DNA of 41,884 nt from Methanosarcinales archaeon (GCA_030610815.1 JAUWRA010000002.1:1-41884), one strand, 5' to 3'. Shown: positions 1 through 41,884, counted from the first letter of the stretch. Notes: generated from the sequence alone by a model not told the origin. Numbers and translations are program-made.

Positions 1-3000
1 CGCCTGAGGTATCGCTCGTATAATACTTCAGCAGATCATACCGCTCGTCTGTCCCGTGATTGTCATGACACGCCTTACATGCAAGTTTCCCATCCTCGAG
101 CGGGTGATGGGTCTTCTGGCTGAACTCGGTCTCCTGCTGAAGCCGCGGCTGTGTCGCACTCGCGCTGTGGCACTCCAGACTGCCGGTACTGCCGGTGTAG
201 CATAATTGCGGACTTGGATAGTACAGCAGATCCTTCCCGCTCTCAGTACCGTGCGGAATGTCAATGGAATCGTTCTCATCATGGCAGTCTATGCACCGCC
301 CAGCTGTGTACGGATCGGTCATATTCGTTATATTGATTTCATACTTCGTCCAGTGCTTCGTGTTTGTAAACGTAAGTTTATCCACATGACAGTAATAGCA
401 CTTACTGTTCGGGGTGTAGCCTGTGTCTACGAGAATGGTAACGCCTGGTTCTGTGATCGTGGTCGTGACGTTCCGATACGACCTGCCATATATCTCCTGA
501 AGCACATCCCATCGATTGATTGCGGTACAGTTCATCGGTTGGTATGTGGTCTTCCCGCTCACATTCTGTTTGTACTCGATAATCAGAAGCCAGTTATCAC
601 TTGATGTCGGCGGTCCCCAGTAACTGAATGGCTTACCGCTCAGTCTGCCGCCCTGCACCTCCTGCTCTCCATCTTGAGCTCCTGCTGATATTTCGCCATC
701 CCAGCAGAGTGCTCCATTGGCATCACTGAGATCACTGTACCGCACCGTGAGATTGGACCACATCGATTCCTGGTGGTAGTTATCCCAGCAGACCACATCG
801 ATCCTCCACATCAGTGTCAGATTCGATGTATCCTCGTAGCCGACCTTTGTTTTGTCAAAGACGGTATCAAGTGTGTAGAGTCTGGTGTCATTGGTGAGGT
901 AGAATATGTAATTCGCTGCTGTCGATCCATTGTTTGTGAAAGTTGCGCCGTTTGAGTCATTGATCCTGATATCGAACTCTGCCCCGTTGCGTGTAAGATC
1001 GTTCCCGATCATCGTTGTGTTCGTTGAGTACTCCTCAAGGAGGATGCCGATGCTCGTGTAGTTCGTGATAGTGTTTGCGGTGAGGTTGTGATCCCTTGAT
1101 GTGTTGAGGAATATGCCCCGCTCTATGGCATCAATGGTGTTGTTCGTGAGATTGCCCCAGTTTGACTCTAACATATAGATGCCGTCTGTACCCGCTGTGA
1201 TGGTGGTGTCGATTATGTCTGTGTGGTTTGAATTCGTGCAATTCAAGCCTGTGTTGTTTGCGGTGATGCTGCCGCCGTCCCGGATGGTTACGTGGTGGGA
1301 CACAGATAGGCTTATGCCATCGCTGGATGATGAGGTGATCGTGACGTTTGCAAGGGTTGTGTAATGGGCACTGTTCGTGTTTAGTCCGTAATCATCCACA
1401 GACGAGATCGTAGTGTCGGTGATGGTGGTGTGATCGGATGAGCTTATGTCCAGTCCCTTGTCGATTGTGCTTTCGATAGTGCTCCCTGTGATGTTGTTGT
1501 AATGCGAACTCGTTTCGAACCGTGCTCCTTCGCTTGGACTTACCGTATCGAGATCAGTGATGTTGTTGCTGGATGAAGCATATAGCAGGATGCCATTGAA
1601 GTTATTCGATAGGGTGTTGTTGGTCAGAGTGTTACTATTTGAATCCCGCAAAAATATACCATAACCGGATTTTATATTATTTGAAAGTTCGCTGTCTCTT
1701 ATGGTGATGTTAGTACAATTTATAAGCGTGATCTTTCCGACATTGCTCACATTGTATTGCAAGAGGTTCTTCGACTCGATTATGATGTCCTGTTCTTCAT
1801 AGTAATAGCTCACATTTTCGCCGTTTGCTGTGTTGTTGCGCCAGATGTGATTTTTATAATATGAGTACTCGAATTGTAATGCAAGATCACTGTTCCCTGA
1901 TATTGTATTTTCACTTAGATCATTGTTATCCGAATAGAAATAAACTCCATTGCCGCTGTTCGAGAGTATTGTATTGTTTCGTATGGTGTTATCGCCTATA
2001 TGTTCAGTGGTAGAACCTATGCAGATACCGTCGCCACTATTCTCTGATATATTATTGTCTGTGAAGTTATTATTTCCACTTCCTGCTAAATAAATGCCTA
2101 TACTATTGTTGATGACGCTATTGTTGATGATGCGGTTGTCACTGCTTGTACCGTCTGATCGAATACCATTACCAATGTTATCCAGAATTTGACTGTCGTT
2201 TATGAGATTATTGTTCGAATCGGTAAAATATACCCCGTGTTTTACGTTGTTCTCGATAGTACTTCCACTAATTCCACTCAATGAAGATCCCACGATCCGG
2301 ATGCCATCCCCGTTGTGTATCGTGCAGCCCGTGAACCACAGATCGTTGCAATTGGCGATTGTTATGTGCCCGATGTTATTGTCGCCGGTAATCATGCCGC
2401 TGTCGCTGTAGTTATAGTATACCAGCCCGCCGTTTACGGTGTTGGTGGTGTCGATATCCTGATCATAGTCTCCTGTGACGTACAGGCTGTAATCCCCATT
2501 GTTGTTGTTCAGACTGTTATTTCGCAGGATATTGTTCTTCGAGGAATCTATGAATATGCCGTTCCCCTGGACGGTGTTTTCGATGGTGCAGTCTGTGATG
2601 TTGACATATCCTGAGGTCGAGGTCAGGTAGATGCCACAGTTCTGATTGTTGCCGATGGTACAGTTATCAATGGTTATATTATTGATGGTCCGGATGTTCA
2701 ACTCATTGCTGTACTCGACGGTGCTGTCGCTCAGATTGCCGTAGCTATCGTCATTGTAGTTGAAATTGTAATAGCCGGAATCGTTTCGGGTGATGGTTGA
2801 ACCACTGGTCACGTTCATGGTTGCGCCGCTCTGGACATTGATGGAAGTTAAGTTTTCCATCCGTATCGTTGCGTTGCTGAGGTGCAGCGCGCCGCTTTCG
2901 ACATCAATTTTGACGGATATAACGCTCTCGTTGTTGCTCAGATTCGTACTCCATTCCGCATAGTTCGCATCAGTAACAATGATCGTGCCATAATCCACAG

Positions 3001-3121
3001 CCTCTGCCACCCCGCACATCATCAAAAATAGCACAACCAAGCACGTGCAGGCAGCAAGTAAAGACATAGCTCGAATAGGGTGACTAGTATATGTACGTCC
3101 AGTGGATACAGCGGGGATCAT
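1..3121 (-). CDS. Secreted right-handed parallel beta-helix (NosD/CASH-like) protein fused to a multiheme cytochrome c region; 3' partial
   Basis: Manual translation shows an open frame from ATG 3121 (alternative ATG 3067) to the window edge. Signal peptide ...SLLAACTCLVVLFLMMCGVAEA|VDYG. Many N-x-I-x-x-N...GI-x-L beta-helix repeats. Heme motifs CYYCH (386-400), CIDCH (281-295), CX9CH (167-202), CKACH (65-79). Missing from the ORF track because there is no stop in the window. Confidence 0.9.
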   Translation of the reverse strand, partial: MIPAVSTGRTYTSHPIRAMSLLAACTCLVVLFLMMCGVAEAVDYGTIIVTDANYAEWSTNLSNNESVISVKIDVESGALHLSNATIRMENLTSINVQSGATMNVTSGSTITRNDSGYYNFNYNDDSYGNLSDSTVEYSNELNIRTINNITIDNCTIGNNQNCGIYLTSTSGYVNITDCTIENTVQGNGIFIDSSKNNILRNNSLNNNNGDYSLYVTGDYDQDIDTTNTVNGGLVYYNYSDSGMITGDNNIGHITIANCNDLWFTGCTIHNGDGIRIVGSSLSGISGSTIENNVKHGVYFTDSNNNLINDSQILDNIGNGIRSDGTSSDNRIINNSVINNSIGIYLAGSGNNNFTDNNISENSGDGICIGSTTEHIGDNTIRNNTILSNSGNGVYFYSDNNDLSENTISGNSDLALQFEYSYYKNHIWRNNTANGENVSYYYEEQDIIIESKNLLQYNVSNVGKITLINCTNITIRDSELSNNIKSGYGIFLRDSNSNTLTNNTLSNNFNGILLYASSSNNITDLDTVSPSEGARFETSSHYNNITGSTIESTIDKGLDISSSDHTTITDTTISSVDDYGLNTNSAHYTTLANVTITSSSSDGISLSVSHHVTIRDGGSITANNTGLNCTNSNHTDIIDTTITAGTDGIYMLESNWGNLTNNTIDAIERGIFLNTSRDHNLTANTITNYTSIGILLEEYSTNTTMIGNDLTRNGAEFDIRINDSNGATFTNNGSTAANYIFYLTNDTRLYTLDTVFDKTKVGYEDTSNLTLMWRIDVVCWDNYHQESMWSNLTVRYSDLSDANGALCWDGEISAGAQDGEQEVQGGRLSGKPFSYWGPPTSSDNWLLIIEYKQNVSGKTTYQPMNCTAINRWDVLQEIYGRSYRNVTTTITEPGVTILVDTGYTPNSKCYYCHVDKLTFTNTKHWTKYEINITNMTDPYTAGRCIDCHDENDSIDIPHGTESGKDLLYYPSPQLCYTGSTGSLECHSASATQPRLQQETEFSQKTHHPLEDGKLACKACHDNHGTDERYDLLKYYTSDTSG

Positions 3122-3294
3122 AATGTTTATCTATTTATTTCATGGGGGGCAACTATTTTATCCTTGATGGAAAAATATCTTAAATTGCCAGATTGTATAA
3201 TTCAAATTTTCAAACCAATTTTTTTAATGGATAGTAAATTATAAACACATTTCGATATAGATATCGGTAATTTTCTTAGTTTCAATCATATCTT

Positions 3295-3339
3295 TTGACA
3301 GGATTTGCAGGATATGCAGGATTGGATAGTATCCTGTTA
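3295..3339. repeat. Periodic palindromic element (CAGGAT unit)
   Basis: CAGGAT at 3299, 3308 and 3317 (period 9), then one inverted unit ATCCTGTTA at 3331-3339. Confidence 0.65.
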
Positions 3340-3592
3340 GTCGCAGCTGCCTGAAATTTCAATTTTCTTGAGAATTTCATAAAGAATTCACACTCCATAT
3401 ATGTAAAATATTCTTTTATATTGTTTTCATTATTTTATATATCTTTTGGACTCATATATTCAACATTTGTATAAAGTCTGAGTACGAAATCATTATATAT
3501 CGAAACAAGAGTATACCATATTAGGATTGAAAGTAATATCTATTCCATTTGTATAAATTGATATAGTATAAATATTTTAATAAGTTAAGGCC

Positions 3593-4096
3593 ATGAAAGA
3601 TAAAACTTACATTACAATAATTGCACTATCAGGCATTCTACTTATTGTAGGTGTTGTATACCTGACACTAACTACAGATATTTTCGCATCACAAAATGAC
3701 ACTGATGTAGAAGAAATTATTATACCGGAATTCGAACCAATTCCAGAACAAACAATTGACTGTGAAATGTGTCATGCTCATCCGGAAAAAGAAAAGAAAC
3801 ATATAGATGGCGGCATCTATTGTGAACCATGTCATGGAACAGATCTCCACGACCTGCACATCAAAGAAACTACAGCTAATCTCTCATGCATTGTCTGTCA
3901 TGGTCTAGAACCGATCATCCCGGAAAAACTACCAGGGCATGATAAGATCTGCGATGCATGTCACGACTACCCTGACGCGATCCAGCCAAGCTATGGAAAT
4001 ATTATAACAATACATATGACCAGAGGATACTCCTGCACTATCTGCCATATACAGGATATTCAGAGTATCCATACAAATTCCATGAACAGCAGTTAA
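3593..4096 (+). CDS. Membrane-anchored pentaheme cytochrome c
   Basis: N-terminal TM helix; CEMCH, CEPCH, CIVCH, CDACH, CTICH; extra His residues as likely distal ligands. Confidence 0.9.
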   Translation: MKDKTYITIIALSGILLIVGVVYLTLTTDIFASQNDTDVEEIIIPEFEPIPEQTIDCEMCHAHPEKEKKHIDGGIYCEPCHGTDLHDLHIKETTANLSCIVCHGLEPIIPEKLPGHDKICDACHDYPDAIQPSYGNIITIHMTRGYSCTICHIQDIQSIHTNSMNSS

Positions 4097-4197
4097 GGTG
4101 GCATCTATTGATAAATCCTCAGTAAGAAAATCGAAAACCCAATAAATCTAGTGGATTGAATGATCCACTTAAATACAAATTTACAAAAGGTTTAATT

Positions 4198-4677
4198 ATG
4201 ACTTCGGAACTCACATCTGAACAGGGGTGTATGACACTGATTGCAGGATTGCTTGATACACTCAGGGAAATAAATGGCGATGAAGTTACAGGTGATTTAA
4301 TTTATATGAATTTTTTTCGAAGAGGGGAAAATTTCGGGGAAAAAATCGGAACAGGCAAAGATCCCCAAACTGCTCTGAAACAATTCATTGAATATATCAA
4401 GTTTTGTTTTGATATAGAAATTATAAGTGAAAACTCAAAAGAAAAAGAATATACAGCAGACATACGGTTTAAAAACTGTTTGATAAAAGATCTGTGCAGT
4501 AACCAAGGATCATCCATAAAAAACCCTCTTTGCAGAAGTACTCAAGGTTTAATAGAAGGAGCACTTTCCTTTATGACTGGCAAGCAAGTAGAATTGGACA
4601 TATCTATTATGGAAAGGGATATTTGTCAGGGTACTATACGATTCAAGAAAAAACGTGATATATTTCATTTCATATAA
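4198..4677 (+). CDS. V4R / methanogen output-domain-like protein
   Basis: F-x-x-G-x-x-x-G helix, then Cys pattern C-LIKDL-C...PL-C-x-x-x-x-GLIEG...C typical of V4R. ATG 4198 preferred over TTG 4156. Confidence 0.65.
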   Translation: MTSELTSEQGCMTLIAGLLDTLREINGDEVTGDLIYMNFFRRGENFGEKIGTGKDPQTALKQFIEYIKFCFDIEIISENSKEKEYTADIRFKNCLIKDLCSNQGSSIKNPLCRSTQGLIEGALSFMTGKQVELDISIMERDICQGTIRFKKKRDIFHFI

Positions 4678-4945
4678 TTTTCATTATTCACATCACATAA
4701 AAAAATGCTATTTTTTTTATCCAGAAAATTTTTAACTATGGGCTGACTGTGGAGATTGCAAGGAGGCAGGGGGATCCATGCCCGGTTTATGATGATGATT
4801 TCCAGCAGCCCGTAAATGTCACCTTTACTTTTTTCACCGGAATTCATTGAAAAATTTACGTCCGTTAAATTTTTACTTTATCGATTACATTATGAACTCA
4901 CTTCATCCTAAACCATTCAATATTTTATTTAGAAGGAAAACCAAT

Positions 4946-5794
4946 ATGCCATTTGAGATAATTGAAAAAAGCCAGATAGTTCCAACAATACACAATATGA
5001 TCATTTCTGCCCCCAGGATAGCAAGAAAAGCCCGGGCAGGCCAGTTCATCATCCTGAGGATAGATGATGCCGGAGAGCGAATTCCCCTGACCATTGCTGA
5101 TTTTGACCGCGAGAGTGGCACAATAACCACAATCTTTCAGGAGATGGGAAAGACCACAGCCCAGTTATCTAAAATGAACGCCGGAGAAAGCCTGCTCGAT
5201 TTCGTGGGCCCCCTCGGCAATCCTTCAGAGATAGAGCCGGTAGGTACAGTAGTATGTGTGGGTGGCGGCGTGGGTGTGGCCCCTGTTTATCCTATTGCCC
5301 GGGCCCACAAGGAAGCCGGCAACAAGGTAATATCCATTATAGGCTCCCGCAGTGCGGACCTGCTGCTCTGGGAGGAAAAGATGCGGGATGTAAGTGATGA
5401 GCTGTATATCACAACAGATGACGGCACCAAGGGGCAACACGGTTTTGTTACAGATGTGCTAAAAGAACTGCTCGAAGGCAGTGGATCCATTTCCCTTGTG
5501 GTTGCTATCGGACCCCCTATAATGATGCGCGCCGTGGCCGGGGTAACTCATCCTTTCGGTGTGAGAACCGTAGTAAGTCTAAACAGTATCATGGTGGACG
5601 GCACTGGCATGTGCGGTTCATGCAGAGTGCTGGTCGGCGGCGAGACCAAGTTCGCATGCGTAGACGGGCCGGAATTCGATGCCCATGAGGTCGATTTTAC
5701 TTTGCTCATGAACAGGTTGCAGATGTACCAGGATGAGGAGCAGCTTGCTATGGAACACTACAAAAAATGTGAACGGGAGGGATGCCAGTGTTAG
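4946..5794 (+). CDS. nfnA: NfnA/SudB small subunit (FAD, NAD-binding, [2Fe-2S])
   Basis: GQFIILR...GERIPLTIAD, GGGVGVAP, MVDGTGMCGSCRV...FACVDGPEF; overlaps nfnB. Confidence 0.9.
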   Translation: MPFEIIEKSQIVPTIHNMIISAPRIARKARAGQFIILRIDDAGERIPLTIADFDRESGTITTIFQEMGKTTAQLSKMNAGESLLDFVGPLGNPSEIEPVGTVVCVGGGVGVAPVYPIARAHKEAGNKVISIIGSRSADLLLWEEKMRDVSDELYITTDDGTKGQHGFVTDVLKELLEGSGSISLVVAIGPPIMMRAVAGVTHPFGVRTVVSLNSIMVDGTGMCGSCRVLVGGETKFACVDGPEFDAHEVDFTLLMNRLQMYQDEEQLAMEHYKKCEREGCQC

Positions 5795-7167
5795 AACGAC
5801 AGGACATGCCAAGACAGGACCCTGAAAAGAGGCGTTCCAACTTTAATGAAGTAGCCCTGGGATATTCCCATGAACAGGCTGTAAATGAGGCCAGCAGGTG
5901 CATCCAGTGCAAGAAACCTTTGTGTGTGGCCGGGTGCCCGGTAGAGATCGATATTCCTGCTTTTATTAAGTGTATAGCAGATGACGATATGGAAGGTGCC
6001 ATTAATGAGCTGAAGTCCATGAATGCACTTCCAGCCATTTGCGGTCGCGTATGCCCTCAAGAGACCCAGTGTGAGGAGGTCTGCGTGCTGGCAAAGAAGG
6101 GTGAACCCGTTGCCATCGGCAGACTGGAGCGTTATGCTGCTGACTGGGAACTGGAGAACAAGCTGGGGGAAGCGGAAAAACCTGAATCGACAGGTAAGAA
6201 GGTGGCTGTAGTGGGTTCAGGTCCGGCAGGGCTGACCGCTGCTGCCGAACTGGCAAAGATGGGGCACAGTGTGAACCTGATGGAGGCCCTGCACAAGGCC
6301 GGAGGCGTACTGGTCTACGGCATACCAGAGTTCAGGCTGCCCAAATCCATTGTCCAAAAGGAAGTCGAATACATAGAAAGACTGGGTGTTGATATCCAGC
6401 TTAATAGTGTGATCGGTATGGTAGAGACCGTGGATGAACTACTGGATGAGTATGATGCCGTATTCCTCGGCACCGGTGCCGGGTTGCCCAGCTTCATGAA
6501 CATCGACGGTGAGAATCTCAGTGGTGTTTATTCTGCAAATGAATTCCTGACAAGGGTTAACCTGATGAAGGCATACCAGTTCCCTGATCATGATACTCCT
6601 GTCAAAAAGGGCCATAAGGTAGTGGTCGTGGGTGGAGGTAATGTTGCAATGGACGCTGCCAGGTGTGCGGTTCGCCTGGGTGCCGAAGAAGTGACTGTTG
6701 TGTATCGTCGAGGAGATGATGAAATGCCGGCCAGGCGTGAGGAGATTGAGAATGCAAAAGAGGAAGGCGTTATTTTCAGGCTCCTGTCAAACCCCACGCG
6801 GATACTTGGTGATGAGAAGAACTGGGTAAGGCAGATGGAATGCCTGGATATGGAGCTATGCGAGCCCGATGAATCTGGACGTTGCAGGCCCGTACCTATA
6901 GAAGGTTCTGAACATATCCTTGATGTGGATGTAATAATAATAGCAGTAGGGACATCTCCAAATCCGCTTATCCCGAAGACCACTTCAAGCCTTGAGACCT
7001 CGAAATGGGGTACTATCATAGCCGATGATAACGGTGCCACTTCTAAAACCGGGGTATTTGCCGGTGGAGATGTGGTAACAGGGGCTGCTACAGTCATAAG
7101 TGCCATGGGTGCAGGTAAGATTGCTGCTAAGGCTATTGACAAATATCTTAATTCGAATAATTTATAA
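5782..7167 (+). CDS. nfnB: NfnB/SudA large subunit (GltD-like, 2x[4Fe-4S], FAD); electron-bifurcating transhydrogenase
   Basis: RCIQCKKPLCVAGCPV, ICGRVCPQETQCEEVC, GSGPAG, GGGNVAMDAAR, YRR, GATVISAMGAG. Confidence 0.9.
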   Translation: MPVLERQDMPRQDPEKRRSNFNEVALGYSHEQAVNEASRCIQCKKPLCVAGCPVEIDIPAFIKCIADDDMEGAINELKSMNALPAICGRVCPQETQCEEVCVLAKKGEPVAIGRLERYAADWELENKLGEAEKPESTGKKVAVVGSGPAGLTAAAELAKMGHSVNLMEALHKAGGVLVYGIPEFRLPKSIVQKEVEYIERLGVDIQLNSVIGMVETVDELLDEYDAVFLGTGAGLPSFMNIDGENLSGVYSANEFLTRVNLMKAYQFPDHDTPVKKGHKVVVVGGGNVAMDAARCAVRLGAEEVTVVYRRGDDEMPARREEIENAKEEGVIFRLLSNPTRILGDEKNWVRQMECLDMELCEPDESGRCRPVPIEGSEHILDVDVIIIAVGTSPNPLIPKTTSSLETSKWGTIIADDNGATSKTGVFAGGDVVTGAATVISAMGAGKIAAKAIDKYLNSNNL

Positions 7168-7211
7168 TGTGGTATGGGTAGAAGTATTTTTTTTAGATTC
7201 TAATGCAAAAT

Positions 7212-7227
7212 CCGAAAACTTTATATA
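7212..7227 (+). promoter_or_regulatory. Archaeal BRE-TATA promoter
   Basis: CCGAAAAC-TTTATATA, about 25 nt upstream of a GC hairpin. Confidence 0.7.
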
Positions 7228-7241
7228 TCAAATCTGAATAA

Positions 7242-7328
7242 ATAGGAGCTTGTGAGCGGGAACAACGTTTTTCTAACTAACCCCCACTCCCCAACCCGCT
7301 CACACAAAACACCTCTTATTTTACTTTT
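7242..7328 (+). ncRNA. Candidate sRNA: hairpin with C-rich loop
   Basis: Perfect 10-bp stem TGTGAGCGGG (7251-7260)/CCCGCTCACA (7295-7304); loop contains CCCCCACTCCCC; own promoter; U-rich tail. Confidence 0.55.
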
Positions 7329-7368
7329 CACGATAAACCTAATTTGCTATTAACCATAATTACAACTA

Positions 7369-8712
7369 ATGACAAAGAAAGTGGCTATTATTGGTGCAGG
7401 TGCTGTGGGGATGACTGTAGCCACCTATTTGAAACGGCATACGGATCATGATGTTTTGGTATTTTCATCGGACACTTACACTGCGTACAGCCAGTGCGGG
7501 ATGCCCTTCGTACTGGAAGGTATTATATCTGATTTCCCTGACCTGATAGTAAGGCCGCCAGATACCTTTATTGAAATGGGTATAGACCTGCATATGGACA
7601 CAGAGGTCAGGCACATAGATGCCGGAAGCCAAAAAGTGATATCAGATTCTGGTGTTTTTGAATATGATCATCTGGTGATCGCTACTGGCAGTACACCTTT
7701 TATCCCGCCCATCCCCGGAATTCACTTAAGCGGCGTGTTTACCCTGCATACGCTATCGGATGGGATAGACATCAAGTCCAATATTAATGATAACAGCAGG
7801 GTGGTGGTTATTGGTGCGGGCGGGATAGGAATCGAAGTTGCAGCATCCCTGGCCAGGAGAGGGATTAATACCACATTGATCGGAACCCTGGCCCAGGTGC
7901 TTCCACTGACCCTTGATCCTGATATGGCATCATTTGTAGAGCAGCATCTTATCTCGATGGGTATCAGGGTAATGACAGGTACCAGTGTGGATTCTGTGAA
8001 TGGACAACAAAGGGTAGAATCGGTCAGTTATGGGGGTGAAATACTGCCGGCTGATGTTGTTATCGTCACTTCAGGACTCAAGCCATTGACATCGGTTGCC
8101 AGGGAGGCTGGCTATGATATAGGTCCCACAGGCGGCATTGTGACCGATGAGCGATTGAGGGTGAGCATGAATGGAGTGTTCCAGGATAATGTTTATTCAG
8201 GTGGTGAGTGCGCCCAGGTCTTTGATCTCATCACGGGTTCGCCTGTCATCAGCAGGCTGGGTTCGGCTGCCCGGAGGATGGCACGGGTTATTGGCGAGAA
8301 CCTTGCCGGCAAGGATGCTGTCTATCCACCTACATTAAGCCCAGGTGTGGTGGTGGCGGGGCATCTGGTGGCAGGTTCGGTGGGTATTACATCACATACG
8401 GCAAAAGTCCACGACATTAACATAATCAGCGGTAGTTCAAAGGGATATACCAGGGCCGGTTATTATCCGGGTGCTTTGCCCCTGTTCATTAAATTACTGT
8501 TCTCAAAAAAGAAGCTTGTAGGCGCACAGGTGGTGTCGGGCGAGGGTGTGAAAGAGAGGATAGATGCTCTTAGCTTTGCTATGCGTATGGGTGCCGAAGT
8601 GGACGACCTGCTGGATTGGGAGACCTCATACTCGCCGCCGGTTGCCATGGTCATTGACCCGGTAACGTTTGCGGCCGATGATGCAAAAAATAAGATGGAA
8701 GGTATAGCTTGA
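7369..8712 (+). CDS. FAD-dependent pyridine nucleotide-disulfide oxidoreductase (NADH oxidase/CoA-disulfide reductase family)
   Basis: GAGAVG, single redox Cys in YSQCGMPF, ATGS, GAGGIG, C-terminal YSPP dimerisation motif. Confidence 0.85.
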   Translation: MTKKVAIIGAGAVGMTVATYLKRHTDHDVLVFSSDTYTAYSQCGMPFVLEGIISDFPDLIVRPPDTFIEMGIDLHMDTEVRHIDAGSQKVISDSGVFEYDHLVIATGSTPFIPPIPGIHLSGVFTLHTLSDGIDIKSNINDNSRVVVIGAGGIGIEVAASLARRGINTTLIGTLAQVLPLTLDPDMASFVEQHLISMGIRVMTGTSVDSVNGQQRVESVSYGGEILPADVVIVTSGLKPLTSVAREAGYDIGPTGGIVTDERLRVSMNGVFQDNVYSGGECAQVFDLITGSPVISRLGSAARRMARVIGENLAGKDAVYPPTLSPGVVVAGHLVAGSVGITSHTAKVHDINIISGSSKGYTRAGYYPGALPLFIKLLFSKKKLVGAQVVSGEGVKERIDALSFAMRMGAEVDDLLDWETSYSPPVAMVIDPVTFAADDAKNKMEGIA

Positions 8713-9791
8713 TCAACATCGACGGCTCCTACGGTGAAGGCGGCGGCCAGATCATACGCACGGCTGTAGCACTGTCCGCTGTTACAGGAACTGAGGTAAC
8801 AATCAGCAATATCCGCAGCAACAGACCGAAACCCGGACTAAAGGCTCAGCATATGACTGCCATCAGGACGGCCGCTGACATGACCGGTGCCAGGTTATCG
8901 GGGCTGAAACCTGGTTCCACTGAACTCACATTTAGCCCTGGTGACATCTCGGGCGGTCATTACAACATAGATATCGGTACGGCAGGCAGTATCACACTAC
9001 TTCTCCAGTGCCTGATGCCTGTCGCCTCGGCAGCACAGGAACCAGTATCACTGGATATCACCGGCGGCACTGATGTGGCATGGTCACCTCCTATTGATTA
9101 TATAGCCCATGTGCTGCTGCCGGTACTTGCAGCTATGGGATTAAAGTGTAATATCAAGCTTCAACGCCGGGGTTACTATCCCAGGGGCGGCGGAAGGGTC
9201 ACTGCTATCATTCACCCGTCAGCATTGCGGGCTGTGGACCTGGATAAAGAGAAAGTGACGGATACGGAGAAGGAGGAGGAGATGGAGAAGGATACGGAGA
9301 AGGAGATAGAGAAGGAGTGGGAGGGGGGGAAGGAGAAAGAACCCTGTACAGTTTCAGGCATTTCGCATAGTTCAAACCTGCCGCCACACGTTATGCAGCG
9401 GCAGGCAGATGCAGCGGCAGCAGCACTGGAAAAGGCAGGCTATAGTTCATCCATTGATACATGGGCGGCCAACTCCCCATCTACCGGCAGCGGAATAACC
9501 CTTTGGTATGGGTATACCGGCGGCAGTGCCCTGGGCAAGCGGGGGCTGCCTGCCGAGAAGGTAGGCAAGGCTGCTGCTGGAGAGATAATTACAGAACTGG
9601 GCTCGGGGGCTGCGGTGGACGTGCACCTTGCCGACCAGTTGATTCCGTACATGGGGCTTGCCGGGGGCGGTAGCTTCACGGTTCGGGAGGTGTCCGGGCA
9701 TACCAGGACAAATATATGGGTAGTGGAGCAGTTTTTGGGAGTGGAGTTCAGGATAGAAGAAAAAAAGGATGTTTTCAAAATATCATTATGA
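8709..9791 (+). CDS. rtcA: RNA 3'-terminal phosphate cyclase
   Basis: IDGSYGEGGGQIIR, RPKPGL, GGTDV-WSP, RGYYPRGGG, catalytic DVHLADQL. Confidence 0.95.
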   Translation: MINIDGSYGEGGGQIIRTAVALSAVTGTEVTISNIRSNRPKPGLKAQHMTAIRTAADMTGARLSGLKPGSTELTFSPGDISGGHYNIDIGTAGSITLLLQCLMPVASAAQEPVSLDITGGTDVAWSPPIDYIAHVLLPVLAAMGLKCNIKLQRRGYYPRGGGRVTAIIHPSALRAVDLDKEKVTDTEKEEEMEKDTEKEIEKEWEGGKEKEPCTVSGISHSSNLPPHVMQRQADAAAAALEKAGYSSSIDTWAANSPSTGSGITLWYGYTGGSALGKRGLPAEKVGKAAAGEIITELGSGAAVDVHLADQLIPYMGLAGGGSFTVREVSGHTRTNIWVVEQFLGVEFRIEEKKDVFKISL

Positions 9792-10412
9792 TTCCGGCTC
9801 GGTGATTTCCAGGTACTCGGGCGGTATCTCCTCAGACAGCACGATATACTTGTTCACCACCATCATTTCCACACCACCTTCCATAGCAGCAAAGGCATCC
9901 ACCCTGAAGATAACCGGATTCTCAGTATGTACACTGGCAGCCTCCACGGCCTTCTCATAAGTGGAACTCTGGTGCACATATCTCTGGCGCACAGGCCTGA
10001 TTCCCATCTCCTGTATCATATCTGCTTCTTCCTGGCTGGCACCGTAATATACAAACTCCAGGTCGTTCTCAGGAAAATCCAGGTCAATGTTAACCGAGTG
10101 TCCGTATCTGGCCCTGATATTTTTGCCTGATAGCTGGTATCTGTCCTTCTTATCAGATTCCACCATTGCCATCAACCTGTTATGGGATGCCCAGGGATAT
10201 CTTGTCATCATAACATCCACCAGCACATCAATATCTACCCAACCATGCTGGTTCATGGCCAGCCCAAGGTCATCCGGAAAATGCCGCAATGCTCCGGAAA
10301 GGAACCGACCCATTCGTTCAGTGCGCTCATCATCCAGCACATAACTGCCAGCCTCGCCGCATTGACATACTTCTCCTCTGAAAAAACCATGTTTCGGACA
10401 CTTTCGTATCAT
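9786..10412 (-). CDS. kptA: RNA 2'-phosphotransferase (Tpt1/KptA)
   Basis: N-terminal C-x-x-H...C-x-C; LSGALRH, K-x-RY, IRARYGHS, RYVH motifs. Confidence 0.92.
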   Translation of the reverse strand: MIRKCPKHGFFRGEVCQCGEAGSYVLDDERTERMGRFLSGALRHFPDDLGLAMNQHGWVDIDVLVDVMMTRYPWASHNRLMAMVESDKKDRYQLSGKNIRARYGHSVNIDLDFPENDLEFVYYGASQEEADMIQEMGIRPVRQRYVHQSSTYEKAVEAASVHTENPVIFRVDAFAAMEGGVEMMVVNKYIVLSEEIPPEYLEITEPES

Positions 10413-10465
10413 ACAACCAGCAATATTATTAATACATCTTATAAACCTTATTAATCGTTTGAAAA

Positions 10466-10507
10466 AACAATGTATATTTTAACATTGTAACAAATATAAC
10501 ATTGTAA
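10466..10507. promoter_or_regulatory. Candidate operator array between divergent kptA and acdA
   Basis: TAACATTGTAA at 10480 and 10497, plus inverted ACAATGT at 10467. Confidence 0.4.
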
Positions 10508-10553
10508 TAACTGCATGAACTTGTGGATGTGAGATTCCCCTGACTATCAAAAA

Positions 10554-11966
10554 ATGGGTCTAATATCGACCGAACGTGAACTATATGGAGAAATACAACT
10601 GACGTTAAAAGCAATATTCGAACCGGAATCTATAGCCGTTATCGGGGCATCGGCAACACCAGGTAAATGGGGTTATACCATACTGAAGAACATGCTGGGC
10701 AATGGGTTTCCCGGTCCTGTATATCCTGTGAACCCGAAGGCAACGGACATACTTGAGCAGACATGTTATCCTTCTGTGCTGGATATACCGGGTCCTGTTG
10801 ACCTGGCAGTTATCGTTGTACCCATATCCCATGCACTTGCAGTAACAGAAGAATGCGGCAAGAAGGGAGTTAAAGGCATTATCATGGTCACCGCAGGGTT
10901 CAGCGAAGTGGGTGGCGAGGGTAAGCAGCTTGAAGAACAGTTGATGGGGATTGTTGACCGATACGGCATAAGGCTGATCGGCCCGAACACATTGGGAGTG
11001 GTCAATGCCCATGCAGGCATGAATGCCAGCATTATCTCCAAACTACCTGCAAAGGGTGGGATATCCTTTATCACCCAGAGCGGTACACTGGGACTGGCCC
11101 TGGCTGACTGGACAATGGAGATGGGGATCGGCCTGAATATCGTGGTAAGCACTGGCAACAAGGCCAATGTTGATGATGTGGACTTACTGGAATATCTTGT
11201 TGATGACAAACAGACAGATGTGATCGCAATGTACATTGAGGGTATCGATCACGGTCGGGAGTTTATGGAACTGGCCAAGGGCATATCCAAACCCATTCTT
11301 GCGGTAAAGGCTGGCCGGACCCGGAGCGGTTCAAAGGCCGTATTCTCACACACAGGTAGTCTGGCAGGCTCGGATGATGTTTATAGTGCCGCTTTCAAAC
11401 AGGCAGGTATTATCAGGATCGAGAATATTGATGATCTTTTTGATTCTGCACTGGCCCTTTCGGTCCAGCCCGCACCCGTGGGCAACAGGGTGGGAATAAT
11501 TTCCAATGGCGGCGGTGCCAGTATCATAGCATCTGACACATGTGAACGTCTGGGTTTGACAATACCGGGCCTTGAGCCAGGGACAAGAGCCAGTATCAAG
11601 GAACTGGTCCCAAAGTTCGCATCATACAGCAATCCGGTAGATACGGCCGGACTGGCATCCTACGAGACCTATAACGGTATCGTCAAACATATGTTGCGTG
11701 ACCCCAATATCGATGCGTTGATCGTAATCTATGTGCATACCGTGATGTGGGATTCACGCATTCCGGCAAATGCCATTGTAGATATTCACCGCGATAGATG
11801 TATTAAACCAGTAATAACATGCTGGCTTGGAGGTGCGGGCACAGAAGCGGGGATAGATATTTTAAAAACTGGCGGTCTTCCCAATTACCCTGTACCCGAA
11901 AGGGCTGTTAAGGCCCTGGCATCCCTGGTCAAGCATCATGGGTTTTTAGAGAAGGTGAAGGAATGA
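10554..11966 (+). CDS. acdA: ADP-forming acetate/acyl-CoA synthetase alpha subunit
   Basis: FEPESIAVIGAS...GKWG, IGPNTLG, SQSG-like TQSG, phospho-His motif SHTGSLAG, NGGG, NPVD. True start uncertain; CTG 10599 has GGAG upstream. Confidence 0.9.
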   Translation: MGLISTERELYGEIQLTLKAIFEPESIAVIGASATPGKWGYTILKNMLGNGFPGPVYPVNPKATDILEQTCYPSVLDIPGPVDLAVIVVPISHALAVTEECGKKGVKGIIMVTAGFSEVGGEGKQLEEQLMGIVDRYGIRLIGPNTLGVVNAHAGMNASIISKLPAKGGISFITQSGTLGLALADWTMEMGIGLNIVVSTGNKANVDDVDLLEYLVDDKQTDVIAMYIEGIDHGREFMELAKGISKPILAVKAGRTRSGSKAVFSHTGSLAGSDDVYSAAFKQAGIIRIENIDDLFDSALALSVQPAPVGNRVGIISNGGGASIIASDTCERLGLTIPGLEPGTRASIKELVPKFASYSNPVDTAGLASYETYNGIVKHMLRDPNIDALIVIYVHTVMWDSRIPANAIVDIHRDRCIKPVITCWLGGAGTEAGIDILKTGGLPNYPVPERAVKALASLVKHHGFLEKVKE

Positions 11967-12610
11967 ACGGGAATGAGGAACGGCTCTGGAAATTGTTAAG
12001 TGACTGGAATATTCCCGTGCTCCCAACGGCTGCAGTATCTTCACCCGGGGCTGCAGTGGAAGTGGCCAAAACCCTGGGTCATCCTGTTGTAATGAAACTC
12101 CTTTCTCCTGATATCACTCATAAAAGCGATGTGGGTGGCGTTATACTTGACCTGGGTTCGGATAAGGAGGTAAAGGATGCATATCATGGGATGATGAAGT
12201 CTGTGAAACAGCACCTGCCGGAAGCCAGGATCGAAGGAGTAGTACTGCAGAAGATGGCCGAACCCGGACTTGAAGTGATTGTCGGTGCTAAACTGGACCC
12301 TCAGTTCGGTCATGTGATCATGTTCGGCCTGGGTGGTATATTTGTGGAGATATGCAGGGATGTTTCCTTCAGGGTTACACCAGTGGACAGGGAGATGGCA
12401 CGGGAGATGGTATTGGAGATTAAGGGCAGTCCTATCATTGAAGGTACGAGAGGCAGGGAACCTGCTGATCTGGAAGCCATTATTGATGTGATCACTGTAT
12501 TATCCTCTATGCTTGAGAAGAATCCTGATATTACTGAGATTGATATTAACCCGTTGATCGTGTATTCTCGGGGCTCGGTAGCAGTGGATGCAAGGATGCT
12601 TACAAAATGA
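11963..12610 (+). CDS. acdB: ADP-forming acyl-CoA synthetase beta subunit (ATP-grasp)
   Basis: PVVMK..SPDITHKSDVGGV, DPQFG..IMFGLGGIFVE, EIDINPL; ATGA overlap with acdA. Confidence 0.9.
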   Translation: MNGNEERLWKLLSDWNIPVLPTAAVSSPGAAVEVAKTLGHPVVMKLLSPDITHKSDVGGVILDLGSDKEVKDAYHGMMKSVKQHLPEARIEGVVLQKMAEPGLEVIVGAKLDPQFGHVIMFGLGGIFVEICRDVSFRVTPVDREMAREMVLEIKGSPIIEGTRGREPADLEAIIDVITVLSSMLEKNPDITEIDINPLIVYSRGSVAVDARMLTK

Positions 12611-12732
12611 TTAAATATTGGTTTTTCAATGTATAGGAAATTATATCTTTTCTTGAAAGGTTTCATCAGTAAAATATATGTAGAATAGCTGAAAATTATT
12701 ATTACCCATATTGATTTCAGTGAGGTGGCGAA

Positions 12733-13002
12733 ATGGAAAATGACGATGTAGTATATGTCGGTAACAAACCAGTGATGAACTATGTACTTGCAGTGGTAAC
12801 CCAGTTCAATAGTGGTACCAATAAAGTAACTATCAAAGCACGCGGCAGGGCCATTTCAAGAGCTGTTGATGTTGCGGAAGTGGTGAGGAACAGGTTCCTT
12901 GATAATGTGGAAGTGAAGGATATTCTCATATCCACAGAAAAGGTAACATCGGACCGCGGCGAAACCAACGTATCAGCAATGGAAATAACAATAGGGAAGT
13001 AG
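12733..13002 (+). CDS. albA: DNA/RNA-binding protein Alba
   Basis: [15 protein letters not shown]...[16 protein letters not shown]. Confidence 0.97.
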
Positions 13003-13041
13003 TATTATTTTATATTTTATTCGCTCAAAGCATCAGGTTCC

Positions 13042-13602
13042 ATGAAAATAGAGATACTATCCGGCACCCTGGATTATGACGGCTCCCAGATAGAGCCGCT
13101 GTGGGCATATTCAAAAGATATTCCCGGGGACAGCATTGTGTTGTTCAGGGGGGCTATGGATATTCCGGATTCAAATATCAAGGACCTGGAAGACCTGCAA
13201 AATAATCTAGCTATCAAGGGCGGGGATATGCTGCACTTCATAGTTGAGCGGTTCGATTCTCCGGGCAGCATAAGGCTTGCATATTATATGCAGCGCTTGC
13301 TGGTTGTCTGTGCTAAAGATGTCTTATTTCACCACGGCATAGAATCGATACGCAACGGTGATGATCTTTTTATTGGTAGTGGTAAATTGACTGTTAGCAT
13401 AGCATCTGCGGGGATTTCCTCTGAGAAAATACATTTAGGCATTAATATTTCATGTAATGGCACGCCTCCAGATGTGGAAATTGCCTGTCTGACAGATCTG
13501 GGCATTACTGATTTTATGGGCATGGGGACGGAGATTGCCACTGCTTTTGCAGCCGAAGTCGATGATATAGAGTCTGACATTGTGAAAACAAAGGGACTTT
13601 GA
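13042..13602 (+). CDS. DUF366 family protein (biotin/lipoate-ligase-like fold)
   Basis: YDGSQI-x-PLWA, DLED, MLHFIVE-x-FD, QRLL, GDDL...KLTVSIA, KIHLGIN. Confidence 0.8.
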   Translation: MKIEILSGTLDYDGSQIEPLWAYSKDIPGDSIVLFRGAMDIPDSNIKDLEDLQNNLAIKGGDMLHFIVERFDSPGSIRLAYYMQRLLVVCAKDVLFHHGIESIRNGDDLFIGSGKLTVSIASAGISSEKIHLGINISCNGTPPDVEIACLTDLGITDFMGMGTEIATAFAAEVDDIESDIVKTKGL

Positions 13603-13804
13603 CCTGACCATTTCAGTACATAAAGTATGACTTTGTATACTCAAGTTAATCCAACTGACAAGAGGATTTTCTTGTTGGGATTATAAGTTTAACCTGCTAT
13701 TCTCGATAACGAAACACGGGACCATTAAAATCTCATGAACATTTCATAACATTTTTATACATAGAATTTAACTCTCAATATCGAAAGGACATATAGGTGA
13801 TGAT

Positions 13805-14203
13805 ATGGAGGAAATTATTGATAATTTTATACCTGTAGCTATTTTCATTCTATTTGGTTTAGTAATACCCTTGGCAATAATGTTTATTGTAAAGCAGATA
13901 TCGCCGAGGAGCAAGACGCTAGCTAAGTTCACAACCTATGAAAGTGGTTCTGTGCCCACCGGTAGTGCGAACATGATGTTCAATGTCGAATATTACGCAT
14001 ATGCAATACTTTTTGTATTGTTTGATGTTGAATTGTTGTTCCTTTATCCATGGGTTACTGTTTATGTGAATGAAGCTGTGATTACATCTACACCAGGTTT
14101 TACTACAGGATTTAGCATTTTAGCGATGGTATTGTTTATGATTGTTGTACTATTAGGACTTATATATGAATGGAAGAAGGGGGTCTTGGAATGGGTGAGA
14201 TAA
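13805..14203 (+). CDS. fpoA: F420H2:phenazine oxidoreductase subunit A
   Basis: YESG, FNVEYY-x-x-AILFVLFDVE, YEWKKGVLEW. Confidence 0.95.
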   Translation: MEEIIDNFIPVAIFILFGLVIPLAIMFIVKQISPRSKTLAKFTTYESGSVPTGSANMMFNVEYYAYAILFVLFDVELLFLYPWVTVYVNEAVITSTPGFTTGFSILAMVLFMIVVLLGLIYEWKKGVLEWVR

Positions 14204-14733
14204 AGACAGAGCTTCCACCGAATGTGGTGGTCACTACTAACAGTGCAATAAATGAGTTCATTAAAAATTCACCGCTCCAGAAAATTGTAAACTGGGGTAG
14301 AAAGAACTCGTTATGGTTTATGACCCATCCAATGGGTTGCTGCGGAATTGAACAAATATGCGTAGGTGTAGCCCATTATGATACAGATAGGTTTGGTATC
14401 ATCCCGAGGTGTTCCCCGAGACAGGCTGATGTAATGATGATCAGTGGTTATGTTAGCAAGAAATATCTACCTGCTCTAAAAAGGGTATGGGACCAGATGT
14501 TAGAACCTAGGTGGATATTGATGATGGGTGAGTGTGCAATCTCCGGTGGTCCCTGGTGGGAATCATATAGTACAGTCACGCATCTTGATGAAATATTCCC
14601 TGTGGATATTTATATTCCCGGTTGTCCGCCAAGACCCGAAGCCCTTTTGCAGGGATTCATTGAACTTCAGAAAAAGATCGTGGCTGAGCAAGACAGGACT
14701 GTAATACCAAATCCAGGAGAAGGTGGTGAGTAA
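14191..14733 (+). CDS. fpoB: Fpo subunit B
   Basis: GCCGIE, SPRQAD, GECAISGG, YIPGCPPRPEA. Confidence 0.95.
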   Translation: MGEIKTELPPNVVVTTNSAINEFIKNSPLQKIVNWGRKNSLWFMTHPMGCCGIEQICVGVAHYDTDRFGIIPRCSPRQADVMMISGYVSKKYLPALKRVWDQMLEPRWILMMGECAISGGPWWESYSTVTHLDEIFPVDIYIPGCPPRPEALLQGFIELQKKIVAEQDRTVIPNPGEGGE

Positions 14734-14736
14734 AAT

Positions 14737-15204
14737 ATGGGAGATGAAAAGATCGATAAAACCATCATGATTGAACTGTCAAATACGTTCAAGGATGCAG
14801 TTTCTGATGTGGATGTCCCCTCACCTAACAGGGCGGTAGCAAGAATAGATCCAGGTAAAGTAAAAGAGATCATGCAGTTTTTACTTGACAACGGTTTCGA
14901 CCATCTTTCCTGTATATCAGGTGTGGATTATCCTCCTGATAAGATAGAGGTGGTATATCATGTCACATCATATTCGGCACCGTTGGTCATAACATTAAAA
15001 GCTTCAGTACCAAGAGATGATCCGAAAATAGATTCACTATGTGGTATCTACTGGAATGCAAACTGGTATGAACGGGAAACGTATGAACTTTATGGGATCA
15101 AATTTACTGATTGTCCGTATATGAAGGTCCTATTGCTGATAGACGAAATGGAAGGAGAATGGCCACTGCGTAAAGATTACGCTGGGTATCCCGATCTAAC
15201 ATAG
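14737..15204 (+). CDS. fpoC: Fpo subunit C
   Basis: FDHLSCISGVDY, ANWYERETYELYGI-x-F, PLRKDY. Confidence 0.95.
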   Translation: MGDEKIDKTIMIELSNTFKDAVSDVDVPSPNRAVARIDPGKVKEIMQFLLDNGFDHLSCISGVDYPPDKIEVVYHVTSYSAPLVITLKASVPRDDPKIDSLCGIYWNANWYERETYELYGIKFTDCPYMKVLLLIDEMEGEWPLRKDYAGYPDLT

Positions 15205-15214
15205 GTGATGAACA

Positions 15215-16345
15215 ATGACACATGAAGCAACTCAAATCACTTCCCCACCCAAACCATCTGAGATACTCCTGCATCTCGGACCACAGCATCCGCTGCAGCC
15301 TGGTCCTTTTTTGCTTGATCTGAAGATAGAGGGTGAAACAATAAGGGAAGCCGAACTCAAGATAGGTTATATTCATAAAGGTATGGAAAAGGTGTTTGAA
15401 GACAGGACATATCTCCAGATCCTTCCGCTGACAGACAGGATATGTTATCTTGCCTCTAATTCCAACAACGATGTCTACTGCCGTGGTGTTGAGGAACTGT
15501 TGGGCATAGAACCTACAGACCGTGCCATGTATCTTAGGGTAATAACCAATGAGCTTTGCAGATTACAGAGCCATCTGTTAGGAATAGGTGAATTTACCAC
15601 AGATGTAGGCTTTTTGACCATGTTCATCTATATGGTCAGGGAGCGAGAAGGGGTTGTATCCCTGCTGGAAGCTATTACAGGTTCAAGACTGAACCACAAT
15701 TATGCAAGGTTTGGCGGGGTAGCGAACGACCTGCCGCCAGGCTATAAGGAGATGGCATTAAAAACCCTGGGAGAACTGAAGAAACAGGTCAAATCCCATG
15801 ATGCGATGCTGTCCAGTGATTCGATCTACCTCAGAAGGACTAAAGGTGTAGGAGTATTAACTGCTAAAGAAGCCGGCGAACTTGGAGTGGCAGGACCGCC
15901 TTTAAGGGCCGCAGGCGTGGAGTATGACCTAAGGCGTATGGAACCTTATCTGGTATATGATGATCTTGATTTTAAGGTAATCACCCAGACTGATGGTGAT
16001 GTATTTGCACGGGTCAAAGTAAGATTACTGGAGATGCTTGAGAGTATCTATATTATTGAGCAGTGTCTGGACCAGATGCCTTCAGGTCCGTATAAGCAGG
16101 ATGTAACACCATATATCACGCGCCCCAAATCCGGAGAGGTGTATCCCCGTATTGAAGATCCGAGAGGAGAGATGGGAATGTACATAATTTCTGATGGTTC
16201 CGATAAACCATATCGTTTCAGGATCAGGGGTCCTGCTTTTGCTACGGCACAGGCACTTCCGCCATTATTGGTGGGAACATACGTAGCTGATGTGGCAGCC
16301 ATAGCAGCAAGTATGGATTCATGTACCAGTGAGGTAGATCGGTAG
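15215..16345 (+). CDS. fpoD: Fpo subunit D
   Basis: GPQHP, GYIHKGMEK, DRICY, PRGE, C-terminal EVDR; no Ni-binding CxxC pairs. Confidence 0.95.
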   Translation: MTHEATQITSPPKPSEILLHLGPQHPLQPGPFLLDLKIEGETIREAELKIGYIHKGMEKVFEDRTYLQILPLTDRICYLASNSNNDVYCRGVEELLGIEPTDRAMYLRVITNELCRLQSHLLGIGEFTTDVGFLTMFIYMVREREGVVSLLEAITGSRLNHNYARFGGVANDLPPGYKEMALKTLGELKKQVKSHDAMLSSDSIYLRRTKGVGVLTAKEAGELGVAGPPLRAAGVEYDLRRMEPYLVYDDLDFKVITQTDGDVFARVKVRLLEMLESIYIIEQCLDQMPSGPYKQDVTPYITRPKSGEVYPRIEDPRGEMGMYIISDGSDKPYRFRIRGPAFATAQALPPLLVGTYVADVAAIAASMDSCTSEVDR

Positions 16346-16358
16346 GGAGGTGTAATTT

Positions 16359-17420
16359 ATGGGAATTGTAGAAATATATGAAATTATTATGGATACTCTT
16401 GTTTTTATTTTTGCAACCAATCCATTTTCGCCCTGGATCAGGGGTGTTCTTGGCGGGCTTGTGATAGGAGCTGTGTTCGGCGGAGCTCTTGTAATGGTAT
16501 ATCTTGAGCGTAAGTTCCTGGGAGATATGCAATCCAGGATTGGTCCTAATCGGGTAGGCGGTCGATTTGGTGTATTGCAGTTGATAGCAGATGCTATCAA
16601 ACTATTCACTAAAGAAGATATTATACCTGCCAAGGCCGATAAATGGTTATTTATAGGTGCACCGATTGTTGCACTCACGTCAGGTTTTTTGATGGTGGCA
16701 GTAATCCCCTTTGATCTCCTAATAATCAAAGGGAACGAATATGCAGTAGCAGTATCCCGAATGGATATCAGTATCCTGTATATTGAAGCTGTATCCGGGT
16801 TGGCCATCTTTGCTACATTTATGGCAGGATGGGGTTCAAGCAGTAAATATGCAGTGCTTGCTGCGTTCAGGAACGTAGCAAAGATGATCGGTTACGAAAT
16901 TCCAATGGGTATTTCTATTCTTAGTGTGGCAGTAATGGCGTATTCACTGGATATCGTTGAAATAGTGGAAGCCCAGTCAAGTATATGGTTCATTATTGCA
17001 CAGCCGTTGGGTTTTGTAATATTCTTCATAGCCTTGTTGGCTGATGTGGGACGAATACCCTTTGACCAAACTGAAGCAGAAGAAGAACTCGTCGCAGGAT
17101 GGGCTACGGAATACAGCGGGATGAGATGGGGGCTGGCATTCTTTGCTGAATATCTCCATGCAGTTGTGGGCTCCTTCATTGTTACCCTGATATTCCTGGG
17201 TGGATGGAATGGTCTCCCGTTTGTTGGCAATCTATACATTCCAGGAATCTTCTGGGTGATTGCCAAGACAATAATAGTGATGATGCTTTTCATATGGATC
17301 AGAGCTGCCCTGCCAAGATACAGGATCGACCAAGTCATCGATATAGGTTGGAAGGTATTAATTCCACTTGCTTTGCTGAACCTTGTATGGTCAACTATCA
17401 TAGGATTAATGTGGGCCTAG
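16359..17420 (+). CDS. fpoH: Fpo subunit H
   Basis: ERK...Q-x-RIGPNRVG, ADAIKL-x-x-KED, RIPFD-x-x-EAEEELVAGW-x-TEYSG, PRYRIDQ. Confidence 0.95.
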   Translation: MGIVEIYEIIMDTLVFIFATNPFSPWIRGVLGGLVIGAVFGGALVMVYLERKFLGDMQSRIGPNRVGGRFGVLQLIADAIKLFTKEDIIPAKADKWLFIGAPIVALTSGFLMVAVIPFDLLIIKGNEYAVAVSRMDISILYIEAVSGLAIFATFMAGWGSSSKYAVLAAFRNVAKMIGYEIPMGISILSVAVMAYSLDIVEIVEAQSSIWFIIAQPLGFVIFFIALLADVGRIPFDQTEAEEELVAGWATEYSGMRWGLAFFAEYLHAVVGSFIVTLIFLGGWNGLPFVGNLYIPGIFWVIAKTIIVMMLFIWIRAALPRYRIDQVIDIGWKVLIPLALLNLVWSTIIGLMWA

Positions 17421-17432
17421 GAGGGGAAAAAG

Positions 17433-17828
17433 ATGGTATTAAAAAATTTACAAATAACTCTTCGCACTGTATATACAAAATCTGTAACGAGACTATATCC
17501 GGAAGAAATTATGGAACTGCCTGATGCATTCAGGGGGCAGCAACATTTGGATATGGATAAATGTGTAGGATGCGGTATATGTTCCCAGATGTGTCCCAAT
17601 GATGTTATTGAGATAGTTAAAAGCGGAAAATGGTATCCACAATTTGATAACGGGCATTGTATGTTCTGCGGACTATGTGTTGATTTTTGTCCGAATGGGG
17701 CATTGTCTATGACAAAACATTTTGAGATGGCTTGTTGGACCAAGGAAGAAACAATCTACAGCCCTGACCAGCTTGCAGCTCCGAATAAAGCCGAACTTGA
17801 AGGCAGGACAGGGGGGTATACGAAATGA
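17433..17828 (+). CDS. fpoI: Fpo subunit I (2x[4Fe-4S])
   Basis: CVGCGICSQMCP and CMFCGLCVDFCP. Confidence 0.95.
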   Translation: MVLKNLQITLRTVYTKSVTRLYPEEIMELPDAFRGQQHLDMDKCVGCGICSQMCPNDVIEIVKSGKWYPQFDNGHCMFCGLCVDFCPNGALSMTKHFEMACWTKEETIYSPDQLAAPNKAELEGRTGGYTK

Positions 17829-18082
17829 TAGACCTACAGATCATACCATTTGCAATTATATCAATAATCATGATCGGTTCATCCATCATGGTGGTAAAAT
17901 CAAAGGAAGTAGTACACAGTGCTTTCCATTGTGTTATAACTATGATGGCTGCTGCCGGATTTTATGTGTTGCTTAGTGCGCAGTTCATAGCTGTAGTGCA
18001 GATACTGGTGTATGTAGGAGCCATTGGTGTGATGATACTCTTTGCAGTAATGCTTACTACGAGAAACCAGGAGGTGGAGTGA
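17825..18082 (+). CDS. fpoJ1: Fpo subunit J1 (N-terminal half of NuoJ)
   Basis: LL-x-AQFIAVVQILVYVGAI; operon position. Confidence 0.9.
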   Translation: MIDLQIIPFAIISIIMIGSSIMVVKSKEVVHSAFHCVITMMAAAGFYVLLSAQFIAVVQILVYVGAIGVMILFAVMLTTRNQEVE

Positions 18083-18390
18083 TTATGGAACAATTACCAA
18101 GTAAAAGTTGGAATATAATTAACCTGGTGACTGCGCTTATGTTGATGGCAGTATTAGTATTTGCGATTGTTAGTGTTGTCGGATTAGGGCCTTTAGTGCC
18201 AAGCACTCTGCCAGAAAGTGTACCTATTGATTATACAGTCTGGGAAGACGGGTCAAGGGATGCAAGTGGGATTGAACATGTAGGAGGACTGTTGTTCACC
18301 AAATATGTAATCCCGTTTGAGGTCCTTGCACTGGTCCTGTTAGCGGCACTCTTAGGGAGTCTTTACATGGCCAAGAAGGAGGATGAGTAA
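18079..18390 (+). CDS. fpoJ2: Fpo subunit J2 (C-terminal half of NuoJ)
   Basis: LFTKYVIPFEVLALVLLAAL; ATG 18085 is an alternative start. Confidence 0.9.
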   Translation: MIMEQLPSKSWNIINLVTALMLMAVLVFAIVSVVGLGPLVPSTLPESVPIDYTVWEDGSRDASGIEHVGGLLFTKYVIPFEVLALVLLAALLGSLYMAKKEDE

Positions 18391-18692
18391 TGTTACCGGT
18401 CAGTTATTATCTAATTGTTGCAGCCATTGTGTTCTGCATTGGTGTTTATGGTGTGATGACATTAAGGTCAGGAATTATGATCATGATGTGTATAGAACTG
18501 ATGCTTAATGCAGCTAACATCAACCTGATAGCCTTTGCATCACATTTCAGCCAGGTGAACGGTCATGTTTTTGTACTGTTCAGCATTGCTTTGGCAGCGG
18601 CTGAAGCAGCTATTGGTTTTGCAATATTAATGAGTATATTCAGGTCTAAGAACAATGTCAATATCGACAATATCAACATCCTGAGGTGGTAA
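18390..18692 (+). CDS. fpoK: Fpo subunit K
   Basis: IELMLNAANINL, AAAEAAIG. Confidence 0.95.
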   Translation: MLPVSYYLIVAAIVFCIGVYGVMTLRSGIMIMMCIELMLNAANINLIAFASHFSQVNGHVFVLFSIALAAAEAAIGFAILMSIFRSKNNVNIDNINILRW

Positions 18693-18695
18693 GAT

Positions 18696-20741
18696 ATGGC
18701 TGTTGATAATATAGTATATTTGATACCGGCACTTCCGGTGTTAGCATTCGTACTTACCCTTGCTTTTGGCAAGAAACTTCCCTCAGGTGGAGGATATATA
18801 CCGATACTGGCAATCGCCATATCCTGTATTATATCTGTAATGGCATTTTTACAGATATATAACACGGGTATACCCATTGAGGTATCTGCTCATTGGTTTT
18901 CAGTATTGAACGTTGGTATTTTGATCGATCCTCTGGCAAGTGTAATGTTGATGATGGTCACTTTTGTGAGTTTGCTCATCCACATCTATGCTATAGGTTA
19001 TATGGCACACGACCCAGGCAAACCCAGATATTTCGCAGAGACCGCATTGTTCACTGCTGCTATGCTGGGTGTGGTGCTGGCAGATAACATCCTCCAGTTC
19101 TTCATTGCTTGGGAACTGGTAGGTCTGTGTTCATATCTGCTGATCGGGTTCTGGTTCAGGAAACCTACAGCTGCAGCCGCAGCTAAGAAGGCTTTCCTCA
19201 CAACCCGTGTAGGTGATGTGCTGTTCTTAGCTGGTATAGTAATATTATATTCCAGTATGAGAGATGTTTTTTTGGAGCGCTTTCCAGCTGGTATACCCGA
19301 CGGGACCTATTTACTTCAATTCAGTACGATCTTCGATAATATATCACATATAGATCCTACTAACCTTACTATTATTACACTGCTCTTCTTTGGCGGTGCG
19401 GTAGGTAAGAGCGGGCAGTTCCCGCTGCATGTATGGTTGCCTGATGCAATGGAAGGTCCCACTACGGTTTCGGCCTTGATCCATGCAGCTACAATGGTAA
19501 CTGCTGGTGTGTATTTAGTTGCCAGGACGTTCCCGATGTTTATTGCATCTCCTGCGGTTGAATTAGCGGGAATTACAATTCCTGCAACACTTACTGTTGT
19601 AGCTTATATAGGCGGTTTTACAGCACTGTTCGCATCTACCATGGGACTGGTAATGAACGATATCAAACGTGTACTTGCCTTTTCTACGATCAGCCAGCTT
19701 GGATATATGATGCTGGCACTTGGAATGGGATCGGTAATAGGTGTTGCTGCAGTAGGTTTTGCCATGTTCCACCTGATCAATCATGCATTCTTCAAAGCAT
19801 GTCTGTTCTTGTGTGCAGGTAGTGTCATTCATTCGACTGGTACAAATGATCTGCGTGAAATGGGTGGTCTGATGAGTAAGATGAAGATCACAGGGATCAC
19901 CATGTTATTTTCTTCACTGGCACTTGCCGGTATTGGTATACCATTTTTGAAAATTATTGGTACGCCTATTGGTACCAGCGGCTTTGTCAGTAAGGATGCG
20001 ATCATTTTGGAAGGTTCATATGTATTTGCTAATGTGACACATGACTGGATCCCATTTGCCTTTGGTGTATTAGCGGCATTATTGACAGCAATATATACAT
20101 TCAGGCTGTGGTTTATGGCATTCACAGGGAAACCCCGCCAGGAAAGACATCCTCATGAGTCGCCAGCAACTATGACAGGAGTTTTATCAATTCTTGCTGT
20201 GTTTGCATTGGTATTTGGAATGCTCACCTTCATTCCGTTCAATATTTTCGTCGGTCATACATATGATCACCATGAGATTGAAGAACTTGCTGGATTAGCT
20301 GGAAATCATGTTATAGGTCATGATGAAATTCTTGATATCGCCCATCATGCTTCCCCAATAATAACCCTATTACCGGTTATCGTTGGTGTAGGTGGACTAC
20401 TGTTAGCATGGGTAATCTATAACAGGCGTTGGATAAGTGTGGCATCGATCGGGAATATGCGAAATCCGTTATTCAAGATTCTTGCCAAGCGGTACTACCA
20501 GCATGAAATATTCATTGAACTGATATCCCTGAAGTTCACTTATGGAGTACTTGCCCTGGCCGGTGAGTTCAGTGACCGTAAGATAGTTGATGGTATCATT
20601 GACGGCATAAGTTCATTTATCATAGGAGGAGCAGAAGTCTTGAAAAAGATTCAAACAGGTGTGGTGCAGAATTATGCCACAGCAACGGTTTTAGGGGTGG
20701 GCTTGATAGCCCTTATCCTTTCATTAAGGTGGGTGATCTAA
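18696..20741 (+). CDS. fpoL: Fpo subunit L
   Basis: WELVGLCSYLLIGFW, GKSGQFPLHVWLPDAMEGPTTVSALIHAATMV, HAFFKA. Confidence 0.95.
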   Translation: MAVDNIVYLIPALPVLAFVLTLAFGKKLPSGGGYIPILAIAISCIISVMAFLQIYNTGIPIEVSAHWFSVLNVGILIDPLASVMLMMVTFVSLLIHIYAIGYMAHDPGKPRYFAETALFTAAMLGVVLADNILQFFIAWELVGLCSYLLIGFWFRKPTAAAAAKKAFLTTRVGDVLFLAGIVILYSSMRDVFLERFPAGIPDGTYLLQFSTIFDNISHIDPTNLTIITLLFFGGAVGKSGQFPLHVWLPDAMEGPTTVSALIHAATMVTAGVYLVARTFPMFIASPAVELAGITIPATLTVVAYIGGFTALFASTMGLVMNDIKRVLAFSTISQLGYMMLALGMGSVIGVAAVGFAMFHLINHAFFKACLFLCAGSVIHSTGTNDLREMGGLMSKMKITGITMLFSSLALAGIGIPFLKIIGTPIGTSGFVSKDAIILEGSYVFANVTHDWIPFAFGVLAALLTAIYTFRLWFMAFTGKPRQERHPHESPATMTGVLSILAVFALVFGMLTFIPFNIFVGHTYDHHEIEELAGLAGNHVIGHDEILDIAHHASPIITLLPVIVGVGGLLLAWVIYNRRWISVASIGNMRNPLFKILAKRYYQHEIFIELISLKFTYGVLALAGEFSDRKIVDGIIDGISSFIIGGAEVLKKIQTGVVQNYATATVLGVGLIALILSLRWVI

Positions 20742-22223
20742 GTGGTGGATTATGTACTTTCGTTAATACTGTTCATCCCACTCATAGGTGCTGCCCTAAC
20801 GCTGTTATTTACCAAGAGCCGTGAATCAGCCAGAATGGTTGCATTTGTCTCATCAGCAATATCATTTGTACTTACAATAATGATATATCTCCAGTTCGAA
20901 CCAGGTATAGCTTTCCTGGGATTCCAGTTCGAGGAAAAAATCGGCTGGATCAGCAGTATGGGAATAAATTACCAACTTGGTGTTGACGGAGTCAGCATGC
21001 CGTTGATTTTATTAAATGCAATACTGTGTCCGTTAACCATTGTTTATGCATGGGGAGAGAGCAAACTGCCCAACCAGTTCTTTGCTTTGATACTGGTGCT
21101 GCAGGCTGGAGTGTTCGGGGTATTCATGTCCCTGGATTTCTTCCTGTTCTACATATTCTGGGAACTGACACTGATACCATTGTACTTCCTGATAAGTATC
21201 TGGGGCGGTCCTAATAAGGACTATGCAGCCATTAAATTCTTTATTTATACTCATGTTGCCAGTCTTGTAATGGTCCTGGGTATATTTGCGCTGTATTTCA
21301 GTACTGGTGTCAATACATTTGAAATACCGGTATTGTTAGAGGCATTTTCTGACATAGTATCTGCTGAGATGAGAGTTGGTATTTTCCTTGCCCTGTTCTT
21401 TGGGTTTTTGGTGAAGATGCCTACTGTTCCATTCCATACCTGGCTGCCAGATGCCCATGTGGAAGCACCCACTGCAGGCAGTGTCCTGCTGGCCGGTGTG
21501 CTGCTTAAGATGGGCGGCTACGGGCTGTTCAGGGTATTGTTACCAATGATGGATAGCCTTGGACCATATCGTTCAAGTATAATCACATTAATGGCGGTGC
21601 TGGCTGTGGTAAGCATATTATATGCTACATTTTTGGCACTGGCACAGAAAGATCTGAAAAAGATGGTCGCTTACAGCAGTGTAGCCCATATGGGTTATGT
21701 GATGCTGGGAGCTGCCGCATTCAACTATATGTCAGTTTCAGGAGCCATGTTCCAGCAATTCAGTCACGGACTGATCACTGCCGTGCTTTTCATGAGCGTA
21801 GGTGTGATACAGCACAGTGTTCATACCAGGATCATACCAGACCTGGGTGGATTGGCTGACCGGATGCCAAAACTGGCCTTCTTGATGATGTGTGGATTCA
21901 TGGCATCACTGGGACTTCCGGCTATGAGTGGTTTTATTGCTGAGTTTATGGTACTAACAGGAAGTTACCTGACTCTACCAGTATATGCACTGTTGGCAAT
22001 GGTTGGTATTGTAGCTACGGCTGGTTATCACCTGTGGGCAATGCAACGTGCCATGTTTGGCAGTTACAACGAGAAACTTGGTGAACCTCATGACCTGGCT
22101 AACTTCGAAATGATACCCATGGCAATACTGGTGTTGTTGATAATATTGTTTGGAGTATATCCGGGATCAGTGATGGAAATGTTTGAACATGCCAGTAAAA
22201 TCATTCCAGGAGTGATGATATGA
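20742..22223 (+). CDS. fpoM: Fpo subunit M
   Basis: FWELTLIP, PFHTWLPDAHVEAPT, LLKMGGYG, AYSSVAHMG. Confidence 0.95.
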   Translation: MVDYVLSLILFIPLIGAALTLLFTKSRESARMVAFVSSAISFVLTIMIYLQFEPGIAFLGFQFEEKIGWISSMGINYQLGVDGVSMPLILLNAILCPLTIVYAWGESKLPNQFFALILVLQAGVFGVFMSLDFFLFYIFWELTLIPLYFLISIWGGPNKDYAAIKFFIYTHVASLVMVLGIFALYFSTGVNTFEIPVLLEAFSDIVSAEMRVGIFLALFFGFLVKMPTVPFHTWLPDAHVEAPTAGSVLLAGVLLKMGGYGLFRVLLPMMDSLGPYRSSIITLMAVLAVVSILYATFLALAQKDLKKMVAYSSVAHMGYVMLGAAAFNYMSVSGAMFQQFSHGLITAVLFMSVGVIQHSVHTRIIPDLGGLADRMPKLAFLMMCGFMASLGLPAMSGFIAEFMVLTGSYLTLPVYALLAMVGIVATAGYHLWAMQRAMFGSYNEKLGEPHDLANFEMIPMAILVLLIILFGVYPGSVMEMFEHASKIIPGVMI

Positions 22224-23698
22224 ATTATATAGAATTAGCGTCAGAATTCGCTCCGGAATTGATATTGACCATCGGGGCTCTTGCCATTATGATGATCGGT
22301 CTATTTCTGGCAAATTCACAGAAAAAGGTACTGGGATATCTTGCCACAATATTCCTTGCAGTGGCCAGCTTGGTCATTGTGTACAGGGGAATATATGATA
22401 TACAGATGGAAGGCATATTGGCAGATTCCCTGACCATCGACCCCATGAGCCAGTTCTTTAAGCTGACCTTCTTAGTGGTATCCCTGATTGTGGTTATTGC
22501 ATCGATAAAGGAGTATGATGGCCATTCGAATCAAGACGAGTATTATACTCTAATACTACTCGGGACCATCGGAATGATGGTAGTGGCCTCAGCGATAGAT
22601 ATTGTGACTATGTTCATCGGGTTTGAACTGGCCAGTTTATCCACTTATGCACTGGCAGGATTCAATAAGAAGGATCCAAATAGCCTGGAAGCGGCAGTCA
22701 AGTACTTCATCATAGGTGCCCTGTCATCCGCATTGCTGTTGTTCGGTCTTTCATACATATATGGTATGAGCGGTGGCCTTACAAACATCAGTGAACTGGC
22801 TGTTTTCTTTAACAATAATCCCGCGGTCCTCCAGAGTCCAATGGGTATAATAGCTTTAATGCTGATCGTGGCCGGATTCGGATTTAAGATGGCATTAGTA
22901 CCGTTCCATATGTGGGCACCGGATACATATCAAGGTGCACCTACCGTTATATCAGCATTACTGGCAGCAGGGTCCAAGAAGATGGCCTTCGTTGCAGCCT
23001 TCAGGATATTATTGATTGCGATGATAGCCATCAAGATCGATATAGCAATGGTGTTCATGATTCTTGCAATAATTACCATGACCCTTGGGAATGTGGTTGC
23101 CCTTAGCCAAAGGAGTTTAAAGCGTATGCTTGCTTATTCTTCAGTGGCACAGGCAGGATACATTTCCATGGTGTTTGTAGTAATGTCGCCCGAAGCATTG
23201 ACTGGAGGCATACTGTATGTTATGTCTCATGCATTCATGAAGACGGGTGCTTTCATTGCAGTAGCAGCACTGGGATATATGTTGTTGAAGGAGAACAGTA
23301 ATGCAAAGGACGTTGATCATCTGGATAACTTTGCCGGACTAGGTAAAAGGTCTCCATTTTTGGCATTCAGTATTATGATATTCCTGTTTGCCCTGGCTGG
23401 TATTCCATTCACGGCAGGTTTTGTCAGTAAGTTCATACTGTTCTTATCAGTGCTGGAAGGAGGATTTTATCTCCTTGTGATCTTTGCCATATTGAATAGT
23501 GCATTGTCCCTGTATTATTACGCCAGGGTTGTGAAATATATGTATGTACTTCCGCCTTCGTCCGATGAAAAATTGAAAGTACCCGGAACATATGCAGTAG
23601 CTATACTGCTGGCAATTATAGGCGTGCTGGCAATAGGAATTGTTCCTGAACCATTCATCAACTGGGCAGCAAGTGCAGCTAATGTACTGGGACTATAA
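22220..23698 (+). CDS. fpoN: Fpo subunit N
   Basis: EAAVKYF, FKMALVPFHMWAPDTYQGAP, KRMLAYSS. Confidence 0.95.
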   Translation: MNYIELASEFAPELILTIGALAIMMIGLFLANSQKKVLGYLATIFLAVASLVIVYRGIYDIQMEGILADSLTIDPMSQFFKLTFLVVSLIVVIASIKEYDGHSNQDEYYTLILLGTIGMMVVASAIDIVTMFIGFELASLSTYALAGFNKKDPNSLEAAVKYFIIGALSSALLLFGLSYIYGMSGGLTNISELAVFFNNNPAVLQSPMGIIALMLIVAGFGFKMALVPFHMWAPDTYQGAPTVISALLAAGSKKMAFVAAFRILLIAMIAIKIDIAMVFMILAIITMTLGNVVALSQRSLKRMLAYSSVAQAGYISMVFVVMSPEALTGGILYVMSHAFMKTGAFIAVAALGYMLLKENSNAKDVDHLDNFAGLGKRSPFLAFSIMIFLFALAGIPFTAGFVSKFILFLSVLEGGFYLLVIFAILNSALSLYYYARVVKYMYVLPPSSDEKLKVPGTYAVAILLAIIGVLAIGIVPEPFINWAASAANVLGL

Positions 23699-23713
23699 TA
23701 GGAGGTGAAAAAT

Positions 23714-24067
23714 ATGGCAGATTGTGATCTATGCGGGGTAGGAAGACCTACTCTATGTCCTGTGAAACCAGATGTACCGAGATACAGAAACGCCTACCCT
23801 ACAGGGATGTGGATGGCCATTTGCGAGGAATGCACCAACGCCTCCCACGACGCCAATAAAATCCGTACAAAGGCAAAAGGTTCCAAATGCAACCTTTGTG
23901 GAAGAAAGGGTGATCAACTGTATGCTGTGGAAACAAGAGTTCCTGATTTCAGCGAGCCTTATTATAAGGAAAAAGTAGCGGAGATCTGTGAATCATGCCT
24001 GGAAGCCACCGAGAATGCATACAACAAACGGCAGGCAGAACTGGCATCCCATAAAGGCCACCATTGA
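23714..24067 (+). CDS. fpoO: Fpo subunit O
   Basis: MADCDLCG...PTLCP; four CxxC pairs; last gene of operon; GGAGGTGA SD. Confidence 0.9.
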   Translation: MADCDLCGVGRPTLCPVKPDVPRYRNAYPTGMWMAICEECTNASHDANKIRTKAKGSKCNLCGRKGDQLYAVETRVPDFSEPYYKEKVAEICESCLEATENAYNKRQAELASHKGHH

Positions 24068-24073
24068 TTGAAA

Positions 24074-24120
24074 AGGGGTACTTTTAACCCCTGTTCATTC
24101 TTTTTTATCTGTCTTTTTTT
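24074..24120 (+). terminator. Hairpin plus T-tracts after fpoO
   Basis: AGGGGT/ACCCCT stem followed by TTTTTT and TTTTTTT runs between convergent genes. Confidence 0.55.
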
Positions 24121-25385
24121 TATTTTTTAATTTCACCTATCAGGTAAGTGATAGTAGAGCCTGTTATTTTCACATCGTACCAGTTACCTAACGGTAAATC
24201 CTCTTTAACTACGATGTTATTGTAATAGATATCCCGTCCTATAGTAGAATTATCCTTACCCACCTCTGTTGTCAAAACATGTGTAGTATCCCCTATCCTC
24301 TTTCTGAACAGTTCCCTGTTAACAGTATGATGTACTTTTGTCAGTCTACGTGAACGTTCTTTTTTATTCCATGATGGCAGGTCACGCAAATGGGAGGAAT
24401 GTGTGTTCGGTCGTGGTGAATATCTGGTAATATTGACCTTCTGAGGACGAATTTCCTTTAGCAGTTCCAGTGTATCAATAAAGTCCTGCTCGGTCTCTGT
24501 AGGATACCCTACAATAAAATCTGTTGAGATTACCATGCCAGGAAAATTGTTCCTGAACGTATCTATGATATATTTGAACTCTTCTGATGTATGCTTGCGG
24601 TTCATGTGTTGCAGGACCTTATCTGATCCGGACTGGATGGGAATGTGAAGGAACTTGAAAATATGCGGGCTTTGAAAGGATTCAATTACATCGTCGATAA
24701 TATCAATAACCGTGAACGGATTCATCATGCCAACCCTTATCATATAATCCCCTTCAACAGCGGTTACGTCACGTAGCAGTTCAGGCAGTCTTACACCCAT
24801 ATCCATGCCGTAAGCCGATGTGTCCTGCGAAGTAATCTGGATCTCTCTGGCACCACGCTGTACAAGTGACCTTATTTCATCAACAATATCTGGAACAGGG
24901 CGGCTTACCAGTTTGCCCCTGGCCTGCTTTACGATACAGTAGGAGCACTGTCCTGCACATCCCTGCGAGATGCTAACAATACCTGTTACACCATCCAGTA
25001 TTGGAACATCATAGGGGGCAGGGGCAGTAATGCCATTACTACCAACAATATTACTATCTATAAAATTACTACCTACAATATCAGTGATATCATCCAGTGA
25101 AGCAGGTGTTACTGACGGGCTGTCAATACCAGCCAGGGTATCGGGCTGGGCTGCAGGTAAACACCCTGCTACCACAATGTCCTTATCCAGATCAGATAGT
25201 AAATTGATATACTTCAGGACCTTTTGCTGGGTGGTCTCTGTAACAGTGCATGTGTTAACTACTATCAGGTCGGACAAATCCGGATTGTCGATAAAAACAT
25301 GACCTTGCGAGGCAAGCAATTGCATGATCCTGTGACTATCGGCTTTGTTAGCCGTACAGCCAAAGGTCTTTATATGTATTTTCAT
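24120..25385 (-). CDS. tRNA methylthiotransferase, archaeal MtaB/CDKAL1 (MiaB-like) family
   Basis: UPF0004 (TFGCTAN, VNTCTV, AGCL), radical SAM CAGQCSYC, RVGMMNP, C-terminal TRAM. Confidence 0.9.
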   Translation of the reverse strand: MKIHIKTFGCTANKADSHRIMQLLASQGHVFIDNPDLSDLIVVNTCTVTETTQQKVLKYINLLSDLDKDIVVAGCLPAAQPDTLAGIDSPSVTPASLDDITDIVGSNFIDSNIVGSNGITAPAPYDVPILDGVTGIVSISQGCAGQCSYCIVKQARGKLVSRPVPDIVDEIRSLVQRGAREIQITSQDTSAYGMDMGVRLPELLRDVTAVEGDYMIRVGMMNPFTVIDIIDDVIESFQSPHIFKFLHIPIQSGSDKVLQHMNRKHTSEEFKYIIDTFRNNFPGMVISTDFIVGYPTETEQDFIDTLELLKEIRPQKVNITRYSPRPNTHSSHLRDLPSWNKKERSRRLTKVHHTVNRELFRKRIGDTTHVLTTEVGKDNSTIGRDIYYNNIVVKEDLPLGNWYDVKITGSTITYLIGEIKK

Positions 25386-25399
25386 CCCTGGAAAAGGAT

Positions 25400-26557
25400 T
25401 TAGGTTACAATCATATCAAGTTTACCCATCTCAATGGCATTGCGGATCTCCATTGCCAACCGTCTGCCCGTGCTCATGGGGATGCGCCAGGTGGTATTAC
25501 CGTATGGGTGCCCCACTGACATGTGGACATTTGTTCCGCCGCCCACCCTGGGAGCCACGTCATAGATGTAGAAGTTAAGGTCCTTATCCACGCAGGTCTG
25601 GAGACAAAAGGGACCGATTATGCCTGGATCGTAGTATTTCTGGGTGGCTGATACGTACTTCTCTGCCAGTTCAAAAGCTTCTTCGAGTAGCGATTCCCTT
25701 AGTGTGGCTGAGTTGTGGCCGCAGACCGTGTACTCGGGTGTTACCTGCCCGGGATCAAGCGTCATCTGCTGGGGTGCGGGCAGCCTGACATGTCCGTCGA
25801 GACTTGTCTCGAACCGCCAGTCGATACCCAGTAGCTCGACCGGGCTTAGGTCTTCCTCGATGGGTGAATAAAAGAAATCAAGATTAAAGACCGGGCCGAT
25901 GATATAGCGTTCGATGCGGGCGTTGTCAAGAGCGGACTGGGTTATGACGTTCTGTGCCAGCAGTGATTCTGATTTTTCCAAGTATTCATCATAGGTTGCG
26001 GCACTAAAGAAACCCCGTTCAAGTTTCTTGACAGCATGGGGTAGTTTTACCATGACCAGTTCGTCTATTTCCTGTGGGTCTTCCAGCTTTTCAGGATAGG
26101 GCAGACCGGCTTTGTCCAGCAGCCAATAATAGTCCTGTTCTTCGCCTCGCTCTTCGCTTCGCAGCAAGTTCCGGCTGCCCACAAGCGGTACCCTGAAATC
26201 ATCTTCGATGGCGTCTATTCCGCAGTAGGATGTAAAGGAGCGGTTAGGTATGAAAAGTATGTTATTGTCGATGAGTGATTGCTGTTCTGCAGGCAGGAGA
26301 AGTTCATCAAAACTGTCATATACAACCCAGTCGTCCACCACGCCGCGTATGACGCAGCCGTTCTCGTCACACTTGGTCCTGAAGTAATTGGTATAGGTCT
26401 GTTCACGGCCGCTGCGGCATATGGCATAGGTCTGGAAACCTTCTTCCACTGCTCCGTCAAATACATCCAGGGCTGAATGGGATGCTACGGCACCGATCTT
26501 GTAATCGGTTGGGTCGTATTCCTGGAGTACTTCGATAATCTCGTTTCTGTCGATCAT
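25400..26557 (-). CDS. purP: PurP-family ATP-grasp formate ligase (purine biosynthesis)
   Basis: ASHSALD..DGA, PNRSF, LERGFF, GH-x-x-ATLRESLLE, GPFCLQ, DVAPRVGGGTN. May be the PurP-like paralog rather than the AICAR formyltransferase itself. Confidence 0.85.
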   Translation of the reverse strand: MIDRNEIIEVLQEYDPTDYKIGAVASHSALDVFDGAVEEGFQTYAICRSGREQTYTNYFRTKCDENGCVIRGVVDDWVVYDSFDELLLPAEQQSLIDNNILFIPNRSFTSYCGIDAIEDDFRVPLVGSRNLLRSEERGEEQDYYWLLDKAGLPYPEKLEDPQEIDELVMVKLPHAVKKLERGFFSAATYDEYLEKSESLLAQNVITQSALDNARIERYIIGPVFNLDFFYSPIEEDLSPVELLGIDWRFETSLDGHVRLPAPQQMTLDPGQVTPEYTVCGHNSATLRESLLEEAFELAEKYVSATQKYYDPGIIGPFCLQTCVDKDLNFYIYDVAPRVGGGTNVHMSVGHPYGNTTWRIPMSTGRRLAMEIRNAIEMGKLDMIVT

Positions 26558-26695
26558 GTTAGTTTGCCCTCGCAAAGAATGAATGTTGAATAATATGGCT
26601 ATAAAAGGGTAGGAGATTATAAAAAGGTGATGTTTTCGTTATGTCCTACGGCGGGAGCATAAGGATTAATAGGCAGTAAGGCTTAGTGGTTAGCA

Positions 26696-26712
26696 CCGAA
26701 ATAAGTTAATAA
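26696..26712 (+). promoter_or_regulatory. BRE-TATA-like promoter upstream of structured leader and tRNA
   Basis: CCGAAATAAG-TTAATAA; no other TATA seen closer to the tRNA. Confidence 0.5.
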
Positions 26713-26719
26713 TTGACAG

Positions 26720-26803
26720 ATATTCGGCCGCGGTATAGACGGCCCGAGTCACGCCACTGGAGGGCGTGTCCCACTCGCCTCCGGCTCGATGGGACCTGAA
26801 TGT
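26720..26803 (+). ncRNA. Candidate structured RNA / tRNA leader
   Basis: GC-rich island with stems GGCCG/CGGCC, CACGCC/GGCGTG, GTCCCA/TGGGAC and ATATTC/GAATGT. Confidence 0.45.
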
Positions 26804-26821
26804 GAAAGAATATAGCAATAT

Positions 26822-26892
26822 GCGGCCGTGGTCTAGCGGTATGACAGTGGCTTCCCAAGCCTCTAATCCGGGTTCGATTCCCGGCGGCCGCA
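26822..26892 (+). tRNA. tRNA-Gly(CCC), no intron, CCA not encoded
   Basis: Acceptor GCGGCCG/CGGCCGC+A, anticodon loop TTCCCAA, T arm CCGGG-TTCGATT-CCCGG. Confidence 0.96.
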
Positions 26893-27334
26893 TTACAATA
26901 TTTTCTTTCCAGGACCTATTTTTCCGCATTTTTTCTAATGCAATTAACCCTTCTTCTTAAGATATCATCCCTGCACGAAATAGGTAATAAAGTAGATGAG
27001 TACTGAAAAGTGTGGAAGTATTAGTTAGTTTAAGTTCTGGCATTGCATGGATATCATCGGAAACAATGAAATCACATTTTTTCTGAAGCGCAACTTCGAT
27101 GAGTTCTTCTTCCCCTGTTAATCTTTGTGATACTTCCATGATTGTTATTGTATGTAACAACTTCATTATTTCTCGTGCGGCTGCAGCGTCATTATCTGTA
27201 AATTTCCAAATCTCTTCAAGTTCAGAATGAATTTTTTTTGTTATTACGATATCTACCGTTTCGTCAATTGTACTGAGGTAACCGCTATACTGGAGTGCTA
27301 TCAATGAACGTGTATCGATGGCAAATATCATCAT
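26893..27334 (-). pseudogene. PIN-domain (VapC-like) toxin, nonsense-interrupted
   Basis: AIDT..LI, SEL, GEEELI, IVSDD acidic PIN pattern. After TAA 26957-26959 the frame continues EEGLIALEKMRKNRSWKENIV up to the tRNA 3' end. Confidence 0.65.
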
Positions 27335-27621
27335 TCACCAGACAGTCTGTCGATTTCCTTTTTCCCTTTTTGTGTCTTCTCACTGATCGTCCTGACATCT
27401 TCAGCCTCACGACCTACAGCGGTCTGTAATTCTTCGAATGATATATGGCCCATTGTATATTCCATAGCCAATGCTTCGCGATATTTCAATAGATCTTCTT
27501 TAACAGCTTCTGCTAATTTCATACTTAGCCAATCTGACCTTGGAACATGGAGTATGTGTGCCAGTGTATCGATTTCCTGTAAAGGATGTTCATTCAGCCT
27601 GATATTTATTTGAGTAATCAT
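27331..27621 (-). CDS. Putative ribbon-helix-helix antitoxin
   Basis: QINIRL-x5-EID-x-LA...RSDW RHH-like N-terminus; ATGA overlap with the PIN gene. Confidence 0.65.
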   Translation of the reverse strand: MITQINIRLNEHPLQEIDTLAHILHVPRSDWLSMKLAEAVKEDLLKYREALAMEYTMGHISFEELQTAVGREAEDVRTISEKTQKGKKEIDRLSGE

Positions 27622-27883
27622 AATGTATCAATTGATATCATATTGATAGTAAATGCTATATATTTTTTATCTTTAGAGATTATTAAAATAATTTTAAAAG
27701 CAATAGCAGCCCCTCCTCTCCCTGCTTTCATAACCCGCCCTGACATTAGTTGGCAGCAACCGCACGCAGGCACTCGTGCAGGAGGGGGTAGAACAAGTGC
27801 AAAAAGGAAGCAGGCCGGTTAAGTGCACAGAGCGGGAGGCAGGAAATTGGGAGAACGGTTTGGAACTGGAATTATTTTAATAC

Positions 27884-27954
27884 CAACCACAGGGTCGACA
27901 GAGGAACACAGAGAAAAGCAAAAATGCTCTGTGTGCTCTGGCCCTCTGTGGTTG
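27884..27954. repeat. Periodic palindromic element (CACAGAG unit)
   Basis: CAACCACAGGG-TCGACAGAG-GAACACAGAG, spacer, CTCTGTGTG-CTCTGGCC-CTCTGTGGTTG. Confidence 0.75.
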
Positions 27955-27986
27955 AATATCCCTTACTCTATCCTCACCAGCACGAT

Positions 27987-28649
27987 TTATCCCATTAACG
28001 AACTTGATAAAAATGTCATTACAATCCCGAATATCAAGAACAACAGCGGTAAAGCTACAGCGATCAAAGCCTTGCTGCTACTTAAACCATGTATGTGCCT
28101 GACACCCATAAATACCAGGCCGATGCTCCAGAATTTAAATATTGTACCAGAAGCTATGGAAGCCTGGTAGAATGGGTTGGACATAAAGTCAGCCATGGAA
28201 TTGTTAGAAGCCCCGGTGGATGAAATAGAAATATTAATCGGGTCAACAAAGTTCATTAATATAATTCCTACAACCGTACTGATTATAATGGGAATATTGG
28301 CATAACCATACACCACCAGCATCTGGATGAACTTGCCTTCCCCACCCAGGGCTACCGATATCAAATGAACGATACCTGCAGCAATGATCCACATAACAAA
28401 TACGCCTATCAATCCCATAATAATAGGTGCCACCGTGGTTATCAATTTCAATGTTTCCAGACCACTGACATCCATATCCCCATAATCATAGATGATCTTG
28501 CTTTGCATCAGGTATGCAGAAATTGCAGAAATAACTGAAGTTATTCCAACAATGAGGACTGCATCCTCTATGTAAGGATTTTCAGATATGTCTTCTATTG
28601 TTTCTTTGGGACGTGTGATCATCCCGGTAATTCTTTCCATCAGGTTCAT
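27987..28649 (-). CDS. Yip1-domain membrane protein
   Basis: P-x-ETIE N-terminus, LGGEGKF...GYANIP, five TM helices, HGLSSSKA. Confidence 0.85.
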   Translation of the reverse strand: MNLMERITGMITRPKETIEDISENPYIEDAVLIVGITSVISAISAYLMQSKIIYDYGDMDVSGLETLKLITTVAPIIMGLIGVFVMWIIAAGIVHLISVALGGEGKFIQMLVVYGYANIPIIISTVVGIILMNFVDPINISISSTGASNNSMADFMSNPFYQASIASGTIFKFWSIGLVFMGVRHIHGLSSSKALIAVALPLLFLIFGIVMTFLSSSLMG

Positions 28650-28694
28650 TCTTTTCCCTCCTAAATTCATTATCTATAACAATAACAATAACTA

Positions 28695-29909
28695 TTATTC
28701 AGCTCGCAATGCTTCCACAGGGTCCAGCCGTGCCGCCCTTGAGGCAGGGTACACACCTGCTACTACGGATGTGACCAACCCGAAGGTCAGACCTATTAAC
28801 ATCGATGTAAGGGTCACAGTGCTGGGGAAGTTACCCAGTACCGATATCAGGTATGCCAGCCCCCCTCCGAGGGAAACCCCGATCAGGCCGCTGACCAGCC
28901 CCAATATGCCGGATTCGATCAGGAACAATGTCCGGATATCACCTTTATTGGCACCCACTGCTTTCATGACACCTATCTCCTTTATCCGTTCAGTAACAGT
29001 AAGCATCATCACATTTATAATGCCTATGCCACCCACTGCAAGGGCCACAGCACCTATGCCGCCCAGTCCGTATTTTATCTGGATGAGCAGTTCTGTTAGA
29101 CTTTCCAGAATCCCGCTCTGGTCAAAGATAGTATATTTTTCATTCCTGTGGGTCCTCTGGAGACTTTTGTCCATCCGTTCAATAGTTTCAGCAATCATAT
29201 CCTGGTCTTCCACCCAGACATTGATCGACGAAAATGAATACTCTTGAATATCAAGTAAATTCTTCATGCTCGGATGGGTAATATATATCTGGGAATTGCT
29301 ACTGCCTCCAAGTAAAGACATCTGTTCCACATCCTCAAGGACACCCACCACCTTATAATCAATACTGATATTGGTCAGGCTGTTCGTAAGTACAATATGT
29401 GACCCGGGGTTGATCTTCATATCAAACATCTTATTGGCAATATCATATCCCAGCACCACACTGCTGCGGTCCGAATCACTCAGGAACCTGCCAGCCTCGA
29501 TAGTATCTGCTATCTTTGATTCTTTCGATGGTGTTATGGCAACAACGCCTACGTTGCGTTCATCACTACTAAACTTCATCAGAGCCCCGGTAGAACGGCG
29601 CGGTGAGACACCCTCAACACCAATGACACCTTCCAGTATAGAAACATCCCTGTCATCCAATACTGCATTCTTCATGGGTCTGCCAGAACCACTGCTATGT
29701 TGGTCAAAACCCCCTGGTATGACCTGCACCATGTTCAGGTCCATATCGCCAAAAACACCAGAAACCCCGGTTATCAATCCTTCACCCACAGAGAGCATGA
29801 CCACGATAGCTGCCACTCCTATGATAATGCCAAGACTTGACATTACGGTCTTGAACTTCTCACCACTAAAGCTCAGAAATACAAATTCCAGGGCATCGTA
29901 GAATTTCAT
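28695..29909 (-). CDS. MacB/FtsX-family ABC permease
   Basis: LGIIIGVAAIV, GIGIINVM..TVTERIKEIGVMKAVGA, YPASRAARLDPVEALR. Confidence 0.93.
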   Translation of the reverse strand: MKFYDALEFVFLSFSGEKFKTVMSSLGIIIGVAAIVVMLSVGEGLITGVSGVFGDMDLNMVQVIPGGFDQHSSGSGRPMKNAVLDDRDVSILEGVIGVEGVSPRRSTGALMKFSSDERNVGVVAITPSKESKIADTIEAGRFLSDSDRSSVVLGYDIANKMFDMKINPGSHIVLTNSLTNISIDYKVVGVLEDVEQMSLLGGSSNSQIYITHPSMKNLLDIQEYSFSSINVWVEDQDMIAETIERMDKSLQRTHRNEKYTIFDQSGILESLTELLIQIKYGLGGIGAVALAVGGIGIINVMMLTVTERIKEIGVMKAVGANKGDIRTLFLIESGILGLVSGLIGVSLGGGLAYLISVLGNFPSTVTLTSMLIGLTFGLVTSVVAGVYPASRAARLDPVEALRAE

Positions 29910-30790
29910 ATTTCTTCTCTGGAACTTCTTCGCTTTCGCATCACGACAAAGAATATTATTATTACCGCAAACAAGCCGCCCACTATACCGAATACCAGCA
30001 AGGGATTTGAATCCTCACCCACAACGATCAGGGGCTTTGAGTTGTTCACATTGATGGTCTGGATCTCAGATTCGTGCCAGTTGTTCCCGTTCTTGAATAT
30101 TGCCTTAACTCCCATCTGCTCAACACCGTCCTCAGGCTCGATATCGAACTGGATGGTGAACATCTCGTCCGAATCCATTGTTCCAATGAAATACTGGGCA
30201 GGCCGGAACTCCACATTATCTGTTGCTGGAACAATGGTCACTGCTTTTACCGTGTTTGGTCTTACATTTGCAATATCAAGAACAATAAAATCCGAGTTCC
30301 TGCCTACCTCAGAATTGATCAATTTGATCCCTGAGGAATCCACAGTCACCGGGATCTTCCATTTGACATCATACATATCCCCTCCTCCAATGAAAATAAA
30401 ATCCAGGAAACGGATACTATCCGGGGCATCCTCGCTTACCTTTATCGAATATGTAAAATCTATAGTGTCACCCGGTCCGAGCAGTCCCACATCATAATAG
30501 GAATTGCTTGTAACCTGGATATGACTATCTCCTGATAACGAAGCGTCTAGTACCTGGGCTGAAAGGTCGAATATCTCGGTCTTGTTATTCACAGGCACAG
30601 AATAGGAATAATCCTTTGCTGCATTATTCAGTGTGATCGTCACTGTACCCACATCCCCGGGCATAAGATATGCCGGATCCACTGAGTAATCCACCATTAC
30701 AGATGGCCTGACCGTAATGTCACTATCGGCAGCTGAGACCTGTATCATTATCAATATCAATAAACATCCGATTATTCTTGTTATTTTCAT
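29906..30790 (-). CDS. COG1361-like (S-layer/Ig-like) membrane-anchored accessory protein
   Basis: Signal peptide, P-x-x-LMPGD-x-GT, G-x-LGPG, YFIGTMDSDE, NGNNWHE, C-terminal TM followed by RKRR. Confidence 0.75.
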   Translation of the reverse strand: MKITRIIGCLLILIMIQVSAADSDITVRPSVMVDYSVDPAYLMPGDVGTVTITLNNAAKDYSYSVPVNNKTEIFDLSAQVLDASLSGDSHIQVTSNSYYDVGLLGPGDTIDFTYSIKVSEDAPDSIRFLDFIFIGGGDMYDVKWKIPVTVDSSGIKLINSEVGRNSDFIVLDIANVRPNTVKAVTIVPATDNVEFRPAQYFIGTMDSDEMFTIQFDIEPEDGVEQMGVKAIFKNGNNWHESEIQTINVNNSKPLIVVGEDSNPLLVFGIVGGLFAVIIIFFVVMRKRRSSREEI

Positions 30791-30849
30791 ACTATTATCC
30801 TGTCCCTTATCCTTGTCATTTTCATACTATCATCCCGTCCCTTATCCTT
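30783..30849. repeat. 35-nt-period tandem duplication at gene junction
   Basis: 32-nt copies at 30783-30814 and 30818-30849, two mismatches. Confidence 0.9.
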
Positions 30850-31490
30850 ATTATCCGGTGGCATGTATCTGCAATATCCTGCTCATGAGTGACCATTACA
30901 ATTGTTATACCCTGTGAATTAAGTTTTTTGAAAATATCCATGATCTCTTCACCTGTCCTGGAATCAAGATTACCTGTGGGTTCATCTGCCAGGATGATGT
31001 CGGGCCTGTTGACCATTGCCCTGGCTATGGCAACCCTCTGCCGCTGTCCTCCCGACAGTTCGGGAGGCTTGTGTTTCATACGGTCCTCCAGTTTTAGTTG
31101 TTCCAGGAGTTCTATAGCCCTGGCCTTTCGTTTTGCCTTTGGTATATCCTGGTAGATCATGGGCAGTTCCACGTTTTTCAGGGCATCGAACCTGGCTATG
31201 AGGTTAAAGGTCTGGAACACAAAACCTATCTTTTTGCCCCGTATTTTGGCAAGTTCCATGTCAGAAAGGGCTGAGGTATCTACACCGTCAATGAAGAACT
31301 TGCCATGGGTGGGCCTGTCAAGCAGACCGATGACGTTCATTAGTGTGGTCTTTCCACTGCCGGATGGACCCATGATGGCAACGAACTCACCGCGCTTAAT
31401 GGAGATGTTTATATCTTTAAGTACCGGGACTGCAAGTTTTCCAAGGTGATAGGTCTTATCGACATCTTGTGTGGATAGTACATCTTCCAT
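30822..31490 (-). CDS. LolD/MacB-type ABC ATPase
   Basis: GPSGSGKTT, LSGGQRQR, ILADEPTGNLD, VTHE. Confidence 0.95.
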   Translation of the reverse strand: MEDVLSTQDVDKTYHLGKLAVPVLKDINISIKRGEFVAIMGPSGSGKTTLMNVIGLLDRPTHGKFFIDGVDTSALSDMELAKIRGKKIGFVFQTFNLIARFDALKNVELPMIYQDIPKAKRKARAIELLEQLKLEDRMKHKPPELSGGQRQRVAIARAMVNRPDIILADEPTGNLDSRTGEEIMDIFKKLNSQGITIVMVTHEQDIADTCHRIIRIRDGMIV

Positions 31491-31511
31491 TTTTTACCTC
31501 GATCATTACCT

Positions 31512-32780
31512 CTAACCTGTTTTCATGTACCGGACGATTTCGCCAATAGCAGGCCGTTTTCCATACATCAATAGTCCTACTCTGAACAACCTGGCAGAGG
31601 TTATTATTACGAAATAGACAGACACCATTAAAATAATTAAGCTTATTGCTATCTGGTAGACAGGTACATCAGAAACGCCCATACGTATAAGCATGGCAAT
31701 AGGAGACGTTAACGGGAACATGGAAAAGAACATCGATAACTTTCCCTCTGGTTCGGTGATCAATACCTGCATGAACAATATGGGTGCTATAGCCGGGAAA
31801 GTGAAAATTGGAATGAGCTGCTGGCTTTCACGCATAGAACCACTTATTGCTCCCACAGCCCCCATCATACTGGCAAATAACAGGAATCCAAGTATGAAAT
31901 ATGCCAAAGACAGGATCAATAAAAAGGGATTGATAGATATGGCAAAAACATATATCAATCCGGCAAAACCCACTGACAGCCAGATCGCTATCTGCAGCAG
32001 TCCTACCGATCCCAGTCCGACGATCTTTCCTGTGAGCATTTCAATTGGAGTTACTGAGGATAACAGTATCTCGATTATCCGGCTTTCCTTTTCCTCTGCT
32101 ACACTCTGCAGTAAATATCCGGAGGAAGTAAAAATTGAAATTAACAGGAGTATACCGGTAATATATGGCAGGGCAAAATCTTCAAGCATGTCGGTTAGTC
32201 CTTTTTCACTGACCTCACCTGTGGCCTCAATAGAAAATCGTTTAAATGTTATAGGATCCTTGACCCGCTGCAAGGTTTCTTCATCCACTTTATCCCGGAG
32301 CAAGTTGTTTACCAACAATTCAGACAATTCTTCCTGGGGAATGTTTGTTCCTTTCCCCATCACATAAGATTCGACAATTCCAGTCTTGATGTAATCTTCA
32401 GGGATGACCAGGTATCCTGATAATGTCCCGGATCCAAGGTCCTGTTTAGCTTCTGCAACATCTGAATATTGTGTGAATTTTATAATTGGATATTTTTCAT
32501 TGTTCGTGCCATCCAATTCCTGGTTATTTGTCACTCCCGGAATTCCATTTGAAAAGATCATAGATCCTCTTACTGTGATCTCGGCAGGGAATTCAAATGA
32601 ATTTGATCTGTCAATGTAACCCAGGTTCAGGTCTTCAGGTGATGATGTACCAGCCAGTAGTAAGGGAACTAACATAATGAGGATAAAAAAAAGCGGGAAG
32701 CCTAATGTCATCAGTATGAACTCTTTGCGCTTTACGGTTTTCAGGAACTCGTATTTTGCTATCATTAGGGATTTATTCAA
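31512..32780 (-). CDS. ABC-2 permease (NatB/YhaP-like)
   Basis: N-terminal TM, large external loop, EEKESRIIEILLSSV-x-P...GK, five C-terminal TM helices. Confidence 0.88.
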   Translation of the reverse strand: MNKSLMIAKYEFLKTVKRKEFILMTLGFPLFFILIMLVPLLLAGTSSPEDLNLGYIDRSNSFEFPAEITVRGSMIFSNGIPGVTNNQELDGTNNEKYPIIKFTQYSDVAEAKQDLGSGTLSGYLVIPEDYIKTGIVESYVMGKGTNIPQEELSELLVNNLLRDKVDEETLQRVKDPITFKRFSIEATGEVSEKGLTDMLEDFALPYITGILLLISIFTSSGYLLQSVAEEKESRIIEILLSSVTPIEMLTGKIVGLGSVGLLQIAIWLSVGFAGLIYVFAISINPFLLILSLAYFILGFLLFASMMGAVGAISGSMRESQQLIPIFTFPAIAPILFMQVLITEPEGKLSMFFSMFPLTSPIAMLIRMGVSDVPVYQIAISLIILMVSVYFVIITSARLFRVGLLMYGKRPAIGEIVRYMKTG

Positions 32781-33679
32781 CTGGATACCCCCTTGACAAT
32801 TTTAATGAATATCTCATTCAAGGACGGGGTAGATCGTTCAATTCGCAGGATCCTGACCCTTGTTACAATATCTTCGATAAGGGACTGGACATCATGTCCA
32901 TCTTTTAAGAATATCTCAACATAAGTTCCATGTTGGATGATATTTTTAATCTGGTCGAGTCCTTCAAGTGAGCTTAGGTTCCCCTCAAATTCCAGGAAAA
33001 TGGAGTTATTGCGGTGTTCATTCTTAATATCCCCGACCTTCCCATTAAGGACGATCATGCCGTTATTGATCATAAGTATACGATCACACATGGCTTCTGC
33101 CTGTTCCATCATATGGGTGGAGAGTATGATGGTCTTACCACCTTTTTTTTGTTCGAGAAGAATGTTCTTGATGATCTGGGTATTTACAGGATCAAGACCA
33201 GAGAATGGTTCATCTACGACTATGAGGTCGGGACCATGAATTATGGTGGCAATGAACTGTATCTTTTGCTGCATTCCCTTTGAGAGCTCTTCGATCTTTT
33301 TGTCTTTATGCTCCAGCATTTCAACTGACTGCAATAGATCAACAGTATTTTCCATTGCCCGGGTTTTTGTCATTCCTTTGAGTTGGGCCAGGTAAACCAG
33401 AAGTTCAATGACCTTGGACTTTTTGTAAAGACCGCGCTCTTCCGGTAAATAACCGATCCTGTCTTTCGAATGTGTATCAATATCTTTTCCGAATACCTTG
33501 ATATTTCCTGATTCTGGTTTTATGATATCAAGCATCATTCGCAGTGTTGTAGTCTTACCTGCGCCATTGGGACCGAGAAGTCCGAATATTTCTCCTTGAT
33601 CTACTGAAAAAGATATGTTGTTAATAATCTTTTTAGTATTGTATGATTTTGAAACATGTTCAAGTTCTAATATTATCAT
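32777..33679 (-). CDS. ABC ATPase (NatA/YhaQ-like)
   Basis: GPNGAGKTT, GYLPEERGLY, LSKGMQQK, DEPFSGLDP, PSLNEIF. Confidence 0.93.
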   Translation of the reverse strand: MIILELEHVSKSYNTKKIINNISFSVDQGEIFGLLGPNGAGKTTTLRMMLDIIKPESGNIKVFGKDIDTHSKDRIGYLPEERGLYKKSKVIELLVYLAQLKGMTKTRAMENTVDLLQSVEMLEHKDKKIEELSKGMQQKIQFIATIIHGPDLIVVDEPFSGLDPVNTQIIKNILLEQKKGGKTIILSTHMMEQAEAMCDRILMINNGMIVLNGKVGDIKNEHRNNSIFLEFEGNLSSLEGLDQIKNIIQHGTYVEIFLKDGHDVQSLIEDIVTRVRILRIERSTPSLNEIFIKIVKGVSS

Positions 33680-33787
33680 TGAGATCAGTCCATTTATGTT
33701 ATAGATGTGTTTTTTAAATAAAAGGTTTGCGCAAATTAAATTAGAATTTGATATATATTCATCGACCAGTAAACTGTGAAATAAAAC

Positions 33788-33991
33788 TTAATCCTCGAAA
33801 ATAAAAACCTCTTCGATTTTTGATTCCAAAACTTTAGCTACATCATATGCAAGTTTTAATGATGGATTATACTTTCCTCTTTCTAAAAACACAATGGTTT
33901 CTCTTCTAACACCTACTTTATTGGCAAGTTCTTCCTGTGTCAGATCATACTTTGCCCTTAGTTCTTTCATTCTTGTTCTCAGCTTACTCAC
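33788..33991 (-). CDS. XRE/Cro-C1 family HTH transcriptional regulator
   Basis: [39 protein letters not shown]. Confidence 0.93.
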
Positions 33992-34391
33992 CTGTCTTAT
34001 TGTAGTACCACCTGAATGTAATGAAAATCCATACTACGAGAATCCATATATTCCGGACTCCATCAGTTAATTCTATCGAAGGGGTTAATGATGGAGATAA
34101 TTTCAGCATTCTGAGAAGCACGATCATTGTTGCAATCAACAGCATTGCAATAAACGCAGAATATCCGGCTTTTTCCCTGACTCTCACAGACCTTTCATCT
34201 TCTATTAAATCACATTTGGGTTTCGTAGCTACGCTTAAACCAATTATTAATCCTATGAGTCCACCTAAAATTAGAATAAATCCAAAAACACTAACTGGTT
34301 CGATAAACAAGATAATAATAATTCCAGCCAGAATAGCGCACAAGCTGATTCCAATAAATTTTGTTATATCCTTGTCTTTCCTGAATTTCAT
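33984..34391 (-). CDS. DUF2178-like membrane protein, copy 4
   Basis: 4 TM helices; [17 protein letters not shown]; ends WYYNKTGE. Confidence 0.75.
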
Positions 34392-34786
34392 TCAACCTCA
34401 CCTTTTTTGTTATAAAACCATCGAAGAAAATAAAGTGAAAAGATGCCTATAAGGATAATCAAAGTACCTGCAGTATTATATTCAATAGATACTGAAGTAA
34501 ATCTGTCTATCAGATTAAGGATAATAACAACATTTGCCATTATCCAGAATGCATGATGGCCTGCCTTGTCCGTATTTTTATTAATCCTCTCATCATGCAT
34601 AAAATATTCTACCGGTTTTGTTGCTACATAAACACCCGTAACACTCAATATTGTGCCAGCTATAATTAGGAAAAATCCTACAAAAAACAAAGACGGCATA
34701 AGATAACTCAAAAGGATGCCAGCAATTACCATCCCTATACTCATTGACAAGGGTCTCAAAATGTATTTATCTGTCCTGAATTTCAT
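34388..34786 (-). CDS. DUF2178-like membrane protein, copy 3
   Basis: HDERINKNTDKAGHHAF; ends [10 protein letters not shown]. Confidence 0.75.
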   Translation of the reverse strand: MKFRTDKYILRPLSMSIGMVIAGILLSYLMPSLFFVGFFLIIAGTILSVTGVYVATKPVEYFMHDERINKNTDKAGHHAFWIMANVVIILNLIDRFTSVSIEYNTAGTLIILIGIFSLYFLRWFYNKKGEVE

Positions 34787-35205
34787 TCCAGATCACCCTT
34801 TTTATCAAAATAATATGCCAAGATGCCCCATGAAAATATTCCAATATATAACAGCACAATTACTGCTAAGCTGAAGTTTATGTTTAGCTGTAAAATGCCA
34901 GCAACTGAAGCAGAAGCAATCAATAATCCAGAAAGTATTAAAAGTGCGTATAGTCCTGCTTTTTCAACAGCTCTTTTAGTCCGTTCATCTCCCACAACTC
35001 CTGTTCTTGGTTTTAATATCCTGAAAAAGGAAGACATGGCGACGCCCAGCCCGATAAGAACTGGGAAGATTACCTGGAGGACAGATTCCGGATCTACTTC
35101 GGAGATGTTTTGGAATATTCTAATTATCCCACTTGTTGCTAGCGCAAGTCCCACGAGAAGGATGCACAAATTCAACAAAATTTGTGTGTTGTTTTTAATT
35201 TTCAT
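34783..35205 (-). CDS. DUF2178-like membrane protein, copy 2
   Basis: GDERTKRAVEKAGLYAL; ends YYFDKKGDLE. Confidence 0.75.
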   Translation of the reverse strand: MKIKNNTQILLNLCILLVGLALATSGIIRIFQNISEVDPESVLQVIFPVLIGLGVAMSSFFRILKPRTGVVGDERTKRAVEKAGLYALLILSGLLIASASVAGILQLNINFSLAVIVLLYIGIFSWGILAYYFDKKGDLE

Positions 35206-35223
35206 TCAAGATTACCTTTTTAG

Positions 35224-35610
35224 TTAGAAACCAATTTCGTCTTTCATTTTTGAATAATATAACTGAAGTGAAACCTTTGATACTAACATCACAGCCAGAA
35301 TGATTGCTAATACTTCAAATGCATCAAAAAGTGTTGGAAGAAAATGTAACACTATTGTCAATGATCCAATTGATATGATCGATAGATAGAATGCAATATC
35401 CGACGACTGGCCAGAAATTCTTTTAACCATCTCGTCTTTTTTCAATTCATTTTTGAATATTAGTTTTCGTATGATATAAGTTATGAATAATCCAATTGAA
35501 ACACAGGCCATCATATTTCCCCCAACCATATCGCCATAAGAGTATAGAACAATTGCAGCAATTCCAAAAAGCGGAGTCAATATCGGGAGTGTTATTTTAT
35601 ATTTATCCAT
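35224..35610 (-). CDS. DUF2178-like membrane protein, copy 1 (more divergent)
   Basis: KKDEMVKRISGQSSDIAF; 4 TM helices; YYSK tail; AGGAG SD. Confidence 0.7.
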   Translation of the reverse strand: MDKYKITLPILTPLFGIAAIVLYSYGDMVGGNMMACVSIGLFITYIIRKLIFKNELKKDEMVKRISGQSSDIAFYLSIISIGSLTIVLHFLPTLFDAFEVLAIILAVMLVSKVSLQLYYSKMKDEIGF

Positions 35611-35646
35611 TGTGTTAATTCTCCTTGTGCTCGTTATTTTAATAAT

Positions 35647-35666
35647 ATGTTAACTATATCTAACAT
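35647..35666. promoter_or_regulatory. Palindromic operator, probably for the XRE regulator
   Basis: ATGTTA-N8-TAACAT just downstream (minus sense) of a TTTAAAT box at about 35674-35680. Confidence 0.55.
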
Positions 35667-35827
35667 TAAACTATTTAAATTAATCGTTTTTGTTAGAAAT
35701 ATATCATATAAAAAACATTATGATATGGCTGATGTGCTGGGCAAGTAGGGGCACGCTGCTACGGGTATGATGGCGGGCGGCGAGAGGGTGTGAGAATGTG
35801 GTGGAGGCTGGACAGCAATTCAATGTG

Positions 35828-35939
35828 AACTGCAGAGGTACGCTGATACACGCTGATTGACGGCTGCCGTTAAGTGTTTCACCGCAAAGAGCGCAAAGAG
35901 CGCAAAGACATGTAACCTTAACTTTGCGTCCGTTGTGGT
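35828..35939. repeat. Periodic palindromic elements (CGCTGAT half element and CGCAAAG element)
   Basis: ACGCTGAT twice at period 10; then ACCGCAAAG-AGCGCAAAG-AGCGCAAAG...CTTTGCG-TC-CGTTGTGGT. Confidence 0.7.
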
Positions 35940-36093
35940 ACAGCATTTCATTAATTTTATATTTTAACAACCATGCCCACCACCGGCAGCACCAACAAAC
36001 AACCGAGGCCACCGCCAGCACACATCACCCCCAACCCACGCTCAGCGCATGTGCAAAAAGGAGGCAGGCTGAAATTATTTCTATTTCATTATT

Positions 36094-36213
36094 AACCGCA
36101 GATGAACGCAGATAGCGGTTAGTATGAGTTTTAATTTTGATTATATGGTTGAAATCAATGTATAATCTAATTTTAGCTGCAATATCTGCGTTCATCCGCG
36201 TTTATCTGCGCTT
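36094..36213. repeat. Periodic palindromic element (CGCAGAT unit)
   Basis: AACCGCAGAT-GAACGCAGAT, AT-rich spacer, ATCTGCGTTC-ATCCGCGTTT-ATCTGCGCTT. Confidence 0.75.
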
Positions 36214-36319
36214 TGAAACTCGCATGAATCCACAAGGCTGGCTGCCACCCTGCCGCCCTTACGGGCTGCGGTGGCAGGGAAAGTGTAGACGGTGGGGCGG
36301 TGGGAGAGTGTGAGAATGG

Positions 36320-36505
36320 GGAGATGAGATCGCTATTCATGCTATCAGTGGCGGCGATGTGGTGGGGGATCATACGGTGTTGTTCTTTGGCGATGGTGAG
36401 TGTATCGAAGTACGGCACCAGGCTCACAGCAGGCAGGCGTTTGCTGGCGGGGCTGTGAGGGTTGCACATTGGGTGATGGAGCAGGGGGGGCCGGGGTGTA
36501 CGGTA
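36320..36505 (+). pseudogene. dapB: C-terminal fragment of dihydrodipicolinate reductase
   Basis: [52 protein letters not shown], frameshift in the G-run before PGVYG; N-terminal domain absent. Confidence 0.85.
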
Positions 36506-36668
36506 AGGCTGGTGTGTTTTTGTGGGGGTGGGTTGGATAACTTAATACAGGAAAATGATAAAGAGTGTAAGTGATGATTGAAGTTCGTCTGGATTAATGT
36601 AGATGGACCATGTTCGGATATACAACTTTAGACGCCATTTCGGCTGTGCTTGATAAAGGTGAAGACTT

Positions 36669-37298
36669 ATTAATAACATTAAAATCTTTGAAAAGTATGC
36701 TCGAGAATATGATGAATGGTTTGATGCAAATAGATTTGCCTATGAGTCCGAAGTCCAAGCTTTAAAGAAGTTCGTTCCAGAAAATAGAAAGGGTTTAGAG
36801 GTTGGAGTGGGTACAGGAAGATTTGCAGTTCCTCTTGGTATCAGGATTGGAGTGGAGCCAGCAAAAGCAATGGCAGATATAGCACAAAAACGTGGGATAG
36901 AGGTCTATAAAGCAAAAGCTGAAAAACTTCCTTTTGATGATTCTTCTTTTGACTTTGTATTGATAGTTGTAACAATATGTTTTGTGCAAGACCCTATACA
37001 AGCACTCAGGGAAGCAAAAAGAGTTCTTAAACCGGGAGGCTATCTCATCATAGGTATGATTGACAAGGAGAGTTTTCTTGGCAAATTGTATGAATCAAAG
37101 AAGAAAGAGAGTAAATTCTACAGGCATGCCAACTTTTATTCTACCAGACAAGTTTTGGATTGGCTTAAAAATTTTGAGTTCGAACATATCAAAACCTGTC
37201 AGACAATCTTCAAAAACCCAAAAAAAATAACTGCTATTGAACCTGTTAAAGAAGGTCACGGAGAGGGAGGTTTTACTGTAATTTCCGCACAGAAGTAG
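36669..37298 (+). CDS. Class I SAM-dependent methyltransferase (type 11-like); apparent ATT start
   Basis: Frame open from 36663. IFEKYAREYDEWF...GLEVGVGTGRFA, AEKLPFDDSSFD, EAKRVLKPGG. AGGTGA SD lies 6 nt before ATT 36669. Confidence 0.85.
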   Translation: MNNIKIFEKYAREYDEWFDANRFAYESEVQALKKFVPENRKGLEVGVGTGRFAVPLGIRIGVEPAKAMADIAQKRGIEVYKAKAEKLPFDDSSFDFVLIVVTICFVQDPIQALREAKRVLKPGGYLIIGMIDKESFLGKLYESKKKESKFYRHANFYSTRQVLDWLKNFEFEHIKTCQTIFKNPKKITAIEPVKEGHGEGGFTVISAQK

Positions 37299-37306
37299 GT
37301 ATAAAC

Positions 37307-37627
37307 ATTAAAATAGGAATCGTAGTATATTCAAACGACTCGGAAACAGTTTGGAACGCATTTCGGTTTGCAAATTTTGCATTGAATGAGGGCGACGAAA
37401 TAAATGTGTTCTTGCTTGGTAAAGGTGTAGAGTGCGAATCTCTGGACACGGATAAATTTAAGGTGACAGAACAGATGCAAACGTTAGTTGATAATGGTGG
37501 AGAAATATTTGCTTGTGGCAGTTGTCTCAAAATCAGGCAGTCCGAAGGTTCGGAAGTGTGCCCATTATCAACGATGAAAGATTTGTATGAAATTGTCAAA
37601 AAGAGTGACAGAATTGTTACATTTTGA
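37307..37627 (+). CDS. DsrE/DsrF-family protein; apparent ATT start
   Basis: (M)KIGIVVYSNDSETVWNAFRFA...VFLLGKGVE...ACGSCLKIR...STMKDLYEIV..SDRIVTF. Confidence 0.85.
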   Translation: MKIGIVVYSNDSETVWNAFRFANFALNEGDEINVFLLGKGVECESLDTDKFKVTEQMQTLVDNGGEIFACGSCLKIRQSEGSEVCPLSTMKDLYEIVKKSDRIVTF

Positions 37628-37663
37628 ACGCACAGCCAAAATATGCTCACTTTGTTCGTTTGT

Positions 37664-37743
37664 GTATAACGGTGTATGCGGTTCGCTTTGCTCACCAAGA
37701 TTCCGCATTCGGGGGAACTTTGCATACACTAAAAACGTTAGTA
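37664..37743 (+). mobile_element. attC-like imperfect palindrome (integron cassette recombination site candidate)
   Basis: GTATAAC...GTTAGTA ends; inner arms GTGTATGCG-GTTC / GAAC-TT-TGCATACAC; 80 bp; 36 nt after the DsrE stop. Confidence 0.5.
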
Positions 37744-38045
37744 AAAATCCATCTGCCTTTAGTGAACACACACTTACCCACCCCACATCTTCATGCGCTC
37801 ACCCATGCACACGACTCCTATCTTGCGGATGCAGCCGACTTCAGTCAGGGGTGGGAAGGCTGAGGCTGTAGAAATGGGGCGTTAATATTCGTATAAGTTG
37901 AAGAATTTTCAAGGCAACTTTTATAGATCAACATCACGGAGAAATCGATGACCCGGACTTAAGCGATTTCAAAGTTCGGAATCATTGATCAGCTCAGCAT
38001 AATCCCCATTACCTATTTAACGCCCCACATTACTATAACACCCTA

Positions 38046-40385
38046 ATGCACAAACCCGAACTATTAGCACCAGCCGGAAGCAAAGAAGCCCTTATCGCAG
38101 CAATTGAAAACGGAGCCGATGCCGTATATTTCGGCGGACCAACCTTAAGCGCAAGGCATGATGCCGCCCTTACCCATGATGAACTTGAATGGGCTATTGA
38201 TTACGCCCACATTAACAAAGCTAAAGCATACGTAACAGTCAACACCCTTATCAAGGATACAGAGCTCGAAAAAGCCACCGAATACCTGCAATTCCTCTGC
38301 AATGCAGGAGCAGATGCAGTACTTGTTCAGGATATCGGTATCGTGCGATTATTAAAGGACCAGCTCCCCCAGCTTCCGGTCCATGCCAGTACACAGATGA
38401 CCATCCACAATATAGAAGGTGTACGATACCTTGAGGAAATGGGAGTAAAACGCATAGTGATTGCAAGAGAGCTTTCCCTTGAAGAGATCAGGAGAATAAA
38501 ATCCCAAACCAACACCGAGATAGAAGTCTTTATCCACGGTGCGCTGTGCTTTTCATACTCAGGCCAGTGTCTTTTCAGCAGCATGATAGGCGATAAAAGC
38601 GGGAACCGCGGCTACTGTACCCAGCCCTGCCGCAGGAAATATATAATTGATGGAGCAAAGGGCCACCTCCTGAGTCCAAAGGACCTCAACATAAGCGAGC
38701 ACATCGGACACCTGATAGAATCAGGCATCGATTCTTTCAAAATAGAAGGCAGATTGAAGCACCCTGAATATGTGGCAGGTGTGGTACGAATTTACAGTAG
38801 TCTTATAGAGAGATATCTTGAAAACCCAGGCGATTTCCATGTATCCTATAATGAACAGCACACACTGCGCCAGCTTTTTAACCGCGGGTTTACACAAGGG
38901 TATTACTTTGGAAATCCCGGCGGCAACCTAATGAGCAGGCAGCAGCCGCATAACCAGGGAACGTATCTCGGACAGGTTGTCAAATACGACTGGGAAAGGA
39001 AATTTGCCTACATACAGATCGAGCAGCCATTAAGGATAGGCGATGGAATCGGTACCCAGGGGCGGGGCACAGGAACTACGGTACGAAGTATGTACATCAA
39101 TAACCAGAGTGTGGAAAGCACCCCTGCCTGTGCAACAGTTAAAATACCCATGGAAAAGACCGTTTACAGAAATGAGACCGTTTTAAAGACGTATGACTTC
39201 AGGCTTATGGAATCTCTTGGGATTAAAGATGTCATGAAAAGAATTCCCATCAAAATGTCATTTACAGCAAAACATGGGGAACCGGCAGCACTTTGCATTA
39301 CAGACGGCGAGAACGAGGTCATGCAAACCGGAGATATTCCACAGCGTGCAAAGGGAGGCCAGATATCAGAAGATTCTATAATCCGGCAGTTGAAGAAACT
39401 TAGCAATACCATTTTTGAGCCGGAAAACATCAAGGTCAATCTGGAAGCAGATATTTTCATCCCAATTTCCCAGCTAAATACTCTTCGCAGGACAGCCGTT
39501 AAAAGGCTTGAAAAAGAACGCACAAAGAACTGGAAACGAACATGCAGCAAACCCTGGATTATTTTCGATGGCCAGAAGATACAAAATAAACCCCTCTCCC
39601 CTCTCCTGTCCGTAAATACTTGCACCCTGGAAACTTTTAAGGCGGCAGTTGACGGTGGTGCGGATGTGGTTTATTTTGGTGAAGAAAATTTCACAGGGCA
39701 TTTGCTTACAATAGAAGATTACCGGTTTGCCATTGAGTATGGTAAGGAGAAAGGAGTGGAAGTCTATCTAGGTACACCAAGAATAGCTAAAAAACCAGAA
39801 GGATTTGATTCATTCCCTGACCACACTGGATTTCTTATAGCAAACACGGGTGTCCTGCATAGTCTTCTTGACTCTGGTAAAAAGTCACTTGTCATTGACT
39901 ATCCGCTTAATGTTTTTAACAGGCTTGCAATGGCTCATTATCTGGAGCACTGCCAGAGGGTGACTCTTTCGCCTGAGCTTACACTGGATGAAATAAAACA
40001 GATAGCTCCCCATGGTATGGTGGAATGTATCGTTCACGGTTTTTTCCCTGTAATGGTATCTGAACATGACCTTTTGGGAGAGCTGTTCCCTGATTATAAA
40101 ATTCATGGTGCCCTGCTGGAAGATGTAAAGGGTTTTACTTTCCAGGTGAAAACCGATGGGGACGGACGTACTTATATTATGAACTCCAGGGAACTGTGTA
40201 TGCTCGACCACATTCCTGAACTGATTGAAGCAGGTGTCAGCTGCCTGAGAATTGAGGCAAAAACGTATGACAGGAAAACTACTGGAAAGTTGACAGGACT
40301 TTACAGGAAGGCTATTGATAACAGGACCAATGGTCACTGCGGCGGCGAATCTACTTCAGGGCATTATTTCAAGGGTGTTTTGTGA
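38046..40385 (+). CDS. Peptidase U32-family Fe-S hydroxylase, long RlhA-like form
   Basis: PELLAPAG, HASTQ, HGALCFSYSGQC...NRGYCTQPCR, LSPKDL, KIEGR, NRGFT; DUF3656-like middle and a degenerate second barrel. Confidence 0.85.
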   Translation: MHKPELLAPAGSKEALIAAIENGADAVYFGGPTLSARHDAALTHDELEWAIDYAHINKAKAYVTVNTLIKDTELEKATEYLQFLCNAGADAVLVQDIGIVRLLKDQLPQLPVHASTQMTIHNIEGVRYLEEMGVKRIVIARELSLEEIRRIKSQTNTEIEVFIHGALCFSYSGQCLFSSMIGDKSGNRGYCTQPCRRKYIIDGAKGHLLSPKDLNISEHIGHLIESGIDSFKIEGRLKHPEYVAGVVRIYSSLIERYLENPGDFHVSYNEQHTLRQLFNRGFTQGYYFGNPGGNLMSRQQPHNQGTYLGQVVKYDWERKFAYIQIEQPLRIGDGIGTQGRGTGTTVRSMYINNQSVESTPACATVKIPMEKTVYRNETVLKTYDFRLMESLGIKDVMKRIPIKMSFTAKHGEPAALCITDGENEVMQTGDIPQRAKGGQISEDSIIRQLKKLSNTIFEPENIKVNLEADIFIPISQLNTLRRTAVKRLEKERTKNWKRTCSKPWIIFDGQKIQNKPLSPLLSVNTCTLETFKAAVDGGADVVYFGEENFTGHLLTIEDYRFAIEYGKEKGVEVYLGTPRIAKKPEGFDSFPDHTGFLIANTGVLHSLLDSGKKSLVIDYPLNVFNRLAMAHYLEHCQRVTLSPELTLDEIKQIAPHGMVECIVHGFFPVMVSEHDLLGELFPDYKIHGALLEDVKGFTFQVKTDGDGRTYIMNSRELCMLDHIPELIEAGVSCLRIEAKTYDRKTTGKLTGLYRKAIDNRTNGHCGGESTSGHYFKGVL

Positions 40386-40487
40386 AAGTATTTTTAGCTA
40401 TTTTATTGTTTAAATGAAGACCGTTATTCTTAATTACAGGAAAGCTCTACAAGCTACCAGACCATAAAATCCAAAGGGGTAATTCCA

Positions 40488-41654
40488 TTGAACGTGCTTG
40501 ACACATCAAAACACACAAAAGATGAATTGACCGAGATACTGAGAAAGGAACTGGCAGATAACCCTATCTTAATTCTCACCGGTCCGCAGGGCGGCGGCAA
40601 GACCACCATCAGTGTCGGAATGGCAGATGAGAATGTTGGTGCCATCTATGAGGGACGGGCACGTTCTGCCCAGCCAGTAATAATTATCCGGAAGGATATA
40701 ACAGATAAAATGGAACAGGAGATTGTGGAACGGCGCAAGCTTCCGATCTTTGATGGGGATGACCCCATATATGTGGATGTTAAAATGCTGGATAAGCTCA
40801 ATTACATCATTGAAGATGTCTTCGATGTAATGGAACTGGGCGAAGAGCAATTATTCAATGAGATATCACAGTTGGCAGCCAAAATAGGGGTTAAACCCAA
40901 GCAGATCGAGATCATTGCTGATGAAGATATACTGGTGAGGCGCAGGCTTCAGCGCCACATGGATGCCAAAGAAAGGCTGGAAGAACTACTTAAAAAGGAA
41001 AAAAAGTATGGTATAAAGTCCAATATGTTGGGTATCCAGGGTGCTAAGGTCCTGGATATATTGAACCGGGAAGGGGTTGGAAACTACGATGACAGCCAGT
41101 TCTCAAGGACTGTGAAGGATTTTGACCGGATACTACCCACCCGGGATATGACCCTTGGCCAGTGCCTGCTTAAGGTAGTGGAGATCTCCAATGAGGAGCG
41201 GAAGGAATCCGGTTTCCTGGTCCTGCATACTGATGATGACAAGCAGAAGATCATCAGCGACCTTGTTGTGGGAAAACATGAGAATTCCATGATCGGTGTA
41301 ACACTGCTGGAAATATATGTAGGGTACAGGCAGAGCCGGCATATGTACCAGACCTATAAAAGCAACCTGGAAGGAAAGGTGGAAGTCATACACTCCTTCA
41401 CACCTGAATTGCAGCTTGAGGTGGGATTCAAGCAACTCGCGGACATGAACCTTGATCGCATTTCCGAAGAGGATGACACCGGATTAGTGTCCGTTGCCGA
41501 CAAGGCAGCTGCTGATAGGTTTGGAATTATCGTCAGTGTAGTGGATACTGACGGTAATATTGAATCATCAGAACCTGAGAGGATAGAGGAACTTGAGCGG
41601 ATAATGTTCGAGGCCTACCAGGAATTCAAGGCTGCCCAGGGTTTGAACGAATAG
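40488..41654 (+). CDS. Uncharacterised P-loop NTPase/kinase-like protein
   Basis: ILILTGPQGGGKTT Walker A; IEIIADEDILVRRRLQR resembles NMP-kinase strand/lid. Confidence 0.65.
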   Translation: MNVLDTSKHTKDELTEILRKELADNPILILTGPQGGGKTTISVGMADENVGAIYEGRARSAQPVIIIRKDITDKMEQEIVERRKLPIFDGDDPIYVDVKMLDKLNYIIEDVFDVMELGEEQLFNEISQLAAKIGVKPKQIEIIADEDILVRRRLQRHMDAKERLEELLKKEKKYGIKSNMLGIQGAKVLDILNREGVGNYDDSQFSRTVKDFDRILPTRDMTLGQCLLKVVEISNEERKESGFLVLHTDDDKQKIISDLVVGKHENSMIGVTLLEIYVGYRQSRHMYQTYKSNLEGKVEVIHSFTPELQLEVGFKQLADMNLDRISEEDDTGLVSVADKAAADRFGIIVSVVDTDGNIESSEPERIEELERIMFEAYQEFKAAQGLNE

Positions 41655-41723
41655 AATTTTTTGCAATATAATAATAATTGATACTAATGTCTAAACACTT
41701 AAATCTTCAGACGATTATAATTT

Positions 41724-41750
41724 AACCACAGAGGACACAGAGAAACACAG
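41724..41750. repeat. Left arm of periodic palindromic element (CACAGAG unit)
   Basis: AACCACAGAG-GACACAGAG-AAACACAG; same unit as the 27884 element; right arm not seen. Confidence 0.65.
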
Positions 41751-41884
41751 GCGTGCCGAGATAAATTCATACTCGCCAGTTGGTGCAAATCCAACCTGAG
41801 GAAAGGCTAGCCACCACCTCTGAACTGAACCCCGCACCCAGTCTGGTAACAGACTGTTGTGAAGCTGGGGGGATGGGATAATAG

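Follow-up and report, generated by a model that had tools for sequence, protein, structure and literature searches.

A frame at a contig edge in a Methanosarcinales archaeon is almost certainly the first part of an ANME MHC type C cytochrome gene

Much of the marine methane sink is controlled by the direct transfer of electrons between species, from ANME archaea to sulfate reducers. Giant ANME cytochromes are the proposed hardware of this transfer, and we know of none that has been purified or localized. To our knowledge, descriptions of the family called ANME MHC type C (MHC-C) are all genomic, and no member has been characterized biochemically. In the description of Chadwick 2022 (PLoS Biol, PMC9012536), large ANME MHCs carry 20 to 80 heme-binding sites, and type C combines an N-terminus of pectin-lyase type with the absence of both an S-layer domain and a C-terminal transmembrane (TM) helix. 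The same work reports a Methanocomedenaceae locus with MHC-C, small cytochromes, a signal peptidase, an 8xTMH protein, MHC-B and CcmF2, and presents an adhesin combined with a heme wire as a still hypothetical function; it also voices doubt about the importance of these proteins, which we count against the best explanation given below. The family is treated further in 10.1101/2024.05.23.595608 and PMC12180501, and these three sources name fused forms, the 'MHC-D' of Methanovorans and an 86-heme protein of ANME-2c ERB4. A literature search for other descriptions of archaeal multiheme proteins with a beta-helix returned only a Methanosarcina review and no description of a NosD-type multiheme protein in Methanoperedens.

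The stretch of DNA analyzed here (the window) comprises 41,884 nucleotides from a Methanosarcinales archaeon, contig C216:1-41884 of genome G000, and its base 1 is the first base of the contig. A stop-free, ATG-started frame of 1040 codons runs along the minus strand at 2..3121 with its 3' end open, and the chance of such a run, (61/64)^1040, is negligible. The first-pass annotation had reported an uninterrupted, hidden frame of this length that the ORF track misses. The frame is real, and it is absent from the ORF list because the list requires a stop codon and the contig ends inside the gene; it is thus hidden through an assembly edge, not through biology. The features are as follows.

2..3121, minus strand: N-terminal 1040 codons of a putative ANME MHC type C gene, still open at the contig edge (window base 1)
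2999..3121, minus strand: leader and Sec-type signal peptide (aa 1-41), from a hydrophobic segment and orthologue N-termini
917..2998, minus strand: right-handed parallel beta-helix of pectin-lyase-like / CASH type (aa 42-735), from Pfam, TIGR03804, AlphaFold2 (AF2) and Foldseek
422..916, minus strand: Trp-rich junction domain (aa 736-900), from conservation, a cluster search and AF2
2..421, minus strand: start of the multiheme region (aa 901-1040), Paired_CXXCH_1 at 1.4e-07
386..400, minus strand: heme motif 1, CYYCH (C908-H912), residues invariant in 29 rows
281..295, minus strand: heme motif 2, CIDCH (C943-H947), from a motif scan and the 29-row alignment
167..202, minus strand: non-canonical candidate heme motif C974-x9-C984-H985, with C974, C984 and H985 invariant in 29 rows
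65..79, minus strand: heme motif 3, CKACH (C1015-H1019), within the doubled-CXXCH match
3593..4096, plus strand: small cytochrome of 167 aa with five CxxCH and an N-terminal hydrophobic segment, transcribed divergently from MHC-C and kept beside it in the same genus

Set against the published description, the identity and architecture of the product are almost certain: it would be an ANME MHC type C protein, the orthologue of an ANME-2a (Ca. Methanocomedens-like) archaeon. As in that description, there are dozens of heme motifs, some with widened Cys spacing, in about 2300-2400 aa, a large heme-free N-terminal beta-helix (the first CxxCH lies at aa 908), neither an S-layer domain nor a C-terminal helix, and a locus with MHC-B and cytochrome c maturation genes, in which the CcmF of the window's genome is a candidate CcmF2. 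Full-length proteins from MAGs titled Ca. Methanogaster, ANME-2 cluster and Methanosarcinales share 59-86% identity with this protein, and orthologues compared over the window piece share 59-84%. The differences are none in kind: the window copy is split over two contigs, reads CGCH at one site and is mosaic in sequence. The first-pass annotation had implied a new architecture, naming membership in an already characterized family as the finding that would speak against it. The composition that it described, in which an ANME-2 archaeon joins a sequon-rich beta-helix with a signal peptide to a multiheme cytochrome, is indeed present, but it belongs to the described family MHC-C; the protein class is already known, and this is no new kind of protein.

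The gene appears to continue on contig C194 of the same genome. The end of this contig carries a frame open on its 5' side; it encodes 1208 aa with 26 CxxCH, and its product stops 14 residues past the last of them. No exact suffix-prefix overlap longer than 10 nt joins the C194 tail to the C216 head, and the gap was not closed. Two orthologues, L002 (81% identical) and L007 (84-86%), cover both pieces; on L002 the window piece reaches residue 818, and the C194 piece picks up at residue 910. The unassembled stretch comprises 87-96 aa (~260-290 nt), in which all five spanning orthologues have two CxxCH. In two genomes of the same genus (G022 and G052), the window's flanking genes, an MHC-C of 2315 or 2354 aa and the C194 genes follow one another in the same order on a single contig. 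From these orthologues and this synteny we infer the C216-C194 junction. Extended leftward, as the first-pass annotation had proposed, 2..3121 on the minus strand would be the first 45% of one ~2340-codon gene, and the complete protein would have 31-32 CxxCH and four non-canonical sites. The two pieces themselves contain 29 CxxCH (3 in the window and 26 on C194), and three complete orthologues of 2316-2338 aa have 32 apiece. The conserved non-canonical sites of the full protein are CX9CH, two CX3CH and one CX4CH; a further site reads C-G-C-H in the window's genome, although 8 of 11 aligned rows have CxxCH there.

We also looked for a C-terminal anchor, another proposal of that annotation, and found neither an S-layer domain nor a TM segment in the available pieces. 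The S-layer domain PF07752 is absent from both in a Pfam scan that detects it in the neighboring MHC-B (6.9e-21), and its model, at 259 positions, would not fit into the unassembled 87-96 aa. Kyte-Doolittle analysis of the 1208-aa C194 piece gives no TM-like segment, while it places one at 2086-2122 in MHC-B. The examined orthologues terminate 3-14 residues after their last CxxCH.

With a contig end inside the gene and an unclosed gap, the frame could be chimeric through misassembly, or a pseudogene with halves from different genes or organisms. The closest sequences do come from MAGs of another family, and a genome of the same family, G017, carries the gene in three ORFs. However, G022 and G052 hold it as an uninterrupted frame on single contigs, both halves share their nearest relatives, and a public DNA contig of 9710 nt continues past window base 1, with 2 differences in its 258 compared bases. 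A stop or frameshift, which the first-pass annotation had named as the sign against it, was found in none of the public contigs (assembled contigs, not raw reads) across 1-3200. Indels in related contigs over this interval are multiples of three or compensated nearby, thus preserving the frame, which appears to be under selection. Together these observations make a chimera or pseudogene extremely improbable.

This public-sequence comparison used assembled contigs from four runs, from which expression level, strand and transcript ends cannot be read; uncovered stretches, such as 1392-1498 in X1 (157 other letters in its contig) and 1713-2247 in X17, are uninformative. The best-matching public source contains only 0.41 of the sampled words, and dataset X2 has five pieces, each at least 99% alike. 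RNA-library contigs lie at 90-99% likeness over 29 of 30 bins in one study and 24 in another. They may stem from relatives or DNA carry-over and are only a hint of transcription.

The heme region of the window matches Paired_CXXCH_1 at 1.4e-07 (31.5 bits against a 20.6-bit cutoff), in line with the paired-CXXCH pattern recognized in the first-pass annotation, and the PHG (956-958), HHP (1005-1007) and CKACHDNHG elements are present in the protein as that annotation gave them. Its count of at least four heme motifs before the edge is borne out for three canonical CxxCH, whereas the fourth, read as 'LC..CH', is L-C974-x9-C984-H985. This CX8-9CH site is kept in 11/11 aligned rows, with a spacing of 9 in nine rows and 8 in two. 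Cytochrome_C7, c3_2 and MtrC/MtrF_II-IV stay under their Pfam cutoffs for the window piece.

The C194 half does match Mtrc-MtrF_II-IV_dom (5.9e-25, 88.2 bits), which recalls MtrC/OmcA of Shewanella (PF22113), as does the presumed role of a surface-exposed terminal electron donor. By contrast, the window piece scores 20 bits against the 30-bit cutoff of PF22113, 31.3 against 192.2 for TIGR03508 and 29.1 against 325 for NF041028; MHC-C also lacks a lipoprotein anchor and a porin partner, has about three times as many hemes and carries the added beta-helix. MHC-C thus presumably works like MtrC/OmcA-type cytochromes but is not a member of their family.

At the N-terminus, a hydrophobicity scan of the window protein shows a single N-terminal hydrophobic segment (aa 14-49), consistent with the signal peptide previously annotated. 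We predict cleavage at A39-E40-A41 | V42, after A41, which like Y44 is almost invariant across 29 homologues. The true start is likely M19, judging from orthologue N-termini aligned by eye.

The beta-helix that follows is recognized by Pfam Beta_helix (2.9e-52) and NosD (5.7e-45), the models that the first-pass annotation had suggested running, and by TIGR03804 (5.5e-20). AF2 models it confidently, with a pLDDT of 77-97 in 10-residue blocks across aa 41-720, although its length is ~695 aa and not the roughly 750 aa first estimated. The Pfam NosD match reflects a shared repeat and not NosD membership, as NosD_copper_fam (TIGR04247) gives 61.8 bits where its cutoff demands 300, with the best stretch covering only model positions 125-292 of 377.

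The beta-helix had also been called dense in N-x-S/T sequons, and this holds: it has 38 of them, compared with 27.2 +/- 4.1 in shuffles (6/2000 reach this number). Across aa 41-1040 there are 47, compared with 28.8 +/- 4.4, and in the C194 half 68, compared with 19.5; none of 2000 shuffles reaches either count. Enrichment in both halves supports a predicted extracellular, glycosylated state.

The fold is the right-handed parallel beta-helix of CASH-type proteins, and this raises the question of whether the domain is an enzyme. The top Foldseek matches of its model are the AlgE4 A-module (E 4e-07), AlgG and PL6 alginate lyases, followed by depolymerizing phage tailspikes, and the family profile reaches AlgG (2.7e-09) and NosD (4.2e-06) among PDB sequences. 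Conserved residues are also present, namely an acidic loop at aa 217-232 and H252 and D272, which are kept in all or nearly all of the 29 homologues. Such a lyase, epimerase or hydrolase could open a way for the heme wire to its target by remodeling the consortium's matrix or the capsule of the partner. Yet the Foldseek matches show an identity of merely 9-14% and a target-normalized TM-score of at most 0.48, a likeness confined to the generic repeat. No glycoside hydrolase or lyase family in Pfam or NCBIfam matches the window protein, which by itself also finds no PDB sequence at E <= 0.01. In the profile-AlgG alignment, the DPHD stretch of AlgG, which we take to be its catalytic motif, sits opposite non-conserved, unlike positions of the profile. 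The AlgG-type motif thus appears to have been lost in MHC-C, supporting binding over catalysis as the predicted activity, and we consider an enzyme very unlikely. None of these CASH-type proteins (AlgG, AlgE4, NosD and the tailspikes) carries hemes.

Between the beta-helix and the hemes, the first-pass annotation had placed a Trp-rich linker. The segment is Trp-rich, with 7 of the 12 Trp of the window protein falling within aa 772-871, but it is a strongly conserved, family-specific domain and not a loose linker. Its mean column conservation is 0.757 (0.80-0.91 in blocks 741-800), compared with 0.681 for the beta-helix, and AF2 predicts a beta-rich structure at a block pLDDT of 42-66. A search of 1.84 billion proteins with aa 736-905 recovered just 9 representative clusters. 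The sole match outside the MHC-C family, the cadherin/Big_9 repeat protein P0084, has seven short matching stretches, the best of which spans query residues 56-102 (E 5.4e-07), and was judged compositional and not homologous. The junction domain appears to be confined to the MHC-C family. The pLDDT of the heme region falls below 45, as expected of a model without hemes (23-66 for heme region and junction domain together); with both parts poorly modeled, the geometry of the protein is only an estimate.

The orientation of MHC-C is suggested by natural fusions. Among 36 homologues that combine beta-helix and cytochrome, five (P0021, P0025, P0032, P0034 and P0035) also have an S-layer domain in precomputed Pfam lists. 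These fused forms share a homologous beta-helix, junction domain and heme region with the window protein (41-58% identity in BLASTP local alignments covering 37-96% of it) and differ in the added S-layer domain, in 45-57 CxxCH and in a length of 3099-3983 aa. A rescan of two of the five places the S-layer domain C-terminal to the beta-helix and hemes, and a TM-like C-terminal segment is found in three of the five and in one more long form, for which no S-layer domain is listed. Since S-layer domain and TM segment lie opposite the beta-helix, the latter would be the membrane-distal end.

On C194, the 3' end of MHC-C is followed by three small cytochromes, a Peptidase_S26 signal peptidase, a multi-TM protein (358 aa, several TM-like segments), MHC-B and a CcmF paralogue, and the small cytochrome at 3593..4096 occupies the same position in G022 and G052 (92% and 89% identical). 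MHC-B, like MHC-C, is a giant extracellular multiheme cytochrome of the same operon-like cluster, and the heme regions are weakly similar, at 24-28% identity; it differs in having an InhA/M6-like N-terminus (InhA-like_MAM) instead of a beta-helix, together with the S-layer domain PF07752 and a C-terminal helix (2125 aa, 34 CxxCH). In the ANME-2c-type loci L002, L004, L005, L006, L008, L010, L012 and L014, 0/8 have a neighbor matching any of 14 reference proteins at 1e-8, and only MHC-C itself was matched, weakly, to MHC-B. Linkage to MHC-B is thus not universal.

Taken as a whole, the explanation that we find very likely is an ANME MHC type C protein of this architecture. In the mechanism that we favor, it would form the outermost part of the extracellular electron-transfer chain of ANME, with no anchor of its own. 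It would be exported via its Sec signal peptide and would consist of a ~695-aa beta-helix rod, ~14 nm long if roughly 30 coils each add 4.8 A, a ~165-aa junction domain and a ~1400-aa heme region (31-32 CxxCH, CX9CH, two CX3CH and one CX4CH). The heme end would receive electrons from the S-layer-spanning MHC-B, and the heavily N-glycosylated body would conduct them outward, while the distal beta-helix would bind, without cleavage, a glycan of the sulfate-reducing partner or of the intercellular matrix. Glycosylation, rigidity, adhesion and electron export are all predicted properties here, and we hold them with differing confidence. A role as an extracellular electron conduit is probable; binding of partner glycans by the beta-helix specifically is a tentative proposal. 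The first-pass annotation's guess that attachment is combined with electron export is reasonable.

The beta-helix might instead tether MHC-C to the cell's own surface, through S-layer glycans or MHC-B, or link it into a conductive matrix, with no recognition of a partner. Having no anchor of its own, MHC-C must be retained by something; it shares one locus with MHC-B in the same genus, and sequon-rich ANME surface proteins make self-glycans available. Relatives also occur in a genome titled as that of an ethane oxidizer, Argoarchaeum (P0023), and in Methanoperedenaceae GB37 (P0037), which have different partners. A self-tether nevertheless seems unlikely, given that the fusions put the beta-helix distal to the cell and that the beta-helix is less well conserved, its N-terminal 100 aa being the most variable part, as expected of a surface facing a variable target.

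FpoL of the genome shares 89% identity with a contig titled Ca. Methanocomedens and 81% with ANME-2 HR1; identity is 90-93% within its own genus and 48-51% to full-length matches of family f2. These affinities point to an ANME-2a-like organism, and we rejected an ANME-2c identity. The locus is typical of the genus, and its flanks are 82-97% identical to same-genus genomes. MHC-C is only 61-77% identical to same-genus copies, yet 81-86% identical to copies in another family (ANME-2c-type MAGs), whose FpoL is 49-50% identical, and its nearest relative switches block by block along the gene. We read these patterns as those of a mosaic gene that has passed between ANME-2 families. In the AU test of this history the group was chosen after the tree had been seen, which weakens its p-value. 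By analogy with the swapping of tailspikes, MHC-C could be a partner-recognition module whose alleles recombine between co-resident ANME-2a and ANME-2c lineages, an idea that we regard as speculative and rather improbable.

The gene is now shown whole apart from the assembly gap, and limits for expressible domains are defined for the beta-helix (42-735) and the junction domain (736-900). The features that can be tested are the family-restricted junction domain, the acidic loop, the His/Asp pair, the loss of the AlgG motif, the dense sequons and the mosaic history. Should allele type prove to follow the identity of the sulfate-reducing partner, AOM consortia would have in the beta-helix their first candidate determinant of specificity, with the acidic loop at aa 217-232, H252 and D272 as its candidate binding site.

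We examined the left edge of the window, where the first-pass annotation had reported a hidden giant gene in an uninterrupted minus-strand frame of 1040 codons. The frame itself holds, and its translation (P0001) has the following features.

Window 2..3121, minus strand: N-terminal piece of an ANME multiheme cytochrome type C (MHC-C), with an ATG start and no stop over 1040 codons
aa 14-49, minus strand: hydrophobic N-terminal segment, ending A39-E40-A41 ahead of V42
C908, C943 and C1015, minus strand: three canonical CxxCH motifs (motif count)
C974-x9-C984-H985, minus strand: widened motif CX9CH, present in 11/11 aligned rows

The frame shows up only when end-open frames are permitted in the ORF listing. 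The source genome comprises 220 contigs (2.37 Mb, 94.8% complete), and the window is the whole of one of them, C216; the frame is absent from the ORF track because the assembly ends inside the gene, not for any biological reason, and its "hidden" status is thus an artefact of the contig break. In the public contigs compared with the gene (assembled contigs only), every listed indel preserves the frame, and the stop or frameshift that the annotation had named as counter-evidence did not appear; that the frame is itself an assembly artefact is hardly credible. Near-identical DNA pieces are present in cold-seep metagenome runs, including five pieces in X2, each with a likeness of 99% or more. In two studies, RNA-library contigs cover 24-29 of the 30 bins with a likeness of 90-99%, a hint that the MHC-C of this genome or of close relatives is transcribed. 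The gene is real and looks intact, and it is an unexceptional member of a family that has been described before: the accessible text of Chadwick et al. 2022 (PMC9012536) defines three classes of large ANME cytochromes, and each testable defining feature given there for type C is present in the window gene. The architecture, which the annotation had allowed might prove familiar, is therefore that of a family described from genomes only.

Scanning the genome in all six frames for CxxCH-rich frames located the remainder of the gene on a second contig, C194, together with a set of neighbors.

C194 right end (L016 16372-19998), orientation fitting a continuation of the window gene: MHC-C 3' piece, 1208 aa, 26 CxxCH, 5'-open
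C194, downstream of MHC-C, same strand: three small cytochromes (137, 255 and 222 aa) plus a 137-aa protein, all four with a hydrophobic segment at the N-terminus
C194, downstream of MHC-C, same strand: S26 signal peptidase
C194 (L016 11195-12271), minus strand: 358-aa protein with several TM-like segments and no Pfam match
C194, same strand: ANME multiheme cytochrome type B (MHC-B), 2125 aa, 34 CxxCH, with InhA-like MAM, a PF07752 S-layer domain (6.9e-21) and a hydrophobic segment at the C-terminus
C194, downstream of MHC-C, same strand: CcmF, 730 aa
Window 3593..4096, plus strand: small cytochrome, 167 aa, 5 CxxCH, upstream of and divergent from MHC-C

Since no overlap >10 nt was found between the ends of C194 and C216, we join the two pieces through orthologues, synteny and an independent assembly. 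Orthologues in other MAGs extend across the two pieces (in locus L002, P0001 reaches residue 818 and the C194 piece picks up at 910; in L007 the residues are 575 and 672), and the intervening stretch measures 87-96 aa with 2 CxxCH in all five spanning orthologues. In two same-genus genomes, G022 and G052, a single contig runs from the window flank genes to the small 5-heme cytochrome, then MHC-C, then the genes that follow it on C194; there MHC-C is one uninterrupted frame of 2315 or 2354 aa, and the accessible text of the ANME-3 study (10.1101/2024.05.23.595608; published as PMC12180501) gives ~2400 aa. Finally, a public 9710-nt DNA contig differs at 2 positions over window 1-258 and continues past base 1. 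In the C194 piece, the last CxxCH lies 14 residues from the protein end. The C-terminal anchor that the annotation had proposed to look for is missing: we found no hydrophobic segment in the C194 piece and no Pfam S-layer match in either piece.

The predicted signal peptide is borne out by the N-terminal hydrophobic segment, and the parallel beta-helix repeats by Pfam (Beta_helix 2.9e-52, NosD 5.7e-45) and NCBIfam (5.5e-20). In an AlphaFold2 model of P0001 (29 input sequences, mean pLDDT 76), aa 42-735 fold into a regular right-handed beta-helix (block mean pLDDT 77-97 across aa 41-720), which would make a rod that we estimate at ~14 nm from ~30 coils. The following stretch, aa 736-900, is beta-rich at pLDDT 42-66, and the heme region falls below 45, as expected because the model lacks cofactors. 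Foldseek returned 55 PDB matches at E <= 0.001 with 9-14% identity, led by the alginate epimerases AlgE4 and AlgG, PL6 alginate lyases and phage tailspikes, and the MHC-C family profile matches AlgG (2.7e-09) and NosD (4.2e-06). In the alignment to AlgG, the DPHD stretch of AlgG, which we take to be catalytic, pairs with unlike, non-conserved positions of the family profile. This leads us to favor binding over catalysis for the beta-helix; an enzymatic role is quite unlikely. The best conserved spots, an acidic loop at aa 217-232 and the invariant H252, G271, D272 and G273, are candidate ligand-site residues by conservation.

The Trp-rich linker of the annotation is indeed rich in Trp (7 of the 12 in P0001 lie within aa 772-871), but it is a conserved domain rather than a linker, with a mean conservation of 0.757 vs 0.681 for the beta-helix and block scores of 0.80-0.91 across 741-800. 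We refer to aa 736-900 as the junction domain. Searching aa 736-905 against 1.84 billion representatives gave only 9 clusters, of which 8 reach E <= 1e-10; judged from length, these 8 look like MHC-C-type proteins or fragments. Beta-helix and cytochrome domains are both demonstrated for 4 of them (P0078 and P0079 by Pfam, P0029 and P0032 by precomputed lists). The ninth, a cadherin-repeat protein, was taken as a compositional match.

At least four heme motifs had been annotated before the contig edge. Three are canonical; the fourth, read as "LC..CH", is instead the widened motif at C974, in which the spacing is 9 in 9 and 8 in 2 of the 11 aligned rows and C974, C984 and H985 are invariant across 29 homologues. 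The accessible text of PMC9012536 describes heme motifs whose cysteines are separated by additional residues. Of the 36 Cys-His columns conserved in the family alignment, 32 are canonical, one is CX8-9CH, two are CX3CH and one is CX4CH; three complete orthologues of 2316-2338 aa carry 32 CxxCH apiece, and the two pieces of this genome provide 29 canonical sites. Within the first ~90 aa of the C194 piece (alignment column 1252), this genome and one other row read C-G-C-H at a position that is CxxCH in 8/11, which could mean that a heme site has been lost or altered here. The density of N-x-S/T sequons is also upheld: P0001 has 47 vs 28.8 +/- 4.4 after shuffling, with 0/2000 shuffles reaching 47, and 11 of the 47 are retained in 80% or more of the 29 homologues. 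Enrichment is stronger in the C-terminal heme half (68 vs 19.5 +/- 3.8; 0/2000 shuffles reach 68).

The neighbors on C194 resemble a published arrangement. In the accessible text of PMC9012536, a CcmF paralogue invariably adjoins MHC-B, and the genes upstream of MHC-B encode a signal peptidase and an "8x TMH" protein. The 358-aa membrane protein, positioned between the signal peptidase and MHC-B with ~7-8 segments in a crude hydropathy scan, is probably that ANME-specific "8x TMH" protein. For MHC-C and MHC-B, an "MHC-D" fusion form described in the accessible text of 10.1101/2024.05.23.595608 and PMC12180501 suggests that the two act together. In the window, housekeeping genes and the Fpo operon lie beyond the 167-aa cytochrome. 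A 173-aa protein (window 4156-4677, plus strand) with no Pfam match or TM-like segment lies between this cytochrome and a DHODB-type Fe-S/NAD-binding protein, and has conserved counterparts at the corresponding position in G022 (88%) and G052 (86%). The Fpo (F420H2 dehydrogenase / complex I-like) operon spans window 13805-24067 (plus strand); among its subunits are 49-kDa, NADHdh and three of the Proton_antipo_M type.

The window FpoL is 90-93% identical within the genus, 75-89% within the family, 48-51% to full-length matches in family f2, which matching ORF lengths suggest includes the contigs titled Ca. Methanogaster, and at least 58% to full-length matches from the remaining families of the order. 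It is 89% identical to a record titled Ca. Methanocomedens and 81% to ANME-2 HR1; by these identities the source genome is ANME-2a-like, not ANME-2c. FpoL genes 92%, 72% and 62% identical to that of the window also occur on contigs of MAGs titled Anaerolineales, Nanoarchaeia, Methylophilaceae and Flavobacteriales (L021, L027, L095, L096), probably mis-binned archaeal contigs; the Methylophilaceae and Flavobacteriales contigs are 1430 bp each, with an identical match.

Among proteins of 1821-5000 aa, P0001 has 76 matches at E <= 1e-05, from sources named ANME-2 cluster archaeon, Ca. Methanogaster, Ca. Argoarchaeum ethanivorans and Methanoperedenaceae GB37. The best 36 of the 76 all contain beta-helix and cytochrome families in precomputed Pfam lists, and 5 of these 36 also contain an S-layer domain. 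Pfam rescans of two fused forms put the S-layer domain C-terminal to the beta-helix and hemes, and 3 of the 5 forms with an S-layer domain, plus one other long form, terminate in a TM-like segment, placing the beta-helix at the membrane-distal end. The unfused forms have an N-terminal segment only (5/5 examined). A junction-domain query (aa 708-900) had matches in 23 of the 151 genomes sampled from the order, this genome counted; without it, matches by family are f1 3/19, f2 14/27, f3 1/49, f4 0/48, f5 0/1 and f6 4/6, where absence of a match does not show absence of the gene as many of these MAGs are incomplete.

The history of the gene departs from that of its genome. The flank genes share 82-97% identity with same-genus genomes, but MHC-C only 75-77% (G022) and 61-65% (G052). 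Copies on contigs of two f2 MAGs are 81-86% identical, and the FpoL of the same genomes 49-50%. Trees of both halves group the window gene with the f2 copies (SH-aLRT 97-100%), and constraining the own-genus rows together, a group named after the tree was seen, costs 259.8 log-likelihood units (p-AU 3.7e-06). By sliding identity, same-genus copies are 58-61% identical over C-piece residues 301-500 and four others 92-98%; the order is reversed over residues 1101-1200 (63% for the f2 copy at L002 vs 84% for G022). These comparisons show a gene tree at odds with the genome and a mosaic sequence, which looks like lateral exchange or recombination. Mis-binning of the short contigs could account for the f2 copies, though their differing gene neighborhoods speak against it. 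A mosaic agrees with the lateral transfer of large MHCs described for ANME-3 in the accessible text of 10.1101/2024.05.23.595608 and PMC12180501. It also feeds a more novel, though unlikely, reading in which alleles of the beta-helix are swapped as modules for recognizing the partner. In the two f2 MAGs (L002/L015 and L007/L011), MHC-C is likewise split across two contigs, with breaks near residues 209-242 and 457-461; identity to P0001 is 69% for the N-terminal pieces vs 81-84% for the remainder, and contig titles give a coverage of 212 for L007 vs 18 for L011. In the same-family genome G017 (C195, L020), MHC-C appears as three ORFs in a row (905, 473 and 628 aa), which could reflect frameshifts, a decaying gene or assembly errors.

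The architecture, lack of an anchor, locus partners and fusion domain order were observed; beyond these, the mechanism is inferred. MHC-C would be secreted, matured with the aid of the neighboring peptidase, multi-TM protein and CcmF, and N-glycosylated. MHC-B, spanning the S-layer, would donate electrons to the C-terminal heme end of MHC-C, which would conduct them outward. The beta-helix would grip a glycan of the partner or matrix; that it serves instead as a self- or matrix-tether has a modest chance. The annotation had proposed a glycosylated rod or adhesin carrying a heme wire, combining attachment with electron export, and this is the standing published hypothesis: in the accessible text of PMC9012536, the authors suggest that the MHC-C N-terminal domain may recognize the outer cell wall of the partner.
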